Source: a virus (taxonomy: Duplodnaviria; Caudoviricetes). From it: a stretch of DNA of 64,000 nt. The notes under the pieces were generated by a model, which did not search any database, was not told the DNA's origin, and saw nothing but the letters and a program-made list of their open reading frames with translations. Position numbers and translations under genes: made by a program. The stretch lies in IMG/VR virus record IMGVR_UViG_3300020202_000070, positions 1,942-65,941 of that record; one strand, written 5' to 3'. Of this stretch, positions 1 through 64,000 are shown one piece after another. Positions within the stretch are counted from its first letter, which is position 1. The number at the start of each line of letters is the position of its first letter.

Positions 1-4
1 ATCC

Positions 5-1522
5 TCACACGGCGTTGCGGACGGCGACCTTCCCCTGCACGACCGCCACACTTCCCGTGCTCAGGGTGACGGCGCACTCGACGAGCACGTCGGAGCCGGC
101 CGAGCCGCCGGCGAGCGTACACTGCACGCCCTTGCCGGCGGCGACCGTATTGCCGTCGCCGTCGATCACCGCGGCGGCCGAGAGCACCGCGGGCGTGCCG
201 GCGACGAGGCCGGAGAGCGCCTGCCCGCCCGGCCCGGAGACGACGGCCGAGCTGATGGTCGCGCCGGCGACGACCTCCGGGAAGTTGGTGAAGTCGAAGA
301 CGAACAGCACCACTTCCGTGGGCGTCTTCGTGCGCGTCAGGTAGGCCAGGCTCGCGGCACTCATCCTCGGAACCCTCTTGAAGAGCCGGCTCGTGTCGGC
401 CCGGCGGAACCGGCCGCCGGGCCGGGTCGCGACCGTCGGCGGGATCGCCCCGGCCGCCCAGCCCGTCAGCACGAGCGCCCGGCCGCGGGCGATCCAGTCC
501 GGCGGCGGCGCCTCGGCCCACGCCACGAGCACGCGGCCGGGGAGTTGCTGCGCGTCGAGGTGCAGGAGCGGCAGGCCGCGGAGGGTGAGCGCCCGGCCCT
601 CCGGCGGCGCGTGCGGCCCGGCCAGCGCGACGAGCGACACCGTCGGCCGCGGCGGCGGCGCCACCTGGACCCACGCCCGCAGGAGCGCAACGGCGCCCCC
701 CGCGGGCGGCGGGTCGGCGGGGCGGACCAGGAGCGGCCGGCCCGGCGGCGACGTGTGGAACACGACGCGCAGGGAGACGGCCCGGCCCGGCTCCGGCGGC
801 GGCTCCTCGGCGCGGGCGAAGTGCGGCCGGAGCACGTACCGGTCGGACGGCACCCGCGGCCACTGGCGGACGTAGCACCGGCCGGCGAACGGGACCGGCT
901 CCTCGGCCGCGGCCACGCGAGTCACGCCGGCGGGCTGCTGCGGGCTCAGGTCCGGCGGCGGCGACTTCGCGACGGTGGCGCGGCCGGGTGCGGGCGTTCG
1001 CACCTCGGGCGCGGCCACGAGCGCGCGGACCGGCCGCGGCGGCACCGCGAAGCCCGCGCCGGCGGGCCTCGTCACCCGGCCGCGCTCCGGGGGCGGTTCC
1101 TCGCGGGCCGCGACGGTGACGACGGTGCGGCCGGTCGGGGTCGGGCCGAACGGCGGCCGGGCGCCGCTCTTGGCGACGCGGCCCGGTTCGGGGTGCGGCT
1201 CCTCGGCCGCGGCGACGACGGGGGCGGTCGGGCGCCGGACGGGCTGCACGAGGCCCCACGGGGCCTGGGTGACGCGGCCGGGGAGCAGGTCGGGCGGCGG
1301 GTGCTCCGGCTGCCGGAAAACGCGCGCGGGGCCGGGCGGCTGCGGGACGGCGACGAACCCGCCGACGGGCGAGACGACGGCGCGGCCGGCCAGGGCGAGC
1401 GGCTCGAAGGCTTCCGTCGGGCGGAAGACGAGCACGCGGCCGGGGGCGCCCTGCGGCGTGACGGAGTCCGGCGGCGGGGCGGTGACGAGCGGGCGGCGGG
1501 GGCCGAAGACGACGCGGCGCAC
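5..1522 (-). CDS. Proline-rich repeat protein with a C-terminal ~120-aa virion structural domain (possible second start at 364)
   Basis: Repeated A-E-E-P-x-P-x-x-G-R units, then MSAASLAYLTRTKTPTEVVLFVFDF, a beta-rich domain; lies in the late operon. Confidence 0.55.
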   Translation of the reverse strand: MRRVVFGPRRPLVTAPPPDSVTPQGAPGRVLVFRPTEAFEPLALAGRAVVSPVGGFVAVPQPPGPARVFRQPEHPPPDLLPGRVTQAPWGLVQPVRRPTAPVVAAAEEPHPEPGRVAKSGARPPFGPTPTGRTVVTVAAREEPPPERGRVTRPAGAGFAVPPRPVRALVAAPEVRTPAPGRATVAKSPPPDLSPQQPAGVTRVAAAEEPVPFAGRCYVRQWPRVPSDRYVLRPHFARAEEPPPEPGRAVSLRVVFHTSPPGRPLLVRPADPPPAGGAVALLRAWVQVAPPPRPTVSLVALAGPHAPPEGRALTLRGLPLLHLDAQQLPGRVLVAWAEAPPPDWIARGRALVLTGWAAGAIPPTVATRPGGRFRRADTSRLFKRVPRMSAASLAYLTRTKTPTEVVLFVFDFTNFPEVVAGATISSAVVSGPGGQALSGLVAGTPAVLSAAAVIDGDGNTVAAGKGVQCTLAGGSAGSDVLVECAVTLSTGSVAVVQGKVAVRNAV

Positions 1523-1525
1523 GGG

Positions 1526-2098
1526 TCAGCCCTCCCCGACTTCGTCGGCCGGGGCGTAGAAGCGGACGCCGGCCGGCCCGGCGCCGGCGGCCCAGAGTTC
1601 GATCGCTCCGCCGGGATCGCCGACGGTGTCACCTTGCGGGTAATCGACCACCCCGCCCGGCGCGGTCTCAAATGTCAAAAGCAGCACGCCGGACGAGCGG
1701 CGCAGATCGACGCGGATCAAGGCCCGGTCGCCGACGCCGTAATCGCAACTGAACACCTTGCGCCCGACCAGCCGGACGCGGCCGCCGCCGGACGGCCGGA
1801 GCCGGAACAGCGGCCGGGCGAGCGGGAAGAGTCGCACGACGGCCCCGAAGTTTGCGGCCCGCGGGCCGGTCCCGTCGGTGCTGTAGGTCGGGAACGCGTC
1901 GAGCGGCTCATCGACCGGCGGGTACAGCAGCGTCAGCACGTCGGCCGGCTCCGCCCACCGCACGTACTCCGCCCGCCCGTCGTCGCGGTCCTGGAGCCAG
2001 TCGGCCAACACGAGCCGGTGCGTCCGCTCCTCCGGCTCGGCGCACATCCGCGCGAGGAAGCTGTCGAGGTCGGCGGCGTCGAGGGTGGCGAGCGGCAT
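1526..2098 (-). CDS. TIGR02996-like N-terminal domain protein
   Basis: FLARMCAEPEERTHRLVLADWLQDRDDGRAEYVR motif. Confidence 0.75.
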   Translation of the reverse strand: MPLATLDAADLDSFLARMCAEPEERTHRLVLADWLQDRDDGRAEYVRWAEPADVLTLLYPPVDEPLDAFPTYSTDGTGPRAANFGAVVRLFPLARPLFRLRPSGGGRVRLVGRKVFSCDYGVGDRALIRVDLRRSSGVLLLTFETAPGGVVDYPQGDTVGDPGGAIELWAAGAGPAGVRFYAPADEVGEG

Positions 2099-2129
2099 GG
2101 CGGAAGTATACCCTCCGCCGTCAGGCCGA
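2099..2129 (-). promoter_or_regulatory. Leaderless promoter (TCGGCC-N13-TATACT-N6-ATG)
   Basis: Near-consensus -10 element 6 nt before the ATG; same architecture at five other late loci. Confidence 0.6.
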
Positions 2130-2579
2130 GTGGCGGCCGCGGAGGGCGGCGCGGTGGTGCAGGTGGCGGGGCAGTTCCTCGTGCCGCTGAATTCGCTCGT
2201 CGTAGCGCAGGTAGTGGTCCCGCGACGCCGCCTCGGAAGGCGGGTAGAAGACCAGCTCGCCGTTCTCCTCGCGGCGGTCCCACTTCGCGACCCCTTCCGG
2301 GAGCGGGCTCTCGACGCGGAGAAGGGGGTCGGCGGCGTCGGCGTCGATCAGGTGCAGCGAGTGGACGCGGTGGTCCTCGGTGAGGACGTAGTAGAAGTAG
2401 AACGTCCGCGGCCCGCGCAGGTGCGGGTTGTACTTCGCGCCCTTGCATCGGCACTCCATCGGCAGGCCGGGGAAGACGAGCCACCGCTCGCCGCACTTCG
2501 GGCACGTCCAGTTATCGGGCGGCCCCAGGTGGTCGAAGGTGGGCGTCGGCGGGTTGAGCAGTTCGGCGGACACGCTCAC
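2121..2579 (-). CDS. Hypothetical protein with CPKC zinc knuckle
   Basis: GTG start overlapping the upstream stop; WTCPKCGERW. Confidence 0.6.
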   Translation of the reverse strand: MSVSAELLNPPTPTFDHLGPPDNWTCPKCGERWLVFPGLPMECRCKGAKYNPHLRGPRTFYFYYVLTEDHRVHSLHLIDADAADPLLRVESPLPEGVAKWDRREENGELVFYPPSEAASRDHYLRYDERIQRHEELPRHLHHRAALRGRHSA

Positions 2580-3046
2580 TCCTCCAGCGGCAGCCCGGAG
2601 ACGCCCAGACCCTCGGCGTAGAGCGCGTGAAGGACGTCGTTCCAGTAATCGCGGCGCACCCTGAGCACCGGAACGCCGTCGTCGTTCGCGAGTCCGCCCG
2701 CGGTGGCGCCGCCGAAGAGCGACGGAACGATGCGCGTGACGAGCTTCCGCTCGGTGCCGGTGAGCGTCGCCGGGTCGAGCTTCTCGGCCCTCTTCGCCCA
2801 CGCATTGAGGGCGGCCGCGACCCGTTCGGCGTCCGACCCGGCGAAGAGCACCCACTCGTCGAAGCGGTCGGTGAAGTAGACGACATGCTCGGACAGCCGC
2901 GGCAGACCGTTGCGCTGCGGGGCCGCGAACAGGTCTGGCCGGACGACATTGCGGTCGTCGTCGTGGTAGCCGGACCCCTTGACCGACTCCAGCACCTTCG
3001 CCTTCGTCCGGACGGCGTCGGCCCGTTCGACCAGCTTCGCACTCAT
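2576..3046 (-). CDS. Hypothetical phage protein (possible neck/tail completion)
   Basis: Coding-like ORF MSAKLVERADAV; position in late operon. Confidence 0.55.
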   Translation of the reverse strand: MSAKLVERADAVRTKAKVLESVKGSGYHDDDRNVVRPDLFAAPQRNGLPRLSEHVVYFTDRFDEWVLFAGSDAERVAAALNAWAKRAEKLDPATLTGTERKLVTRIVPSLFGGATAGGLANDDGVPVLRVRRDYWNDVLHALYAEGLGVSGLPLEE

Positions 3047-3165
3047 CACCGCTCCCGCTTGACTGAGATGGGGCGACCCGCACCCGCCGCTATAATGAGC
3101 GAGCCGGGCGGGTGCTGGTAACACCCGTCCGGCTCTGACCACAACCCGTATGTGAGGTACGAGTC

Positions 3166-3744
3166 ATGGCTACGAGCCAGTCTATCCCGCCCTTTCCGTC
3201 CGACATCGACCGCGACGCCTTCGGGCACTGGCTGTCGGGCTTCACCGACGGCGAGGGCAACTTCAAGCTCACCTGGCACCGCACCAAGCCGCGCGGCCCA
3301 CGCGGCACGATCTACACTGTGCCCGGTGCGCGATTCGAGATCGGCGTGCGGGACGACGACTCTGCGGTCATCGAACTGATCCGGTCCTACTTCGGCGTCG
3401 GCCGCCTGGCAACGCGACCGGCCAGGGGCAACCACAAGCCGCTCATTCGGATCATGGTCGCCAGCGCCGCCGATCTCATGGCCGTCGTCGTCCCGCACTT
3501 CGACCGCTTCCCGCTGAGGGCGAAGAAGCGGCGAGATTACGAACTCTGGCGACGGGGCGTCGCACTACTCCACTCCGTTCTCATCCGCCCGTCGATCCCG
3601 CGGACCGACGGCATTCGGGGCACGCGTCCGAAGTGGACGCAGGACGAGCGAGAAGAGTTTCACCGCCTCTTTCTCGCAGTGAAGGCGGTCCGCGAGTACC
3701 CGTGCGCGCCTACTCCTCGCCGACCAGCCCCCCGCTGTAGTTGA
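3166..3744 (+). CDS. Free-standing LAGLIDADG homing endonuclease (single motif)
   Basis: WLSGFTDGEGNF motif; IRSYFGVG; VVPHFDRFPLRAKKRRDYELW. Confidence 0.9.
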   Translation: MATSQSIPPFPSDIDRDAFGHWLSGFTDGEGNFKLTWHRTKPRGPRGTIYTVPGARFEIGVRDDDSAVIELIRSYFGVGRLATRPARGNHKPLIRIMVASAADLMAVVVPHFDRFPLRAKKRRDYELWRRGVALLHSVLIRPSIPRTDGIRGTRPKWTQDEREEFHRLFLAVKAVREYPCAPTPRRPAPRCS

Positions 3745-4234
3745 CGTTATTCGGGCTGGTGATGCGGAGCACGCACCCCTGGGCGCCGATGACGATGAAG
3801 GGCGAGGCGAACGGGAACATCTTCACCAAGCACCCGTTGTACTGGCCTACGTCGAGCGACTGCTGGAGCGTCAGTGCCGTCGGCTCGGTCGTCCACGTCT
3901 TCGCCGCGGTGGCCTGAATGGTTTCCGCGCGGCCCGTGTCGCGCTTGGGCGGCGTCACGCTCGTGGAGTTCGTGCCCGGCGGGTTCGCTCCGAACGTGCT
4001 CTGCATGAATTCGCAAACGGCCGGCGCGTTCGTGCTCGTGGCGCCGTCGAAGCTGATCGACAGTTCCGTGACCTTGACGCACACGTTGGTCGCGGCCTTG
4101 ATGCCGACGACGCTCTTCGCGGTCGTCGCGGTGAGGGCCACGGTCGTGGCCGGCACGTCGAACTGGTTGTGGGCGCCGCGGCAGAGCACTGCGGCGAGGA
4201 CGATCACGAGCAGTGTTGCCACGACGACGGTCAT
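3710..4234 (-). CDS. Putative virion structural protein
   Basis: Thr/Ala-rich beta-type sequence downstream of the capsid gene. Confidence 0.6.
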   Translation of the reverse strand: MTVVVATLLVIVLAAVLCRGAHNQFDVPATTVALTATTAKSVVGIKAATNVCVKVTELSISFDGATSTNAPAVCEFMQSTFGANPPGTNSTSVTPPKRDTGRAETIQATAAKTWTTEPTALTLQQSLDVGQYNGCLVKMFPFASPFIVIGAQGCVLRITSPNNVNYSGGLVGEE

Positions 4235-4252
4235 CGGAAACTCCTTAAATGG

Positions 4253-4831
4253 TCACTCGGTAAAAATCGGGTCGGTCGGCTGTTCGGCGCGGCGGCAGAC
4301 GGTCTGGACGCCGGGCTTCGCGCCGGCGGCGGCCTCGGTGTAGTACACCGTGACCCGCACGTGGTCGACCCGCGCCGTCCCGCCGCTCGCCCCGCCCTGC
4401 GCCGCGATCGCCGCCCCGAAGCCCGCGTCGTTGACGTCCGCGGCGGTCCAGGTCAGCCCCCACAGGTCCGCCACGCCGCCGTAGCTCCGGTAGGCCTCCA
4501 GCGAAGGCCAGTTGCCGGCCGCCGACTTGTCGTCCCCGCCGGCCACGCCGCCCTTGACGATCTGGACGGCGGCGTCGGAAATCGTGTCGGACACCAAGCT
4601 GCACGACCGCTCGATCTCGACCGCGATGCCGTCGATCGTGGCGCCGCCGGGGACCGCAAACCCGAAGCTCGTCGCCTTCAGAAAGCGGGACGAGTCGGAG
4701 GGCGCCAGCACGACCGTTGCCCGGCTGTCGTCGGAGGCGAAGCAGTTGGTCGGGTCGGACCAGTTGTTGGCCCCTGGCCCGCCCGAATTCCCGGTCGCCG
4801 CGGCGGGCGAGTTCGGCCCCTCGCTCGGCAC
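4253..4831 (-). CDS. Putative virion structural protein (jelly-roll/CBM-like)
   Basis: FGFAVPGGATIDGIAVEIER...YGGVADLWGLTWTAADVN motif common in phage structural proteins. Confidence 0.65.
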   Translation of the reverse strand: MPSEGPNSPAAATGNSGGPGANNWSDPTNCFASDDSRATVVLAPSDSSRFLKATSFGFAVPGGATIDGIAVEIERSCSLVSDTISDAAVQIVKGGVAGGDDKSAAGNWPSLEAYRSYGGVADLWGLTWTAADVNDAGFGAAIAAQGGASGGTARVDHVRVTVYYTEAAAGAKPGVQTVCRRAEQPTDPIFTE

Positions 4832-4834
4832 GGC

Positions 4835-5164
4835 TTACGACCCCGCCGGGACTTTGTCGTACACCACGTACCCGCCGACCGTCGTCCCGCCGGCGGACAG
4901 GAACAGGTTGAGCGCCTCGCCGGGCTCGGTCTCGAACTGCGCCGGCTGCTTGGCGGGCAGCGGCGGCAGGGCCGGGGACGGCGCCACGACGCCGGCGGCG
5001 CCGTAGACGAAGCCCGTCTTGTCGGTCGAGGCGCTCCGCCACTTCGCGTTCACGCTCCCGCTGAAGGCGAGCAGGAACGCGATCACGCGGTACTTGTACC
5101 CGGCGGCCGCGGCGACGATCTCGTTGTTGCCGTTGGAGGCGGCGGCGAGCGCAACGGTGATCAT
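4835..5164 (-). CDS. Putative virion structural protein
   Basis: Coding-like ORF coupled to the upstream gene. Confidence 0.6.
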   Translation of the reverse strand: MITVALAAASNGNNEIVAAAAGYKYRVIAFLLAFSGSVNAKWRSASTDKTGFVYGAAGVVAPSPALPPLPAKQPAQFETEPGEALNLFLSAGGTTVGGYVVYDKVPAGS

Positions 5165-5403
5165 CACGCCCTCCCCCGCGACCGGACGGTCCACGGCGCC
5201 GACAGCTTGTTAATGAGGTCCGTCAGGTCCTGGATCGCCTTCGTCTTGGAGTCGAGCCAGCCGTTCCAGTCGTAGCTCTCGCCGTCCACGCTGAAGGTCG
5301 GCGGGCAGCCGGCCGCCACCCAGGCCGCCGTCTGGGCTTTCACGACCGCGATCAGGTTGGATCGCGTCGTCCGCAGGTCGGCCACGTCTTGCGCGTTCGC
5401 CAC
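5164..5403 (-). CDS. Putative head-tail adaptor (gpW-like)
   Basis: 79 aa helix-hairpin-helix pattern (PTFSVDGESYDW) just downstream of the capsid gene. Confidence 0.6.
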   Translation of the reverse strand: MANAQDVADLRTTRSNLIAVVKAQTAAWVAAGCPPTFSVDGESYDWNGWLDSKTKAIQDLTDLINKLSAPWTVRSRGRA

Positions 5404-5435
5404 GACTCACCTCGTCCGGGTGCGGGCGTCCGCAC

Positions 5436-5819
5436 CTACCGCGCGGCCTCGGGCTCCGGCACCGCCCCGTCGAAGCCGCACACCCCGCACCGCGCGTCGG
5501 CCTCGGCCTCCTCGATCGCGGGCTCGTGCTGCGAGCTGCGGACGCCGGTGACGCGCTTGAACGCCTCGAACGGGTGCTCGCCGGGCCGCGGCTCGACGAC
5601 GGCCGCCGGGCCGTCCGGGAGGCTCACGCGGTACTTCCGGCCGCCGGCGTACTCGCGCGGGGCCGCGGCCTTCAGCCGCGCGTTCTCCTCGCGGAGCCGG
5701 GCGATCTCCTCGTCGCGCGGGTCGGCCGCCGCCGGCGTCGGCGCGGCGAAGTCCGCCGGCGTGACGTCGTCGGCCGGTCCGGTCGTGCTCGCGGCCGGCT
5801 TCCTGTCTCGCTTCGCCAT
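5436..5819 (-). CDS. Hypothetical protein following the major capsid gene
   Basis: ORF with coiled coil DEEIARLREENARLK. Confidence 0.6.
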   Translation of the reverse strand: MAKRDRKPAASTTGPADDVTPADFAAPTPAAADPRDEEIARLREENARLKAAAPREYAGGRKYRVSLPDGPAAVVEPRPGEHPFEAFKRVTGVRSSQHEPAIEEAEADARCGVCGFDGAVPEPEAAR

Positions 5820-5844
5820 CGCGTCTCTCGCTCACCGGGGGAGG

Positions 5845-5868
5845 GCCGCACGCGCCCGCGCGTGCGGC
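5845..5868 (-). terminator. GC-rich hairpin after the capsid gene (terminator or mRNA stabiliser)
   Basis: GCCGCACGCG-CCCG-CGCGTGCGGC; no U-tract. Confidence 0.35.
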
Positions 5869-5878
5869 GGGCGGGTCG

Positions 5879-7213
5879 TTACGCCTTCGAGCGGACCACG
5901 CGGCGGGGATCCTTCCACGCCGGCACGCCGCGCTCGTCGGCCTTCGTGTACATCACGACGCCGCGGTCGATCAGATCGACCTGGTTCGGGGCGGCCGACT
6001 GCGTCCGCAGCGGCCAGTTCTGCACGTACACGTGGGTCTTGGGGCCGCTCTCGAACATGAACCACAGCTTGCCGGAGGCGTCGGCCGACAGGTTGAGGCC
6101 GTCGGCCGCCCGTGCCCGCTGGTAGACGAGCGGGCTCTCCATCACCGTGAACTTGCCCTTGTACGCCGGGTCGGCGATGTTGATCTGGTGCGCGCTCGAC
6201 GTCGCGTCGCGGAACTGGTAGCCCTGCGCCGTCGGCCCCAGGATCGTCATGGCCGTCCGCGTCTTCTCGCGGTTGACCAGGATGCAGTTGGGGTTGATGA
6301 GGATGCGCGTCCCGGTGTCCGGGTCGGTCATGTCGCGGAACTTGATGAGCACGTTCTCGACGTCGTCCTCGTGCAACAGCTCGTTGCCGGAGGTGATGTC
6401 GTTGTCGTAGTAGCCGGCGGCGATGTACGTGTTGTAGCTCGTGCCCTTGTAGTTGTAGCTGTTGGTGACGCCGATGAACGAGTCGATGATCCGCAGCTCC
6501 TTGCGGTAGCCGAGCCACTCGCCGACGCCGGCGGCGCCGGCGTGTTCGGCGAGCTGTCCGCCGGTGAGGTCGAGGAAGAGCGCCTCCTGCGTGATCTCGC
6601 AGGACAGGCTGTGCTCGACCGTCCGCGGCTGGGTGATCCACCGCTCGCCGACCTGGACGCGCTTGGTCGGCATGCCCGGCTGCCGCTCCTCGGCCCCGTC
6701 GCCGATGCGCGACACGCCGATCGTCTTGCGGCCCTCGAACTGCTTCGACGGCTCGACCGGCGCGAGCTTCTCGCCGATGAACTCCGGGTTCTGGTACGCT
6801 TCGAGGATCGCGACTTCCAGGAGGCCGCTGCCCACCGCGGTGAACGCGTTGATGTTCGCGAACGCCGAGGCCATGACGGCGCCGGCGCCGTTGTCCTCGA
6901 GCAGCGACCGCTCCCAGCCGAGGTCGGCCTCGAGGAGCGGGCGCAGCGTGCCGAAGGCCCGGAGCTGGCGGACGGTGAGGTCGCCGTCGTCGCCGCAGAG
7001 CGCCTCCATCAGGCCGCGCACGCTGATCTCGTCGGGCCGCAGCCGCGGCTGGCCCGGCGCCGGGTCGCGCAGCTCGCGGTTGCCGCCGCGGCCGTAGTGG
7101 TAGCGGCCGGCGGGGTCGGTCAGCCCCAGGAGGTGCGTGATCCGCCGGCCGAACGAGCGGGCGTCGCCGCCGTGGCTCTCGAGCAGGTTGCGGAAGCCGG
7201 TCTTCGTAATCAC
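5879..7213 (-). CDS. Major capsid protein (HK97 fold)
   Basis: 444 aa; follows protease and decoration genes; ITQEALFLDLTGGQL and DERGVPAWKDPRRVVRS capsid-like motifs. Confidence 0.85.
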   Translation of the reverse strand: MITKTGFRNLLESHGGDARSFGRRITHLLGLTDPAGRYHYGRGGNRELRDPAPGQPRLRPDEISVRGLMEALCGDDGDLTVRQLRAFGTLRPLLEADLGWERSLLEDNGAGAVMASAFANINAFTAVGSGLLEVAILEAYQNPEFIGEKLAPVEPSKQFEGRKTIGVSRIGDGAEERQPGMPTKRVQVGERWITQPRTVEHSLSCEITQEALFLDLTGGQLAEHAGAAGVGEWLGYRKELRIIDSFIGVTNSYNYKGTSYNTYIAAGYYDNDITSGNELLHEDDVENVLIKFRDMTDPDTGTRILINPNCILVNREKTRTAMTILGPTAQGYQFRDATSSAHQINIADPAYKGKFTVMESPLVYQRARAADGLNLSADASGKLWFMFESGPKTHVYVQNWPLRTQSAAPNQVDLIDRGVVMYTKADERGVPAWKDPRRVVRSKA

Positions 7214-7425
7214 GGTACGCTCTCCGTGGGCGGTTCGGTCGGTCCCTGCTCGTCCTCGCCGGCGCCGGCCTGGTCCTTCGCGGCCAGCGCGGCGGTCACG
7301 ATCTTGTTCTGCGCCTCCAGCTCCTCGACCCGGCGGCGGGCGCGGTCGAGTTCAAGCCGGAGCTGGCGGATCTCCACCGCCTGCTCGCCGATCTGCATCA
7401 CCAGCACGTGCGGGGTCACGTTCAC
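7210..7425 (-). CDS. Small coiled-coil protein
   Basis: ORF whose stop overlaps the capsid start. Confidence 0.45.
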   Translation of the reverse strand: MNVTPHVLVMQIGEQAVEIRQLRLELDRARRRVEELEAQNKIVTAALAAKDQAGAGEDEQGPTEPPTESVP

Positions 7426-7597
7426 GTTCGGCCCTTTCCCGCTGGCGGGCGACGACCGCGGCCAGCTTCCCCAGGTACTCCTCGACCAGTGCCGCCTGCT
7501 CGGCGGTCATGGGCGGGGCGGTCGCGTCGGCGTCGTGGGCGATCACCATGCCCGCCAGCCCGCCCAGCCCGTTGACCAGCCACCGCCACGCGTTCAT
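7352..7597 (-). CDS. Small hypothetical protein
   Basis: ATG 4 nt after the upstream stop. Confidence 0.4.
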   Translation of the reverse strand: MNAWRWLVNGLGGLAGMVIAHDADATAPPMTAEQAALVEEYLGKLAAVVARQRERAERERDPARAGDADRRAGGGDPPAPA

Positions 7598-7601
7598 GGC
7601 G

Positions 7602-8759
7602 TTAGCCCACCAGGCCGAGGGCCTGGAGGTCGTCGATCACCGCGTTGAGCGCCTGCTTGATGTCCGTCACTTCCGCCAGGAACTCCTGGAAGTTGTTCAT
7701 GATCGCGCCGGACACGTCGCCGCCCATCGTGTTGCCGACCGTTTCGAGCGCGCCGTTGGCCGTGCCGCCGAGCGTGCCGACCGTGATGATCGCCGCGAGC
7801 GTCTTGTCCGCCGTCGAGTACGTCTGCGTGTACGCGGACGGCTGGACCACCGGCGTGGCGTTGAAGAAGCCGAGCTTCTGTGAGGTCGCCGTGCCGATCT
7901 TCGTGCCGGTCGTCGCGTTGACCGCGATGTTGAACGCGTCCTTGAGCGTGAGCAACCCGGCGGCCAGCGTCATCTCGGTCGCGCCGTCGAGCTGGAACAA
8001 GAGGCCGCCGGAGGCGACGTTGATCTTGGCGTTGGTCGCGTCGTGGTTGCCGATCTCCATGTAGTCGGTGGCCGGCGTCGTGTTCGAGTGGATGGCGACG
8101 GTCGGGTGCGTCTTGGCGGCGACGTTCCAGTCGGTCGCCTTCGCGCCCACGTCGGTGACGTGCAGGGTCTGGTTCGTGTCACCGAGCGCGAGCACCGAGC
8201 TGTGGTTGTCGGCGTCGGCGGTGGACCAGAGGAGCTGGAAGTCCGACGAGTCGCCCATCGCGAAGGCGTCGTCGTCGCCGTAGCTGCCGGCCAGGATGGC
8301 GCGGACCGCCTGCGGCGTGTACCGCGAGATCAGGCGCACCCACACGCTCGTGATCGACGTGCCGGCCTCGACGCAGTAGCCGATGGCGAGACTGGGGTCG
8401 GTGACCTTCTCGACCTGCTGGTTTTCCAGGCCGTCGCCGCCGGAGTTCTCGCTGGCGCCCACGAGGTCGCCGACCGCCCAGGTGGTCGAGGGGCAGGTGA
8501 CCTTCACGACGGCGTCGGTGCGGACGGTGCGGGTGGCCGTGCCGGTCTCGGTCGAGAGCCGCTGGTCGGCCGCGAGGCCGAGGAACAGGCTCGCGAAGAG
8601 CGCCTGGTTGAGGGCCTCGGTGCCCTGGTCGGCCTGCGCGCTGGCTTTGGCGGCGACGCCGGAGTTGTTGTAAAGCAGGTCGTTGGCCGCGATCGCCGTG
8701 GCGCTCGGGAAGGTGAACTTGATCGTCTTGTCATCGACCTTGAACGCCTCGACGGTCAT
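7602..8759 (-). CDS. Capsid decoration/cement protein with head-fibre-like C-terminus
   Basis: Between scaffold and capsid; C-terminal KLGFFNATPVVQP and LNAVIDDLQALGLV. Confidence 0.7.
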   Translation of the reverse strand: MTVEAFKVDDKTIKFTFPSATAIAANDLLYNNSGVAAKASAQADQGTEALNQALFASLFLGLAADQRLSTETGTATRTVRTDAVVKVTCPSTTWAVGDLVGASENSGGDGLENQQVEKVTDPSLAIGYCVEAGTSITSVWVRLISRYTPQAVRAILAGSYGDDDAFAMGDSSDFQLLWSTADADNHSSVLALGDTNQTLHVTDVGAKATDWNVAAKTHPTVAIHSNTTPATDYMEIGNHDATNAKINVASGGLLFQLDGATEMTLAAGLLTLKDAFNIAVNATTGTKIGTATSQKLGFFNATPVVQPSAYTQTYSTADKTLAAIITVGTLGGTANGALETVGNTMGGDVSGAIMNNFQEFLAEVTDIKQALNAVIDDLQALGLVG

Positions 8760-8822
8760 GGCTCAGCTCCTCGGCCGGCGGGTTCGGGTGTGGGGCGGCC
8801 GCACGCGGCGGGCGCGCGGGGT

Positions 8823-10115
8823 TCAACCGTTGCGCAGGGTCGCCAGGTCGCTCTCGACGGCGGCCTTGCGGTCGGCCTCGCTCTCGAGCGTGTCGCGCGG
8901 CCTGTCCTTCTTCGGATCCTTCGGCGCGTTGACCGTGCCGGGCGCCGCGGAGCGAGCCGGCTTGGGTCCGCCCGGCTTGGCCGGGTTGCCGGCGTCCTTC
9001 GGCTTGAAGCTCTCGGCCAGTTCCCTCTGCCGCTTGTCGCCCCTGACGCCGGCGACGGCCTCGACCTGGAGCGTGGTCGGCACGAAGCCGAGCGACTCGC
9101 ACAGCTCGCGGGCCTTCTTCTCGGCCTTGAACTGCTTCAGCTCCTCGCTCTCCATCGCGTCCTTGTCCTTCTTGTCGTCGCCGTCCTCGCTCTCGGAGGC
9201 GTCCTTCGCGGGCGGCTCTTCGGGCTCGTCGGAGCCGGTGAGCTTCTTGTGGGCCTTCAGGTACTCGGTCACCTGCTTGCCCACTTCCTTCTCGTCCATG
9301 TCGCCGGACACGTACTTGTCGAACAGCTTGTCGATGGCCGCCTTGAAGCCGGCCCACAGCGCGTCGTGCTCGTCGCCGTCGTCGGCCGGCGCATCGACCG
9401 GCGCGTCCATGAGCGGGGCCATGCCGTCGTCTTCGAGCAGGCGGTCGGCCCACAACTGGCGCGGCTTCGACCAGTCGCCGTAGCGCGCCTCCAGGAGTTC
9501 GCGGAGATTGGTCGTCTTCGGGGCGGGCATCTCGCTCTCCCAGAGGGTGCGGTTCGTTGCCGGCTTGTCCACGAGGTCCACGGACCTCACCGTCGCCAGT
9601 TCTTCAATTACCAGACGCTTGTTCGCCCGGTCGAATCGCTCGCGCTTCGCCGCAGCGTTGTGCGACAGGCCGTAGACGCCGAGGCCCTTCTTCACGTCCT
9701 CGACCACGCGCGGGGCCATCGGGTGCGAGGTCAGGTAGTGCAGGTCGGCCCACACCGCCGGCTCGCCGTTCTCGTCGTCCTCCAGGAGCACGTTGCGCAG
9801 CACGCCGAACGTGTCCTCGACCGGCCGCTCCTTGCCCGGCTGCGACCGGTCCGCCGGGTGGTTGCACTTGACCTTCTTGCCCTCGTACTCGCCGATCGCC
9901 TGCCGCATGCACGGCAGGTAGTCCGTGCCGTTCTCGGCTTCCGTCAGGCCGTGGTTGTTGCGGCTGAACCGGCCGAGCACCTTCACACGGAAGATGATGC
10001 CGGCCTCTTCGTCGATCTCCAGCGGCGAGGTGTGGACGCCCGCACCGAACGCGACGGCCTCGAAGAGGGCGCGCTGGTGTTTGGTGGGCGGTTTGGTCTT
10101 GGTCCGCGAAGGCAT
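8823..10115 (-). CDS. Prohead protease/scaffold fusion
   Basis: KCNHP, YGLSHNA, VRSVDLVDKPAT protease motifs followed by an acidic/coiled-coil scaffold. Confidence 0.82.
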   Translation of the reverse strand: MPSRTKTKPPTKHQRALFEAVAFGAGVHTSPLEIDEEAGIIFRVKVLGRFSRNNHGLTEAENGTDYLPCMRQAIGEYEGKKVKCNHPADRSQPGKERPVEDTFGVLRNVLLEDDENGEPAVWADLHYLTSHPMAPRVVEDVKKGLGVYGLSHNAAAKRERFDRANKRLVIEELATVRSVDLVDKPATNRTLWESEMPAPKTTNLRELLEARYGDWSKPRQLWADRLLEDDGMAPLMDAPVDAPADDGDEHDALWAGFKAAIDKLFDKYVSGDMDEKEVGKQVTEYLKAHKKLTGSDEPEEPPAKDASESEDGDDKKDKDAMESEELKQFKAEKKARELCESLGFVPTTLQVEAVAGVRGDKRQRELAESFKPKDAGNPAKPGGPKPARSAAPGTVNAPKDPKKDRPRDTLESEADRKAAVESDLATLRNG

Positions 10116-10129
10116 GGTGCGATAATGGG

Positions 10130-10408
10130 CCGGCGCACGAGGCCGGATCAAATCGCGAGGGGCCGCGAACGAATACCGCGGCGGAGGTGGTCCATGATGA
10201 CCGCGCTTGAGGTGTTACGGTTTCTGGCCCTCTGCGCCGTGGTGGTGTTCCTCTTGCTGTCACGCCGGGCGGCGAACCGCGCGGAGCGGATCAGGCACGA
10301 GTGGGAAGAGTCGCGGCGAAAGTACGGGAGGCGGCCATGACGCCGGAAGAGCGGGCGCGGTCGGTGGCGGAATTCGCCGTCCGGCGCACGAGGCCGGATC
10401 AAATCGCG
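10130..10408. repeat. 28-bp perfect direct repeat (10130-10157 and 10381-10408)
   Basis: CCGGCGCACGAGGCCGGATCAAATCGCG read at both sites. Confidence 0.9.
10194..10340 (+). CDS. Small single-TM protein
   Basis: MMTALEVLRFLALCAVVVFLLLSRR; GGAGG RBS upstream. Confidence 0.55.
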   Translation: MMTALEVLRFLALCAVVVFLLLSRRAANRAERIRHEWEESRRKYGRRP

Positions 10409-10418
10409 GGAGGTGCGG

Positions 10419-10689
10419 GGTGACCGAGAAGCAGATCGCGGAAGTGGCGCGCGCCGTCGCGAAGACGCTCCTCCCGCACCCGAGTACCGCGGACCAGGAA
10501 GTGGTCGCCGCGGCCGTCCGCGAGGCCGTGGCCGCCGAGCGGGAGCGGTGCGCGAGACTCGTGGAGGGCTGCCGGGGCGAAGTGGACGAAGACGGCGGCG
10601 CCGTGTCCGATCAGTTCGGCCACTGGGAGGGGGAGTGGTTCATCCCCGACACCGACGCGATCGCCGCCGCCATCCGCGAGGGCAACTGA
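10419..10689 (+). CDS. Hypothetical protein
   Basis: AVAAERERCARLVE...IAAAIR motif common in small phage proteins; start approximate. Confidence 0.55.
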
Positions 10690-10690
10690 C

Positions 10691-11902
10691 GTGAGCGACG
10701 AAGCCGCCCTGCTGGCCGCCATTCTCGCGTTCCCCGACGAGGACACGCCGCGGCTGATCTACGCCGACTGGCTGCAGGAGCACGGCCAAGAGGAGCGGGC
10801 GGAGTTCGTCCGCGTGCAGTGCGAGCTGGCGAAACTGCCGGAGCCGGAAGAAGTCACCATCTTCCGCGCCGACGGTGGGCCGGTGTGCAAGGCGTGTATG
10901 CGCGTCCGCGGCGGAAGCGGGTTGTGTCGCTATCACGAACTCGGCCGCCGCGAGCGGGAGTTGCTCCGCGATTGGACTCGCGCGCTGTTGGAGCCCCGGC
11001 CCCCGGGCATGTACAGCTTCATGGGCGACGGCAGTTTGGGCTGGGGCACTCCCAGCGGCGACATCCCGGTCGAGTTCCGCCGCGGCTTCGTGGAGTCGCT
11101 CACCTGTACCGCCGCCGACTGGTTCACGCACGGCGACACGATCCGCGAGCGGCACCCGGTCACGCGCATCACGCTGACGACGCGACCGCGACTCTTGGAA
11201 GACGCGGACGGTGCCCTGCTACTCGGCGACCTGCGCTCCCTGTGGATCGCCTGGACGGAAGTGGCGAAGCACCACAGCGACGACGACCCGATGCCCGACC
11301 GCTGGCTGCTGGCGTTCCTGCGCTGCCGCTGGCCGGGGGCCGAGTTCGAGGTGCCAGAGCGAGTCGCCGGCGTCGATCCCGCCAGCTCGGAGGGCGACTT
11401 CACCGCCATGTACGAAGCCGGCGCGGCCGCCGCGATGCAGCAGGAGCAGGCGGTGATGGACGCGTTCCTCGGCGCCGACGCGCCCGGCAAGGGCTTGCCC
11501 GTTGCCGGCTGGCTGATGGAGCCGGTGGCCGTCGGCAACCTCCGCGGCATGCGAATGAGCGTCACGGTTCCAGGACCGGCGGTTACGCACGCGGAAGGCT
11601 CGCGGTTCGGCCCGGTGCGGGGCGTGACGATCACCGGCGCGGAGCACCGCTGCCGCGCGAGGCTGACGGAGGTGGTCGAACTGCTGGGGTTGACCACGTA
11701 CCGCGCGATCTCGGAAGGAGTGGTGGAGGCGATCCCAGCGACGAACCAGGCCGAGTTCAACGCGATGGTGGGCGGCATCCTGGAGCACATGATCACGCAG
11801 GACGGGCTGCTGCCGGGGCCGGACGACGAGGAGGATGAGGACGGGGACGACGAAGAGGGCGACGGCACCGGCGGCGCCGACGAGCACCTCAGCTACCCGT
11901 AG
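10691..11902 (+). CDS. TIGR02996 domain protein
   Basis: SDEAALLAAILAFPDEDTPRLIYADWLQEHGQEERAEFVRVQCELA; FRRGFVE. Confidence 0.9.
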   Translation: MSDEAALLAAILAFPDEDTPRLIYADWLQEHGQEERAEFVRVQCELAKLPEPEEVTIFRADGGPVCKACMRVRGGSGLCRYHELGRRERELLRDWTRALLEPRPPGMYSFMGDGSLGWGTPSGDIPVEFRRGFVESLTCTAADWFTHGDTIRERHPVTRITLTTRPRLLEDADGALLLGDLRSLWIAWTEVAKHHSDDDPMPDRWLLAFLRCRWPGAEFEVPERVAGVDPASSEGDFTAMYEAGAAAAMQQEQAVMDAFLGADAPGKGLPVAGWLMEPVAVGNLRGMRMSVTVPGPAVTHAEGSRFGPVRGVTITGAEHRCRARLTEVVELLGLTTYRAISEGVVEAIPATNQAEFNAMVGGILEHMITQDGLLPGPDDEEDEDGDDEEGDGTGGADEHLSYP

Positions 11903-12731
11903 CCAGGATCGGTTCGAGCCAGCAGCGGCACGAGAAAGCCCAACTGCCATCCGCCTCCCGCGGCGGGTGCGGGCATTCGCTCAACCCCTTCTGCCCCGGC
12001 CCCGGCTTGCAAAAGAACTGCTGGCCGTCGCGCTTGCGGTGCTCCGGCCGCGTCCGGCTGTCGAGCACCGCCCGCACCGTGTAGCCGAGGATGAGGTCGC
12101 CCTCGATCCGCGCGTACACCTCGCGCTCGGCCTGGTGCGCGACGTACAGCCCGGCGGTGCGGGCCACGCGCCGCGCGGTCGTCTGGACGTCCTGCACGAG
12201 CGGCCGGATCGCCACGGCGATCTTCTGCACGCTCAAGCCCTGCTGTACGCCGCTGGCAATTTGCGCCGCGAGCGAGTCGGGGGCGGCCAGTGCCGTCAGC
12301 GCCTGGAACGCCCCCCACCACCCGCTGCCGTACACGACGCGCGCCACCGCCTGCTCGTCGAGCGGCGGCAGCAGCATCCCCACGAGCAGGTCGGTTTCCG
12401 CGGCCACGTCTTCCAGGAGGCCGCGCCGGCGGAGCAGCTTCAGCCGCGCCGCCCGCGGCAGGGTCGCGGCGAGCTTCTCGGCACCCCACTTCGCGGCGTC
12501 GCGGTGGGCTTTGGTGAGGTCGGCGGCGACGTCGTGGGCGACGGCCGGCAGGAGCCGCAGGACGCGGCCGGCGCGGGCGTAAACGTGCAGCCAGGGGCCG
12601 CCATCACGGATGACGCGCAGGAGCTGGAGCCACACGCGGCGAACGCCCAGCTCGGCCTGATTGGCGGTCTGATCGGCGCGGGCGAGCAGCTTCGCCTGGT
12701 GCTCCTCGACGGCCGGCAGCGTGCGGGGCAT
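11889..12731 (-). CDS. Phage head morphogenesis protein (MuF / SPP1 gp7)
   Basis: ARRVART, AVLDSRTRPEHRKRDG, C-terminal CRC. Confidence 0.85.
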   Translation of the reverse strand: MPRTLPAVEEHQAKLLARADQTANQAELGVRRVWLQLLRVIRDGGPWLHVYARAGRVLRLLPAVAHDVAADLTKAHRDAAKWGAEKLAATLPRAARLKLLRRRGLLEDVAAETDLLVGMLLPPLDEQAVARVVYGSGWWGAFQALTALAAPDSLAAQIASGVQQGLSVQKIAVAIRPLVQDVQTTARRVARTAGLYVAHQAEREVYARIEGDLILGYTVRAVLDSRTRPEHRKRDGQQFFCKPGPGQKGLSECPHPPREADGSWAFSCRCWLEPILATGS

Positions 12732-12733
12732 CG

Positions 12734-12937
12734 TCACTCCGCCTTCGGTGCGGGCGTCTGCACCGGCTCCCCGCCCAGCTCGCACGTCTGCCGCGGCCGG
12801 TCGCCGCTCGCGCGCAGGTGGCCGCAGTAGCGGGGGCGGGCGTCGTGCGGCAGGGTGAACGTGGCGACGCGAGCCTTGCACGCCGGGCAGGCGACGACGG
12901 GCGGCAGCGTGTTCGGCGGGCCGTCGGGCGTGACCAC
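12734..12937 (-). CDS. Small zinc-ribbon protein ending in a portal-like peptide (VQTPAPKAE)
   Basis: CPAC motif; stop 2 nt before the MuF ATG. Confidence 0.5.
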   Translation of the reverse strand: MVTPDGPPNTLPPVVACPACKARVATFTLPHDARPRYCGHLRASGDRPRQTCELGGEPVQTPAPKAE

Positions 12938-12946
12938 GGGTTGCTC

Positions 12947-13537
12947 CTAGCAGCTCGTCAGCACGCCGTCCCGCAGCCAGCCGTGAAAGCCGTCGGGCGC
13001 GCTGATGAAGATCGACGGGTTCGCGGCCACGTTCGGCGGCTCACCGGTGCGGGTCCAGCCGGGGCCGTTGGTGCTCGGCCCGTCCACCATCCAGTCGGCC
13101 ACGCCAGAACCATCGGGCCTTGCCGGGCAGCGGACGACGAGGCAGCGACCGTCCGGCCCCTTCGTGTGCGGCATCCAGTCGGCGAACCACATCGCGCCTG
13201 CGGGCGCCGCCGGTAGGGCTAGGTCGCCGTTCGTGTGGATCGTGAACGGCTTGCCCGCGTCATCCACGTAGACTGTCAGCGGGAACACTTGCCACTGGTC
13301 CTCGTCGCGGAAGACGTACCCGCACCCGCACTGCTTCGGCCACCGCGGGTCGTCGTGCGGCGGCGCCGGTCGCTCGCCGTCGGCCGGCCCGTCTTCGATC
13401 CGAACGCGGGCGCAGTGGTAGCCCATCGGGCCGGAGCACTTCGCGTCGGGGCTGTGGTCGCCGCTGGACCGGTATCGCCGTAGATACCGGGCCTCGGTGT
13501 CCGTCGGCTTCAGCAGAAAGCACTTGATCGGTTGCAT
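12947..13537 (-). CDS. DUF6527-like protein
   Basis: C-terminal NPSI...FHGWLRDGVLTSC. Confidence 0.6.
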   Translation of the reverse strand: MQPIKCFLLKPTDTEARYLRRYRSSGDHSPDAKCSGPMGYHCARVRIEDGPADGERPAPPHDDPRWPKQCGCGYVFRDEDQWQVFPLTVYVDDAGKPFTIHTNGDLALPAAPAGAMWFADWMPHTKGPDGRCLVVRCPARPDGSGVADWMVDGPSTNGPGWTRTGEPPNVAANPSIFISAPDGFHGWLRDGVLTSC

Positions 13538-13794
13538 CAGCACTCCTTCCACACGCCACGGTGCAGGTGCCCGTGCCAGCTCAGCCCGCCACCGCCCGTG
13601 AGGATCGACGGCGCGGCGGTAATCGTCCCGTCCGCGTGCACGTGGATCGCGTGCTGTTGCAGGCACGCGAGCAGCCCGTTGGGCGTGACGCCGTACCAGC
13701 GACCGGCCGCGTCCTGCCAGTAGTCGCCGGGTCCGTACGGGCATTGCCCTTCGGCCCACGAGTCGGGTGGCGTCGGAATGCGTCTACCTTTCAT
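13537..13794 (-). CDS. Small DUF6527-like protein
   Basis: DGTITAAPSIL...WHGHLHRGVWKEC. Confidence 0.6.
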   Translation of the reverse strand: MKGRRIPTPPDSWAEGQCPYGPGDYWQDAAGRWYGVTPNGLLACLQQHAIHVHADGTITAAPSILTGGGGLSWHGHLHRGVWKEC

Positions 13795-13801
13795 GGCTGG
13801 C

Positions 13802-14200
13802 TCACCCCGTCGTCGCCGGTTCGGGCTCGGGGGACGGCAGCAGCGCCGCGCACAAGCGCGCCACCTCCGCCTCCATCCGCCCGCGGTCGCCGGACGCCGC
13901 CGCGGCCTCGTCGGGGACGAAGTCGGCGCGGACGAACCGGGCCTGCCCGCGACAAGAGACTTGGAAACGGGGCTCGCCGTCGAGGTCATTGACCACGACG
14001 TTCGGCGGCCAGTTCTCCAGCCAGGCGGGCTCGTACCCCGCCGGCGCCGGCCCGAGTGCCGCCACCCGCTCGGCGATGAACTCTTCGAGGAGCAGGAGCG
14101 ACTCCTTGACCTCCCGCTCGGTGCCGCAGCGGTACTCGCGGTGCTCGGTGGGCACCGCGTCGCCGTGGGTCAGGTATCTCGTCTTGATCGTCCGCGCCAT
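13802..14200 (-). CDS. Hypothetical protein
   Basis: Coding-like ORF MARTIKTRYL. Confidence 0.55.
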   Translation of the reverse strand: MARTIKTRYLTHGDAVPTEHREYRCGTEREVKESLLLLEEFIAERVAALGPAPAGYEPAWLENWPPNVVVNDLDGEPRFQVSCRGQARFVRADFVPDEAAAASGDRGRMEAEVARLCAALLPSPEPEPATTG

Positions 14201-14219
14201 TTCGTCGCCTCGCATCGGA

Positions 14220-14429
14220 TTACGCTTTCGCCTTCGGCTTCACTTCCGCTTTCAGCCGCGCCGCCTCGCCCTCGGCCAGCCCGCCCCACAGGTCCGCGAA
14301 CTCGTCGTCGCTCTGGGCCGGCGGCCGGCCGGCGCGGAGGTTGTTGCAGCTCCACTCGTAGCGCCCGGTCTCGCGGTCCCAGGCGAGGTCGAGCGGGCGG
14401 CCGCAGCGGACGCAGATCGGGCGACGCAC
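14220..14429 (-). CDS. Small hypothetical protein (CxxC)
   Basis: VRRPICVRCGRPL; GAGGAG RBS. Confidence 0.45.
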   Translation of the reverse strand: MRRPICVRCGRPLDLAWDRETGRYEWSCNNLRAGRPPAQSDDEFADLWGGLAEGEAARLKAEVKPKAKA

Positions 14430-14452
14430 GGGCTCACTCCTCGGCCGCGGCG

Positions 14453-14662
14453 TCAGGGCCGCGGTGCCCACACCTGAATCTCGCTGCCGGCGTTCGCGTC
14501 GCGACAGGCGAGCGCCGACGTCTCCGAGGCGAACACGTCCACGATCCGCACGCCGCCCTCGGCGCTCACCTGCACGTACACGACGTACACCCACGGCGGC
14601 GCCGGCTGCACGGGGCCGGGCGGCTGCGGGTCGGGCATGACGGGCGTCGGGTCCGGGCTCAC
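14453..14662 (-). CDS. Small hypothetical protein
   Basis: ORF 3 nt after the upstream stop. Confidence 0.5.
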   Translation of the reverse strand: MSPDPTPVMPDPQPPGPVQPAPPWVYVVYVQVSAEGGVRIVDVFASETSALACRDANAGSEIQVWAPRP

Positions 14663-14665
14663 GGG

Positions 14666-16333
14666 TCACTCCTCGGTCTCGTCGTCCGCCGGCCCCTCCG
14701 GCTCCGCCTCGACCGCGGCGTCGGCCAGTTCGACCGCGCGCATCGCGTCGCCGCCGGTGTGGGCGAGCGCCGCGCAGAACAGCGCGACGTACCAGTCGCT
14801 GTCGAGGTCGCTGCGGCCGATCCTGTCCGCGAGCATCCCCGCCAGCTCCGGGCCGACGCGAATGGGGTCGCTCTCGCTCTCGGTCGCCGTCCGGGCGAAC
14901 GTCGCGGCCACGACCTTTTTCGCCGCCCGGAGCGTCGCCAGGGGGTTGCGGGCTGTGCTGTACGCGAGATACGCGACGCTGACGCTCGGCATCACCGCCG
15001 CCACCTTCGCGGCGATCGGGCCGGCGACCGCGAGCGCCGCCCCGCCCGTCGCGTAGCCGCCGAAGAAGTCGGCCACGTGCAGCGCGTGCCGGAGCTTCGT
15101 CGCGGCCTCCTCCGACAGCCCCCGCTCCTTCGCCGCTTCCGCCGCGACCTCCTGCACCTTCACCGCGGCGTACATCAGCCGGCGCTCGACGGCGTGGAAG
15201 ATCGCCAGCCCGCCGCGGCCCAGCGCCAGCACCGCCCGCCCGCCGCGCGAGCCTTCGAGCTTCGCCACGAGCTTGTCCTTGACGCGCGCCAGCCGGCCCC
15301 TCTCGGCCGCGGGCAGCGCGTCGTGGTGCGCGTCGGCGGCCGCGGTCTCGGCCTCGGCCGGGTCGGGGGTGTTGCCGGTCGGGGGGGTGCGTGCGTCCGC
15401 ACCGGCGTCGCCGCTCCCCACGTGCTCGCCGTCCACGTACCGCTGCTTGCGCCCGGCGGCGTCGGTGATCGTGCCGGAGAAGCCGTGCTCCAGCAGCCAG
15501 CGGTGCGAGGCGTCGGCGTCGGCGGCGGCCTCGGATTCGGTGCGCCCCGGTGCAGGCGCAGGCCGCGCCCCGCCGGCGTTGGCCGCCCGCCACAACTCCC
15601 GCAGCGTCTCCTCGTCGTAATAGACCGGAACCGCGGTCGCCTCGGCCCGGATCGCCCCGGCGACCCGGTGGTGGCCGTCGGTCACCTGCGGGCGGAGTTC
15701 GGGGTGGTCGGCCGTGCCGCGCAGGAGTACCGGCGTGATCGGCTCGCCCCGACCGACCGCCTCGGCGATCCGGGCGACCTTCTCCTCCCCGCCGGTTTCG
15801 CCGCGGCCCACCTCGGACCAGTCGTCCGCCTCGCTCGGGTCGATGTCCGCCACGCGCACGACGTCGTGCGGCGGCGGCACGCGGTCCCCCGCACGCTCGG
15901 CCGCGTGCCGGTCGAGGAAGGCGTCGAGGCTCAGGCCGCGGGCGTCGGACCGCAGGGCCGGGAGCCCGACCGGGTCGGCGTGGATCGGGGCGGGCTTCTT
16001 CACGCCTCCAGTATTCGTCCCGTCCCCAGGCTTTCCAGTCCTTTCCGCGGGACGAGGGGCGCCAGCTTGCGGCCCCTTTGCCGGCACGGGTCGGCCGTTC
16101 TTCATCGTGTACCACCGGCCGGTGCCACCACGCCACACCTCGCCCTCGCGGCGATGACCGCCCTCGCTCTCGAGCGCCTCGCCGTGCTCGGCCCCAGTCG
16201 CCTCGCCGGCGGTCAGTTCCGCGAGCGCCTCCGGGTCGTCGCCCCGCTCCGCCAGCCACGCGGCCAGCTCCGCGTCGCCGTCGGCGTGCGCCGCGAGGAT
16301 CATCTCCTGGAGCGTGTCGAGGGCCTGGCTCAT
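14666..16333 (-). CDS. Multidomain probable internal head protein with a ParB/Srx-like domain
   Basis: ATG overlaps the portal stop (ATGA); PITPVLL...VTDGHHRVAGA; hydrophobic C-terminal helices. Confidence 0.7.
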   Translation of the reverse strand: MSQALDTLQEMILAAHADGDAELAAWLAERGDDPEALAELTAGEATGAEHGEALESEGGHRREGEVWRGGTGRWYTMKNGRPVPAKGPQAGAPRPAERTGKPGDGTNTGGVKKPAPIHADPVGLPALRSDARGLSLDAFLDRHAAERAGDRVPPPHDVVRVADIDPSEADDWSEVGRGETGGEEKVARIAEAVGRGEPITPVLLRGTADHPELRPQVTDGHHRVAGAIRAEATAVPVYYDEETLRELWRAANAGGARPAPAPGRTESEAAADADASHRWLLEHGFSGTITDAAGRKQRYVDGEHVGSGDAGADARTPPTGNTPDPAEAETAAADAHHDALPAAERGRLARVKDKLVAKLEGSRGGRAVLALGRGGLAIFHAVERRLMYAAVKVQEVAAEAAKERGLSEEAATKLRHALHVADFFGGYATGGAALAVAGPIAAKVAAVMPSVSVAYLAYSTARNPLATLRAAKKVVAATFARTATESESDPIRVGPELAGMLADRIGRSDLDSDWYVALFCAALAHTGGDAMRAVELADAAVEAEPEGPADDETEE

Positions 16334-19300
16334 ATGATCGCCCTCGCGCCGCGGTAGACGATCTCCGCCAGTTCGTCGGCCGTCGCCATGCGCTTGTTGC
16401 CCGCCGGGTCGGTGACGCCGTAGAAGGTCGTCTTCGACTTGAGGTCCGTCTTCCCCTCGCCGAAGTGGAACTGGTAGCCCATCTGTTCGAGCGCCGCCCG
16501 CATCGGGCCGACGTTGAGCCGCTTGCGGCTCCTCGGCAGCTTGACGTCGTGGGTCCGCTCGCCCGGCTGGGGCGGCATCTCGGCCAGTGACCCCCAGCCC
16601 GCGGGCGCCGCCCCGTCCCTCTTCAGCACGTCGGCGTGGCCGCCGTCCGTGCCCACCTCGACCCGCTCCTCGAACACCTCCGGGAGCGTCGCGCCCGGCG
16701 TGCCGGCGCGCTCCTCGGTCGGCCACAGCCCGCGCGCCTTGAACACCGCCGTACACTTCGGGAACTCGCGGGCGATCTGCGCGTGCGGCACGTCGGACGC
16801 GTACACGAGGCGGCCGAACTCGGCCATGCCCTCCTGGGGCTTGGTCGTCGCGTAATAGGAGAGGGGCGGCTCGCCGCGGTCGTAGGCGGCGGTGCCCTGG
16901 TCGATCTCGCTCTTGAACGCGTCGGCCCACTCCGGCGAGAAGCTGATCTCGTGGCCCGGCCCGTCGATGGCGTGCGTGAACTCGTGGGCGTAGAGGCCCG
17001 GCGCCTTGTCGAACCCCTCGACGTGGCGGCCGGGCTGGCGCGACTCCGCGTCGTTGTCGCCGTCCACGTGGACGTGCCGGAAGCCGTTCATGTACACGCC
17101 GCCGATCCGCTTCTTCTTCAGGAACGCGTACTGGTTGCGGACGAACTCCCGCTGCTCGGCGTCGAGCCCCGGCTGGTCGACGAGCTGCGCGATCATCGCC
17201 TCGGGGATGTCCGCGATCGACTTGTGGAACGTCACCCCCTCGAGGTTGGCGTGGACGCGGTCGAGCGCCGCCTTCGGCATGGTCTTCACCACACGGGCGA
17301 GCGCCCTGCCGTAGTGCTCGCGCTGGTCGTCGGTAAGGGGTGCGGCGTTGAGCGCGAGCACGAGCTTCCGCGCCGCCGGGTGCGGGCCGTCGTCCGGGGC
17401 CGGGGTTGGCTTCGGCTCCTCCTTCGGGGCCGCCCGCGCCAACTCGGCCTCGGCGTCCGCGAGGCGCTGGGCGTACTCGTCCACGACGGCGCGGCGGTCG
17501 TCGTACCCGCGGCCGAACTGCGGGCGATTGCCCGTCTTGGCCGCCTCCGGAAAGGCGCGGTCGAGTTCGGCCTTCGCCTCGGCGTGGAGGCGCTTGTAGC
17601 GGTCGCGGAGCTTCGTCAGGTGCTCGACGTCCGGCGGGGCGGCGGGCGTCGGCTCCTCCTTCGGAGCGGGCGCCGGCTTCTTGGCCGGCTTCCCCTTCGC
17701 CGCCTTCTTCTCCGCGTCCGCCTGTTTCTTCTTCTCCTTCGCCCTCGCCAGCAGGCCCGCGATCGCGTCGGCCTTCGTCTTGCCGAGCTTCGCGGCGTGC
17801 TCCTTCGCCAGGGCCACGACCTGATCCTTCTTCAGCGTGCCGAGCTGCTCGTTGAGCTTCTTGACCGCCGCCGGCGTCAGCTTCGCCGCGTCGCCGGAAA
17901 GCTGCGCCTTCACCGCCGCCACGGTCGCGGCCGGGTCGGGCTTGGCGGCTTTGGCGGCCGGCTTGGCCGCGGACCTCTTCGGCTCCGGCTTCGCGCCCTT
18001 GCCCTGCGGTGCGGGCTTCTCCTTCGCGGCCGGCTTCTTCGCACCGCCTTCGCTGCCGCTCGGTGCCTTCGCGGGCACGACGCGGCCGTTCTTCTTCGTG
18101 AACCACCGGCCGCTCTGGCCCTTCCAGACGGCGCCCTCCTCGCGCGCCGGGCCGGCCTCGAGCAGGTCCGCGGCAAACGACTCCAGGAGCGACTCGAACG
18201 CCGCGAAGGGGTCGTTCGGCTCCTCGCCCGGCGTCGGCTTCGGTGCGGGCGTCTGCACTCCCCCGCCCCCGCCCGGCCCGCCGCCCTGGTCCGGCGGAAC
18301 TTCCGTCGGCAGCGGCTGGCCCGGCGTGCCGTGCTCCTCCTGGTACACGCGGTTGTCGGCCTCGATCTGGTCGTAGTCGCGGCCCTGGCGCTGGGCGAAC
18401 TGCTGGCGGCTGTCGAGGTCGAGCGGAATCTCGATCTGCGCCCGCTGGGTCTCCACCAGCTTGTTCCGCGTCTCCGGGCTGGGCGCCTCGACCAGAAGGT
18501 CGATGAGCGGCTCCAGCTCCTCCCAGGTGCAAACCTTGTAGCTGCCGCCCTCTTGCGGAACCCGCAGGCCGTGCGTGCGGACGTAGTGCCGCAGCGCGTA
18601 CCAGATCGGCTTCTTGAACGCCTCGCGGTAGCCGCGCTGCTCCTGTAGCACGCGGCGCACGAACGGCGACTCGGCGGTGAGCGAACTGGCGTAGTTGTTG
18701 TTGGACGCGTCGGCCGAAATGAGCCACTCGAACCCGTTCCACTTGACGACCGCGCCGCGCAGGCACGCCTGCAACACCTGAATGTGGATGGGCGTGCTCG
18801 TGGCGATCGGACCGGGGACGTACTGCATCCCCTTCGGGATGTCCTCCCACGAGCCGCGGCGGTGCCGGCGGATCGGCTCCTGTGCGCCGGTGACCGGGTC
18901 GGTGCGGGTGAACTCGGCGTCGGCGCCCACGAACGCCTGCACGTCCTCCTCGGCGGCCGTCTCGTGCTGACGGACGGCCACGATCGCGGCCTGCTGCGCC
19001 GCCGTGTCGCCGAGGTTCGTCTGCAGCCGGCCGGCGAGGTAGATGGCGTCGTAGGCGCCGAAGCAGAACTCGGTGACGCCGCGCTTCATCGACCGCCGCA
19101 CGTTGCGCCGGTAGTGGGTCACCTCGTCGGGGTCGTACTCGTCGCCCTCGGCGGGGCCCTCGCCGAACTGGAAGTAGTACTTGAGCACCCGCTGCACGTC
19201 GTCCCGCGGCGTGCAGACGCCGAAGCCGTACTCGCGAGCGTCCGAGCCCGGCGGCTGCGTCAGCTGCTCGCACTCCTGGGTACGGAAGTCGGTCCACCCG

Positions 19301-19911
19301 TCGTCGCGCGGGTGGTGCGTCAGCAGGAACTCGCCGTCCTCCAGGCTGCGCTCGAACAACTCCGGCTCCATCGCCGGCTGCTCGCCGCCGTGCCACTGGT
19401 TCATGCGCAGGATCTCGTCCACGACCCGCTGGGCCGCGTCGATCACCTCCTGCTCGACCTGCTGCCGCTTCTGCCGTTTGGCGATCCGGTACGTGCAGCC
19501 GGAGGAGACGACGTAGCTGGACAGGCCGTGGACCATGCCCTGCGCGTAGGTGTTGGTCGCGACGAGCAGCCGCGCCGGGGCGCGGAGGAGCGACAGCTCG
19601 GCCTCGGTCTGGTAGACGGGCCAGTTGCGCCCGGCCTTGCGGTGCCAGTACGCCGCGGGGCCGCTCACCAAGGGGTCGCCGGTGTGGCGGGCCAGGTCGA
19701 GCAATTCGGCGTAGGGCGTGACCCAATCGAGCGAGAGGCTCTCGCGCAGTTCGCGGCGGTGCTCGGCCGCGTAGGCGCGGGCCAGCCGCCGGGCGCGCAG
19801 CCGCTCGGCGGCGAGGCGGTTCTCCTCGCGCAAGCGCAGCAGTTCGGCGCGGGAGGTGCGAACGCCCGCACCGAGGAGGCGGGCGTGGCCGTTGCCGTTG
19901 GCCGTGGACAT
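16330..19911 (-). CDS. Portal protein with a long C-terminal extension carrying a zincin (anthrax-LF-like) metallopeptidase
   Basis: N-terminal ~540 aa portal-like (DGEFLL, ADASNNNYASS) downstream of terL; C-terminal HEFTH...SPEW...SYYATTKPQEGMAE. Confidence 0.85.
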   Translation of the reverse strand: MSTANGNGHARLLGAGVRTSRAELLRLREENRLAAERLRARRLARAYAAEHRRELRESLSLDWVTPYAELLDLARHTGDPLVSGPAAYWHRKAGRNWPVYQTEAELSLLRAPARLLVATNTYAQGMVHGLSSYVVSSGCTYRIAKRQKRQQVEQEVIDAAQRVVDEILRMNQWHGGEQPAMEPELFERSLEDGEFLLTHHPRDDGWTDFRTQECEQLTQPPGSDAREYGFGVCTPRDDVQRVLKYYFQFGEGPAEGDEYDPDEVTHYRRNVRRSMKRGVTEFCFGAYDAIYLAGRLQTNLGDTAAQQAAIVAVRQHETAAEEDVQAFVGADAEFTRTDPVTGAQEPIRRHRRGSWEDIPKGMQYVPGPIATSTPIHIQVLQACLRGAVVKWNGFEWLISADASNNNYASSLTAESPFVRRVLQEQRGYREAFKKPIWYALRHYVRTHGLRVPQEGGSYKVCTWEELEPLIDLLVEAPSPETRNKLVETQRAQIEIPLDLDSRQQFAQRQGRDYDQIEADNRVYQEEHGTPGQPLPTEVPPDQGGGPGGGGGVQTPAPKPTPGEEPNDPFAAFESLLESFAADLLEAGPAREEGAVWKGQSGRWFTKKNGRVVPAKAPSGSEGGAKKPAAKEKPAPQGKGAKPEPKRSAAKPAAKAAKPDPAATVAAVKAQLSGDAAKLTPAAVKKLNEQLGTLKKDQVVALAKEHAAKLGKTKADAIAGLLARAKEKKKQADAEKKAAKGKPAKKPAPAPKEEPTPAAPPDVEHLTKLRDRYKRLHAEAKAELDRAFPEAAKTGNRPQFGRGYDDRRAVVDEYAQRLADAEAELARAAPKEEPKPTPAPDDGPHPAARKLVLALNAAPLTDDQREHYGRALARVVKTMPKAALDRVHANLEGVTFHKSIADIPEAMIAQLVDQPGLDAEQREFVRNQYAFLKKKRIGGVYMNGFRHVHVDGDNDAESRQPGRHVEGFDKAPGLYAHEFTHAIDGPGHEISFSPEWADAFKSEIDQGTAAYDRGEPPLSYYATTKPQEGMAEFGRLVYASDVPHAQIAREFPKCTAVFKARGLWPTEERAGTPGATLPEVFEERVEVGTDGGHADVLKRDGAAPAGWGSLAEMPPQPGERTHDVKLPRSRKRLNVGPMRAALEQMGYQFHFGEGKTDLKSKTTFYGVTDPAGNKRMATADELAEIVYRGARAII

Positions 19912-19942
19912 GCCCCGAAAGTACCGGGGCGGGGGTGGCCGG
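19912..19942 (-). promoter_or_regulatory. Leaderless promoter (CCGGCC-N13-TACTTT-N6-ATG)
   Basis: Shared late-gene motif. Confidence 0.6.
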
Positions 19943-19944
19943 GG

Positions 19945-20562
19945 CTAAGAGGTGGCCGGTATGACGTGCGGAGCGTCGGCCTTCGGGGCCTCCGCCCGCA
20001 CCGACTCGAAGTGCCGCCGGATGCCGTCCCACAGTCGGCCGCTGATGGGGTGCGCCTCGTACAGCACCGCGAACAGCTCGCCGTACCGCACGCCGAAGCG
20101 GTCGGCCCAATCGGCGACGGGCTGGCCGCTGGCGGCGATGTGGTCGCGGAGTGCCTTCGCCATGCCGGCGTCGATGCGCGCCTGCTCGACCCGGAACTGC
20201 CGCACGGTCTGGAGCAGCTCGTCCAGGTCGGGCGCCTCGGCGGTGGTCGTGGTGGTGCCGGCGGTGTTGTAGGTCGCCGGCCCGTCCGGCACCCCGGACG
20301 CGGCGGCCTCCGCCATGATCGCCGCGACGACGCGATCCGCGGCCCGCTGTGCCGCCGCGGCAGCGCGTTCGTCGGGCGTGGTGCCGGGGACGCGCGGCAG
20401 CTCCCGCGGCGCGGCGCAGGCGTTCAGCTTCTCGCACTCCGCGCGGGCCTGCGCCGCGGTGCCGACGGGGCCGAAGGCGGCATTCGTCCGCAGGCCCATG
20501 ACGCACCACTCGTCGTCGGGCCGGCCCGTGACGCGGACGGGGATCCAGTCGCCTGCGGCCAT
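19945..20562 (-). CDS. Hypothetical protein
   Basis: ATG 2 nt after the terL stop. Confidence 0.55.
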   Translation of the reverse strand: MAAGDWIPVRVTGRPDDEWCVMGLRTNAAFGPVGTAAQARAECEKLNACAAPRELPRVPGTTPDERAAAAAQRAADRVVAAIMAEAAASGVPDGPATYNTAGTTTTTAEAPDLDELLQTVRQFRVEQARIDAGMAKALRDHIAASGQPVADWADRFGVRYGELFAVLYEAHPISGRLWDGIRRHFESVRAEAPKADAPHVIPATS

Positions 20563-20564
20563 CG

Positions 20565-22055
20565 TCACTTCCTCGCCGGGTGTTTGCCGTTCCACAGCCG
20601 CACGGCCAGCCGCCGGGCGTACTCCAGCGCGTCGGGGCCGTCGTCGAAATCGGCCACCGGGAACTCCTGGAGTTGGCGCACCAGCATACGCGTTCCGGGC
20701 GTCGCGCGGAAGCGGATGTTCTTGCGGGTGACGTCGGCCGAGAGCCGGCGGATGCGCACCTCCTTCGGCACGTTGCCGGTGAGCATCTTGTACATCGGCA
20801 GGGCGAAGCCGGCGGCCCGCGTCTGCCGCACGAACTCGTCGGCGAGCAGTTCCTGGAACTGGTCGCTCTCGCACCCGAAGCCCTCGAGGTCGAGGCCCGT
20901 CTCCTCCTGCACCCGCCGGGCGAACTCGATGCCGTCGGTCACGATCCGCGGCGTCGGCCGGCGGGCGAGGTCCGCCTCCACCCACAGCCCGCCGGCGCGG
21001 TCGCGGGCCAGGGCCACGAGCGCCGAGTAGTCGCCGTGGGCGGCATCCTTGCCCTTCGACGGGTCGAGCGCGATCACGAGGAGCTGGAGGTCATCGGCCG
21101 GCGGCCAGTCGTCGAACCAGATCGAGTTGGGGAAGCACGCCGCGTCCCACTCGGTGCCGCCCTCGGCGCGCGGATCCTGCTGGTCGAGGGCGTAGAAGTC
21201 GCGCGGCTCGAGCTTGCGCCTCTGCTCCCACTCCTCGGCCGTGCGGAACCACGGCCAGAGCGACTCGCCGGGCAGCCGCCAGTCCTCGGGGTGCGGGGCG
21301 TCGGTGGCGAGGGCCGGCAGGGTGAGCACGTCGAACGGCTCGCTCTCGCCGGCGGCGACCTTGCGCTTCAGCCGGCCGATCAGGTCGTCCTCGTGCCAGC
21401 GGGTCGCGGTGATGAGGATACCGGCCCCTTTGGCCTGCCGCGTGTGGAAGACGGACGTGTACCACCGCCACACCCGCTCGCGGTGCGCGGGGGAGTTCGC
21501 CTCCTCGCGGTCCTTGCAGTAGTCGTCGATGACGCCGTGGGTGAAGCCGCGGCCGGACAGGCCGCCGCCGATGCCGACCGCCTTGAAGCTGCCGCCGCCG
21601 GCGACGTCGAACAGGTCCGCCCGGTCGCGGTCCCGCCTGCCGAGGGTGAGGCCGGCGGCCGGGAACACCTCGCGGTAGCGGTCGCCGTCGAGGATCGTCC
21701 GCACGTCGCGGCTCATCTCGTTGGCCAGGTCCGCCGTGTGACAGGCCAGGACGACGCGGGCCTTCGGCACCTTGCCGAACAGGTACGCCGGCAGCCGGCG
21801 CGAGGTCGCCTCGCTCTTGCCGTGCCGGGGCGGCATCTCGACGATGACGCGCTTGCGCCGGCCGCGGGCGAAGTCGTCGATGTAGCGGTACAAGAGCTCG
21901 TGGTGCTTCCACCAGTCGTAGTCGGCCGGGGCGGTGAACTTGGCGAACGAGTACAGGTGCTCGCGCGAGCGGCGGACGGCCCGCTCGTGCAGCACCGCCC
22001 GCAGCGCGAGCTTAGACGCCCTGGAGGCGTCGGATTTCGGCGTCGAGGTCGTCAT
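20565..22055 (-). CDS. terL: Terminase large subunit
   Basis: MPPRHGKSE Walker A, GVIDD Walker B, TRWHEDDLIGRL, nuclease ALDPS...DYSA...DDGPDA. Confidence 0.95.
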   Translation of the reverse strand: MTTSTPKSDASRASKLALRAVLHERAVRRSREHLYSFAKFTAPADYDWWKHHELLYRYIDDFARGRRKRVIVEMPPRHGKSEATSRRLPAYLFGKVPKARVVLACHTADLANEMSRDVRTILDGDRYREVFPAAGLTLGRRDRDRADLFDVAGGGSFKAVGIGGGLSGRGFTHGVIDDYCKDREEANSPAHRERVWRWYTSVFHTRQAKGAGILITATRWHEDDLIGRLKRKVAAGESEPFDVLTLPALATDAPHPEDWRLPGESLWPWFRTAEEWEQRRKLEPRDFYALDQQDPRAEGGTEWDAACFPNSIWFDDWPPADDLQLLVIALDPSKGKDAAHGDYSALVALARDRAGGLWVEADLARRPTPRIVTDGIEFARRVQEETGLDLEGFGCESDQFQELLADEFVRQTRAAGFALPMYKMLTGNVPKEVRIRRLSADVTRKNIRFRATPGTRMLVRQLQEFPVADFDDGPDALEYARRLAVRLWNGKHPARK

Positions 22056-22500
22056 CGGTCGCGTCGGCGTACTGGATGGGGCCGCCGTTCTTGCCGGTGT
22101 GCTCGTGCTGCTGCTTCTCCACGTACCCGCGATCCTTGCCGAGCGTCTTCAAGATGAGCGTCACCGCCCACCCCTCGCCGGCCAAGACCGCGCGGTCGAG
22201 CGAACTCTCGGCGTTGTCCAGGCGCGTCTCGCGGGCGTCCTTGACCACGGCCTTCAGCTCGTCGTGGGCCTCGACGTAGCCCCAGACGGAGCCGCGGGTC
22301 ACGCCGAAGGAGCGGGCCACCGCGGCGAGGTTGCCGGCGTACTTCGGGATCGCCTCGCGCAGCGCCGCGACGGACAGGGGGCGGACCTGAACCGGGGCCG
22401 GGGGGCGCGCTGGTTTGTCCGGTTCGGCCGCCGGCGCCGGCGGAGCTTTCTTCGCCGCGGCCGGCCGCTTCGCGACGGGCTTCTTACGCTTCGCGCTCAC
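22012..22500 (-). CDS. terS: Terminase small subunit
   Basis: HTH (GNLAAVARSFGVTRGSV), LKTLGKDRGYVEKQQHEHTGKNGGPI; directly upstream of terL. Confidence 0.85.
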   Translation of the reverse strand: MSAKRKKPVAKRPAAAKKAPPAPAAEPDKPARPPAPVQVRPLSVAALREAIPKYAGNLAAVARSFGVTRGSVWGYVEAHDELKAVVKDARETRLDNAESSLDRAVLAGEGWAVTLILKTLGKDRGYVEKQQHEHTGKNGGPIQYADATDDDLDAEIRRLQGV

Positions 22501-23725
22501 AGGACAGGCCCTCGGCCTCGGCTCGGCGCAGGATGGTATCCGCCCATCGACAATCCAGTTCGCAGCCGTACACGGTTCGGTTCAGCCGGTGTCCCGCGAT
22601 CAGCGTGGTGCCGCTGCCGAGGAACGGGTCGTACACGACGTCGCCCTCGGCGCCGTGGTTGCGGATCGGCCGGGCCATGCACTCGATCGGCTTCTGGGTG
22701 CCGTGGTCGCTGTCGAAGGAGTCGTCCTTCTTCGGGATCTTCCACAGCGACGTCTGGCTCCGGTCGCCGCACCAGCGGGCCGTCGAGCCCTTCCGCACGG
22801 CGTACCAACACGGCTCGTGCTGCCAGTGGTAGTGGCCGCGGCTGATCACGTGGCCGTCCTTCGCCCACACGACCTGCAGCCGGATCTCGAACCCGGCCGC
22901 CTCGAGCGACGCCTGCACGCTGCTGGCATGCCGACCGGCATGCCAGCAGTACACCACGTCGCCGGGGAAGAGCTTCCACGCGTCGGTCCAGTCGGCGCGT
23001 TCGTCGTTGGCGACTCGGCCCAAACGCCGCTCGGCGTTTGGGCCGAGTGCGTCCTGCCGCCACTCCGGGTCATACTCCACGCCGTACGGCGGGTCCGTCA
23101 CCATCAGGAACGGCTTCGCGCCCGCGAACAGCCGCGCCACGTTCCCCTTCACCGTGCAGTCGCCGACCAGGAGCCGGTGCTTCCCGCCGATCACCCACAG
23201 CTCGCCCGGCTTCGTGCGCGTCGGCCCCTCCTCCGGCGTCGCGTCGAAGTCGTCGCCCCCGCCGCCGGCCGTCGCCCCTTCCGGCGCAATACCCGCGGCC
23301 GTGGCGAGCGACTCGAGCAGTTCGTTGATGGGGCCGCTGTCGGTGCTGACGCCCGCCAGGAGCGACGCCAGGGCCGCGGAATCGGCCTCGGCCAAAGCCC
23401 CGATCGGATCGAGTGTCGCGAGGATGAGGCGCTCCTGCTCCTCGGTCCAGCTCCCGATCACGACCGGCACCGGTGCGTCGCTCTTGGCCGCGAGCTTTTT
23501 CCGGGCGTGACCGTCCACGAGCCGGCCCGTCGCTTCATTGAGAAGCAGCACGCCGGCCCAGCCGACCTCGGCGATCACGTCCGCCAGGGCGTCGAGCTGC
23601 TTCTGCGGATGCGTCTTCCAGTTCGCGGGGTTGTCGGCCAGCTCCGAGGGCCTGCGGTATTCGAGCCGCAAGGGCTGAGGGGCCGGTTTCTTCGCCGCAC
23701 GCTTCGCTTGCTTCGCCTTCGCCAT
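22484..23725 (-). CDS. ParB-N domain plus N4/N6 DNA methyltransferase
   Basis: LVDGHAR; TDPPYG; HGTQKP; YDPFLGSGTT. Confidence 0.93.
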   Translation of the reverse strand: MAKAKQAKRAAKKPAPQPLRLEYRRPSELADNPANWKTHPQKQLDALADVIAEVGWAGVLLLNEATGRLVDGHARKKLAAKSDAPVPVVIGSWTEEQERLILATLDPIGALAEADSAALASLLAGVSTDSGPINELLESLATAAGIAPEGATAGGGGDDFDATPEEGPTRTKPGELWVIGGKHRLLVGDCTVKGNVARLFAGAKPFLMVTDPPYGVEYDPEWRQDALGPNAERRLGRVANDERADWTDAWKLFPGDVVYCWHAGRHASSVQASLEAAGFEIRLQVVWAKDGHVISRGHYHWQHEPCWYAVRKGSTARWCGDRSQTSLWKIPKKDDSFDSDHGTQKPIECMARPIRNHGAEGDVVYDPFLGSGTTLIAGHRLNRTVYGCELDCRWADTILRRAEAEGLSCEREA

Positions 23726-24070
23726 GCACTTGAGGCTACCGGCGGCGTGCGGCCGGGTCGCTTGGCGGCGGACCGCTAATGCGGGAGGAGGGGTATAGGT
23801 ACACCCCCGGTGTCTTCTAAGGGGATAAGGACAAGGAGGAGAGTACGAGGAGGATATTGTCTTAGGGGCCTACCGGGCTCGTCCCGCTACCGACCGTTCC
23901 CTTTAGGCAAGCTGCGCAATCCCGCCCCCGCCCGGAGGCTGCCTTTCTGGCAGCTTCGCCGCGCGTGAAACCAACCGCCTTCGTAATGACGGGGGTTGCC
24001 GGCGCGAAACGCCGCGAGCCGGCGCCGCGCGGGGCGGGCCGGCTTCGGGGTCGAGACGTGGGGCCGCGGG

Positions 24071-24337
24071 TCAGCCGGCCGGCGGTTGGTCCGCCGGGAC
24101 CATGTGCGGCTCCTCGCGGCTCAGGCGCATGATCCGCTCGAACTGCCAGACGACGTGTTCGACCTCGGCCCGCTCGATGAGCAGAGCGTGGTCCAGAACG
24201 ATGTGCTGGCCGTCCGGGTCGGGCAGGCCGCCGCCCTTGACCGACAGGGTGAGCGGCGGGGCTTCGAGCAGCTTCTTCAGCCGCGCGACAGTGGCCTCGA
24301 CCGTGAAGTCTTCGTTCGTGACGGGTACGGTGCTCAT
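24071..24337 (-). CDS. Hypothetical protein
   Basis: ATGA-coupled ORF, last of the early operon. Confidence 0.5.
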   Translation of the reverse strand: MSTVPVTNEDFTVEATVARLKKLLEAPPLTLSVKGGGLPDPDGQHIVLDHALLIERAEVEHVVWQFERIMRLSREEPHMVPADQPPAG

Positions 24338-24495
24338 GGCCTCTTGCTCTCCAGTCGTTCGACCTCTTTCTTCAACCCCTCGATCTCCGTCTCCAGCTTC
24401 GTGACCTCGTCTTCGATCCCGGCCTGCTCCCCCGGCCCCAGCGACGGTCGCGTGTAGTCGTGGCACTCGATCGGCTCGTAGAACGGCACCGGCAT
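24334..24495 (-). CDS. Small coiled-coil protein
   Basis: MPVPFYEPIECHDYT N-terminus shared with 53798-54352. Confidence 0.55.
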   Translation of the reverse strand: MPVPFYEPIECHDYTRPSLGPGEQAGIEDEVTKLETEIEGLKKEVERLESKRP

Positions 24496-24496
24496 C

Positions 24497-24694
24497 TCAG
24501 CTCCCCTCCACGATGTGCGGCGTGTCCGCCTCCCCGCTGTCGGGCGGCGCACCGTCGAGCTGCACGAGGTACTTCCACGACCCCTTCGGCCAATTCACCT
24601 TGAGTACCACCCTGCCGTCGGCCCGGTACTCAAGCACTTCCCAGGACGTGCAGCCGTGGAAGTGCCGCGCGACGAACGCTTCGATGTCGCTCAT
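24497..24694 (-). CDS. Small hypothetical protein
   Basis: ATGA-coupled ORF MSDIEAFVARHF. Confidence 0.55.
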   Translation of the reverse strand: MSDIEAFVARHFHGCTSWEVLEYRADGRVVLKVNWPKGSWKYLVQLDGAPPDSGEADTPHIVEGS

Positions 24695-25509
24695 ATCTGC
24701 TGGCCCTCGATCTCCCCACCGAGCAGTTCCTCCGGCCCCGGCCAGCGGTCGCCGGCGCGGCGCTGCAGGTCGAGCGCGACGGAGAGCGACAGCGCCGGCA
24801 AGAGGCGGGCGTCGCCGCACAGCTCCTCGCGGGAGAGCCCGTCGGGCCGCTCGGCGGCGGTCGGGCTGATCGCCGTGAGCCGCGTGGGCTGCGTGGGCCG
24901 GCCCGCGACCCCGGCGACGAGCGCGGCGTTGCGCGAGGGCAACTCCAGGTCGCCCGCCAGCCGCCAGCCCGGCGCGTCCGGCCCCGCGATCGTGAGCACG
25001 AGCCCCGGCACGTCGAGCACCTCGATCCGCTCCAGCGGGCACACCGCGAGCACCGCCGCCCCGACGCGGCGCCACTCGGCGAAGGTCAGCCGCAGACCGC
25101 AGAGCATGCCGCGCTCGTACACGGCCCGCGGGCCGACCGTGTGGCGCGGCAGCAGGCTCTTGCCGCCGACCCAATCGGGCATGTGCGCCGCCGTGAGCCG
25201 GTCGGGCTTGTAGGCGTCCTGGTCCCACGCGACCCGCTCCCACTCCCAGCCGAGCACCGCCTTGAGCTGGGCCGCGAGCGCCCGCGGCCCCGTCTCCTCC
25301 AGGTCGCGGGCGGCGTCGAAGAACATGCCGTCGGTCACCGGCTCCGTGCCGCGGAAGCGGCTGAGCGTCACGCCGGCCCACACGAAGCGGCCGAGCTGTC
25401 GCACGGCGGGGGTGTCGCTCTCGCGCAGGTGGTCGGCGTAGACCAGGCGCGCGGTGTCGTCCGCCGGCTGGGCGAGGCAGTGCGCGAGGAGTGTAGCGCG
25501 GTCGGTCAT
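24691..25509 (-). CDS. TIGR02996 domain protein
   Basis: MTDRATLLAHCLAQPADDTARLVYADHLRE. Confidence 0.85.
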   Translation of the reverse strand: MTDRATLLAHCLAQPADDTARLVYADHLRESDTPAVRQLGRFVWAGVTLSRFRGTEPVTDGMFFDAARDLEETGPRALAAQLKAVLGWEWERVAWDQDAYKPDRLTAAHMPDWVGGKSLLPRHTVGPRAVYERGMLCGLRLTFAEWRRVGAAVLAVCPLERIEVLDVPGLVLTIAGPDAPGWRLAGDLELPSRNAALVAGVAGRPTQPTRLTAISPTAAERPDGLSREELCGDARLLPALSLSVALDLQRRAGDRWPGPEELLGGEIEGQQI

Positions 25510-25510
25510 G

Positions 25511-25762
25511 TCACATCTCCGGCAGCGCCGCCACCTCGGCGTCGGTCATCTCAACGCGCTTCACCTCGACGGTGAAGTGGTCGCCCTCCTGACCGCCGAA
25601 GTCGTTGCCGATCTCGCCCGTGAGGAACCCGCCCAACACGTTCGAGAGGTGCTGCCACTCGGACACCGGGGCGCCCGGTGCCGGAATCGCGCCGCAGCAC
25701 TGCCACGGTTCGCCGCTCTCCGGGTTGCGGAGGAAGAGGCGCGGTCGCTTCGGGTCGGTCAT
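25511..25762 (-). CDS. Hypothetical protein
   Basis: Coupled ORF ending VEMTDAEVAALPEM. Confidence 0.55.
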   Translation of the reverse strand: MTDPKRPRLFLRNPESGEPWQCCGAIPAPGAPVSEWQHLSNVLGGFLTGEIGNDFGGQEGDHFTVEVKRVEMTDAEVAALPEM

Positions 25763-25937
25763 GTCAGCCTCACGAACCGGTTCCACAGGTAGAAGTCCTC
25801 GACGCAGCAGTAACAGAGTTCCCGCTTCGGGTCGTCTTCGTAGTGCCACCACGGCGAATCGGGTCCGGGTCCGACGATGACGATGACGCGGTTCGTGTCC
25901 GTCTCGCGCCACCGCGACCCGATGGGGATGTCGCCGG

Positions 25938-26069
25938 TCACGGGGCACCTCCGAAGTCGATGACCAGCCCGCAGCACGGGACGGGCAGGACGTACAGGCG
26001 GCGCTTGGCGCGGTCGTAAAAGACGCCCACCCACAGGTCGTACCAAGCGAACAGCAGTCTCACTCGCAT
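25938..26069 (-). CDS. Small phage protein
   Basis: MRVRLLFAWYDLWVGVFYDRAKRRLYVLPVPCCG; below the ORF-track length cutoff. Confidence 0.55.
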   Translation of the reverse strand: MRVRLLFAWYDLWVGVFYDRAKRRLYVLPVPCCGLVIDFGGAP

Positions 26070-26338
26070 CGGGCGCTCTCCTGTTGGAGACGCTGTTCCA
26101 GGGCACTCAGGTCGGGCGCGGGCGGCAACGGGTGGGCGAGGTCAACGATTCGCAGGCACACTCGCTGAAGCTCCGCCAATTCGGGGTCCGTGCCCGGCGT
26201 GTCCTGCCGGATGAGTTCGGCGCGGCGGGCGTTGAGCCGCCGGAAGCGGGCGCGTTTGACGACGCGCCGAGCGCCGCCCTGGGTCTGAACGCGGTCGAGC
26301 GCCGCGATGTCGGTTTTCTGCTGTGCGGTCAGTCGCAC
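26060..26338 (-). CDS. Hypothetical protein
   Basis: GTG start with GGAGG RBS. Confidence 0.5.
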   Translation of the reverse strand: MRLTAQQKTDIAALDRVQTQGGARRVVKRARFRRLNARRAELIRQDTPGTDPELAELQRVCLRIVDLAHPLPPAPDLSALEQRLQQESARCE

Positions 26339-26745
26339 GGGTGCGCCTCCGTGAGAAGCCCCAGGAGTTCGGCACGGCGTTCGGGCGAGAGCTTGGAGAA
26401 GGCGATTGCGGCTTCGTCGTCGGCTGTTCTGCGGTGGTACATCGAGTCGCCCACAGCCGCCCATCCGATGCTTCCGTCCAGACACCACCCCCAGCCCAAC
26501 CGCTTTAGCGCGTCGTGCCAGTCCGCACCGAGGTAGTGGCGGTCACTCTGTTCACCCGAACCCAGCCATCTCCAAGCGCCCGTGGCGTGGTCCCGTTGTG
26601 GGCACTTTCTCAACACCCCCAGCGCGCGGTATCCCTCCGCGCGCACGTCGCCGCGCTCCTCCAACCAGTCGGCGAACACGAGCCGCGTTTGCCAGTCGGC
26701 CGGGTCGGCGTCGAGCGCGGCCTGGAAGTCGTCCTCGGTGGTCAT
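26329..26745 (-). CDS. TIGR02996 domain protein
   Basis: MTTEDDFQAALDADPADWQTRLVFADWLEERGDVRAEGYR. Confidence 0.85.
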   Translation of the reverse strand: MTTEDDFQAALDADPADWQTRLVFADWLEERGDVRAEGYRALGVLRKCPQRDHATGAWRWLGSGEQSDRHYLGADWHDALKRLGWGWCLDGSIGWAAVGDSMYHRRTADDEAAIAFSKLSPERRAELLGLLTEAHPCD

Positions 26746-26930
26746 TGGGCCTCCACGACGTCGAGTCGCTCCCGCGCCGGGTCGAACGGGTACAGCCGCT
26801 GCGCCTCGGCCTCCGCCGCACTCGGGCTGTCGGCCGTCACGACGCCGCAGTAATCGACCAGTCCTCGGCCGACCAGGACGCGGTACACCTCGTACCTGCC
26901 GGCGGCCCTGGAGTCGTCCTCGGTGGTCAC
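26742..26930 (-). CDS. Small hypothetical protein
   Basis: Same N-terminus (TTEDD) as the downstream gene via an 18-bp repeat. Confidence 0.5.
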   Translation of the reverse strand: MTTEDDSRAAGRYEVYRVLVGRGLVDYCGVVTADSPSAAEAEAQRLYPFDPARERLDVVEAQ

Positions 26931-27147
26931 GCCGCACAGCCCTCCTTCGCCCGCCCCGCCGCCCAACCCTGCGCCCCGTCGAGCGTCGGGAACGGGTCGC
27001 TGAGCCCCGCCGCCGGCCCCGCCGCGCGGTCGAGGGCGACGTACCCTTCGGGGATCGCGTACACCACGAACCGCCCGCACACGCTGCGGGCCTCGCCGCC
27101 GCCCTCGGTCACGTACCAGTCCATCGCTCCGCCTCCGTTGCTTCGCG

Positions 27148-28269
27148 TCACGCCGACACGCCCGCCGCCTGCTTCGCCAGCTCCTTGCCCGCGTCCGTGA
27201 GCGACCACAGGTCGCCCTGCTTGAGGAAGTACCGCAGCACGCTCTGGTTGAACGCGTCGGGGCCGTGCTTCTTCAGCCGCTTGTCCACCGCCTCCGGCGG
27301 CAGCCCGCTCTCCCGCGCGATCGCCTCGGCCGTCATCGGCACGGGGCTGTCCGCGAGCGTCTCGGCGATGAGGCACGCCTGCGCCCGGGCGCGCTGGGCC
27401 TTCTCCGACGGCACCGCGTCGAAGCGGCCGGCGTTGGCGGGACGGGGCCTCGCGGGCGGCTCCGGGGGTGGACCAGTTTCGGCAACAGTTTCCGGAATCG
27501 GGCCGGTCGTTGCCGGATCGCCGGGATTTGTTGCCGGTTCGGGTGGACTAGTTTCCGCCCGGTGAGCTTCGGCCTCGGCCGCGGTCGGCACGATGTACCC
27601 CTCCTCGCGCAGCGCCTGTCGGCCGGCGTCGGTGAGCCCGCGCTTGGTGGCGCCGCCGCGGCCGATCATCTCGAACCAGTCGCAGCCGAGCAGCCCGCCC
27701 CGGCTCACCAGCGTCATTACCGGGATGTCGAGCGCGTTGGCGATCTGTGTCGAGGACTGCGGCCCGTTCGCCAGGTAGCGGGCGATTCGCAGCCGCTTGT
27801 CGCGGGCCTCGCGCTGAGGCCGGTCCGGTTCCCCCTTCGCGACCGGCGCCTCGGCCATCGGTTGCGGCGGCTCCGGCTGCGGCTCGGGCTCCGCGTCCGG
27901 GTCGGGCTGCGGCTCCGGCACGGCGGGGATCGCGGCCGGTGGCTCGATGCCGGAGGGCGCGTCGTCCTCGGTCGGGTCGGGAATGGTCGTCACGCCGTCG
28001 GGGAGCGCCTTCCACTCGCCGCGCCGGACGGGCCGCTTCGCCAGTTCGGCGGCCAGCGCTTCGGCGTCCCCCTCGGACAGCTTGGCGGCGAACACGGTTC
28101 CGCGCCCCGCCTCCGCGGCCCGCTTCAGCTTGCGGCCGACCAGGAACAGCCACTGGCACACCTCGTCGGCCTCGTCGGCCGTCAGGTCCGGCGGGAACGT
28201 GAGCTGCGCCTGCCGGCCGTCGCCGGCGAGGCTGAAGATGTCGTGGCGGTTGTCGAGGATGCTGGACAC
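27148..28269 (-). CDS. Protein with two winged-HTH-like domains and Pro-rich linkers
   Basis: YLANGPQSSTQIANALDIP and MTAEAIARESGLPPEAV. Confidence 0.6.
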   Translation of the reverse strand: MSSILDNRHDIFSLAGDGRQAQLTFPPDLTADEADEVCQWLFLVGRKLKRAAEAGRGTVFAAKLSEGDAEALAAELAKRPVRRGEWKALPDGVTTIPDPTEDDAPSGIEPPAAIPAVPEPQPDPDAEPEPQPEPPQPMAEAPVAKGEPDRPQREARDKRLRIARYLANGPQSSTQIANALDIPVMTLVSRGGLLGCDWFEMIGRGGATKRGLTDAGRQALREEGYIVPTAAEAEAHRAETSPPEPATNPGDPATTGPIPETVAETGPPPEPPARPRPANAGRFDAVPSEKAQRARAQACLIAETLADSPVPMTAEAIARESGLPPEAVDKRLKKHGPDAFNQSVLRYFLKQGDLWSLTDAGKELAKQAAGVSA

Positions 28270-28301
28270 GGGCGATGCTCCTTCCTGGGTGTCGGTGCGG
28301 G

Positions 28302-28589
28302 TCACTTTGCGGCCCACACGTCCGGCTCTGCCTCCCGCACCAGACCGCTGTCCGTGAGGTGCCGCCGAGCTACGACGGCATCCATCAGCAGCTTGTCGGT
28401 CGCCTTCAGCCGCTCCGAGACGACACGGTTGTAGGCCACGCGGTACTGCTCCGTCGTGAAGCAGCCGGTGTCGTTGCCCGCGAGCAGCGTGCGGACGGTC
28501 AGGCGGGCCATTGGCAGGATGCAGTTGCGGTAGAGCCACGCGAAGGTTTCGCGGTCCTTCGCCTCGTCAATCGGGTCGTCGGCGCTCAT
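28302..28589 (-). CDS. Hypothetical protein
   Basis: GGAGG RBS; coding-like ORF. Confidence 0.55.
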   Translation of the reverse strand: MSADDPIDEAKDRETFAWLYRNCILPMARLTVRTLLAGNDTGCFTTEQYRVAYNRVVSERLKATDKLLMDAVVARRHLTDSGLVREAEPDVWAAK

Positions 28590-28622
28590 AGGGCGCGTCC
28601 TCCGAGTCGGTGCGGTGCGGGG

Positions 28623-31406
28623 TCACTTCTTCGCGGCGGCCTTCTTGCCGGCCGGCTTGCCGTTGGCCGCGGCCCGGTCGGCTTCGGGCCGGAAGTCGAT
28701 GAGGGCGTCGCCGGCCTTGAGCACGACGTCTTCGGGCGTGCCGAGGTCGCGGAGCACGTCGTAGACGGTGGCGTTCTCGCGACCCCGCTTGTCGCGCAGG
28801 TGGGCGAGCTGGTCGTCGATGTCCGCGACGGTCGCCGGGGCCGGGGAGAACTTGGTGTCGAGGTGCGCGGCCGCCTTCGCGGGGAAGTTCGGCACCGCGG
28901 CGAGCGGGGTGTAGACGCCGTCGGTCGCCGGCTTGGCGGCGCGGTCGGGTTCCTTCGTGGTCAGCTTCCGCTCCTCGCTCGCCGGGCCGAGCACGTACTC
29001 CTGCTTGCCGACCCGGACCCGCAGCCCGAAGTACGCGTTGGCCCGCTCCTCGTCGGTCATGGTCGGCTTGAACTGCGGCTTGAGCGACCGCGTGCGGTCG
29101 GGGAACTTCTCCTTGAACCGCGTCGGCTGGTAGAGCGGCGCGAAGTCCATGCCCGAATGCCCGTACTGCATCGAGCCGCCGGTGCTGACGTAGGGCGTCC
29201 CGTCGAGGGTGATGGGCCTGACCGATACCGGCTCCTTGAGCTTGTCGGTAAGCTTCTCCAGCGGCAGGCGGGCCTTCTCGAAGTCGGCCAGCTCGACGCC
29301 GAGGTCGCCGATGTACTCGCCCTCGAAGGCGGCGATGGGCACGCACGCGCTACAGAGGTCTTCCTCGTCGTTGACCCACTCGCACGGCATCCCGATCTTG
29401 GCGACGCACTTCGCGCAGTTGTCGTCGGTGCAGCCGCACACCCGGCAGCGGCGCACCTCGACGCACGCCGGCCCGTCGGCCGCCTTCGCGGCTTCGGCCT
29501 TCGCGACCTTCTCCTCGGCCGACTCGCCGCCGGAGAGCACGCGCCGGGCCTGCTCCCGGAGGGTGTCCCAATCCAGCTCGGCGAATGCCAGGAGCGCCTT
29601 GCCGGTGGTGCGGGTGGGGCCGTCGAACTGTAACTCCATCGTCGTCGCCAGTTCGACCATGAGGCCGACCATCTGCGACGGCTTCATCCCGGCGAGGGCC
29701 GCGTCGATCCGCTCGCCGATGGCCGACCGCTTGCCGACCCGGTCGCCGAACCGCTCCTCCATGAGTTGCGAGCAGGCTTCGCCGTGTTGCATCACCGCGT
29801 CGTAGCAGTACGCCCGCAGCGCCAGTTCGAGAGCACCGCGGATCGGCCCCTCCTCGTGGGCGTCTTCGTGCTCGTCCAGGGCCGAGCACTGGTCCTCCGT
29901 GTACTCGCGGAGGACGGTCGCCGCGAGCTTGGTCGCCTTCTCGTCCACCTCCCACTCGCCGACGGTGACCGGCTTGCCGTCCTTGCCCTTCGCGCCGGCG
30001 GGTGCCTTCTCGGTTCGCGCCGCCGGCCTCTCGCCCTTCGGCCGCTCCGGTTTCTTGAGCGTCCCGTTGTCCCGCAGCGCCTTTCGCAGCTCGCCCGTCT
30101 TCGCGACGAGGCGGAGCTTGTGCTTGTGGTCGAGCACCGCGTACACGTCCACTGCCGCCGAACTGACGTCCGCGGTGCCGAGCAGGTGGAGCAGAACCTC
30201 CTCCCGCTTCTTGGAGCCGCCGAAGTTCTCGGCCAGCTCCGACAGGCCCGCCGGCTGCTTGACGTCGCACCAGCCCCGCGGCGGGCTCGTCTCGGAATAC
30301 GGCGGCCACGCGAATTCTTCTGGGGGCGGTAGCGCCCCCTTCACCGTTCCCTTCTTCAGTTCGCGCGCGTCGTGCGCCGCGACCTTCTGCCGGTAGCAGT
30401 CCGGGTCGAGGCACACGTCGGCCCGCGTCCCCTCCGCGGTCGCCTCGGCGTCGTTGCCGGCGCGCTTCGGGCACGCCTCGCAGCTTCCGGCTTCGGGGAC
30501 GAGGTCGAGCGCCTTGCGGTCGAAGGGGGCGCCCTTCAATTCGACGGTGAAGTGGTTGCGGATCAGGTCTTTGGCGTCGCGGTAGGAGAGCGGGTCGAGG
30601 TGGTCGCGGGTCAGGTTCGGGCGGTCCGGCGTGCCGACGAGGTGCTCCGGGTTCAGCACGCCCTGGAGCACGCACGCCGCCGCGACCTTCCGCGCCTCCT
30701 CGCCGGGCACGCGGGCCACCACCTCCGCCGTCGCCCGCGGCAGCACGCCGGCGTCGAGGGCCGGCATCACCCACGGCGGCAGCTTCGCCAGCCGCAAAAC
30801 GCTCCGCACCTGCCCGACCGACTCCGCACCCACGAGGGCGGCGAGCGCCTTGTCGTCGGGCAGGCCGGCGCGCACCTGGACGTAACCCGCGACCAGCTCC
30901 GACACCGACAGCGGCCGGCTCTGCTCGCGGCTGACGAGCATTCGCTCCCGCACCTTCTCGTCGGAGAGCGGCCGGATGATCACCTGGACCTTCTCGCAGG
31001 CGTGCGCCTCCTCGGGGTAGTGCTCGCAGATGTAGTGCAGGGCGCGCAAGCGCCGCTCGCCGTCGGTCAGTTGGAAGTGATCGACGCCCTCCCACCGCCG
31101 GCCCTTGTCGTCCCAGACCGGGGCCTCGTCTGTGCCGACGGGCCGCACCTCGAGAGGCTGCTGCAGCCGGTCGGCGCGAATCGACTCCGCCAGCCCGGCG
31201 ATGTCGGCGTCGTCGAAGCGGCGGCGCAGGTTGAACGGGCAGACGCGGATCGACGCGAGCGCCACGTCGGCGCCGCTGTCCGGGCCGGAGGTGGCCGGCA
31301 CGCCCGCGGAGACGGGCGGCCCGGCCGGGGTGCGGGCGTTCGCACCGGGCTTCGGCTTGGCGGCGGACTTGGCTTTGGGCTTCGCGGTCCTGGTCGCGGT
31401 CGGCAT
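28623..31406 (-). CDS. parB: Large ParB/RepB/Spo0J family protein
   Basis: IAGLAESIRADRLQQPLEVRP, LTDGERRLRAL, CEACPKR...CLDPDCY; internal Cys-rich zinc finger. Confidence 0.85.
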   Translation of the reverse strand: MPTATRTAKPKAKSAAKPKPGANARTPAGPPVSAGVPATSGPDSGADVALASIRVCPFNLRRRFDDADIAGLAESIRADRLQQPLEVRPVGTDEAPVWDDKGRRWEGVDHFQLTDGERRLRALHYICEHYPEEAHACEKVQVIIRPLSDEKVRERMLVSREQSRPLSVSELVAGYVQVRAGLPDDKALAALVGAESVGQVRSVLRLAKLPPWVMPALDAGVLPRATAEVVARVPGEEARKVAAACVLQGVLNPEHLVGTPDRPNLTRDHLDPLSYRDAKDLIRNHFTVELKGAPFDRKALDLVPEAGSCEACPKRAGNDAEATAEGTRADVCLDPDCYRQKVAAHDARELKKGTVKGALPPPEEFAWPPYSETSPPRGWCDVKQPAGLSELAENFGGSKKREEVLLHLLGTADVSSAAVDVYAVLDHKHKLRLVAKTGELRKALRDNGTLKKPERPKGERPAARTEKAPAGAKGKDGKPVTVGEWEVDEKATKLAATVLREYTEDQCSALDEHEDAHEEGPIRGALELALRAYCYDAVMQHGEACSQLMEERFGDRVGKRSAIGERIDAALAGMKPSQMVGLMVELATTMELQFDGPTRTTGKALLAFAELDWDTLREQARRVLSGGESAEEKVAKAEAAKAADGPACVEVRRCRVCGCTDDNCAKCVAKIGMPCEWVNDEEDLCSACVPIAAFEGEYIGDLGVELADFEKARLPLEKLTDKLKEPVSVRPITLDGTPYVSTGGSMQYGHSGMDFAPLYQPTRFKEKFPDRTRSLKPQFKPTMTDEERANAYFGLRVRVGKQEYVLGPASEERKLTTKEPDRAAKPATDGVYTPLAAVPNFPAKAAAHLDTKFSPAPATVADIDDQLAHLRDKRGRENATVYDVLRDLGTPEDVVLKAGDALIDFRPEADRAAANGKPAGKKAAAKK

Positions 31407-31407
31407 G

Positions 31408-31938
31408 TCAGGTCGCTCCGGCTGGAGGGGGGAACGGTTGCGGTTTCACACCGTCGGGGACGCGGTGTTTGCCGCGGGCCAGGGGGTGCTTCGGGCAGCC
31501 GTCGGCGGTAAGTCCCAGGTGCTCGACGCACGCCGTCGAGCCGATCAGCTTCCGCACGGCGCGGGCGCGCTCGGCCCACTTCGGGTGAGGCCACTTCGAG
31601 GCCACGCCGCCCCAGGCCGCGACGACCGTCCGGCCGGCGCACTGTCCCGCGATGTGGTAGTCGTTGTCCGGCCCGATCGGGTCGGCCGAGCGCCGCAGCT
31701 CCGAGGGGTCGGTGGCCCGGAGAGCGAACAGGTTGACCACCACGAGCCGGCCGTAGCCCCAGGCGTCCGCGAACGCCACGCACCGGCGGATGGTCGGGTC
31801 GTCGGCCCGGTGGTCGGCGGTCGAGGGGTTGAGCATCACGAACGCGACCGCGCCCCGGTCCGGGTTCCACGTCCGGGTGAGGAGGTAGCGGTACAGGCCG
31901 CAGGGCGAGAGCACGGCGTCGGCTTCGAGGTAGGTCAC
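31408..31938 (-). CDS. DUF1643 family protein
   Basis: YRYLLTRTW, FVMLNPSTAD..DDPTIRRC, NLFALRATDP, PKHPL. Confidence 0.9.
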   Translation of the reverse strand: MTYLEADAVLSPCGLYRYLLTRTWNPDRGAVAFVMLNPSTADHRADDPTIRRCVAFADAWGYGRLVVVNLFALRATDPSELRRSADPIGPDNDYHIAGQCAGRTVVAAWGGVASKWPHPKWAERARAVRKLIGSTACVEHLGLTADGCPKHPLARGKHRVPDGVKPQPFPPPAGAT

Positions 31939-32041
31939 AGTTCCGGCCCCCACCGCCACCAGGCGTAGACGATAAAGGCGAAGGCCGCAATCGCCGTGCA
32001 GGCGACGGCCGCTTCTGGCCAGTTCATCTCGGCGAACAGCG

Positions 32042-32540
32042 TCACGACTTGGCCTCCACCGTCGCCCGGCCCGCGTACCCCGCCGCCTCCGCGACCGCGT
32101 GCCGGTAGCCGCGGCGCACCAGCTCCCTCGCGTACTCGGTCGCGGCCTCGGCGAGCTTCTCGGAGGCGCGCTCCGGCACCACCTTCACGAGCGCCGTCAG
32201 GGCGCACCCGCCGGCGACCGTTTCGAGCTTGCCCTTGTCGTTGACGCTCAAGGGCCACAGCGTGCCGTGCAGGTCCTCGGCGAAGACGTTGAGGCCCCGC
32301 GGGACGCGCCGCTCGACGTGCGGCGGCACCGGCCCCCACGGCAGCCGCAGCTCGCACTGCTCGCGCAGGCTCGCGAGCGCGGCCGCCACTGCGACCTTCC
32401 GGCGCGTCGCCGGGCCGCCGTCGGCGTCGTCCACCGCGCACTCGGCCTTCCTGCCGCAGCGGGCGCACTCGGCCATCACGAGCGTCGGCGTCGCGTCGAT
32501 GTGAACGGGCACGGTCGGGGGAACGCGGTCGTCGGCCATC
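32042..32540 (-). CDS. Hypothetical protein
   Basis: Coding-like ORF with CARC. Confidence 0.5.
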
Positions 32541-32543
32541 GGG

Positions 32544-32765
32544 TCACTCCTCCGCTTGTTCACCGTCGGTTCCGTTCCGCACGTCCGCGATCCACCAGTT
32601 GCCGCCCGCGTCGATCAGGGCCACGGCCTCGGCGTAGCTCGCCACCGCCGCCACCCGCTTCCACCGCGAGCCCTTCGCGCTGGAGCGATACCGCAACTCG
32701 TAGCCCGCGGGGGCAGGTGCGGGCGTCCGCACCGCGGGGGTCGCCGGTCCGTCGGCGTCGGGCAC
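32544..32765 (-). CDS. Small hypothetical protein
   Basis: Coding-like ORF. Confidence 0.45.
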
Positions 32766-32769
32766 GGGC

Positions 32770-33777
32770 TCACTCCCGTCGGTCCACTTCGAGCAACTGC
32801 CACAGCGCCCAGTCCGCGGCGGTCCACTCCTCGGCGTCCTGCTGCAGGTGAGCGATCAGCTCCGGGTGGTCGCAGCCGGCGTCCTGGAGCGCGTCGGCGA
32901 GGATCGGCATCCGGTCGAAGGCGCGCTCGGCGACGATGCCGCGGGCCAGCGCCACGGCCGTGGTGGTCCGCCAGGCCGGATCGAACTGCAAGTCCCGCGG
33001 GCCGCATGCGTGCCGGTAGGTGGCGTAGAGCCACCGCCAGCGCTGCTTTTGAACGTACGCCGCGTCCGCCGCGTCCGCCGCGTTCGCCGCGAACGCCGCG
33101 TTCGCCGCGTACGCCGCCGCGTTCGCCGCGAACGCCGCGTTCGCCGCGTACGCCGCCGCGTTCGCCGCGAACGCCGCGTCCGCCGCGTTCGCCGCGTACG
33201 CCGCCGCGTTCGCCGCCGCGTCCGCCGCCGCGTCCGCCGCGTACGCCGCGTTCGCCGCCGCGTCCGCCGCCGCGTCCGCCGCGTACGCCGCGTCCGCCGC
33301 CGCGTCCGCCGCCGCGTCCGCCGCGTACGCCGCGTCCGCCGCCGCGTTCGCCGCGAACGCCGCGTTCGCCGCGTCCGCCGCGTACGCCGCCGCGTTCGCC
33401 GCGAACGCCGCGTCCGCCGCGTTCGCCGCCGCGTCCGCCGCGTCCGCCGCGTTCGCCGCGAACGCCGCGTTCGCCGCGTACGCCGCCGCGTCCGCCGCGT
33501 ACGCCGCGTCCGCCGCGTCCGCCGCGTACGCCGCGTCCGCCGCGAACGCCGTAATCACCTTCTCGGCCGCTTCGATGGCTTCGCGCGGCCGGAGGTCTTT
33601 CGGAAACCTGGCCTCGAAGATCGGCAGCACGCGCCAGGCGTCCTCGACGGCCCGGCGCGCCCACTCGAAGGCCAGCAGGCGCCGCACGGCCGGCGGGAGC
33701 TTGGCGAGCGCGGTGCGGCGCTCCTGCCACTCGTCCCAGGTCCAGCCCTTCGGCAGCTTCTCGGTTCGCGTCGCCAT
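32770..33777 (-). CDS. Imm5-like N-terminus, Ala-rich repeat tract and Gemmata-type C-terminal domain
   Basis: [23 protein letters not shown]; (AA[DNYF])n; [17 protein letters not shown]. Confidence 0.8.
33055..33551. repeat. Coding low-complexity tandem repeat of 9/12-bp units
   Basis: Iterated GCCGCGTCC/GCCGCGTAC/GCCGCGTTC/GCCGCGAAC. Confidence 0.9.
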
Positions 33778-33779
33778 GC

Positions 33780-34330
33780 TCACTCCTTCTGCTGGCCCTC
33801 GCGCCGGGCCGCGTCCGCGCGGGCCTTGCACCGCGAGAGCAGCTCGTACTCGATGGCGTCGGTGCCGTGGCGGGCCACCACCTCGGCGTAGCCGGGGCCG
33901 GCGTGCCAGTCGCCGATCACGGTCTTGAGCTTCGGCCGGCCGAGATCATCGACGCGCCACGTCACCTTGCTCGCACCTTCCCCCTGGTCCTCGTCGGGGT
34001 CGTCCTCGCCGCGGTCCACCGTGTCGATGCCCGAGAGCATGTGGTCGAGCAGGGCCTCCCGCTGGCCCGGCCGGAGCTGCTCGTACTCGGCCCCGTCGAT
34101 CACCAGCTCGGCGTCGTACTCCTTCGTGAGGCGGTCCTTGAGCGGCACCGGCCGGATGTGCGCCAGCACCTCGTACCCGTTGCGCTTTTGAGCGCCGGGC
34201 CGTCCGGGTTGCGCGCCAGAAGCACGCCGACGCGCACCTCGGCGGCACGGAGCCGCGGGTGGTAGCGGGCCATGACGCGCGCGAGGAGGGTGAGCACGTC
34301 GGGGTCGGCGAGCGAAAAGGTCGTCGGCAT
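33780..34330 (-). pseudogene. Phage putative metallopeptidase-like gene, frameshifted at 34186-34189
   Basis: MPTTFSLADPDV...GPALK continues in another frame as RNGYEVLAHIRPV...QREALLDHMLSGID; 551 nt is one base short of in-frame. Confidence 0.7.
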
Positions 34331-34542
34331 TACCAGGTCTCCCCCTTGTCGTTCTCGGGCATGGGTCCGATGTTCGCGCGCCAGCGGATGTAGCTGGCGA
34401 TCCGCTGCGGGCGCCCGGCGTCCTCCCACTCCTGCCGCACCCGCGTGCACTCGGCGCCGCCGAGGCCGTCGCAGTGGGAGCGGGCGGCTAGGGCCGCCCA
34501 GACGCGGTCGAACAGATCAGGTTCCGCAGAGGTTTCGGCCAT
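34330..34542 (-). CDS. Small hypothetical protein
   Basis: MAETSAEPDLFDRVW; stop overlaps the next start. Confidence 0.5.
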   Translation of the reverse strand: MAETSAEPDLFDRVWAALAARSHCDGLGGAECTRVRQEWEDAGRPQRIASYIRWRANIGPMPENDKGETW

Positions 34543-34567
34543 CGTGTCACTCCATTCGCGGTTGAAA

Positions 34568-34703
34568 CCGAGACACCGAAACACCGAGAGTCCGTGCATA
34601 TTGACCGGGATTACTAGGCCGGTCGGTGTCTCGCCCCGGTCGGTGTTTCGGCCGAAGGTCCGCGGGTTCGGTGTTTCGGTCCTTCGGTGTTTCGGTCCCT
34701 CGG
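34568..34703. repeat. Iteron-like cluster, candidate replication origin
   Basis: TCGGTGTTTCGG at 34640, 34668 and 34684, inverted copy at 34576, variants at 34568 and 34623; just downstream of the helicase gene. Confidence 0.7.
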
Positions 34704-34706
34704 TCG

Positions 34707-35882
34707 CTATTCCGAGATCGTGACCGGCCGGCGCTTCCAGTGCATCGGGGGGCCGATTCCGCTCCACCAGTCGTTGTCCTTGTCGCCGCCGAAGTTGCGG
34801 TTCACGATCTGGCCGGTGCCGTTCTTGCCGAGGGCGGCCTTCGCGTCCCGGATCGTCGAGGGTGCGAACTGTGCCTGCCGGCCCGCCTCCTCGATCTCGG
34901 CCGAGGGGTAGGCGTACTCCTTCAGGAATCCGAGCAGCCACGCCTTGCACTGGTCGAGCTTCGACGCGGCCGGCGACTTACCCGCCTCGCGCCCGCTGGT
35001 GTCGATCCCGTCCTGCGCCGGCCCCAGCACCCAGCGACAGCACTCCTTCTGGAAGGTGAGCGGGACGGTCTGGTCGGCGAGGTCGCGGCCGGTCATGAAC
35101 AGCTTGGCCGTGTCGCTGCCCCGCTCACGGTCGAGCACCCACAGCGTGTCGGCCGCGCCGCTGATGCCGAGGGTGCCCGACAGCTCGTCGAACGGGTCTT
35201 CCGCCCTCAGCTTCCGCGTGTGGTGGATGAGCAGCCCCGACGCCCCGTAGTAGTCGAGCAACTCCTTCAGCCCGCCCACCGCCTCGTAGTCCTCCTGGTA
35301 GCTGTTCCCGGCGCCCTTCGGCGGCTGCCGGAACTTCGCCAGCGTGTCCACGATCACCAGCCGCGCCGGCGCCGCCCTGTTCGCTTCGAGCCACTCGGCG
35401 AGGTAGTACAGCCCCCGCTGCTCCTCGGTGGCCCGCGGCCAGCGGGTGTGCAGCGTCAGCCCCGCCGGCGGCACCCAGCCGAGCCCCTGCGAGAGCGTGA
35501 GGAGGCGAGACTTCAGCCGCGGCCGGGTGTCCTCCATCGCCAGGTAGATCACCGCCCCCGGCGTCGCCGTCCGGCCGTCGAGGTCGTGCTCGCCCGCGAC
35601 CGCCCAGCCGATGAGCAGCGACAGCCAACTCTTGCCCTGCTTGGGTCGCCCGCCGAGCACGGTCAGCCCCTCGGGGAGCAGGCCGTCGATAGCGAACCGC
35701 GGCGGGGGGAAGTCGGTGGCGACCAGGTCGGCTGCCGACAGGCCCGGCCCCGGCGAGCCGTCGGCCGCCTGCGCCTTGCGCCAGGGCGGCGTCTCAGCCG
35801 GCTTGCCGTTCGTCTCCGTCGGACGCCCCGGTCCGCCCCCCAATAGCTGCTTCGCCCTCGCTGTCGTTGTTCCGGGCGGCAT
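34707..35882 (-). CDS. AAA_25 / RepA-type SF4 replicative helicase
   Basis: GRPKQGKS Walker A, YLAMED, LVIVDTL, LIHHTRK, SGTLGISGAAD. Confidence 0.9.
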   Translation of the reverse strand: MPPGTTTARAKQLLGGGPGRPTETNGKPAETPPWRKAQAADGSPGPGLSAADLVATDFPPPRFAIDGLLPEGLTVLGGRPKQGKSWLSLLIGWAVAGEHDLDGRTATPGAVIYLAMEDTRPRLKSRLLTLSQGLGWVPPAGLTLHTRWPRATEEQRGLYYLAEWLEANRAAPARLVIVDTLAKFRQPPKGAGNSYQEDYEAVGGLKELLDYYGASGLLIHHTRKLRAEDPFDELSGTLGISGAADTLWVLDRERGSDTAKLFMTGRDLADQTVPLTFQKECCRWVLGPAQDGIDTSGREAGKSPAASKLDQCKAWLLGFLKEYAYPSAEIEEAGRQAQFAPSTIRDAKAALGKNGTGQIVNRNFGGDKDNDWWSGIGPPMHWKRRPVTISE

Positions 35883-36357
35883 CGGTCGGTCGCTCCGTCT
35901 CGGCCATCCGCTGTTCCAGTGCGGCCAGCGCGTTTGCCAGCCGCCACGTTTCCGCTCGCGCCCGCTTCGCCTCGTCCTCGGCCGCGGCCACCCGCCGGCT
36001 CATCGCCAGCCACTGCTCGGCCCCGCCGGGTTTCGAGCTGACGAGCCACGTCAGGACGTCCTTCCACATCACCTCGTCGGCCGCGGCCTGCACCTGGCCG
36101 AAGAGCGCCCCCGGCCGCTCGGCCACCGCGCTCCGCAGTAGGAGCAGGAACACGTCGGCCAGGTCGCCCCGCAGCGTCCGCTCGCGGCCGAGGGCCTCCT
36201 CGAGATCGAAGGCCGCCCGCGCCCGGTCGTCGGGGTCGCCGGCGCCGAAGGCCAGCTCGGCGGCGCGCTCGGCCTCGATCCGGGCGTACACCGCCTCGGC
36301 GTACGCGTCCCACGGCCAGCCCATCCCCTTCGCGGTTTCGACCGTCGCCGCGTCCAT
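35794..36357 (-). CDS. Hypothetical helical protein
   Basis: GAGGAG RBS; coding-like ORF. Confidence 0.6.
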   Translation of the reverse strand: MDAATVETAKGMGWPWDAYAEAVYARIEAERAAELAFGAGDPDDRARAAFDLEEALGRERTLRGDLADVFLLLLRSAVAERPGALFGQVQAAADEVMWKDVLTWLVSSKPGGAEQWLAMSRRVAAAEDEAKRARAETWRLANALAALEQRMAETERPTDAARNNDSEGEAAIGGRTGASDGDERQAG

Positions 36358-36366
36358 GCCCGCTCC

Positions 36367-36627
36367 TCAGTTCGCCTCCGGGCTCTGCCCCAGCCAGCTC
36401 ACCAGCTCCTTCGCCTGCTCGGCGGTCATCGCCGGCAGCCGGCCCGTCGGGGCGCAGCCCTGGCACACCGGCCGCAGGAGGCCGTCGGCGACGTGCCTGG
36501 CGGTCGCGGGCGAGGCGATCACCTTCACCCGGCAGCAGGAGCAGCGGAGCGTCTTCGAGCCGGGCGGGGGCGGCATGTCGGCCGGAGCGTCCTTCACGCG
36601 GACGCAGAGCACCGGGTGTGCGTCCAT
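36367..36627 (-). CDS. Small zinc-finger protein
   Basis: CSCC...CQGC; coupled to the yqaJ stop. Confidence 0.55.
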   Translation of the reverse strand: MDAHPVLCVRVKDAPADMPPPPGSKTLRCSCCRVKVIASPATARHVADGLLRPVCQGCAPTGRLPAMTAEQAKELVSWLGQSPEAN

Positions 36628-37370
36628 CAGATCACCTCCGCCGCGAACCGCTCGTCGGCCGCCGGAGCGGCCTTCGCCGCTTCCGCCGCGAGCGCCTCGC
36701 GGGCTTCGAGCACCTCGAACCAGAACCGCGCCGCCTCGGTGTAGAGCCACGCCTGCTGGTCCGGGTCGGCCGCGACCGGCACCACCGCCAGCCAGTCGGC
36801 CGGCGCCTCGGGCCGCGACCGCTCCGGCAGCGCCCGCCACTCCTCCCACGCGACCGCGCCCGCCGGCGTGAAGCGTTTCGAGGGGTTGAACGTGGCGAAG
36901 TCGGCGCGACTCAGGCCGCACACCAGGAGCTGCCACTGGACCTGCGCCGCGTAGTAGTCGGGCACCACGCCCGCGAGCGCCGCGGAATGCACCTCCCAGC
37001 TCGGGCACTTCAGTTCGAGCAACCAGTCGAGCCGCTCGCCGGGCAGCACCGCGCCGTTCGTACACAGCCCATCCAGGCTGACGCGCGCCCACGGGCAACC
37101 CAGCATCTCGACGCAGCACGGCGGGGCCGGGAACCGCGTGCGGAGCGTGTACAGGTGGCGGGCGTGCGGCTCCAGGACCGTGCCGCGGTACATCGCGCCG
37201 TTGACCGGTCGCTCCCACGCGCCGATCTTCTCGCGGAGCACGTTCGCGCGGGTCGCGTCCTCGAAGGGCGCGAGGCCGACGACGGCGGCGATGTCGCTGC
37301 CGCCGACCCCGGCTTGCCTCCAGGCGCGCCAAGCGTCGGTTCCCTGCGCGAGGTCGCGGATGATGTTCAT
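36627..37370 (-). CDS. yqaJ: YqaJ / lambda-exonuclease family recombination nuclease
   Basis: QGTDAWRAWRQAGVGGSD, RGTVLEP, SLDG, LELKCP, YYAAQVQWQL. Confidence 0.92.
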   Translation of the reverse strand: MNIIRDLAQGTDAWRAWRQAGVGGSDIAAVVGLAPFEDATRANVLREKIGAWERPVNGAMYRGTVLEPHARHLYTLRTRFPAPPCCVEMLGCPWARVSLDGLCTNGAVLPGERLDWLLELKCPSWEVHSAALAGVVPDYYAAQVQWQLLVCGLSRADFATFNPSKRFTPAGAVAWEEWRALPERSRPEAPADWLAVVPVAADPDQQAWLYTEAARFWFEVLEAREALAAEAAKAAPAADERFAAEVI

Positions 37371-37408
37371 GCGGACCCTTCGCTTCAGTCGTCACGAATC
37401 AGCTTCGA

Positions 37409-37883
37409 CCTGCACCTTCGCGATGTTCGGCCGCGAGGTTCAGGGCGGCGGACATCCGGTGGCGGCAGTTCGGACAGCACCTGCACCTTCGCGATGTTCG
37501 GCCGCGAGGTTCAGGGCGGCGGACATCCGGTGGCGGCAGTTCGGACAGCACCTGCACCTTCGCGATGTTCGGCCGCGAGGTTCAGGCGGGGTAGGTGGCG
37601 AGCGCGTGCTCCTTCACCTGCTGCCTGCACCTTCGCGATGTTCGGCCGCGAGGTTCAGGGACAAGGACAACGAGCCGCGCGTCTGCCCCAAGTGCCTGCA
37701 CCTTCGCGATGTTCGGCCGCGAGGTTCAGGCAGCCCGTGCAGGGCCCTGGTGCTCGCAGCCTGCTGCCCCCTGCACCTTCGCGATGTTCGGCCGCGAGGT
37801 TCAGGCATCCCAGACGAAATGGGAAAATGGCAACTGGAAGCCTTTGGCCTGCACCTTCGCGATGTTCGGCCGCGAGGTTCAGG
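37409..37883 (-). CRISPR. CRISPR array: 7 identical 36-bp repeats and 6 spacers (35, 35, 37, 35, 39, 42 bp)
   Basis: + strand repeat CCTGCACCTTCGCGATGTTCGGCCGCGAGGTTCAGG at 37409, 37480, 37551, 37624, 37695, 37770 and 37848; the first two spacers are identical; orientation inferred from the operon and leader. Confidence 0.97.
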
Positions 37884-38031
37884 GGTCCGCGCCGGAAGCG
37901 CCCGCCCTGAAACGGTTTTGGGGACTTCTGGCGAGCGGCACCCGGCGGCCCGCGCCGGACCTGACCCGCCCTCGGCTTTGCAGTAGCCGCAACATGCTGT
38001 GACCTCAGCAAGTAGGTTTACGCGAGAGGTA
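37884..38031 (-). ncRNA. CRISPR leader, possibly with a tracr- or scout-like RNA
   Basis: 148-nt non-coding gap between the effector stop and the first repeat; small hairpins; ACCTCTCGCG is partly complementary to the repeat. Confidence 0.45.
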
Positions 38032-39354
38032 CTACGCTTCGCTCTCGCCCGCATCCGCTTCGGACGCATCGTGTTGGAACGCTAAACCCTCCTCGTTGCA
38101 CAGACACCGCAACCGCTCTCGCAGCGCGTGCCACGGCAGGCTCGGTACGAACGATCGCTCCGCGTCGCGGTAGACGAGTACCCCGCACCGCTGCCGCCGG
38201 GCGAACCCGACGACCGCCGCGGCGATCTGCTTCAGCTCCGAGTCGATCCGCCCGTGCTGCCGTTCGATGTGCGCCGCGGCCCCGCCCGCGACCATCCGGC
38301 GGCGCTTCCGGGCCGGCCACCGCTTCTCGTGCTTCATGTCGTTGCGGTAGCGAGCGAGCCAGCGGGTGTGACCGTACACGGCGCCGCGCACCTGATCGCC
38401 GGAGATGACGAACGGGTCGCGGTCGGGCACTTCGACGGTAATCAAGTTCTCGGCGCCGGTCGTGACCGTCGCGACGCGCTCGGTCTGTTGCGGCGCCGGG
38501 GTGCGCGGAAATCGCCCCGCGATGATCGCCTTGACCCCGACGACCCGGCCGCCGCGCGAGACGGGTACGAGCTTGAGGTCGGCGCCGCGGGCCGCGCCCG
38601 TCACGAGGGCGTCGAAGTCGCGCAACTGCCACTTGAGTTCGGGCGAGCGGTCCAGTTCCAGGAGATACCGCCCGCCGAGGAGCGGCACCGCGACGCGCGG
38701 GATGCGCCCGCCGGGGTCGTCGTGCCAGCCCGCCCACCAGTCGCCGGCGCGGATGGGGAAGGGGTACGGGTAGCCGAACACCATCGGCCGCGCCTTGCCC
38801 TGCCAGAGCACCGCCAGCCGGCCGAAGCTCTTGTGCCCCTTCCAGGCGTCCTCGACGGCCGTGAGGACCGTCAGCGCGCTGCCCGTCGCACCGTCCCACA
38901 GTTGCCGCCACGCCAGCGGCATCACCGACTGGTCGTTCCACAGGGAGTACAGCGTGCCGACCTGGGGCGCCTTCGGGTCGGCGCCCTTGCGCTTGAGCCT
39001 GCGCTTGAATGTGCCGAACATGGCGGCCGGGTCGTACTTCGGCAGCGTTTCCATCTCCGGGGTGCGGCGCACGTCCCGGCGGGCCAGTTCGCGGATCGCC
39101 CAGTTGGCGAGGTCGGTCGCGGCCCGCCACGCCGGGTGGAAGTGCCGCAGGAACCCCTCGGTGAACTCCACATCGTCGCCCCGCGCGTCGAGCCGGCCGA
39201 CCACCCGCGCCACCGGCAGCGAGATCGCCCGCACGCAGTAGTCCGCCGCCAGACAGGCTCCGCAGATGGGGCCGCCGTAATCCTTCCACCCGCGCGGCAG
39301 GCGATTGGAGACGACTTCGGCCGCACAGCGGGCGCAGGCGAACGCACGGCTCAT
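38032..39354 (-). CDS. Nuclease-dead Cas12f/TnpB-like type V effector with an N-terminal zinc finger
   Basis: Collinear with Cas12f WED/REC/RuvC motifs by eye; RuvC-I VATVTTG (no Asp), RuvC-II CGVLVYRD (no Glu), ends before the TNB and RuvC-III; CARC..CGAC at the N-terminus; adjacent to the array. Confidence 0.8.
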   Translation of the reverse strand: MSRAFACARCAAEVVSNRLPRGWKDYGGPICGACLAADYCVRAISLPVARVVGRLDARGDDVEFTEGFLRHFHPAWRAATDLANWAIRELARRDVRRTPEMETLPKYDPAAMFGTFKRRLKRKGADPKAPQVGTLYSLWNDQSVMPLAWRQLWDGATGSALTVLTAVEDAWKGHKSFGRLAVLWQGKARPMVFGYPYPFPIRAGDWWAGWHDDPGGRIPRVAVPLLGGRYLLELDRSPELKWQLRDFDALVTGAARGADLKLVPVSRGGRVVGVKAIIAGRFPRTPAPQQTERVATVTTGAENLITVEVPDRDPFVISGDQVRGAVYGHTRWLARYRNDMKHEKRWPARKRRRMVAGGAAAHIERQHGRIDSELKQIAAAVVGFARRQRCGVLVYRDAERSFVPSLPWHALRERLRCLCNEEGLAFQHDASEADAGESEA

Positions 39355-39917
39355 CGCGGCACCTCCACACGGCTCTCCAGGTCCGCCGCCGCGTTCTTGA
39401 GCGCCGCCACCGCGGCCCGCGGGGCGCAGTGACCCGTGTAGTACGCCTGGCCCGTGCGGTCGAAGAGCACCAGGAAGAACATCGGGTCGGCGACGCCGCG
39501 GGCGGCCAGCGCGTCGAGCAGCACCGGGCGCAGCGCGTCGAGCAGCGCCTCGATCTCGGCCTGCGGGGTCGCTTCGAGGGGGCGCGGCCCGGGCGGTTCA
39601 CTGCCGGCGAGTTGCACCGCCCGCTCGTGCCCGGCCTCCGCCTCGGCGAGGGTGTAGTACCGCTGTTGAAAGTCCGCGTGCGGGCCGCCGAAGATCATCG
39701 TCTCGAAGAGAACGGGCCGACCGTCTTCGCGGGAGCTGTGGTCGATGCCGAGGAACACGGTGGAAACCGTGACGCCGCCGGGCAGCTCGGTCCGGCCGAC
39801 GATCTGGCCGCCCTCGTGGAACGGACGGCGAGCCCCGGCCGATTCGATCCAGCTCGCCATCTCCACGAGGTGCGACGGACGGAAGCTCCCGTCGCCGGTG
39901 GGAACGTAGTACCTCAT
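39351..39917 (-). CDS. Conserved phage hypothetical protein
   Basis: VSTVFLGIDH...PVLFETMIFGG...RYYTLAEAEAGH; ATGA overlap with the effector gene. Confidence 0.7.
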   Translation of the reverse strand: MRYYVPTGDGSFRPSHLVEMASWIESAGARRPFHEGGQIVGRTELPGGVTVSTVFLGIDHSSREDGRPVLFETMIFGGPHADFQQRYYTLAEAEAGHERAVQLAGSEPPGPRPLEATPQAEIEALLDALRPVLLDALAARGVADPMFFLVLFDRTGQAYYTGHCAPRAAVAALKNAAADLESRVEVPR

Positions 39918-40105
39918 TCCGCCGCTCCTTCCCGCCGGCACACCCGGCAGCACAGCCTCACGCCCGGCCGCAGCCCGGCCCGGTCGCCGCGGGCGGCCCG
40001 GCAGGCGTAGTGCCCGCAGCCGAGCTTGGCGATCACGAGCCGGCTGCCGGCCTTGTTGGTGATGAGCTTCTGGCCGGCGACGGGCCGGCGGGGTTTGCGC
40101 CTCAC
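39914..40105 (-). CDS. Small Cys-rich protein
   Basis: LGCGH...CCRVC; coupled on both sides. Confidence 0.5.
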   Translation of the reverse strand: MRRKPRRPVAGQKLITNKAGSRLVIAKLGCGHYACRAARGDRAGLRPGVRLCCRVCRREGAAE

Positions 40106-41574
40106 GTCGTCGCTCCTTCCTTCGCCGCCTTGTTCGCGGCCCGCTTGTCGCGCCGGGCCTGCTTCTCGTTCGCCACCTTCGTCAGCGCCTCGAACAGCTT
40201 GAGCGCCGCCGACGGCATCAGCCCCGGCACCTTCAGCGTGGGGCTGGGCACGAACCCGCAGTGCCTCGCGATCCCGCCGCCCTCGCACGGCCGCAGCTCG
40301 GCGTCGAGCTTGTCGTCGCGGACCTGAGTCCAGTCGAGGCCGGTGGCGTCGCCGAACAGGCCGACGATGCGCTTCACGATGTCGCCGCCGGCGAAGTTGG
40401 GTTTGGGCTGCGCCGCGGTGGCGCCGCTCGCGGACGCTTCGGTGCGCCGCTCGGCCGCGGGCATGGGCTTGGACTCAGCCTTCGCCGGCGTAGAGGTCGC
40501 CGCAGAACTTGCAGGCGCGGCGGTACTCGTAGCCGTGGACGGGGCAGAAGGGGTCGTGGCGGGAGGGTCCGCGCGCTGCTCACCCTCCCCGTCGAGCGGC
40601 GGGCCGTCGGCGCTCATGCGCTGGAGTTCGGCGAGCTTCGCCTGCGTCTCGGCGTCGGCCGCGGTCAGTGCCGCCTTGCGGGCGTCCTTCCGCTTGCCGA
40701 GCTGGTCGATCTGGAAGGCCGTGAGCCGGCCCGCCTTCGCGTCGGCGTTCACCTTCTCCATGACGCCCCTGAGCGCCTCGATCGAGGCCGCGGCGTCGAT
40801 GGCCCTGCCGTGGGCGTCGCCGAGTTCCCCCTGCGAGAGCGGGGCCGCGACCGGCTCGGCGGACAGCCACCAGTCGAACAGCGGCCGCCAGAACTCCGGG
40901 CCGGGTTTGGTGCAGCTCTTGTTGTCCATCGCCGAGCAGCCGCGGACCTTCTCGACGTGCGCCTCGTGGCCGGCGTCGAGGCGCAGCACGCAGTCGAACT
41001 CGTACTCGGTGTTGTCGCGCTGGTCGGTCTTCATGCCGACCTTCTTGATCTGCGCCCGGCCGTTGCCGTCCACCGTCCGCTCGTACTCGCTCTTCACCCG
41101 CATCGTGACGATACAGTGCGCCCGCAGGTCGGTGAGCGTGGTGAGCATGGTCCGCTGTTCGGGGGTGACCTTCGCCCACCCGCCGAACTTGTCGCCGCGG
41201 TTGGCGCGGGCGTACTCGTCCACCTTCTCCATCGCCCCGTGCCAGGCGTGGGAGAGGGAATCGAAGATGATGAGGTCGAAGCCCTGGCCGACGAGGTACT
41301 CGTAGCACTCGGCGTAGCCGGCCGGGTTCTGCTTGTCGTGCGGGATGGCGCACGTCTCGTACTGCCAGGTCTCGCCGTCGATGTGGACGCCGTCGTAGAG
41401 GCCCGCCGACTCGTTCTCGCTGTCGGCCACCACGATCCGCTTGCCGATCCCCGCGCGCCGCATGGCGAACGCGAGGCGCAGGGCCGTGTACGTCTTGCCC
41501 GAGCCGGAGAGGCCCTCCAGGCTGATCTTGAGCGGGCGGCGCTGGCGCTTCGCCTTCTTGACCTCGAAGGACAT
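40102..41574 (-). CDS. AAA_24 / Sak4-like ATPase (single-strand annealing recombinase candidate)
   Basis: KAKRQRRPLKISLEGLSGSGKT, IIFDSLSHAW, VTMRVK, EYEFD. Confidence 0.85.
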   Translation of the reverse strand: MSFEVKKAKRQRRPLKISLEGLSGSGKTYTALRLAFAMRRAGIGKRIVVADSENESAGLYDGVHIDGETWQYETCAIPHDKQNPAGYAECYEYLVGQGFDLIIFDSLSHAWHGAMEKVDEYARANRGDKFGGWAKVTPEQRTMLTTLTDLRAHCIVTMRVKSEYERTVDGNGRAQIKKVGMKTDQRDNTEYEFDCVLRLDAGHEAHVEKVRGCSAMDNKSCTKPGPEFWRPLFDWWLSAEPVAAPLSQGELGDAHGRAIDAAASIEALRGVMEKVNADAKAGRLTAFQIDQLGKRKDARKAALTAADAETQAKLAELQRMSADGPPLDGEGEQRADPPATTPSAPSTATSTAAPASSAATSTPAKAESKPMPAAERRTEASASGATAAQPKPNFAGGDIVKRIVGLFGDATGLDWTQVRDDKLDAELRPCEGGGIARHCGFVPSPTLKVPGLMPSAALKLFEALTKVANEKQARRDKRAANKAAKEGATT

Positions 41575-41627
41575 GGTCAGACTCCGAAACTGAGGAACGG
41601 GAACCGGAACACGCAGGAACAACCCAG

Positions 41628-41700
41628 AACGACCGCCGAGAATTGAACTCGGCCCTCCGCCCTGCTGGCAGGCGGCGCTCTTCCGCTGAGCTACGGTCGC
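41628..41700 (-). tRNA. tRNA-Gly-like gene with an atypical 9-nt anticodon loop and no encoded CCA
   Basis: GCGACCG/CGGTCGT acceptor, GCTC/GAGC D-stem, CCGCC/GGCGG anticodon stem, CCGAG-TTCAATT-CTCGG T-arm, U discriminator. Confidence 0.75.
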
Positions 41701-41884
41701 AAGTTGCCGGATCGCGCTTTTGCACCCTCGCGTCGCGCCCGTCCGGCCGGGCGGCCGCCCCACGAGGGCGGCGGTCACACTCTGATCGAGCCCCGTTCCG
41801 TCTCACCCCCGCACGGGACCACGCGGGTCGTTGGCGGCCACGTCCGCCGGTCCCATCGCCGGCATTCGGCCGCCGGTGATCGCG

Positions 41885-42247
41885 TCACGCGCTCCTGAGC
41901 ACGTCACCGGCCTCGCCCAGCCGGTCGGCGAGCTTCACCGGGCCGACGGCCTTCGCGGCGAGGGCCGCCTTCTCCTCGGCCGACAGCTCGCCGAGCGGGG
42001 CCAGGTCGATCCCGTTGGCGACCATGAAGCGGAACAGCCCGGCGCGGGTGACGCGGCGGAACTTCGAGCCCGGCACCCGGAAGCCCGCCAGCCGGCCGGC
42101 GTCGAAGCAGCGGATCACGCTCTGCTGGCTGATGCCGCACATCTTCGCCACGGCCCCGGTCGTGTAGGTCGGCGCCGCCGGGGCCGCCCCGCTCGGCTGA
42201 ACGGCCGGCGCCGGCCCGGACACTTCGCGCGCGTCGATGACGCCCAT
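41885..42247 (-). CDS. HTH_17 / excisionase-type DNA-binding protein resembling a planctomycete response-regulator N-terminal domain
   Basis: YTTGAVAKMCGISQQSVIRCFDAGRLAGFRVPGSKFRRV. Confidence 0.85.
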   Translation of the reverse strand: MGVIDAREVSGPAPAVQPSGAAPAAPTYTTGAVAKMCGISQQSVIRCFDAGRLAGFRVPGSKFRRVTRAGLFRFMVANGIDLAPLGELSAEEKAALAAKAVGPVKLADRLGEAGDVLRSA

Positions 42248-42283
42248 TGCAACACTCCTCGCCTCGTGGGTTCCGTCCCTCGG

Positions 42284-42598
42284 TCAGGCCGCCACGCCGG
42301 CGGCCGCACAGATCGCCTTCCGCCGGGCCGGCAGCAGCATGCCGTGCCGCTTGATCGCCAGGCTCCGGGGCAGGTCGAAGGCCAGCTTCACGTTGTTGTC
42401 CCCCGGGTGGTGCCGGGCGAACATCACCCGCCCGCCGGCCAGCTCGACCGCGCCGTGCAGGGGCAGCGTGTGGACCGCCTCCCGGCCGCCCTCCCAGACC
42501 CGCAGGGTCGCCTCGGCGGGCGACCACCAGTCGAGCTGCACCACGCACGCGGGGCCAACGTACACTCGCTCCCGTGCCCGGACGCCGAGTACCAGCAT
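42284..42598 (-). CDS. CsrA-like (carbon storage regulator) protein with an internal insertion
   Basis: MLVLGVRARERVYVG...NVKLAFDLPRSLAIKR matches both ends of the CsrA pattern. Confidence 0.6.
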   Translation of the reverse strand: MLVLGVRARERVYVGPACVVQLDWWSPAEATLRVWEGGREAVHTLPLHGAVELAGGRVMFARHHPGDNNVKLAFDLPRSLAIKRHGMLLPARRKAICAAAGVAA

Positions 42599-42630
42599 CG
42601 CCGTCGCCCTCCGTGCGCCGCCGCGGTCGG

Positions 42631-43026
42631 CTACTTCTCGTCGAGCACCGTCGGCTCGTCCGGGTCCGGGCCGTCGTCCTCGGCGTACAGGTCGAACGTC
42701 TCGGCCGCGGGCACCGGCGGCCCGACCGGATCGCGCTGCGCGATCCGGTCGTCCATGTCCCACGCCTCGCCGCCCGCGGCCTCGGCCTCCGCCTTCGCCT
42801 TGCACTCCGCGGCGGTGCGCTTCGCCACCTTCTTCTGCACTTCGAGCAGGTGGTGGAGCTTCAGCGCGTGGAGCTGCGGCAGCGTGCAGCGTTCGAGCAG
42901 GGCCAGGGCGCACTCGAACGCGTCGCCCAGTTCGACCAGTCGCACCAGCGCCTCGCGGTCGGCGGCGATGAAGTCGCCGCCCACGTCGCGGTCGGCCTCG
43001 AACACGAACAGCTTGGTCTGGGACAC
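42631..43026 (-). CDS. Hypothetical protein
   Basis: GAGGAG RBS, GTG start. Confidence 0.55.
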   Translation of the reverse strand: MSQTKLFVFEADRDVGGDFIAADREALVRLVELGDAFECALALLERCTLPQLHALKLHHLLEVQKKVAKRTAAECKAKAEAEAAGGEAWDMDDRIAQRDPVGPPVPAAETFDLYAEDDGPDPDEPTVLDEK

Positions 43027-43036
43027 GGTCGGCTCC

Positions 43037-43289
43037 TCAGAACTCCGGAAGGTCGTCGTCGCGGTCCTCGGCGGCCTCCTGCTCCTCCAGCCGCAGCTCG
43101 CGCTCGCGGATGTCCAGCGCCCGGCGGGCCTGCTCGATCCGCTTCTCCTCGACCGCGACCTCGCGCCGCCGCCTCGGGCAGCCCGGCGATCACGCCGCGG
43201 AGGAAGACGGAGACCGCGTGGGCGATCACCACGGCCGCCGTGCCGGTGCAGACCCACAGGACCGTGAGGCCCCACTCGACGGGCGTCAT
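43037..43289 (-). pseudogene. TM plus coiled-coil small gene, frameshifted near 43176-43178
   Basis: MTPVEWGL...VIAGL continues in another frame as RRREVAVEEKRIEQARRAL...PEF*; 253 nt is one base over in-frame. Confidence 0.55.
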
Positions 43290-43500
43290 CGCGTACTCCT
43301 TCGCGTACAGGCGGCCGGCGGGGTACGACCCCCAGGCCCGCGTGCTGTTCCGCACCACGCGGCCCGGCCGTCACCGGCTCACCGGAAGCCCGCTCGGAGC
43401 CGCCGGTCCCGCCGTGGGGCCGGGTTTCTTTCCCCCCGGCGAAGTCGGGCGGTTCGGGCGCCCCACCCTCCCGTCGCATCCGTGCGGCGAGTCTCACGTC

Positions 43501-43710
43501 TCACACGCCCCGCGACAGCCGCTCCTCCGCGGCCTCGACCACCTGTTCGATCAGCACCTTCTGCTGCCTGAGCAGGCCGCGCAGCCGCTCGTTCTCTTCG
43601 CACAGCCGGCGGCACCGGTCGGCCAGCCGGTCGGCGCAGACGAACAGGGCGAAGATCGCGGCGGCCATCGCGGCGAAGGCGAACCTGAATTCCGGCCCCA
43701 TCGGACACAT
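43501..43710 (-). CDS. Small TM/coiled-coil protein
   Basis: Hydrophobic N-terminus followed by a coiled coil. Confidence 0.5.
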   Translation of the reverse strand: MCPMGPEFRFAFAAMAAAIFALFVCADRLADRCRRLCEENERLRGLLRQQKVLIEQVVEAAEERLSRGV

Positions 43711-43734
43711 CCTCTCTCGCGTGCGGGGTCCGGG

Positions 43735-43986
43735 TCAGGCCGCGGCGGGCAGGGCCGCACTGGCGGCCGGCGGCGTGCGGGGCGGCACCCTCGGGACGTC
43801 GCCCCGCCGGGCCTGGGCGATCGCGCGGTCGAGCAGTTCGCGCAGGTCTTCGGCCTCCTCGACCGTGTACCGCCGCGACGTGTCGCCGTCGGAGAGCGCG
43901 ATGCGGATCACCGCGTCGGGCCGGGCGTTCGCCGACGCCTCCAACACGTCCACCCGCGGCCGGAACTTGCGGTACTTGTTCGACAT
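43735..43986 (-). CDS. Small hypothetical protein
   Basis: AAAGGAG RBS; YTVEEAEDLRELLDRAIA. Confidence 0.6.
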   Translation of the reverse strand: MSNKYRKFRPRVDVLEASANARPDAVIRIALSDGDTSRRYTVEEAEDLRELLDRAIAQARRGDVPRVPPRTPPAASAALPAAA

Positions 43987-44191
43987 CGCGATCTCCTTTC
44001 GTCCTTTCGCCTCTCGCTCAAACGCGCCGGGCCGCCGCGGGTGCGGGCGATTGGGGGAGCGCGGCCTCGGGTGCCCGCGTCTCGATGCGCCCGCCGTCGT
44101 CGCGACCCGCGCCGGCGGTGAGGGTCGCCGGTGGGGGATGGGGCCGGGCCGTCCGCACGCTGCGGGGGCCGCGACCCGGCGCGCCTGATCC

Positions 44192-44533
44192 CTACGGGGC
44201 GCGGCCGCGGCGGGTCAGCCGCTTCCGCGCCATCAACTCCCGCGCCGCGTCCTCGCTCACGGCAAGCGCGGCGATCTCGTCGGGCAGGTAGTACACCGGC
44301 TTGCCCGGCCCCTTCCCCTTCGGCCGCACCTGCGAGCACAGGCCGCGGGCGGCGTGACCCTCCAGCGTCGTCCGCTTGCACGCGAGCTGGGCGCACGCCT
44401 GGGCCGTGGTGAGGCGCAGCGGCCTGGCGGCCGGGTTCGCTTCCGGGGTGCGGACGCCCGCACCGGCGACCAGCTTGGCGAGCGCGGCCTCGATGCGGTC
44501 GAGGCGATCCAGGATCGCGGGATCGGCGGACAT
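44192..44533 (-). CDS. Excisionase-like HTH protein
   Basis: LTTAQACAQLACKRTTL...PVYYLPDEI; second gene of the lytic operon, opposite the integrase. Confidence 0.7.
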   Translation of the reverse strand: MSADPAILDRLDRIEAALAKLVAGAGVRTPEANPAARPLRLTTAQACAQLACKRTTLEGHAARGLCSQVRPKGKGPGKPVYYLPDEIAALAVSEDAARELMARKRLTRRGRAP

Positions 44534-44536
44534 GGG

Positions 44537-44758
44537 TCAGGCTCCGGCTTCGCCGGTCTCCACCGGGTGCAGTTCGTCGTGCATCTCCTTCACGACTCGG
44601 CGGTACTCCCGTTCGATGCCGGGGCCGCCGAATTGCTGGATCGCCTCGGCGATGCTGCACCCGTGGCGGTCACGGATCACCTTCACCTGGGCGTGGAAGC
44701 TCTTGAAAACCTCCACGAGGGTCTTCTCTTCGGCGGTCACTTCGGCTGCGTCACTCAC
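44537..44758 (-). CDS. Putative Cro-position regulator (RHH-like)
   Basis: First gene left of the divergent promoter; KTLVEV strand followed by two helices. Confidence 0.5.
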   Translation of the reverse strand: MSDAAEVTAEEKTLVEVFKSFHAQVKVIRDRHGCSIAEAIQQFGGPGIEREYRRVVKEMHDELHPVETGEAGA

Positions 44759-44949
44759 TTGCCGTCCTCTTAGAACCTTTCGGTTCGCCGGGGCAACTTA
44801 TTCTCAGAACCTTGTACCCCGGAGAATTGAAATAGTCAAGGTGGTCGTGCGAATAAATTTCTTGAGTCCTTGTGGAACCCAAGTCAGGCGGGCGGTAGCC
44901 TGAACCCATAGGTTCGGGGCCGAAATCGGCTCCGAGGGGAGATGTTTCC
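44759..44949. promoter_or_regulatory. Divergent lysis/lysogeny control region with two GAACC-N4-GGTTC palindromes
   Basis: AT-rich gap; palindromes at 44773-44786 and 44902-44915. Confidence 0.65.
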
Positions 44950-45231
44950 GTGCCGGTCGCCACTATGCCGAATCCGAAGGGCCAGAAGAATCAGCCGCCC
45001 GCAACGTCAGACGACGCGGGCGGTCAGCAACCCGACGAGACGGGTAAGGAGAAGAGCACGTTGAAGGTGGACCCGGAGGATGCGCGGCTCGTGGGTAAGA
45101 TCGCCGCACACCGGGGGAAGAGCGTCGCGAAGTTGTTCAAGGACAAGGATGTGCAGGACTTCTTCAATCACCTGCTTCTGGAGGAGATGCGTAAAGAATC
45201 TGAGCGGATTCAGGGGAAGAAGAAATCATGA
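44950..45231 (+). CDS. Putative repressor-position regulator (RHH-like)
   Basis: KSTLKV strand, helix, RGKSVAKL helix; first gene of the integrase-side operon. Confidence 0.5.
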   Translation: MPVATMPNPKGQKNQPPATSDDAGGQQPDETGKEKSTLKVDPEDARLVGKIAAHRGKSVAKLFKDKDVQDFFNHLLLEEMRKESERIQGKKKS

Positions 45232-45490
45232 TCTCGGCCGTACCGTCGGCGGCCCGCCGGAGGTAGCCGTACCCGACAATCTCCCCGGTGCGGTCACGCA
45301 GTATTACCGTTCCCGTCGCCCACGTCGGACACGCCGCCAGCGCTTCGCTCAGGCTTTTCTCGTTCACGTTCGCGTCTCCCTTCCGCCTTCCAGCTTCCCC
45401 GCACCCGACTCTACGCGGTCGCCCAAGATCATAGAAGCCCGTTGCGTCTGCTCACCCGAATTGGGCAGTCGTCCGCCCCGGAGCCCTCCC

Positions 45491-46327
45491 ATGAAACTCC
45501 CCGCGACCCTCAACCAGACCCTCGCCCGAGTCGCCCGCGAAGTGTTCGAAGCGCTCCAGGCCGACGACCGCGACACCCTCAAGTGGGGGCTCGACATCGG
45601 CGACCGCCGGGTCACGATCGGCATGCGGGCGGCCGCCGAGGACGCCGCCCCGGCCGCGGCGGACCTGCCCGAGGCGCTGCGCCACCGCTCGCGGCCGGCC
45701 ACCCGCGAGGTCTACTACGCCCTCCGCGATCTGCGGGACGACGTCGGCCCCGACGCCGTCGTGCGGCCGGCCGACGTGAAGGCCTGGATGGAGCGCAACG
45801 ACACCCTCCCCAACGCGCAGTCGATCCACACGATCAACCACGCCCTCAAGGATCTGTTCGACCGGGACCTCGCCTTCTCGCACCCGGCCCGCGGCTGGGT
45901 GCTCGGCTGCCGGCAGCCGTCTCTGCCCATTTCGGGTGGGCAGACCGACCGACCTCCCGCCCCGGAACTGCGCGCGTACGCTTCTGGCATGGCGGACGCC
46001 GGTGTCCGCCGCTTCGCCGGCGCCGCGCTGGCGAACCCCCAGAGGGTCTGGGTGCCGGGCGAACTGTCGGAGTACGGCGTGCTGATCACGGACCTCGACA
46101 CCGGCGAGCCGGTGGCCGTCGCCGAGCGGACGGGCCGGATGCAGGTGCTCGACCGCTCAGGCCGGCTGCGCAGCGTTCCGGCCGCCCGCGGCGAACTGGT
46201 GTCGGCCGACCGCGGCCGGGCCGTGGTCCGCTTCGCCCGCGGCGTGCGGGCCACCGTCCGCGTGCTGGGCGACTGGCAGCTCCGCGGCGAGACCGCCCCC
46301 GGACCCGACGAGCCCGCGGTCGCCTGA
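45491..46327 (+). CDS. Hypothetical protein with a winged-HTH-like segment
   Basis: SIHTINHALKDLFDRDLAFSHPARGWVL. Confidence 0.6.
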   Translation: MKLPATLNQTLARVAREVFEALQADDRDTLKWGLDIGDRRVTIGMRAAAEDAAPAAADLPEALRHRSRPATREVYYALRDLRDDVGPDAVVRPADVKAWMERNDTLPNAQSIHTINHALKDLFDRDLAFSHPARGWVLGCRQPSLPISGGQTDRPPAPELRAYASGMADAGVRRFAGAALANPQRVWVPGELSEYGVLITDLDTGEPVAVAERTGRMQVLDRSGRLRSVPAARGELVSADRGRAVVRFARGVRATVRVLGDWQLRGETAPGPDEPAVA

Positions 46328-46354
46328 CCGCACCCGTTCACCAGGAACTACCCC

Positions 46355-46723
46355 ATGAGACGCAAACCGCCCGCCGGCCGCGAAGCCGGCGCGACGCCCT
46401 ACGGCACCGCCCGGCTCACCGTCTGGGTGCCGGGCGAACCCGGCAGCGGCCCCTTTGCCGTCACCGTCCGAGACGCCGTGACCGGCCAGACGTACCTGAT
46501 CGGCGCCGGCAAGCTCGGCCTGCTCGAAGTTCCCGACGGGGAGGGCGGCTGGTACACGGTGTGGGCGGCCCGCGGCGACTACGAGGGGACCGACGGCCGG
46601 CACGCGCTCGTCCGCATGGTGGACGGCGCGCTCCTGCGCGTCGCGATCCTGTGGGCCAACCAGTTTTTCGACGGCCGGCGGCCGGCACCCTGGACCCTCG
46701 GCCCGCGGAGGCCCGCCGCGTGA
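46355..46723 (+). CDS. Hypothetical protein
   Basis: Coding-like ORF in the integrase operon. Confidence 0.55.
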   Translation: MRRKPPAGREAGATPYGTARLTVWVPGEPGSGPFAVTVRDAVTGQTYLIGAGKLGLLEVPDGEGGWYTVWAARGDYEGTDGRHALVRMVDGALLRVAILWANQFFDGRRPAPWTLGPRRPAA

Positions 46724-47202
46724 CCGGCCCCTTCGAGGACCGCCGGCCGCCCTTCTGGGTGTTCGTCACCGGCCACCCCGACGCGATCCCGTCGGGGTAC
46801 TGGCAGCACTCGCCGTCAGGCCGCCAGTCGCTCGACGTGCCCGGCGTCGCCGAGCTGCGCTCGTACCTCGACGCGGTCCTCTACCGCCGCCGCGACCGTC
46901 ACCGCCTGGCCGTGCTCTGCCGCGGCGGGCGGCCGTGCGAGGCCGGCGTGGACGCCGCGGTGCGCGCCTACTGCGAGGCCCGGGGGATCGCCTGCCTCGT
47001 GCAGTTCGCCGAGCCGGACCTCTACGGCCCCGAGGCCGAGTACCGCCGCGACCTCGACGCCGTGGCCCGCGCGCACGCCGTCGTCTGGTTCGGCCCGCGG
47101 GTCGAGCGCGACCCCGTCACGCTGGCCGCGTTCCTGGGCGTCCCGTGCCGCGTCGCGCCGGTGCGGGCGCCCGCACTCGCCCTCGAAGAGGAGGACGCCT
47201 GA
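46720..47202 (+). CDS. Hypothetical protein (SLOG/YspA-like pattern)
   Basis: CRGG...GVDAAVRAYCEARGI...YGPEAEYRRD...AHAVVWF. Confidence 0.5.
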   Translation: MTGPFEDRRPPFWVFVTGHPDAIPSGYWQHSPSGRQSLDVPGVAELRSYLDAVLYRRRDRHRLAVLCRGGRPCEAGVDAAVRAYCEARGIACLVQFAEPDLYGPEAEYRRDLDAVARAHAVVWFGPRVERDPVTLAAFLGVPCRVAPVRAPALALEEEDA

Positions 47203-47203
47203 C

Positions 47204-48508
47204 ATGGCCCACGTCCACCGGCAGACCTACACCAAGCCGATTCCCGCCGGCGCCGAGCGCGTCACGGTGAAGAAAACGCCGTGCGTCCGCTGGCGGGGCC
47301 GAACCGGCGAGTGGGTCGTGGCCGAAGTGATCCCGGAGAAGCCCGGCCGGTGCCGCTGCCAGTCGGCCAAGTGGTACGTCACCTACTACGACCACGCCGC
47401 CGGCCGCGAGCGAACCGTGCCCGGCTACACCGACCGGGCCGCCACCGACGCCCTGATGGTGAGTCTCGTGAGGACCGCCCAGCGGGTCGACGCCGGACTC
47501 CTGCCGCCGGAGGCCCAGCGCGAGCGCCTGACGATGGCGGAGCTGCTCGACCGCTGGCAGCGGTTCATCCGGCACAAGGGCGCCACGGAGGCCGGCGCGC
47601 ACCGGCGGCGGCAGCGGGCCGGGGCGGTGGCCGAGGGCGTCGGGGCCGACCGCCCCGCGCAGCTCACGCCCTCGGCGGTGCTGGAGTGGGCCGGCGCGGC
47701 GAAGGAGGAGCACGACTGGAGCGACGGCTCGGTGATCGCCTACCTGTCCGCGGTCAAGGGGTTCACCAAGTGGCTCGCGCAGGTCGAGCGGCACGAGCCG
47801 GTCGACCACCTCTCCGCCCTGCCTTGCGGCTACGAGCCGGCCGAGGTCCGCCGCGTCCGCCGGGCGCTCTCCCCCGAACAACTGGAGGAACTGCTCGCCG
47901 CCGCCCGCGCCAGCCCGGACACCGTCCGCGGCCTCACCGGCCCCGAGCGCCACGCGCTCTACCTGACCGCCGCCTCGACCGGGCTGCGGGCGGTCGAGCT
48001 GTCTCGCCTCACCGCCGCTGACCTCGACGCGGCCGCCGGCGCGGTCACCGTCCGCCGGCCGGCCAAGGCGCGCGGCCGGCGCACCGACGTCGTGCCGCTC
48101 GACCCCGAGGTGATCCGCCTCGTGCTCGCGGTCTGCCCGGCGGAGGGCCACCTCTGGCCGGCGCGGGAGCTGAAGACGACGCACTGGTACTTGCAGGGCG
48201 CCGAGATGATCCGCCGCGACCTGGCCGCCGCCGGCATCCCCTACCGCGACGCCGAGGGCCGCGTGTTCGACTTTCACTCGCTGCGCGGGCAGTTCGCGAC
48301 GGATTTGGACCGCGCCGGCGTCACGCTCCAGCGGGCGCAGAAGCTCATGCGCCACGCCGACCCGGCCATGACCGCCAAGCACTACACGCGCCCGGAACGC
48401 GAGGAACTGGCGAAGGAGGCAGCCAAGCTCGGCCGCGGCAAGCTAGCGCGACAGGCGCGGCCGGCGCTTGGGGTGGCGCTTGGGAGGAGACCCCGTAAGA
48501 GGCCGTGA
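47204..48508 (+). CDS. int: Tyrosine integrase
   Basis: TGLRAVEL, DFHSLRGQF, LMRHADPAMTAKHY catalytic motifs. Confidence 0.95.
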   Translation: MAHVHRQTYTKPIPAGAERVTVKKTPCVRWRGRTGEWVVAEVIPEKPGRCRCQSAKWYVTYYDHAAGRERTVPGYTDRAATDALMVSLVRTAQRVDAGLLPPEAQRERLTMAELLDRWQRFIRHKGATEAGAHRRRQRAGAVAEGVGADRPAQLTPSAVLEWAGAAKEEHDWSDGSVIAYLSAVKGFTKWLAQVERHEPVDHLSALPCGYEPAEVRRVRRALSPEQLEELLAAARASPDTVRGLTGPERHALYLTAASTGLRAVELSRLTAADLDAAAGAVTVRRPAKARGRRTDVVPLDPEVIRLVLAVCPAEGHLWPARELKTTHWYLQGAEMIRRDLAAAGIPYRDAEGRVFDFHSLRGQFATDLDRAGVTLQRAQKLMRHADPAMTAKHYTRPEREELAKEAAKLGRGKLARQARPALGVALGRRPRKRP

Positions 48509-48719
48509 AAGGTCGGGGAAGTGGACTCGCGGCGGCGGTGTCGGCGGGGGCGGGGCGGGGCCGGGAATCGTTGCGAAACGACGCGATTTCGGGGCCGCGG
48601 GCGGGACGGGTCAGGGGCGGCGGCGGTGTCTGTCCCCGGCACTTAGTGAAGTGGCTCAACGCCCAGGAATCCTGGGCGTTTCGCGTTTACGGCGGCGGGC
48701 GCTTGGGTTCAGGCTTGGG
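48463..48719. other. Candidate intact attP (arm repeats, tRNA-3'-like core, hairpin)
   Basis: GGCGCTTGGG at 48463, 48475 and 48698, variant at 48711; TGTCCCCGGCACT at 48631. Confidence 0.6.
48658..48680. terminator. Perfect hairpin between convergent genes
   Basis: AACGCCCAGG-AAT-CCTGGGCGTT. Confidence 0.65.
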
Positions 48720-49299
48720 GGAACGGACGGATTGTCCCCGATCGGCGGTCCCACACCTTCTTGTCGCTCCAGTCCTGAGTCCGCACCCGCACGGCCCGCA
48801 GTGCGACGATCTCCTCCGGCGTCAGGGGGACACTGAGGTACGGGTTGATGTCGCCGCAAGCGGGGGCCGTGAGAACCCCGCGGCGGTTGCGGTTGCAGGT
48901 CGGCTGCAGGAACCGAATGAATCCGCCCTCGACGCCCGTCACAGCGGGCGGCGGGACGGCGATCCAGTACCAGCGATCGTAGACCTTGCTCCCGATGTGC
49001 TGGGCGGCCCGGCTGTAGACCTCGCACGAGCTGCCGACGTAGGCGACCTCCGGCCCGTCGCAGAGGAAGTACACGCCCGGCCCGCACGCGCGTGGGCCGA
49101 CCGGCCCCGCAAGCAGCCCCTTGATGCGCGCGAGCGATTGCGGCGGGGTGGGCCTGACGAGGACGGCCGCGTTCGCGTACTTGTCGGCGAGATAGCCGAT
49201 CACCCGCAGTCGCACGGCCTCCGGAAGTCGCTCCAGGCTTTGCCCGCACGCCGTGAGCGTGCGCAGTTCCAGGTCGGCACCCGTCTGCTCGTCGTTCAT
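48709..49299 (-). CDS. GIY-YIG nuclease-like protein
   Basis: PGVYFL...VAYVGSS...RAAQH...E..FIRFLQP.CN. Confidence 0.75.
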   Translation of the reverse strand: MNDEQTGADLELRTLTACGQSLERLPEAVRLRVIGYLADKYANAAVLVRPTPPQSLARIKGLLAGPVGPRACGPGVYFLCDGPEVAYVGSSCEVYSRAAQHIGSKVYDRWYWIAVPPPAVTGVEGGFIRFLQPTCNRNRRGVLTAPACGDINPYLSVPLTPEEIVALRAVRVRTQDWSDKKVWDRRSGTIRPFPQA

Positions 49300-49552
49300 G
49301 GGCTCTCCTTGCGTCGTATCGACTCGGTATAGCGTGGGCGCCGGGGCTCACACCTCTTCGGCCAGCGGCAGCGCCCGCCCCTTGCGCCTTCTTGCCAGCA
49401 GGTCGCGGCACCGCCGCAGCTCCCGCCGGCGGCCGGCGTCGTAGGCGCGGGCGACGAGCTTGGCGGCACCCCAGGCCAGGGCGCCCCAGAACAGGACCAG
49501 GCGGAGGAGGGCGAGGGCGGTCACGGTGCGGGCTCCGGGGTGTGGGGTGGGG

Positions 49553-49870
49553 TCAGGTTCCGTCCGCGTGCGGCAGCAGCGCCGCCGGCACGACGAGCCA
49601 GCCGGCCGCGTCCTGTAGCCACCGGCACTTCACGCCGGCGGTCGTCTGCGCGACGACGCACGCGACGTAGGCCGCGGCCAGCGTGTTGCACACGAGCGCC
49701 GGCCCGACGGCCTCGCTGAAGCCGGTGCCGTCGAGCCAGGTCAGGGGCGGCCGTTCGTATGGGGAGAAGTCGCCCATCTGGGCGGCGGTAATGAGGTTCA
49801 GCGCGGCGGAGAGCTTCTCGTCGCGAAGCTCGCGGTTGGCCCGCGCGGCGGTTGCTTCGTACTCGTTCAC
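49553..49870 (-). CDS. Hypothetical protein
   Basis: GGAG RBS, GTG start. Confidence 0.5.
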   Translation of the reverse strand: MNEYEATAARANRELRDEKLSAALNLITAAQMGDFSPYERPPLTWLDGTGFSEAVGPALVCNTLAAAYVACVVAQTTAGVKCRWLQDAAGWLVVPAALLPHADGT

Positions 49871-49923
49871 GGCTGCTCCAGGTTCGCGGCCGGTGCGGGC
49901 GCCCCCGCCGGCGGGGGCGCCGG

Positions 49924-50319
49924 TCACTTCTTCGCGGCCTTCGCCTTCTTCGCCTTCAGGAACGCGGGCTGGATGCCGGCGGCCTTGCGCTGCGCGGCCT
50001 GGTCGCGGGCGACGCGCTTGCGGACTTTGGTCGTCAGCGCATCACGCTGGCGGGCGATCGCGTCGGCCACTTCGGGCGGGATCGCGATGCGGACCGAGCC
50101 GGTGCCGTCCACGTAGACCAGGAAGATCGTGTCGCCGACCTCGCGCTGCCGGAGCGTCTGAACGACGAAGGTCTGCGCCTCGCCGATGAGGGGCGTGTGG
50201 ACGGTGAGGGTCGTGGGCTTGGTGCGCGTCACGTCCGGCAGGTCGATCAGCGCGCCCATCATCCGGTCGAACTTGTCCACCGTCTTGTACTGCCGGCCGT
50301 TGTCTTCGGGCTTCGACAT
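49924..50319 (-). CDS. Hypothetical protein with a basic C-terminus
   Basis: GGAGG RBS; coding-like ORF. Confidence 0.6.
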   Translation of the reverse strand: MSKPEDNGRQYKTVDKFDRMMGALIDLPDVTRTKPTTLTVHTPLIGEAQTFVVQTLRQREVGDTIFLVYVDGTGSVRIAIPPEVADAIARQRDALTTKVRKRVARDQAAQRKAAGIQPAFLKAKKAKAAKK

Positions 50320-50358
50320 GGGAACTGCCTCCGGTTAGGGCCTTTCGGCCGGGCTGGG

Positions 50359-50613
50359 TCACTTCGTCTCGGCGAACGGGTCCGGCACGAGGTGCTCGGC
50401 CCGCCCGCGGACCGTGTCCTCGGTGTCCGCGAACGTCCCCGCCTTGTCGTCCCGGATCGCCTCCAGGTCGTCCACTTGCAGCCCCTCGAGGTAGGACTTG
50501 CCGCCGTACTCGCGCAGCAGGCAGAGGGCCGTCCCCTCGCTCGGGTCGAACGCGAACACTCGCTCGACCTTGTCGTAGCTGCCGTACTTCTTCCGCAGGA
50601 TCACCTTCGCCAT
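50359..50613 (-). CDS. Hypothetical protein
   Basis: GGAGG RBS. Confidence 0.6.
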   Translation of the reverse strand: MAKVILRKKYGSYDKVERVFAFDPSEGTALCLLREYGGKSYLEGLQVDDLEAIRDDKAGTFADTEDTVRGRAEHLVPDPFAETK

Positions 50614-50662
50614 CGTCGCTCCTCCGGGTTGGGGGCCGGCGGGTGCCGGCCCTAGTGATCGC

Positions 50663-50971
50663 TCACACGCTCCGCAGTCGCGCGCAAATCTCCCGGACCG
50701 CCGCGTTCCGCACCTCCCCCGGACACCGCCAGCACTCCGGATGGTCCTCGATCCAGTCGGCCAGGATCGCCGGCGGCAGCTCGCCGCGGACCGCCAGCCG
50801 GGCCACGCACTGCGCCTCGGCGGAGCCGTCGAGGAACAGGAACCCGACCCCTTCGAGCCGGCCGCCGGGGTGCCGGACGGCGGCCACGCAGCGGACGCTG
50901 TACGCCCACAGCTCGACCGTCACCGGCCGGCACGGTCCGCCCGTCTCGCCCCAAGTCCGCTCGGTCGGCAT
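50663..50971 (-). CDS. Hypothetical protein
   Basis: AGGAG RBS; PAILADWIED motif. Confidence 0.55.
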   Translation of the reverse strand: MPTERTWGETGGPCRPVTVELWAYSVRCVAAVRHPGGRLEGVGFLFLDGSAEAQCVARLAVRGELPPAILADWIEDHPECWRCPGEVRNAAVREICARLRSV

Positions 50972-51005
50972 TGGGAGACTCCTGTCGGGGTGCTGTTGGA
51001 CCGCG

Positions 51006-51422
51006 TCACCCCCGAACGAAGCGATACGTCGCCCCGGTCGTGCAGACCGGCGGGCACTTCGGGTCGAGGGTCGCGAGCATGTTGTGACGCATCCCCTCGG
51101 CGGTCCAGCAGTGGTGGCCGCGGATGCGCTCCCACGTCTTCGCGTACTCGGGGTCGGTGTGCTCGATCCGCGTCTCCACGCCGGTCGCCCGGTCGGTGCG
51201 GACGATCGGGTAGAACTTCAGGTCGCGCTCGGCGTGCCGCACGATCACCGTCCGCACGCCGTCGTCAACGCCGCGGTCCTCCGTGTCGAAGCCGCGGGTC
51301 GCCGTCTCCGGGCTGACCTTGTCGAGCCACGCGCACGCCTCGTCGTAGCTGGCGAAGCTCTCGTCCCGCACGCCGGCCACCGCCAGCCAGATCGTCCGCT
51401 TCCGCTTCTTCTGCCGCGTCAT
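51006..51422 (-). CDS. Hypothetical protein
   Basis: GGAGG RBS. Confidence 0.6.
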   Translation of the reverse strand: MTRQKKRKRTIWLAVAGVRDESFASYDEACAWLDKVSPETATRGFDTEDRGVDDGVRTVIVRHAERDLKFYPIVRTDRATGVETRIEHTDPEYAKTWERIRGHHCWTAEGMRHNMLATLDPKCPPVCTTGATYRFVRG

Positions 51423-51446
51423 GGGATGCCTCCGTTGGGGTTGGGT

Positions 51447-51698
51447 CTACCGCCAGCAGTTCCGGCACTTGCCGGCCCGGATGTCCGCGATGGTTTCCAG
51501 CATGTCGCGGACGCCCTCTTCGCGCGTCCGCGCCCGGTGGATCATCTCGTCGCCGTCGAAGTACGCCTTGCAGTGCCAGTCGCCGGCGTAGTCCACGCCG
51601 AGGAACAGGCAGCCGGGCGTCGGCCGGAAGAAGGTGAACCGCACGCCGTCGACCTCGCACGTCCAGCCGCCGTTCGCCGTTCGCTTGTAGCTCGCCAC
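51447..51698 (-). CDS. Hypothetical protein
   Basis: GGAGG RBS; first gene after the leftward promoter. Confidence 0.55.
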   Translation of the reverse strand: MASYKRTANGGWTCEVDGVRFTFFRPTPGCLFLGVDYAGDWHCKAYFDGDEMIHRARTREEGVRDMLETIADIRAGKCRNCWR

Positions 51699-51737
51699 GT
51701 TTCGCCCTCCCGCTTGCAACCTTCGACCGTCCTGCGT

Positions 51738-51819
51738 ATACTATTCGTACTTGCGAACAGTTGCAAGGCGGGAAGCGGAGGAATCTTGAAAAATGTTCGC
51801 ACCAACGAATAATGGCGGG
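51738..51819. promoter_or_regulatory. Back-to-back sigma70-type promoters, each overlapped by an ATTCGT-N3-TGCGAACA operator
   Basis: Left TTGCAA-N17-TAGTAT; right TTGAAA-N16-AATAAT-N6-ATG; inverted operator copies at 51743-51759 and 51794-51810. Confidence 0.7.
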
Positions 51820-52059
51820 ATGACCCAACTACCCGCGGGCGATTGGATCACCGTGGCCGAGGCCGCGGACCTGTTGGAAATCAGCAAGCGGCGTGTGCAG
51901 AAGCTGATCGAAGAGGAGCGGCTGAAGGCGACGCGGATGACCCCGCGCCTCTACCTGCTGCTCCGCGAGGATGTGCTTGCGTTCGCGAAGGAGGATCGGC
52001 CGCCGGGTCGGCCGACGGACAAGAAGAAGAGTCGCAAGCAGGCGAGAGGGGGCAAGTGA
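51820..52059 (+). CDS. HTH_17 DNA-binding protein
   Basis: WITVAEAADLLEISKRRVQKLIEEERLKA...RPPGRP. Confidence 0.85.
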   Translation: MTQLPAGDWITVAEAADLLEISKRRVQKLIEEERLKATRMTPRLYLLLREDVLAFAKEDRPPGRPTDKKKSRKQARGGK

Positions 52060-52484
52060 TGCCGTTCGTCTACCTGCTGCACGACTCGGGGCGCGGCCTG
52101 TACCGCGTCGGCAGAACGAAGCTCCTTCGCGACCGCCTGATGCGCCACTACAGGGGCCGCTGGGGCGAGCTGCGCTTCGTCTGGTACATCGCGACCAATT
52201 CGGCGGTGCGGCTCGAACGATACGTCATGGCTCAGTGGGCGGCGCAGCGGGTCGAGGGCGAGTGGTTCGCGTTGACACCCGAGCAGGTTGCGGCCTTCCG
52301 CGGAGTGAGCACGGTGGAGTGGCACGGTCGCCCTCCCCTGACCGAAAGGGGCCGCAACCCCTGGCGCCCCCACCACTGTCCTCGCGTCACCAACCGCGGG
52401 GCGAAGCCGCTGTTCATCATCAGGGTCGGCGAACTAATCCGCCCCGTGGCCGACCTCCCCAAGAAGCGAGACAAGAAGCCGTGA
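52059..52484 (+). CDS. T5orf172 / GIY-YIG family protein
   Basis: FVYLL...YRVGRT...RLER...RVEGEWFAL. Confidence 0.8.
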   Translation: MPFVYLLHDSGRGLYRVGRTKLLRDRLMRHYRGRWGELRFVWYIATNSAVRLERYVMAQWAAQRVEGEWFALTPEQVAAFRGVSTVEWHGRPPLTERGRNPWRPHHCPRVTNRGAKPLFIIRVGELIRPVADLPKKRDKKP

Positions 52485-52693
52485 ACATCCAGGCGGTTCG
52501 CAAGCTGCTTTCGGATTTCGAGTACCTGAGCGGCTGCGAGTTCGAGTTGCGCCTTCGGTCGGCCGGCCAGGTCGTCTTGAAGGCTGTCGGAGCCGGCGGC
52601 GGGCCGACGCTGAAGTTCGACACCTGGAACGCGTGCATCGACTACATGCGGAACGCGCTGAACCCGCCCGAACCGACGGAGGCCAAGCCGTGA
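52481..52693 (+). CDS. Hypothetical protein
   Basis: GTGA-coupled ORF. Confidence 0.5.
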   Translation: MNIQAVRKLLSDFEYLSGCEFELRLRSAGQVVLKAVGAGGGPTLKFDTWNACIDYMRNALNPPEPTEAKP

Positions 52694-53001
52694 GCACGCG
52701 CATCGTCAACGCGCTCTCGACCGACGACGTGCGGATCGAGCTGGTGGGCGAGGCCCGCGCCGTCACGGCGCTCGGAAGCCGGTGGGTCGAGTTCTACGAC
52801 GCGGTCCGCCCGTTGCAGACCTGGACCGACACGCCGCCCGTGGTGGCGGGGTGGTACTGGCTTCGGACGCTCGGCGGCGGCGACGTGCGCGCCGTCTCGG
52901 TTCGCATGTACGGCGGCCGGCTGTGCGTCGGCAACACGCCACTCACGAGCTACTACCACGCGTACGAGTGGTGCGGGCCGATCCCGGAGCCGCCGCCATG
53001 A
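52690..53001 (+). CDS. Hypothetical protein
   Basis: WTDTPPVVAGWYW...EWCGPIPEP, a common phage motif. Confidence 0.6.
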   Translation: MSTRIVNALSTDDVRIELVGEARAVTALGSRWVEFYDAVRPLQTWTDTPPVVAGWYWLRTLGGGDVRAVSVRMYGGRLCVGNTPLTSYYHAYEWCGPIPEPPP

Positions 53002-53801
53002 CCGACCTCGCGCTCCTGCACGCCGCGATCCTGGCCGAGCCGGGCGAGGACACGCCGCGGCTCGCGTACGCCGACGCGCTCGATGAGCGGAACGAGCCCG
53101 GCGACGCCGACCGGGCGGCGTTCATCCGCATCCAGTGCGGCCGGCCGCGGCGCGACGGCGACCGGCCGGAGCACCTGTGGCTCGAAGCGCAGCGGATGCT
53201 CGCGAGGTACGGGGCCGAGTGGCGGAAGTGTCCGTGCCCGGCGTGCGGCGGGAGCGGCAAGGCGAAGGGGCCGCTCAAGAGCGTCCGGCTCGACCAGATC
53301 GCCGCGGACCCGAGCGGCCCCGGGTCCGCGGTCAAGTGCGACGCGTGCAAGGGCACCGGCGACGTCGGCGCGCTGGCCAACGCGAACTGCGAGTTCCGCC
53401 GCGGGTTCGTGGCGCGCATCGACGCGCCGCTGGCAGCGGTGATGAAGAGGAAGTACTACCTGGCGGCCGCGGGCACCGACAAGCCGTGGGAGCCGACGGA
53501 CCGGGCGCGGGCGTGGATCGCAGCGCACCCGGTGGAGGAAGTGTGGCTGACGGACCGGGTGCCGCGCGAGCGGCCGGCGGCGGTGGACTTCGTGCAGATG
53601 TGGTTCTGGTACGACGGCCGCGGGACCGGGATATCGGGCCTGTCCGGCTCCGCGCATCACATCCCCGCCGCCGTGTGGGATCTGCTCGAAGGCGGCCAGC
53701 GGCGGGCGAGCCACCCACACTGCATGTACTACCCCACCGCCGACGCCGCGCACGCGGCCCTGGCCCGCGCCGTCGCGAAGTGGCTCTGCTCCTTCCGCTA
53801 G
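52998..53801 (+). CDS. TIGR02996 domain protein with DnaJ-like CxxCxGxG zinc motifs
   Basis: MTDLALLHAAILAEPGEDTPRLAYADALDE; CPACGGSG; CDACKGTG; FRRGFV. Confidence 0.88.
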   Translation: MTDLALLHAAILAEPGEDTPRLAYADALDERNEPGDADRAAFIRIQCGRPRRDGDRPEHLWLEAQRMLARYGAEWRKCPCPACGGSGKAKGPLKSVRLDQIAADPSGPGSAVKCDACKGTGDVGALANANCEFRRGFVARIDAPLAAVMKRKYYLAAAGTDKPWEPTDRARAWIAAHPVEEVWLTDRVPRERPAAVDFVQMWFWYDGRGTGISGLSGSAHHIPAAVWDLLEGGQRRASHPHCMYYPTADAAHAALARAVAKWLCSFR

Positions 53802-54352
53802 CCCTCCTCCGCCCAACCGACCACCTTGACGCCCGAACCGTTGGCCCGCTGCACGACCTTCAGCCCGCGATCGTGAGCCCCATGCGCGGTCGCGTCTCCC
53901 TTCACCGTCACCGTCCGCCGCTGCGCCACGCGGAACGCGTACTCGGCGATCCGGTCGGCCGAGCCCGGCGCCGTGCCGCTGGCCTTCGCAGGCTTGCGCC
54001 CCTCCGACGGGTCGGCGTACGCCTCGGGGTTGAGGATGCGCTGCCAGAGGGCCAACTCGGCGATCGTCACGTCGAGCGCCTCGCACGGCATGTCCTCGTC
54101 GCAGACCACGATGAGCCCGGCCTCGATCGCCGCCTCGATGCGGTCGTCGATGATCGAGGCGCACTGCGGCGACAGCTTGGCGGCCGGCTTCTTCGGCTTC
54201 TTCGCCGCCCGCTTCTTCGGCCGCGGCTTCTTGCGCGAGGGGGCGGCCTTGCGCCGCGGCGTGGGGGCGGCCGGGCACTTCGACCGCACGGCCGGTGACG
54301 GCGGCGCGGTGTAGTCGTGGCAGACGATGGGCTCGTAAAACGGGACCGGCAT
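53798..54352 (-). CDS. Hypothetical basic protein
   Basis: MPVPFYEPIVCHDYT start; TAPGSADRIAEYAFRV. Confidence 0.6.
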   Translation of the reverse strand: MPVPFYEPIVCHDYTAPPSPAVRSKCPAAPTPRRKAAPSRKKPRPKKRAAKKPKKPAAKLSPQCASIIDDRIEAAIEAGLIVVCDEDMPCEALDVTIAELALWQRILNPEAYADPSEGRKPAKASGTAPGSADRIAEYAFRVAQRRTVTVKGDATAHGAHDRGLKVVQRANGSGVKVVGWAEEG

Positions 54353-54812
54353 ACACACCCGCCCCGCAATGGGGTAAAAGGGAAGTGTGTACGCCGGCTC
54401 GTGGGCGAGGGGCGTCTACGGGTCCGGGCCAGTGAGCGAGACTGGCCCGGACCTTCTTCGTTTCGTCGCGTCGCTGCGGAGAGGCGGCCAGTGTACCACA
54501 CCCCGGCGCGGTGCGGGCGCCTCTCCCACTCTCCCACTCGCCCGCACGCCGCGCCAGGAGCGAACGCGGCTGCCGCGCCGGGGTTGGTCACTCGAAGAGC
54601 CGGCCGCCCTCCTCCACGATCCCGGCGTACCGCGTGACCCGGTCGGCGTGTCCGACGACCTCCGGGCGGCAGGCGTGGTCGTCGGCGTGAATCTCGGCCA
54701 GTCGCTCCATCACCGCGCGGCAGGCGGCGCAGTGCCGGCGGGTCGGCCGCCCGCCGTCGAGCGGGAGCTTCTCGCCGCACACCTGGCACCGCAGCCCGCC
54801 CACGGCGTCACC

Positions 54813-55127
54813 TCACGCGCCGACGACGGCGTCGTACTCGCGGCCGGTCATGGCCGGCGGCGGCCCCTGTCCGCGGGCCGCCGCGGCGAACTCCCCGGCC
54901 CGCGCGAGCGCCGCCCGCTCGCAGGCCGCCAGCGCCCGCCGCCGGGCGAACTGCCAGACGTAGAGCCGGCCGCGGGCGCGGGCGAACACGTCGTGGATCG
55001 CCAGCGCGCAGTCGTCGGGGCAGACCGCGGCCATCTCCGCCTCGACCTCCCGCAGCAGCTTCCGCAGCCAGTCCACGATGAGCGGCAGGAACTTCACCAA
55101 CAGGTCGATCAAGACGGCCCAGGTCAT
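54813..55127 (-). CDS. Amphipathic/membrane protein (lysis region)
   Basis: MTWAVLIDLLVKFLPLIVDWLRK. Confidence 0.55.
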   Translation of the reverse strand: MTWAVLIDLLVKFLPLIVDWLRKLLREVEAEMAAVCPDDCALAIHDVFARARGRLYVWQFARRRALAACERAALARAGEFAAAARGQGPPPAMTGREYDAVVGA

Positions 55128-55181
55128 GACGGTCTCCGGTTGGGCGCCGGGGCGGGGCCGACCGGCCCCGTTCGGTCACCC

Positions 55182-56099
55182 TCACTTGCCGGGCGCGCAG
55201 CCCGGCGGGTACACGAGGCGGTACTCGACTCCGGCCGGCCGGCCGAAGCGGTCGTACTTCTGGTGGGGCACCCAGGCCGGGCCGACGGCCCTCGGCAGCT
55301 CGGCCGGCGCCGCCGGCTTCGGCACTTCCGCCGACCGGACGTCGAAATTCGGCGCCGGCTTGACGGCCGTCGCCTTCGGGGCCGCTTCGGGGGACGCCAG
55401 TCCCGCGACGTGCCAGGGCAGCGGGTCGGAGAGGACCGTGTCACCGCCGGGCACGAGGCCCGCGTCGTACTTGCCCGTCCCCGCCTCGGCGTGACAGGAG
55501 CTGCACGACACCTTGAGGCCCGCGTACCCGGCCGGGAACTGCGCCTCGTCCTTGTGCCACACCTCCGAGAGCCAGCGGCCGGCGCGCTTGGTCCGCACGC
55601 GGTGCTCGAACACCTTGCCCGTCGCGGCGTTCACCAGCAGCTCGTCGAACCGCGTGCCGTCGGGGTACTCCCGCTGAATGCTGCGGTTGAACTGCCTGTA
55701 GTGCTCCGGTGTGCCGTCGGGCTTCAGGCGCCCGGTCGGGATGGAGTTCTCGACCTCGACGTTGCCGACCCACGTCCGGACCGGGCCGGGCAGGTGGCGG
55801 TAGCGCTCGCTCCGCCAGCCGGAGACGCCCTCCAGGCCGCCGGGCTGGTGCCAGCGGCGGTCGGGCAAGCTCGCGATCGTGTGCGGGGCGATCCGGTCGC
55901 GGTCGTTGACGACGGCGATGTTCTGGGTGTACCGGGCCGACTCGTACGGCTCGGCCCCGTCGGGCAGGAGCGGGTCGTACTCGGGCGCGGCCGCGGGCGG
56001 GCCCACCACGAGGAAGCCCGGCCGGACGTCGAAGTCGGCGGCCGCGCCCGCGGACGCGAGCGCGGCGAGGACCAGGAGGGCGAGGGCGTATCGGCTCAT
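55182..56099 (-). CDS. Secreted protein with a single CxxCH motif
   Basis: Signal peptide MSRYALALLVLAALASAGAA; SCSSCHAEAG. Confidence 0.65.
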   Translation of the reverse strand: MSRYALALLVLAALASAGAAADFDVRPGFLVVGPPAAAPEYDPLLPDGAEPYESARYTQNIAVVNDRDRIAPHTIASLPDRRWHQPGGLEGVSGWRSERYRHLPGPVRTWVGNVEVENSIPTGRLKPDGTPEHYRQFNRSIQREYPDGTRFDELLVNAATGKVFEHRVRTKRAGRWLSEVWHKDEAQFPAGYAGLKVSCSSCHAEAGTGKYDAGLVPGGDTVLSDPLPWHVAGLASPEAAPKATAVKPAPNFDVRSAEVPKPAAPAELPRAVGPAWVPHQKYDRFGRPAGVEYRLVYPPGCAPGK

Positions 56100-56142
56100 T
56101 GAAGCAGGCTCTCCGTTTCGGGTCGGGCGAACGGGCGGGCGC

Positions 56143-56931
56143 TCAGGCGGCGACGGCGACGCGCGGGCTGACCGCGTCGTCGGCGAGGATCCGGCGGCCC
56201 TGGCGGACGCCGCGGCCCTCGTGGCCCCAGTCCTCGCTCCACGAGTTGTCGAACTCGACGGCGATGGCCCCGTCGAGCCACCGGGCGCGTCTGTCGCACA
56301 CCTCGTGGCGCCAGTAGTTGAGGCCCACGGCGACCGCGTAGCCGCGCAGGAGGCAACTGATGTGCTGGTCGAGGTTGCCGGGCTCCAGCTCCCACCACTC
56401 TGTCGTGCGGTAGTCGAGCGCGGCCCGCCAGTTCTCCTCGGTCGCGTACCGCCGGTCGATGGCCGCGTCGGGCCAGCGGTCGGAGGGCACCGCGCCGTGA
56501 CTGGCCAGGCGGGCGAGCGCGTTTCGGCCCCACCCGCCCTGGTTGCGGTAGCCGTTCAAGGGGCAGGCGACGGACGCCGGCGAGAGGCTGAACGGCCGGC
56601 CGTCGGGGCCGAGCAGGCCGTGCCGGAGGCGGACGTACTCCAGCGCCCGGACCGGCCCGAACGCCCAGCAGAAGTTGGTGGACTTCTGGTTCTTGACGCC
56701 CAGGCGGTGGCGCGCCGCGACGGCCGCGAGGTCGGTCCCCCGCTCCTCCTGCTCCTCAATGAGTCCCTGCCAGTCGGAGCGCGGGATCAGAAGCTCGTCG
56801 GGGAAGGGGTCGGCCAAGCCGCCGTAGGCGAACCCCTCCGGGCGCTCGGAAAGCTCCAGGCCGCGCGACATCCCGGCGGGCTCCTGGAGGAGCCGCTCCG
56901 GGGTGCCGTCGTCGATCACAAAGAGCGGCAT
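56143..56931 (-). CDS. Papain-like (C1) cysteine peptidase
   Basis: NQKSTNFCWAF, LSPASV, WRHEV, NSWSEDWGHEG. Confidence 0.85.
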   Translation of the reverse strand: MPLFVIDDGTPERLLQEPAGMSRGLELSERPEGFAYGGLADPFPDELLIPRSDWQGLIEEQEERGTDLAAVAARHRLGVKNQKSTNFCWAFGPVRALEYVRLRHGLLGPDGRPFSLSPASVACPLNGYRNQGGWGRNALARLASHGAVPSDRWPDAAIDRRYATEENWRAALDYRTTEWWELEPGNLDQHISCLLRGYAVAVGLNYWRHEVCDRRARWLDGAIAVEFDNSWSEDWGHEGRGVRQGRRILADDAVSPRVAVAA

Positions 56932-56932
56932 C

Positions 56933-57787
56933 TCACTTCCCCTCGGCGTGGCGCTTCAGGAGGGCGAGCAGCTCGGCCTCGGTCGTCACCGGGTAGACCC
57001 GCGCGTCGCGGCCGACCGCGACGACGACGGCGGGCAGCACCTTCTTGGCCTCAACGAGTGACGTCGCGAACAGCTCCTTCAGGGTCGGATTGAAACCCGG
57101 CCCGAACTGCTGCTGCGGGTCGAAACTGTTCCACTCCGGCCGCCCCTTCGCGTCCTTGGCACACCGCTCGTTCAGGTATTTCTCGACGACCGGCGAGCGG
57201 ATCGCCGCGTCCTGCTCGCGCGAGAGCGGCTTGTTCGACTCGAAAACGAAGATCACCCGCAAGGGGCCGACGACGGGGTCGGGCTCCGGGGGCTTCGGCG
57301 TTGGCGGATCGACGGGCTTCGGCGGCGGGATCGGCCCCTTCCCGCTGTCCACGTCCACCGTCCGCCGGATCACTTCCTTCTCACTCGCCGCGCCGACCGG
57401 CACGACGAGCAGCTCGACCCGCCCGCTCGCCACGGCCTCGACGACGTAAACGTGCTTGCCCTTGTAGGTGCGGGTCTCAACCTTGCCCGCGCCGTCCACG
57501 AACCGGCCCTTGAGCTTCACGGGGCCGGCCTCCTCGGAGACCTTCACGAGCCCCGCCGGGCTGGCCAGGACGATGAGCGGCACGTCGGAGTCGATCACGT
57601 ACCACTGGTCGGCGGAGAGCTTCGACGGGTCACCGGCGGGTGCGGGCGCCGGTGCCGGCGGGGCGACCGGCGCCGGCGCGACGGGCGCGGCCGGTAGCCG
57701 CACGGCCGGCGGCTTGGCCGGCTCGGCCGCGGGGCCGGGCGGGGCGGACAGGGCCGCGGCCAGGGTGAGTGCGTGGAGCCCGCGCAT
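56933..57787 (-). CDS. Secreted protein with Pro linkers and a thioredoxin-like C-terminal domain
   Basis: Signal peptide; PIPPPKPVDPPTPKPPEPDP; LRVIFVFES...LPAVVV. Confidence 0.65.
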   Translation of the reverse strand: MRGLHALTLAAALSAPPGPAAEPAKPPAVRLPAAPVAPAPVAPPAPAPAPAGDPSKLSADQWYVIDSDVPLIVLASPAGLVKVSEEAGPVKLKGRFVDGAGKVETRTYKGKHVYVVEAVASGRVELLVVPVGAASEKEVIRRTVDVDSGKGPIPPPKPVDPPTPKPPEPDPVVGPLRVIFVFESNKPLSREQDAAIRSPVVEKYLNERCAKDAKGRPEWNSFDPQQQFGPGFNPTLKELFATSLVEAKKVLPAVVVAVGRDARVYPVTTEAELLALLKRHAEGK

Positions 57788-57972
57788 CAGCGCTCCTTCG
57801 GGGTGTTGTGCCAGCCGTGCCCGCACGCCCGGCAGACCCACTTGGAGTGGACGACCCGCTCGGTCGCGCGCGACCGACAGGCCGGGCACCGCGGCGCGTG
57901 CAGCCGGGCGTACACGAGCGCCAGGAGCGCGAAGGCGAGGAGCCCCAGGGTGAGCCAGCCGGCGGGGCTCAC
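57787..57972 (-). CDS. Small TM plus zinc-ribbon protein
   Basis: TM helix, CPAC...CRACGHGW. Confidence 0.5.
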   Translation of the reverse strand: MSPAGWLTLGLLAFALLALVYARLHAPRCPACRSRATERVVHSKWVCRACGHGWHNTPKER

Positions 57973-58304
57973 GGCAGCGGCCCGTGGCCGTCGGTCTTGT
58001 CCTTCTTCCGGGCGATCTGACTCTTCAGGTCGTCGATCTGCTTCTGGAGGTCGGCCTTGTCGCGCGCGTCGCGGGCCGCCAGGTCGCGCCGCGTCGCTTC
58101 CAGGAGCGACTCGGCCCCGGCGTGCTTCTTCTCGCACTCGGCGATCCGGGCCGCCTGGACCGCGAGTTGCGCCGCCTGCTGCTCGTTCTGCGCCTTCAGG
58201 TCGGCCGTCTTCTGGTCGTACCGCCTGTTCACCAGGAGCGTCAGCACGCCCAGGAGTCCGGTCACCGCCAGCGAGGCCAGCCCGATCCACCCGCCGTCGT
58301 TCAT
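57969..58304 (-). CDS. Holin-like TM plus coiled-coil protein
   Basis: One N-terminal TM helix then a coiled coil; first gene of the putative lysis cluster. Confidence 0.55.
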   Translation of the reverse strand: MNDGGWIGLASLAVTGLLGVLTLLVNRRYDQKTADLKAQNEQQAAQLAVQAARIAECEKKHAGAESLLEATRRDLAARDARDKADLQKQIDDLKSQIARKKDKTDGHGPLP

Positions 58305-58428
58305 CTCATCCCCATCGGTCTGAGGGTGTGGACGCCCGCACCGCGGCCGAACCGCCGACACGCGCCGCCCGGAAGCAAGGCCGCAGCAACACGCGCGAGG
58401 GTAGCAGAGGGGCGGGGGCCGGGGCGCG

Positions 58429-59277
58429 TCAGGGGAGCTTGACGTAGTACAGCGCGGGCGCCGTCGTGTGGAGGTTCGTGGCCGGGAACACGCCGCCGTT
58501 CACGGCGCCCGCGGCGACGCTCTGCCAGGACGGCGCCAGCGCCGTCCGCGTGCGGGCGGCCTGGAGCGTGACGGTCACCGGGAACGTGTCGCCCGCGCCC
58601 GGGACGGCGAAGGTGACGAAGTGCCCGCCGCCCATCCGCACCCGATCGCCCTCGACCAGCGCGACGAGCAGCCACGCGCTCGCTTCGGAGACGCCCGCCC
58701 CGGGGTAAAGGCTGGCTACGGGCGGGGTCGTGGCGACGCGCGCGAAGACCGTGGCGGACTCCCCCGCGGGGACGGGCGCGACCAGTGCCGCGCCGGCGTG
58801 GAGGTGGCCGGAGATCTGGTAGAGGCCGGCCGAGGGCAGCTCCACCGAGCACACGTCCACCCACACCCCGTCCGCCGTCAGGGCCACGCCCTGCGGCGTC
58901 TGGCTCACGGCGCCGCGGACCGTGGCGGCGCCCGAGACGTACACGAACCCGTAGCCGGCGGCGGAGCGCAAGGGGAAGAGGCGCACGACCACGGTGCCGT
59001 CGGTAGGGACGTCCGTGCGGCCGGTGACCTCGTAGAGCGGAGCGGTGTAGAGCTGGTCGGCGAAGGCACCGGCGATCGAGGGGAAGGTAGCGGGCTGGCC
59101 GTCATCGACGCGGGCGTAGGTGTACTCGTTCGCGGCCGTGCGGCCGGTGATCCTCGCGAAGATGTCCTGCGGGCGCGTGTCGTGGAGTTGCCAACCGAAG
59201 CCGGACGGGCCGGAGCCGACCGGCGCTAGGTCGCCGGAGCCGGCGAGGTCTTCGGGGCGGATACGGCGCGGGGTCAT
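58429..59277 (-). CDS. Putative tail tip/fibre protein
   Basis: IFARITG...YEVTGRTDVP N-terminus and beta-rich C-terminus; leaderless late promoter. Confidence 0.6.
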   Translation of the reverse strand: MTPRRIRPEDLAGSGDLAPVGSGPSGFGWQLHDTRPQDIFARITGRTAANEYTYARVDDGQPATFPSIAGAFADQLYTAPLYEVTGRTDVPTDGTVVVRLFPLRSAAGYGFVYVSGAATVRGAVSQTPQGVALTADGVWVDVCSVELPSAGLYQISGHLHAGAALVAPVPAGESATVFARVATTPPVASLYPGAGVSEASAWLLVALVEGDRVRMGGGHFVTFAVPGAGDTFPVTVTLQAARTRTALAPSWQSVAAGAVNGGVFPATNLHTTAPALYYVKLP

Positions 59278-59309
59278 GCCCCGACGATAGCCGGGGCGCG
59301 CGGGCCGGG

Positions 59310-60632
59310 TCAGGTGGCGGCAGCGCGGATCGCGGCGAGGGCGGCTTCGGCTAGGTGGCGGTTCTCACGGCCACGAATGCGAAGGGAGCGGGGTTGGCCC
59401 TCTGCCACGAGGTAGTACCAGCCATTACGGTCCTCGCGGAACCAGGGATGGTGCCCAGGCTGGCGTCGGGGCGGAAGGATGGCATTGGGCTTGAGGAGAT
59501 CAGCCACGGCCCGTTTTGCACCTTCGACGTCCAGCCGATCGCGCACTTTGAGCGAGATCGCCCGCCCGCGAATCCTGACGTACCAACCCCGCTTCTCAGT
59601 GTGCCACCACGGGTGATAATCGGGCGACTCTTTAGAATGACAGATGGACCGGTTCAGTGAGGTCAGAGGCATTGCGAGGATGCGATCCACGGCCGGCTTC
59701 TTTCGATCAAGCCATACCGTTGCCCCTGTGTAGAGCAGCCTCGCAATTGCCTGAACTGCAGAGAGGCGTGCATACGCAACCTGGGTCATCCCCTCGGTCG
59801 AGTGGTGGGGATGGAAGGAAGACGGCGCGGCACCCGTGGCCTCGTAGACGAAGTCACGAAACGCCGCGCCAACCTCGTCTGTCGCGACCAGGCTCACCGA
59901 GTAATACGCCCGCCGCTGCTTGCCGGTGGCGATCTGGTGGGACCAAGTCCCGTCGCCATCCAGCAGGCCGCGGTAAAAGGCAGGCAGCAACGAAGTGGGT
60001 CCGTGCCAGGGCGGCATGGTCAGGGATTTTCTCTCCGTTAACCCCTGCCGCTCCAGATCCGCGACAACCCGAACCGAGCTGAACCGCAGTGCGGACTGAA
60101 TGCTGCCTTCGCAGTCGCGGCGGTAGAGCGGGGCCGTCGGGACGATCACATCGCGGAACTTCGCGAGATGAGACTCGTCGCCACGTTGAAGAGCGATTAC
60201 CACCTCGTGACGCCCGCCCCGCTTCGAGATACATCCGTCGGCGGCGATGAAGCCGAGCCAGTACGCCTTTTCGTCCGTGTCGATAGCGGAAAAATAATCG
60301 TCCCGAACAAGGTACTGGCGGCGCTCTACCCTCCGCGGGATGCCCCGCCGCCTCAAGACGACAAGAACGGTGTGCTGAGGTCTCCCGACAGCCTCGCCCA
60401 CCTCATGCGAGTTAAGCCCCGAAAGGTAGAGGGCGATGATTTCGTCCTCCTCGGCGGGCAAAACTCTTGGAGCCGCCCGAGATGGCTGAACGCCACTGCG
60501 ACGAATAGCTTGCTGAATCGAGTTCTTGGGGATGCCGTGGCGATCGGCCATGACACCGAGCGGAACGCCTCGCACGTAGTCGTCGGCAAACCGCCGAATC
60601 GTCCTGACATCGAAGTGCTTGCCCTTTGGCAC
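59310..60632 (-). CDS. Double-motif LAGLIDADG homing endonuclease with N-terminal HTHs and C-terminal repeats
   Basis: DYFSAIDTDEKAYWLGFIAADGCI; FYRGLLDGDGTW; visibly lower GC than its flanks. Confidence 0.9.
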   Translation of the reverse strand: MPKGKHFDVRTIRRFADDYVRGVPLGVMADRHGIPKNSIQQAIRRSGVQPSRAAPRVLPAEEDEIIALYLSGLNSHEVGEAVGRPQHTVLVVLRRRGIPRRVERRQYLVRDDYFSAIDTDEKAYWLGFIAADGCISKRGGRHEVVIALQRGDESHLAKFRDVIVPTAPLYRRDCEGSIQSALRFSSVRVVADLERQGLTERKSLTMPPWHGPTSLLPAFYRGLLDGDGTWSHQIATGKQRRAYYSVSLVATDEVGAAFRDFVYEATGAAPSSFHPHHSTEGMTQVAYARLSAVQAIARLLYTGATVWLDRKKPAVDRILAMPLTSLNRSICHSKESPDYHPWWHTEKRGWYVRIRGRAISLKVRDRLDVEGAKRAVADLLKPNAILPPRRQPGHHPWFREDRNGWYYLVAEGQPRSLRIRGRENRHLAEAALAAIRAAAT

Positions 60633-60875
60633 ATCGTTCTCCGCTCTTCGAGGGAGGTCCGCGCTGGTGTCGTTTACCGTCGAGATGTTCGCTCCTCTTC
60701 CCCGCGTCCGCAAGCCCCGTAGCGTGCTTTCCCGCGGTGGCGTCCGCGACGCCTCAGTGGTATGCTCTGCGTGTGGCCGGCGGGAGTAGCTACCCGCCGC
60801 AAGCCGCGGTCGCCGTCCGGGTCAGGTGTCCTCCCCGGGTGCGGCGACCGCGGCCCGCCGCGCGAGGACACCACA

Positions 60876-61253
60876 ATGGCGACACACTTGCCGGCGGAGT
60901 TTTTCCGCCGCGGCGGGACGTGGTTCGTGGCGGGCCTTCCCATCACAGAGACGGAGGATGTGGCGCTGGATAAGGCGCACGCCGTCCGTGTTGAGGAGAA
61001 GACCTGTCTGCCGCTCTTCACCTCACGTGAGAACGCGCGACAGTATGCGAGCGTTGTCCTCGGTGACGGGTACGACGCGGTCGGGTTCAACGACCTTCAG
61101 CGGCAACTACAGACCCTGGACGCCTTCGCCCAATCGGGGTGTACTCATGTCGTCTTCGACCCGCGACCAGAGGGAAACGTCTTCGTCCCCATCGGGGACG
61201 CCGCCGACGCCCTTCGGCGATTTCTGCTCCAGCCCCCTCCATCTGCAAATTAG
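60876..61253 (+). CDS. Hypothetical protein (SseB-like LPLFTS motif)
   Basis: GAGGA RBS; CLPLFTSRENARQY. Confidence 0.55.
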   Translation: MATHLPAEFFRRGGTWFVAGLPITETEDVALDKAHAVRVEEKTCLPLFTSRENARQYASVVLGDGYDAVGFNDLQRQLQTLDAFAQSGCTHVVFDPRPEGNVFVPIGDAADALRRFLLQPPPSAN

Positions 61254-61358
61254 CAACGCCGCCGTCGCCGCCGCGGCAAAACGCCAGGGGCTCGATCCGT
61301 CTCTGGAATCGTTCCTCGCCGGCCTCGTGCTCGGTGACGCGCAGAACGGGAGCGGCCA

Positions 61359-61688
61359 GTGAGCGAGGAGCAGAACGGCCCGCCCTTCTGGGTTCGCCGC
61401 CGGGGCCGCAACCTCCCGCGGTGGGAGCCCATCCCGCCGGGCCTGGCGTACATCCCGTATCAGCCGCGCACCGATGAAGAGCGGCGACTGATGGACCAAA
61501 AACACATGCACGCAGCGCTCGCCGCGGCGCGGCTCGATCTGATCGACAACCCGCCCGCCGAGGTCCGGAGGATTCCCTTCGAGGAGGTGATGAAGGTTCT
61601 CCGCGAGCTGTTCACGCAGCCGTCTCCCGACGCCCCGCACATCGTCGAGCAGCCCCAACCCCTTCCGCCCGCCACTCCCGCCGAGTAA
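61359..61688 (+). CDS. Hypothetical protein
   Basis: GGGAG RBS; coding-like ORF. Confidence 0.5.
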   Translation: MSEEQNGPPFWVRRRGRNLPRWEPIPPGLAYIPYQPRTDEERRLMDQKHMHAALAAARLDLIDNPPAEVRRIPFEEVMKVLRELFTQPSPDAPHIVEQPQPLPPATPAE

Positions 61689-61785
61689 GCTCAATGCCGC
61701 GCGACCCGGCCGTCGGGGGACGGTGCGGGCCGCGCGACCCGCGGGCCGGTGCGTGCGCCCGCACTTGCCTACGGCCGGAGGGAAC

Positions 61786-62097
61786 GTGGAAGGCTGGATG
61801 ATCCTCTCCGGGCTGTGCGTCTCGGCCCTCGTCGGCCACCTCCTCGGCAAATCGAAGGGCAAGCCGGTCGCCGGCGCGCTCATCGGCTTCTTCTTGGGGC
61901 CGCTCGGCTGGCTGCTCGTCTCGCTCTCGCCGGACGCTCGTCCGAAGTGTCCGCACTGCAAGGGCGCGATCGTCGCGGGCGCTAAGAAGTGCCAGAACTG
62001 CGGCTCGGAGATTCCGCGATGTCCGGCGTGCGGCAAGCAGGTGGGCCTGAAGCACGCGGTGGCGTGTCGCCACTGCGGCGCGGACCTCGACGGGTAG
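61786..62097 (+). CDS. Membrane protein with a double zinc ribbon (moron-like)
   Basis: Two TM helices (GFFLGPLGWLLV), CPHC..CQNC..CPAC..CRHC. Confidence 0.75.
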   Translation: MEGWMILSGLCVSALVGHLLGKSKGKPVAGALIGFFLGPLGWLLVSLSPDARPKCPHCKGAIVAGAKKCQNCGSEIPRCPACGKQVGLKHAVACRHCGADLDG

Positions 62098-63060
62098 CTA
62101 CGCGCCCGGCTTGATCAGATCGTCGAAGTTCGACAGTGGGTACGGCGGGGTTTCCACTGCCACACCCTTCCGCCGCACGCGGCCGTACTTGCGCTCGCCG
62201 GCCGTCGTGCGGTCGCGCTTCTGGTAGCCGTTCCAGCCGAACTTGCCCGGCCGGTAGTCGAAGACGAGCGGCACGTCGGTGTAGTAGCCGCCGTCGGCCC
62301 CCATGTACCAGTCGATCTCCTCGACCGGTCCGCGGAACAGCAGGCTCTCCTTCTTGTAGACCTTCCCGTTCTTCTCGAACTGGAAGTCGGTCGCGTTGAC
62401 CGTGAGCATCCGGTCGGCGTGCAGCTCGAACGGGTACGCCTCGAACGGCACGCGCCACCACGTCGCCGTGATCATGATGGTGTAGTCCGGCTCGAAGGCG
62501 GCCTCTTCGGGGAGCGGCTGCCAGTTGGCCGCGGCCGGATCGTCGCCGGTCGCCGACGTGTTGTACTCGAACCCGAAGGCGACGCGACGCTCGCGCGGCA
62601 CGTACCGTCGGCGGAAGGAGACGAAGCGGTTCTTCTCGAGCCCGTCAAACCCCGCCGCGAGGCTGGAGTCAGTGCGGAGCTTGTACTTCGGCTTCAGGAA
62701 CACGATCTCGTAGATCGCCCAATCAAGTTCGATCGTGTTGCCGTTGATCTCGTTGTTCACGTCGCTGCGGGTTTCGTACATCCCGCAGTCCACGAGCCGG
62801 TAGGAGTCGGCCCACAGGTCGGCGCGGAGCGGGCAGGCCAGCGGCAGCGTCCGCGTGAGCCGCTGGCTCGACCTGTCCCAGGTGGCGAACCCCATGACCT
62901 CTTGCAGGAAGGCGGCGGCGAACTGCCACTGCACGAGCACCTGGAGCGTGACCTGGTTCGCGTCCGCCGCGCCCTTCTCGGAGTACGAGTCGACCAACTG
63001 CTGATACGCGATGCCACCGGGCGTCCGGCTGACGACAGTGGCGTTTGACGGGCGGGCCAT
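62098..63060 (-). CDS. Putative tail (distal/baseplate hub) protein
   Basis: Downstream of the tape-measure-like gene; TVNATDF...SLLFRG. Confidence 0.6.
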   Translation of the reverse strand: MARPSNATVVSRTPGGIAYQQLVDSYSEKGAADANQVTLQVLVQWQFAAAFLQEVMGFATWDRSSQRLTRTLPLACPLRADLWADSYRLVDCGMYETRSDVNNEINGNTIELDWAIYEIVFLKPKYKLRTDSSLAAGFDGLEKNRFVSFRRRYVPRERRVAFGFEYNTSATGDDPAAANWQPLPEEAAFEPDYTIMITATWWRVPFEAYPFELHADRMLTVNATDFQFEKNGKVYKKESLLFRGPVEEIDWYMGADGGYYTDVPLVFDYRPGKFGWNGYQKRDRTTAGERKYGRVRRKGVAVETPPYPLSNFDDLIKPGA

Positions 63061-63063
63061 CGG

Positions 63064-63492
63064 TCACCCCGTAATGTGCAGCGGCATGACGACGTCCCGG
63101 GCGAACACGCCGAACTCCAGATTGATCTGCATCCAGACCGCTTTCTTTGCGTCGACCACTTTGCGGACCCGGGTGACGAGGCTTCGGGTCAGCAGGCTGT
63201 ACCGGTCCTTCTCCCCGTCTTTGAGGTAGATCACCGGGAACTCGTTACCCTCGGTGAACCCCAGCACGTGCGTGTACAGTTGGTCGTTCTCCGCGACCCG
63301 GAACATCGCGGACTCGACCCGCCGCACTTTCGGAAGCCCCTCGACCCAGCCGAGGCATCCGGCACTGACGGTGGTGCGGACGTCGACCGCGGTGACGACC
63401 TCGTAGATCGCGCAGTGCTGGAGGAGCCCCTGGCTCGTGCTGAGCGGGCGGCGGACCACCAGCCACCCGCCCATTCCCCGATAGTGTGCCAC
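63064..63492 (-). CDS. Putative tail protein
   Basis: Tight operon spacing in the tail module. Confidence 0.5.
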   Translation of the reverse strand: MAHYRGMGGWLVVRRPLSTSQGLLQHCAIYEVVTAVDVRTTVSAGCLGWVEGLPKVRRVESAMFRVAENDQLYTHVLGFTEGNEFPVIYLKDGEKDRYSLLTRSLVTRVRKVVDAKKAVWMQINLEFGVFARDVVMPLHITG

Positions 63493-63495
63493 GGC

Positions 63496-64000
63496 TCACC
63501 CTCCCGGTCGGGCAAGGCCCGGCCCGCCGGAGCGCCGCGCCTCTTCTCGCATCGCTTCCAGGGTTTCGTGGATTCTGTTCAGCAACACCGAGACGCCGCC
63601 GCCCGTCTCGGTGTCGCGGTTGGCCTCGATGCTGGACACCGCCGCGGCGATCCGGTCGTAGCCCGTCCCCGGCGCGTCGAAGCCGAAGCCGGCCGGCGTG
63701 ACCGACCGCCGCCCCTCGCGCTCGCGCCGCTCCTCCTCTTCCGTGCGCGGCCCGGAGGTGAGGCCGAGCGTCTTGCCGATCGCGCGGCCGCCCGTCCAGA
63801 ACAGGGCCTCGGCCACCGAATCGCCGCCGGCCCGGAGCCGAGAGAAGTATTCGCTCGGCCTCTCGCCCGGCCGCTCGTACGGCGCACCCGCGGCCGCCGC
63901 CGCGGGCACGGCCACGACGCCGCCGCGGGCCAGCCACTTCAGGCGCGACGCGCCCGCGCCGGCCGCGGCGCCGGCCGCCGCGCCGGCCCCGGCGGCTCCC
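63496..64000 (-). CDS. C-terminal part of a probable tail tape measure protein (5' truncated)
   Basis: Frame stays open to the window edge; Ala/Gly-rich; ends LLNRIHETLEAM. Confidence 0.55.
   Translation of the reverse strand, partial: GAAGAGAAAGAAAGAGASRLKWLARGGVVAVPAAAAAGAPYERPGERPSEYFSRLRAGGDSVAEALFWTGGRAIGKTLGLTSGPRTEEEERREREGRRSVTPAGFGFDAPGTGYDRIAAAVSSIEANRDTETGGGVSVLLNRIHETLEAMREEARRSGGPGLARPGG

Follow-up and report, generated by a model that had tools for sequence, protein, structure and literature searches.

The window, a 64,000-nt stretch of a 65.9-kb IMG/VR record, carries a phage gene for a Cas12f-type protein that appears to have lost its nuclease and, beside it, a CRISPR array whose leader may double as a tracr-like RNA gene. 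Our best reading, which we hold to be probable, is that the system works as a DNA roadblock, guided by RNA against competing elements, and acquires its spacers through host adaptation. The soil phage encodes a tyrosine integrase, a portal and a terminase (record completeness 83%); it is temperate, with a probable host in the Gemmataceae. An earlier, sequence-only reading had described a 440-aa open reading frame 148 nt from seven identical 36-bp repeats with 35–42-bp spacers, and the arrangement is borne out:

38032–39354, minus strand: predicted nuclease-dead Cas12f-like effector, 440 aa, with WED/REC, bridge helix and truncated RuvC, and no TNB zinc finger or RuvC-III
37884–38031, minus strand: candidate dual-use leader, a tracr-like RNA scaffold and adaptation-type leader (covariation, RNA model R1)
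37409–37883, minus strand: CRISPR array, 7 × 36-bp repeats and 6 spacers, co-directional with the effector gene

As a single query, the effector matched no family in Pfam, NCBIfam or PHROGs, had no real match among PDB sequences and none among GenBank phages, and PADLOC gave two weak matches on 20 family members. The family profile aligned to OsCas12f with E=3.9e-13 (positions 73–414 of 439), and its best matches were Cas12f1 proteins (OsCas12f, SpCas12f1 and AsCas12f1, E 4e-13 to 1e-7); the dCas12f 9n9c was matched over the N-terminal part only (E 4e-7), no closer than active Cas12f1, and Cas12m was absent among 18 profile matches. The AlphaFold2 model (pLDDT 89) matched AsCas12f in Foldseek with E=1.7e-15 at a structural identity of ~10%. 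VIA-align placed 9n9c in the top row (Z 17.8), tied with AsCas12f (Z 17.2), and aligned the RhCas12f N-lobe with Z 14.6 and an rmsd of 3.1 Å over 190 residues. Profile, AlphaFold2 with Foldseek, and VIA-align all agree on the Cas12f fold that had been proposed by eye, and support placing the effector with the Cas12f (type V-F) lineage, with which it shares WED/REC/RuvC homology, an adjacent array and a tracr-like pairing, the last by covariation only. The family, missed by Pfam, NCBIfam and PHROGs, comprises 679 clusters at 50% identity with members of typically ~400–450 aa, and its homologues are array-linked, repeats adjoining the effector gene in 36/42 related loci. Among 401 Planctomycetia genomes it was found in one alone, which is the centre genome; among 251 genomes of a TIGR02996-rich family it was found in three. 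At some related loci a viral nature is not apparent.

Four features of the protein bear on its activity:

38461–38463, minus strand: Thr298 at the RuvC-I Asp position (profile alignment to OsCas12f, SpCas12f1 and AsCas12f1)
38167–38169, minus strand: Arg396 at the RuvC-II Glu position (profile alignment to the same three proteins)
38320–38340, minus strand: family motif D339-x-K-x-E-x-R345, where the bridge helix ends
39253–39336, minus strand: N-terminal CxxC...CxxC zinc finger, C7/C10/C31/C34

Both substitutions had been read from the sequence, and the profile alignment agrees on their positions. Across the aligned homologues, the RuvC-I position is Asp in 0/160 and Arg in 75/160. The RuvC-II Arg, while present in the window protein, is peculiar to this member (5/160), the family having mostly Asp (121/160) and seldom Glu (3/160). 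The protein also stops short of the TNB zinc finger and RuvC-III, as had been claimed: its C-terminus lies 14 residues past the last aligned strand, and a C-terminal CxxC occurs in 0/160 aligned members. Active Cas12f1 has a complete RuvC D-E-D triad and a TNB zinc finger; the effector lacks both. Because neither the RuvC-I Asp nor the C-terminal zinc finger is found in any of the 160, the whole family is very probably nuclease-dead. We consider it very unlikely that a rearranged site, built from an Asp-Asp pair at RuvC-II or from D-x-K-x-E-x-R, retains activity as a nickase or RNase. Asp is frequent at 396 and is also found at 397 (127/160 homologues), the residues of the 339–345 motif are near-invariant (156, 154, 153 and 156 of 160), and TnpB clades with rearranged RuvC sites are described in the published excerpts available; against this, the RuvC-I Asp, RuvC-III and TNB are gone, the window protein has Arg at 396, and the invariant motif sits where a helix ends and is paired by the profile alignment with the non-catalytic E-G-R stretch of OsCas12f. 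We infer that this motif contacts RNA.

The N-terminal zinc finger, likewise noted from the sequence, is present in the window protein; structural matches barely cover it, mostly starting at residue 33–41. Two CxxC-type pairs occur at the N-terminus of 109/160 aligned homologues, an addition that would suit a targeting module recruiting some partner, be it a nuclease of host or phage, a recombinase, a sigma factor or a type IV complex, perhaps through the finger. Dead Cas12s do act as adaptors in the Cas12k, CasMu-V and dCas12f–sigma systems, and one related locus adjoins type IV csf2/csf3 and a CysH-like gene. We nevertheless judge recruitment improbable, since roughly one member in three has no finger and no neighbour gene family recurs in more than 3/36 related loci (flanks up to 6 kb). 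Of the genes reported as lacking (cas1, cas2, cas4, tnpA and Tn7 genes), none came to light: searches of the 65.9-kb record found no Cas1 and no Y1 transposase, 16 host Cas1/Cas2 queries had no match in it with the positive control detected, and neither cas4 nor Tn7 genes were seen among the scanned window ORFs.

The 148-nt gap between gene and array, which the sequence-only reading had passed over, appears to be a conserved tracr-like RNA gene covarying with both repeat ends and, at the same time, an adaptation-type leader, with the following elements:

37973–37989, minus strand: hairpin whose loop (37980–37983) would pair with the repeat 3′ end as a pseudoknot
37905–37912, minus strand: predicted anti-repeat pairing with the repeat 5′ end
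37931–37935, minus strand: CTCGC motif ending 47 nt before repeat 1, with a second copy at 38022–38026

RNA model R1 matches 40/42 family loci and 0/15 host cas-linked leaders. The four pseudoknot pairs are retained in 25, 22, 22 and 24 of 25 loci, with two-sided changes in 4, 9, 4 and 0. The anti-repeat pairing is stronger with the cognate repeat (−11.9 versus −7.9 kcal/mol for non-cognate), the cognate being better in 23/25 loci, and six control pairings were not significant. Folded alone, the window RNA did no better than shuffles (z −0.53); an Rfam search gave no real match, a promoter/terminator scan returned 0 sites, and the sequencing runs listed as containing the locus include no RNA run. 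The CTCGC motif forms invariant or near-invariant columns in the alignment of 25 loci, from which its phasing across the family is read, and its distance to the repeat is the same as in host Cas1–Cas2 leaders, where a similar motif lies 48 nt from the repeat in 8 arrays and 47 nt in a type I-G array.

The seven repeats start at 37409, 37480, 37551, 37624, 37695, 37770 and 37848 and enclose spacers of 35, 35, 37, 35, 39 and 42 bp. As the two leader-distal spacers are identical, only five are distinct; contigs from two public DNA runs are consistent with the duplicated unit, and both sets end inside the array, so spacer variants are unreadable. The direction of the array was taken from G-U pairs on the minus strand and from the TTN PAM 5′ of relatives' protospacers. 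That the array instead feeds or jams a host effector, as a mini-array or RNA anti-CRISPR with the dead protein incidental, seems to us highly improbable. Viral mini-arrays borrowing host effectors appear in the available excerpts of the literature, and both the PAM and the leader motif resemble those of host type I systems; on the other side, the window repeats are unlike the host repeats compared and matched no host array in the 401 and 251 genomes, and repeats covary with a family-specific RNA absent from host leaders.

Across the family, 116 of 118 extracted spacers are distinct, and good matches were obtained for 8 of roughly 55 searched, 5 of the 8 from one non-Planctomycete lineage (UBP9). 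Seven of the eight have a 5′-TTN PAM (TTC 5, TTG 1 and TTT 1; TTN background frequency 3.3%), and their targets are integrated satellite-like elements, a defence island and one own-genome gene. Mobile replicons or integrative elements are targeted by 5/7 PAM-flanked spacers. At locus L034, the protospacers of s2 (34/38) and s12 (32/35, 31/35) lie within elements that encode an integrase and HTH proteins, and in one case a small terminase too, and that of s3 (first 28/28) adjoins a Rep-like HTH gene; a single replication-type gene holds those of L009 s2 (35/35) and s3 (32/34). Primase and helicase labels of several targets were assigned by eye and had no match in Pfam or NCBIfam. Three protospacer copies may escape because of mismatches in the PAM-proximal 9 nt. 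The eighth spacer, L038 s2 (33/37, 31/37), is flanked by ATG, not TTN. For the arrays of L005, L040, L041, L042 and L002, no clean protospacer emerged; a trailer match of L002 (29/38, CTG flank) was rejected.

The two remaining PAM-flanked spacers point elsewhere. L012 s3 (32/35) matches a multi-ubiquitin gene in a defence island that also has AbiEii and PIN genes, and L141 s1 hits its own bin, in a gene for a Calx-beta-type surface protein on another contig (seed 19/19, TTC), so that a binning error is possible. A cutting effector would not tolerate such a self-target, a point in favour of the roadblock reading. Both matches, together with the efflux promoters targeted by array-linked dCas12f guides (Hoffmann 2026, PMC13472631), would fit a system whose main job is to silence genes of the host, such as those for surface proteins, receptors or defence, like TldR or efflux-targeting dCas12f, with mobile-element matches as a by-product of host adaptation sampling. 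We regard this as unlikely given the preponderance of mobile targets among the PAM-flanked spacers, the diversity of spacers, which are not fixed on one host promoter, and the lack of self-matches for the L040, L041 and L042 arrays in their own bins.

For the preferred roadblock reading, we infer that the protein would form a complex with the leader-derived tracr-like RNA and array crRNA, find a 5′-TTN (mostly TTC) PAM, open an R-loop and stay bound without cutting. The bound complex would block transcription or replication of competing mobile elements in the same host, namely integrated satellite-like elements, plasmid-like replicons and islands; as nothing is cut, action would be possible even on targets integrated in the prophage's own host chromosome. 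New spacers would be added by host Cas4–Cas1–Cas2, attracted by the host-type motif in the phage leader. In published accounts, the motif read during type I-C adaptation is GAA, which complements TTC; for I-G it is NAA.

With Cas12f1 (V-F1), the system shares the fold, a similar size, a tracr-type RNA that contacts the repeat twice, once by a pseudoknot, and a T-rich PAM. The window protein differs in its changed RuvC-I/II, lack of TNB and RuvC-III, and added N-terminal zinc finger. TldR is guided by a single omega-RNA; although, in the excerpts available, it too is phage-borne and represses by RNA guidance without cutting, the window system descends from Cas12f and has a CRISPR array that would gain spacers. 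Unlike IS200/IS605 TnpB, it has a multi-spacer array instead of a single omega-RNA, and its record lacks a Y1 transposase.

Non-cutting Cas12 systems are already known, and the sharp contrast drawn by the sequence-only reading was overstated, given the overlap with Hoffmann 2026 (PMC13472631), CasMu-V (PMC10910872) and Cas12r. The dCas12f proteins of Hoffmann 2026 are likewise dead and C-terminally truncated with a Cas12f fold, and one cluster lies next to CRISPR arrays, with covarying RNA upstream of them, a comparison made at sequence level for the sigma-linked 9n9c only and by description only for the array-linked cluster. Their TAM is a single G rather than TTN, the examples are Bacteroidota, and the paper's text contains neither 'Planctomyce' nor 'zinc'; unlike dCas12f–sigmaE, the window family has no recurrent rpoE/sigma or HTH partner nearby (≤3/36 loci). 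Cas12m (V-M; PMC11013384) works alike in being non-cutting, array-linked and without adaptation genes, occurs on plasmids and prophages and blocks transcription or replication; the relatives' target pattern is compatible with such interference by binding without cleavage. Cas12m is, however, ~600 aa, tracrRNA-free and keeps a three-residue RuvC site, whereas our family is ~400–450 aa with a tracr-like RNA and no RuvC-III, and Cas12m is a weaker structural match to the effector (Foldseek rank 41 and below). Cas12r, from the Thermus Lalka phages (bioRxiv 10.64898/2026.04.20.719267), is also encoded by temperate phages without cas1/cas2, with a proposed host-supplied adaptation of matching PAM and spacers aimed at integrative integrase–primase–helicase elements, maybe satellites; in contrast, it is an active, tracr-free nuclease of 564 aa with an ARG PAM, from another TnpB branch. 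The transposon-linked CasMu-V and Cas12k are interference-defective in the parts of their reports available, with RuvC-III lost in CasMu-V. Near the window family, no transposase family recurs (up to 6 kb), and none was seen among the scanned window ORFs. Within V-U6 to V-U45, the available excerpt of Altae-Tran 2023 lists V-U24, V-U43 and V-U44 as inactivated branches.

A broader claim is possible, and we make it tentatively: that the family is a widespread unclassified type V lineage serving temperate phages as an adaptive, non-cutting weapon against chromosome-integrated satellites and islands, in which the leader is the tracrRNA gene and one 150-bp stretch provides both scaffold and Cas4–Cas1–Cas2 recruitment. 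If true, it would offer a natural multiplex CRISPRi protein of 400–440 aa that uses a TTN PAM, a testable case of phage adaptive CRISPR without a nuclease or cas1/cas2, and, in enemies located in the host chromosome, a suggested reason for the loss of cutting. A leader doubling as tracr gene would allow a concrete test of in-trans spacer gain by orphan type V arrays. The hundreds of members missed by standard annotation, with their predicted scaffold and PAM, would be very small candidate programmable DNA binders (CRISPRi, base-editor scaffolds).

An action against rivals had been suggested for the window phage itself; this stands insofar as relatives' spacers are mostly directed at mobile elements, and searches with the window's own gave no target. 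These had no self-target in the phage, no match among phages, and chance-level matches in plasmids and in the 401 and 251 genomes; in viral contigs, three 20-mers and a single degenerate pattern had 0 exact matches (spacer 37731–37769 was not among the queries). The first 21 nt of spacer 37587–37623 match one genome, a candidate rejected for its CGC flank. The window spacers would presumably target the same class as those of relatives. As a lead only, spacer 37660–37694 resembles a small zinc-ribbon gene near an integrase (19/20 of the first nt, 25/35 overall), with a TTG flank.

The sequence-only reading had placed a CRISPR array beside a Cas12f-like gene in a phage sequence window without cas1, cas2 or tnpA, and this layout was confirmed:

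37409-37883: array of seven identical 36-bp repeats with six spacers of 35-42 bp
37884-38031: leader, the 148 nt separating the end of the effector gene from the array
39354 to 38032, minus strand: effector ORF, 440 aa

Neither Cas1, Cas2 nor a Y1 transposase was found in the 65.9-kb record. The two gene-distal spacers are identical to each other; these two oldest spacers (37445-37479 and 37516-37550) reflect an exact duplicate of the entire repeat-spacer unit. No window spacer targets the phage itself. The contig (65.9 kb, completeness 83%) encodes a portal, large terminase, ParB-like, primase/helicase-like and Sak4-like proteins and a tyrosine integrase, and therefore belongs to a temperate tailed phage, in which the effector gene lies in a replication/recombination block adjoining a YqaJ exonuclease. 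The domain TIGR02996 was found in all four phage proteins chosen to test the host link, and at least four window genes match it:

10691-11902: TIGR02996 domain match
24691-25509: TIGR02996 domain match
26329-26745: TIGR02996 domain match
52998-53801: TIGR02996 domain match

Two of five Planctomycetia genomes hold 70 and 92 copies of this domain, compared with 0 in 14 control genomes, and the name of the model mentions Gemmata obscuriglobus. From this carriage, distribution and name we infer that the host is a member of the Gemmataceae. Two further genes look TIGR02996-like by eye: one spans 1526-2098, and the other lies outside the window on its upstream side. Other features of the window are as follows:

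59277-61359: no gene called over about 2 kb in the codon-based annotation
32770-33777: protein containing an extended Ala-rich, low-complexity tandem repeat of 9-bp period units, no Pfam match
22484-23725: DNA adenine methyltransferase domain protein, adjoining the terminase genes
3166-3744, plus strand: LAGLIDADG homing endonuclease, inserted opposite to the structural-gene strand

Single-sequence searches with the effector returned nothing from Pfam, NCBIfam, PHROGs or PDB sequences. A 20-sequence profile reached OsCas12f at E = 1.4e-5, and a 147-sequence profile reached OsCas12f at 3.9e-13, SpCas12f1 at 9.1e-11 and AsCas12f1 at about 1e-7, with Cas12f entries forming the 12 best of 18 rows; the natural dCas12f 9n9c was matched at 4e-7, in its N-terminal part only. 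The proposed Cas12f fold was borne out by an AlphaFold2 model (pLDDT 89), for which the best Foldseek match was AsCas12f (E = 1.7e-15), and the Atlas result agrees with this assignment. VIA-align ranked dCas12f (Z 17.8) level with AsCas12f (Z 17.2), at an rmsd of about 15 Å because the lobes differ in placement; the N-lobe alone superimposed on RhCas12f at 3.1 Å over 190 residues. The family is large, falling at 50% identity into 679 clusters (E up to 0.001), of which the best 150 were inspected.

Loss of the nuclease site, read earlier from this one protein, probably holds throughout the family. In an alignment of the 160 proteins (of 167) with at least 330 aa, the RuvC-I position (Thr298 in the effector) is never Asp, being Arg in 75, Ser in 18, Thr in 17 and Lys in 14, while at the RuvC-II Glu position (Arg396) 121 members have Asp and 3 have Glu. 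A CxxC after the last aligned strand is absent from all 160, and no RuvC-III-like motif was seen in the 13 members with longer tails. As the loss is common to all aligned members, it is ancestral to the family and not recent decay. An N-terminal zinc finger is present in 109/160. A rearranged activity keeps a small chance through the Asp-Asp that the family retains at RuvC-II and through its invariant D-x-K-x-E-x-R motif; residual catalysis as the working mode of the effector is very improbable beside the residue counts. We conclude that the system is real, derived from Cas12f and probably nuclease-dead.

Linkage of homologues to arrays was also supported. Across three scans 42 loci were collected, about 35 of them distinct: 29 metagenomic, of which a minority was checked for viral origin, 10 viral and 3 in genome bins. 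At least two repeat copies at CRISPR spacing lie beside the gene in 36/42, including a doubtful case (L010) and one with the array upstream of the gene (L007); two of the six array-less loci break off no more than 300 nt from the gene. From locus to locus the repeats vary, though they are alike in size and end structure; of the 118 extracted spacers, 116 are distinct, mostly of 35-38 nt. Cas1 and Cas2 are absent from 287 kb of flanks. Neighbouring gene families each occur in at most 3/36 loci, and recruitment of a partner by the effector seems rather improbable. The bins are titled Planctomycetales, Phycisphaeraceae and UBP9 bacterium; the family hosts therefore span more than one phylum.

To examine the leader, we aligned 25 loci picked for a clear first repeat. 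Four pairs join a hairpin loop to the final bases of the repeat; they are kept in 25, 22, 22 and 24 of the loci and show compensatory changes, and a proposed fifth pair failed (7/25). Loop-repeat pairing reached 87%, and all slid controls fell to 32-48%. A second leader stretch pairs with the repeat start. At both contacts the leader preferred its own repeat over those of other loci in 23/25 (permutation p < 1e-4), six control pairings were flat, and G-U pairs (8/25 at one position) favour the strand of the gene. An RNA model matched 40/42 family loci, 24 of the 42 being its training set, versus 0/15 host cas-linked leaders; among untrained loci, L013 and L040 matched strongly and L007, L023, L025, L030, L037 and L042 more weakly or partially. 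Rfam gave no match to the leader RNA. The leader is thus a predicted tracr-like RNA gene, and its layout resembles the tracr-plus-pseudoknot arrangement typical of Cas12f and TnpB guides.

Candidate host genomes or phage records were searched with eleven arrays, roughly 55 spacers in all, and eight spacers gave good matches.

Table. Spacers (s) with good matches, by family locus; the labels primase, helicase and Rep were assigned by eye.
L034 s2: 34/38; small integrated element
L034 s12: 32/35 and 31/35; small integrated elements
L034 s3: first 28/28; non-coding DNA following a Rep-like HTH gene
L009 s2: 35/35; replication-type ORF, the same as for s3
L009 s3: 32/34; replication-type ORF, the same as for s2
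L012 s3: 32/35; multi-ubiquitin gene in an island with AbiEii, PIN and HTH genes
L141 s1: 30/36, first 19/19; Calx-beta-type surface-protein gene, same bin
L038 s2: 33/37 and 31/37; flank ATG

L034 s2 and s12 fall in a pair of small integrated elements that carry integrase and HTH genes. A small terminase is present in one of them, and none of the genes in the stretches read was recognised as a capsid gene. Five spacers are flanked by TTC and one each by TTG and TTT, both L009 flanks being taken after a one-base boundary correction, against a TTN background of 3.3%. The window's own spacers gave no target. Spacers 3, 5 and 6 of L034 all resemble one non-coding motif after a Rep-like gene (L068:1492-1528), a hint of repeated targeting of origins or iterons. 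Spacer 1 of L009 equals spacer 7 of L034 though the repeats of the arrays differ, and a search for its target found none.

On balance we favour, with some reserve, a system in which the effector with tracr and crRNA would bind TTN-flanked DNA and stop transcription or replication of competing elements. Such a block by binding is demonstrated for Cas12m (PMC11013384). An integrating phage could not afford cuts at targets in the chromosome that carries it, a problem that a dead effector would avoid and that the Cas12r authors raise for their cutting system (bioRxiv 10.64898/2026.04.20.719267). Silencing of host genes, of which the surface-protein match in the L141 bin would be an instance, appears unlikely beside the integrated elements and the replication-type ORF. 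With predictions in place for scaffold, PAM and target class, the system is directly testable.

Beyond the RNA, the leader resembles leaders used in adaptation. Its CTCGC motif ends 47 nt ahead of repeat 1 in the window, in columns invariant or nearly so across the 25 loci. Among 24 host array rows listed from 33 loci near cas1/cas2, a like motif lies at exactly 48 nt in eight 31-32-bp arrays (a ninth such array having been read from its wrong end) and at 47 nt in a type I-G array (Csb2 confirmed); six 37-bp arrays gave one match at 49 nt and, by eye, four one-letter variants, and the remaining rows are without the motif. The 32-bp host repeats we take to be I-C. The literature describes phased, subtype-specific motifs in the leaders of I-C and I-F, and gives TTC and TTN as the adaptation PAMs of I-C and I-G. 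Host machinery would then supply spacer adaptation. That the array instead serves host effectors is hardly credible given the preference of the leaders for their own repeats.

Inactive phage type V systems are reportedly mentioned by Al-Shayeb 2022. According to Makarova 2025, RuvC has been lost repeatedly, with V-C and V-M interfering through binding and the same predicted for V-O, V-P and Cas12b3. Hoffmann 2026 (PMC13472631) mentions truncated dCas12f next to arrays, Altae-Tran 2023 PNAS names 40 V-U branches, which its supplement defines and some of which are inactivated, and Altae-Tran 2023 Science describes CasMu-V (PMC10910872); viral mini-arrays that rely on host effectors are also known (PMC11656645). 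Literature searches turned up no published description of the family, and closed supplements and subscription journals may contain one.

Several loci stand apart. One member (L141/L145, G474:C524), with a 2-repeat array amid cellular genes (DUF1559; TPR-like by eye), is possibly a domesticated regulator. Another (L040/L085, G003:C382:2268-5493) is placed tail to tail beside a type IV-like operon (csf2, csf3, CysH-like), which recalls Cas12b3 beside type IV-B. A second, weak effector match (E 8e-6) in the Phycisphaeraceae bin (G002:C62:3600-3950) may be either a remote relative or an active Cas12f/TnpB. Three related loci (L011, L012 and L013) share a small gene downstream of the array, CsrA-like by eye. 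Two loci have a degenerating array with another scaffold-plus-repeat unit after it (L005:7612-7774 and L016:1783-1940), like a step from a CRISPR array to omega-RNA-like tandem guides.
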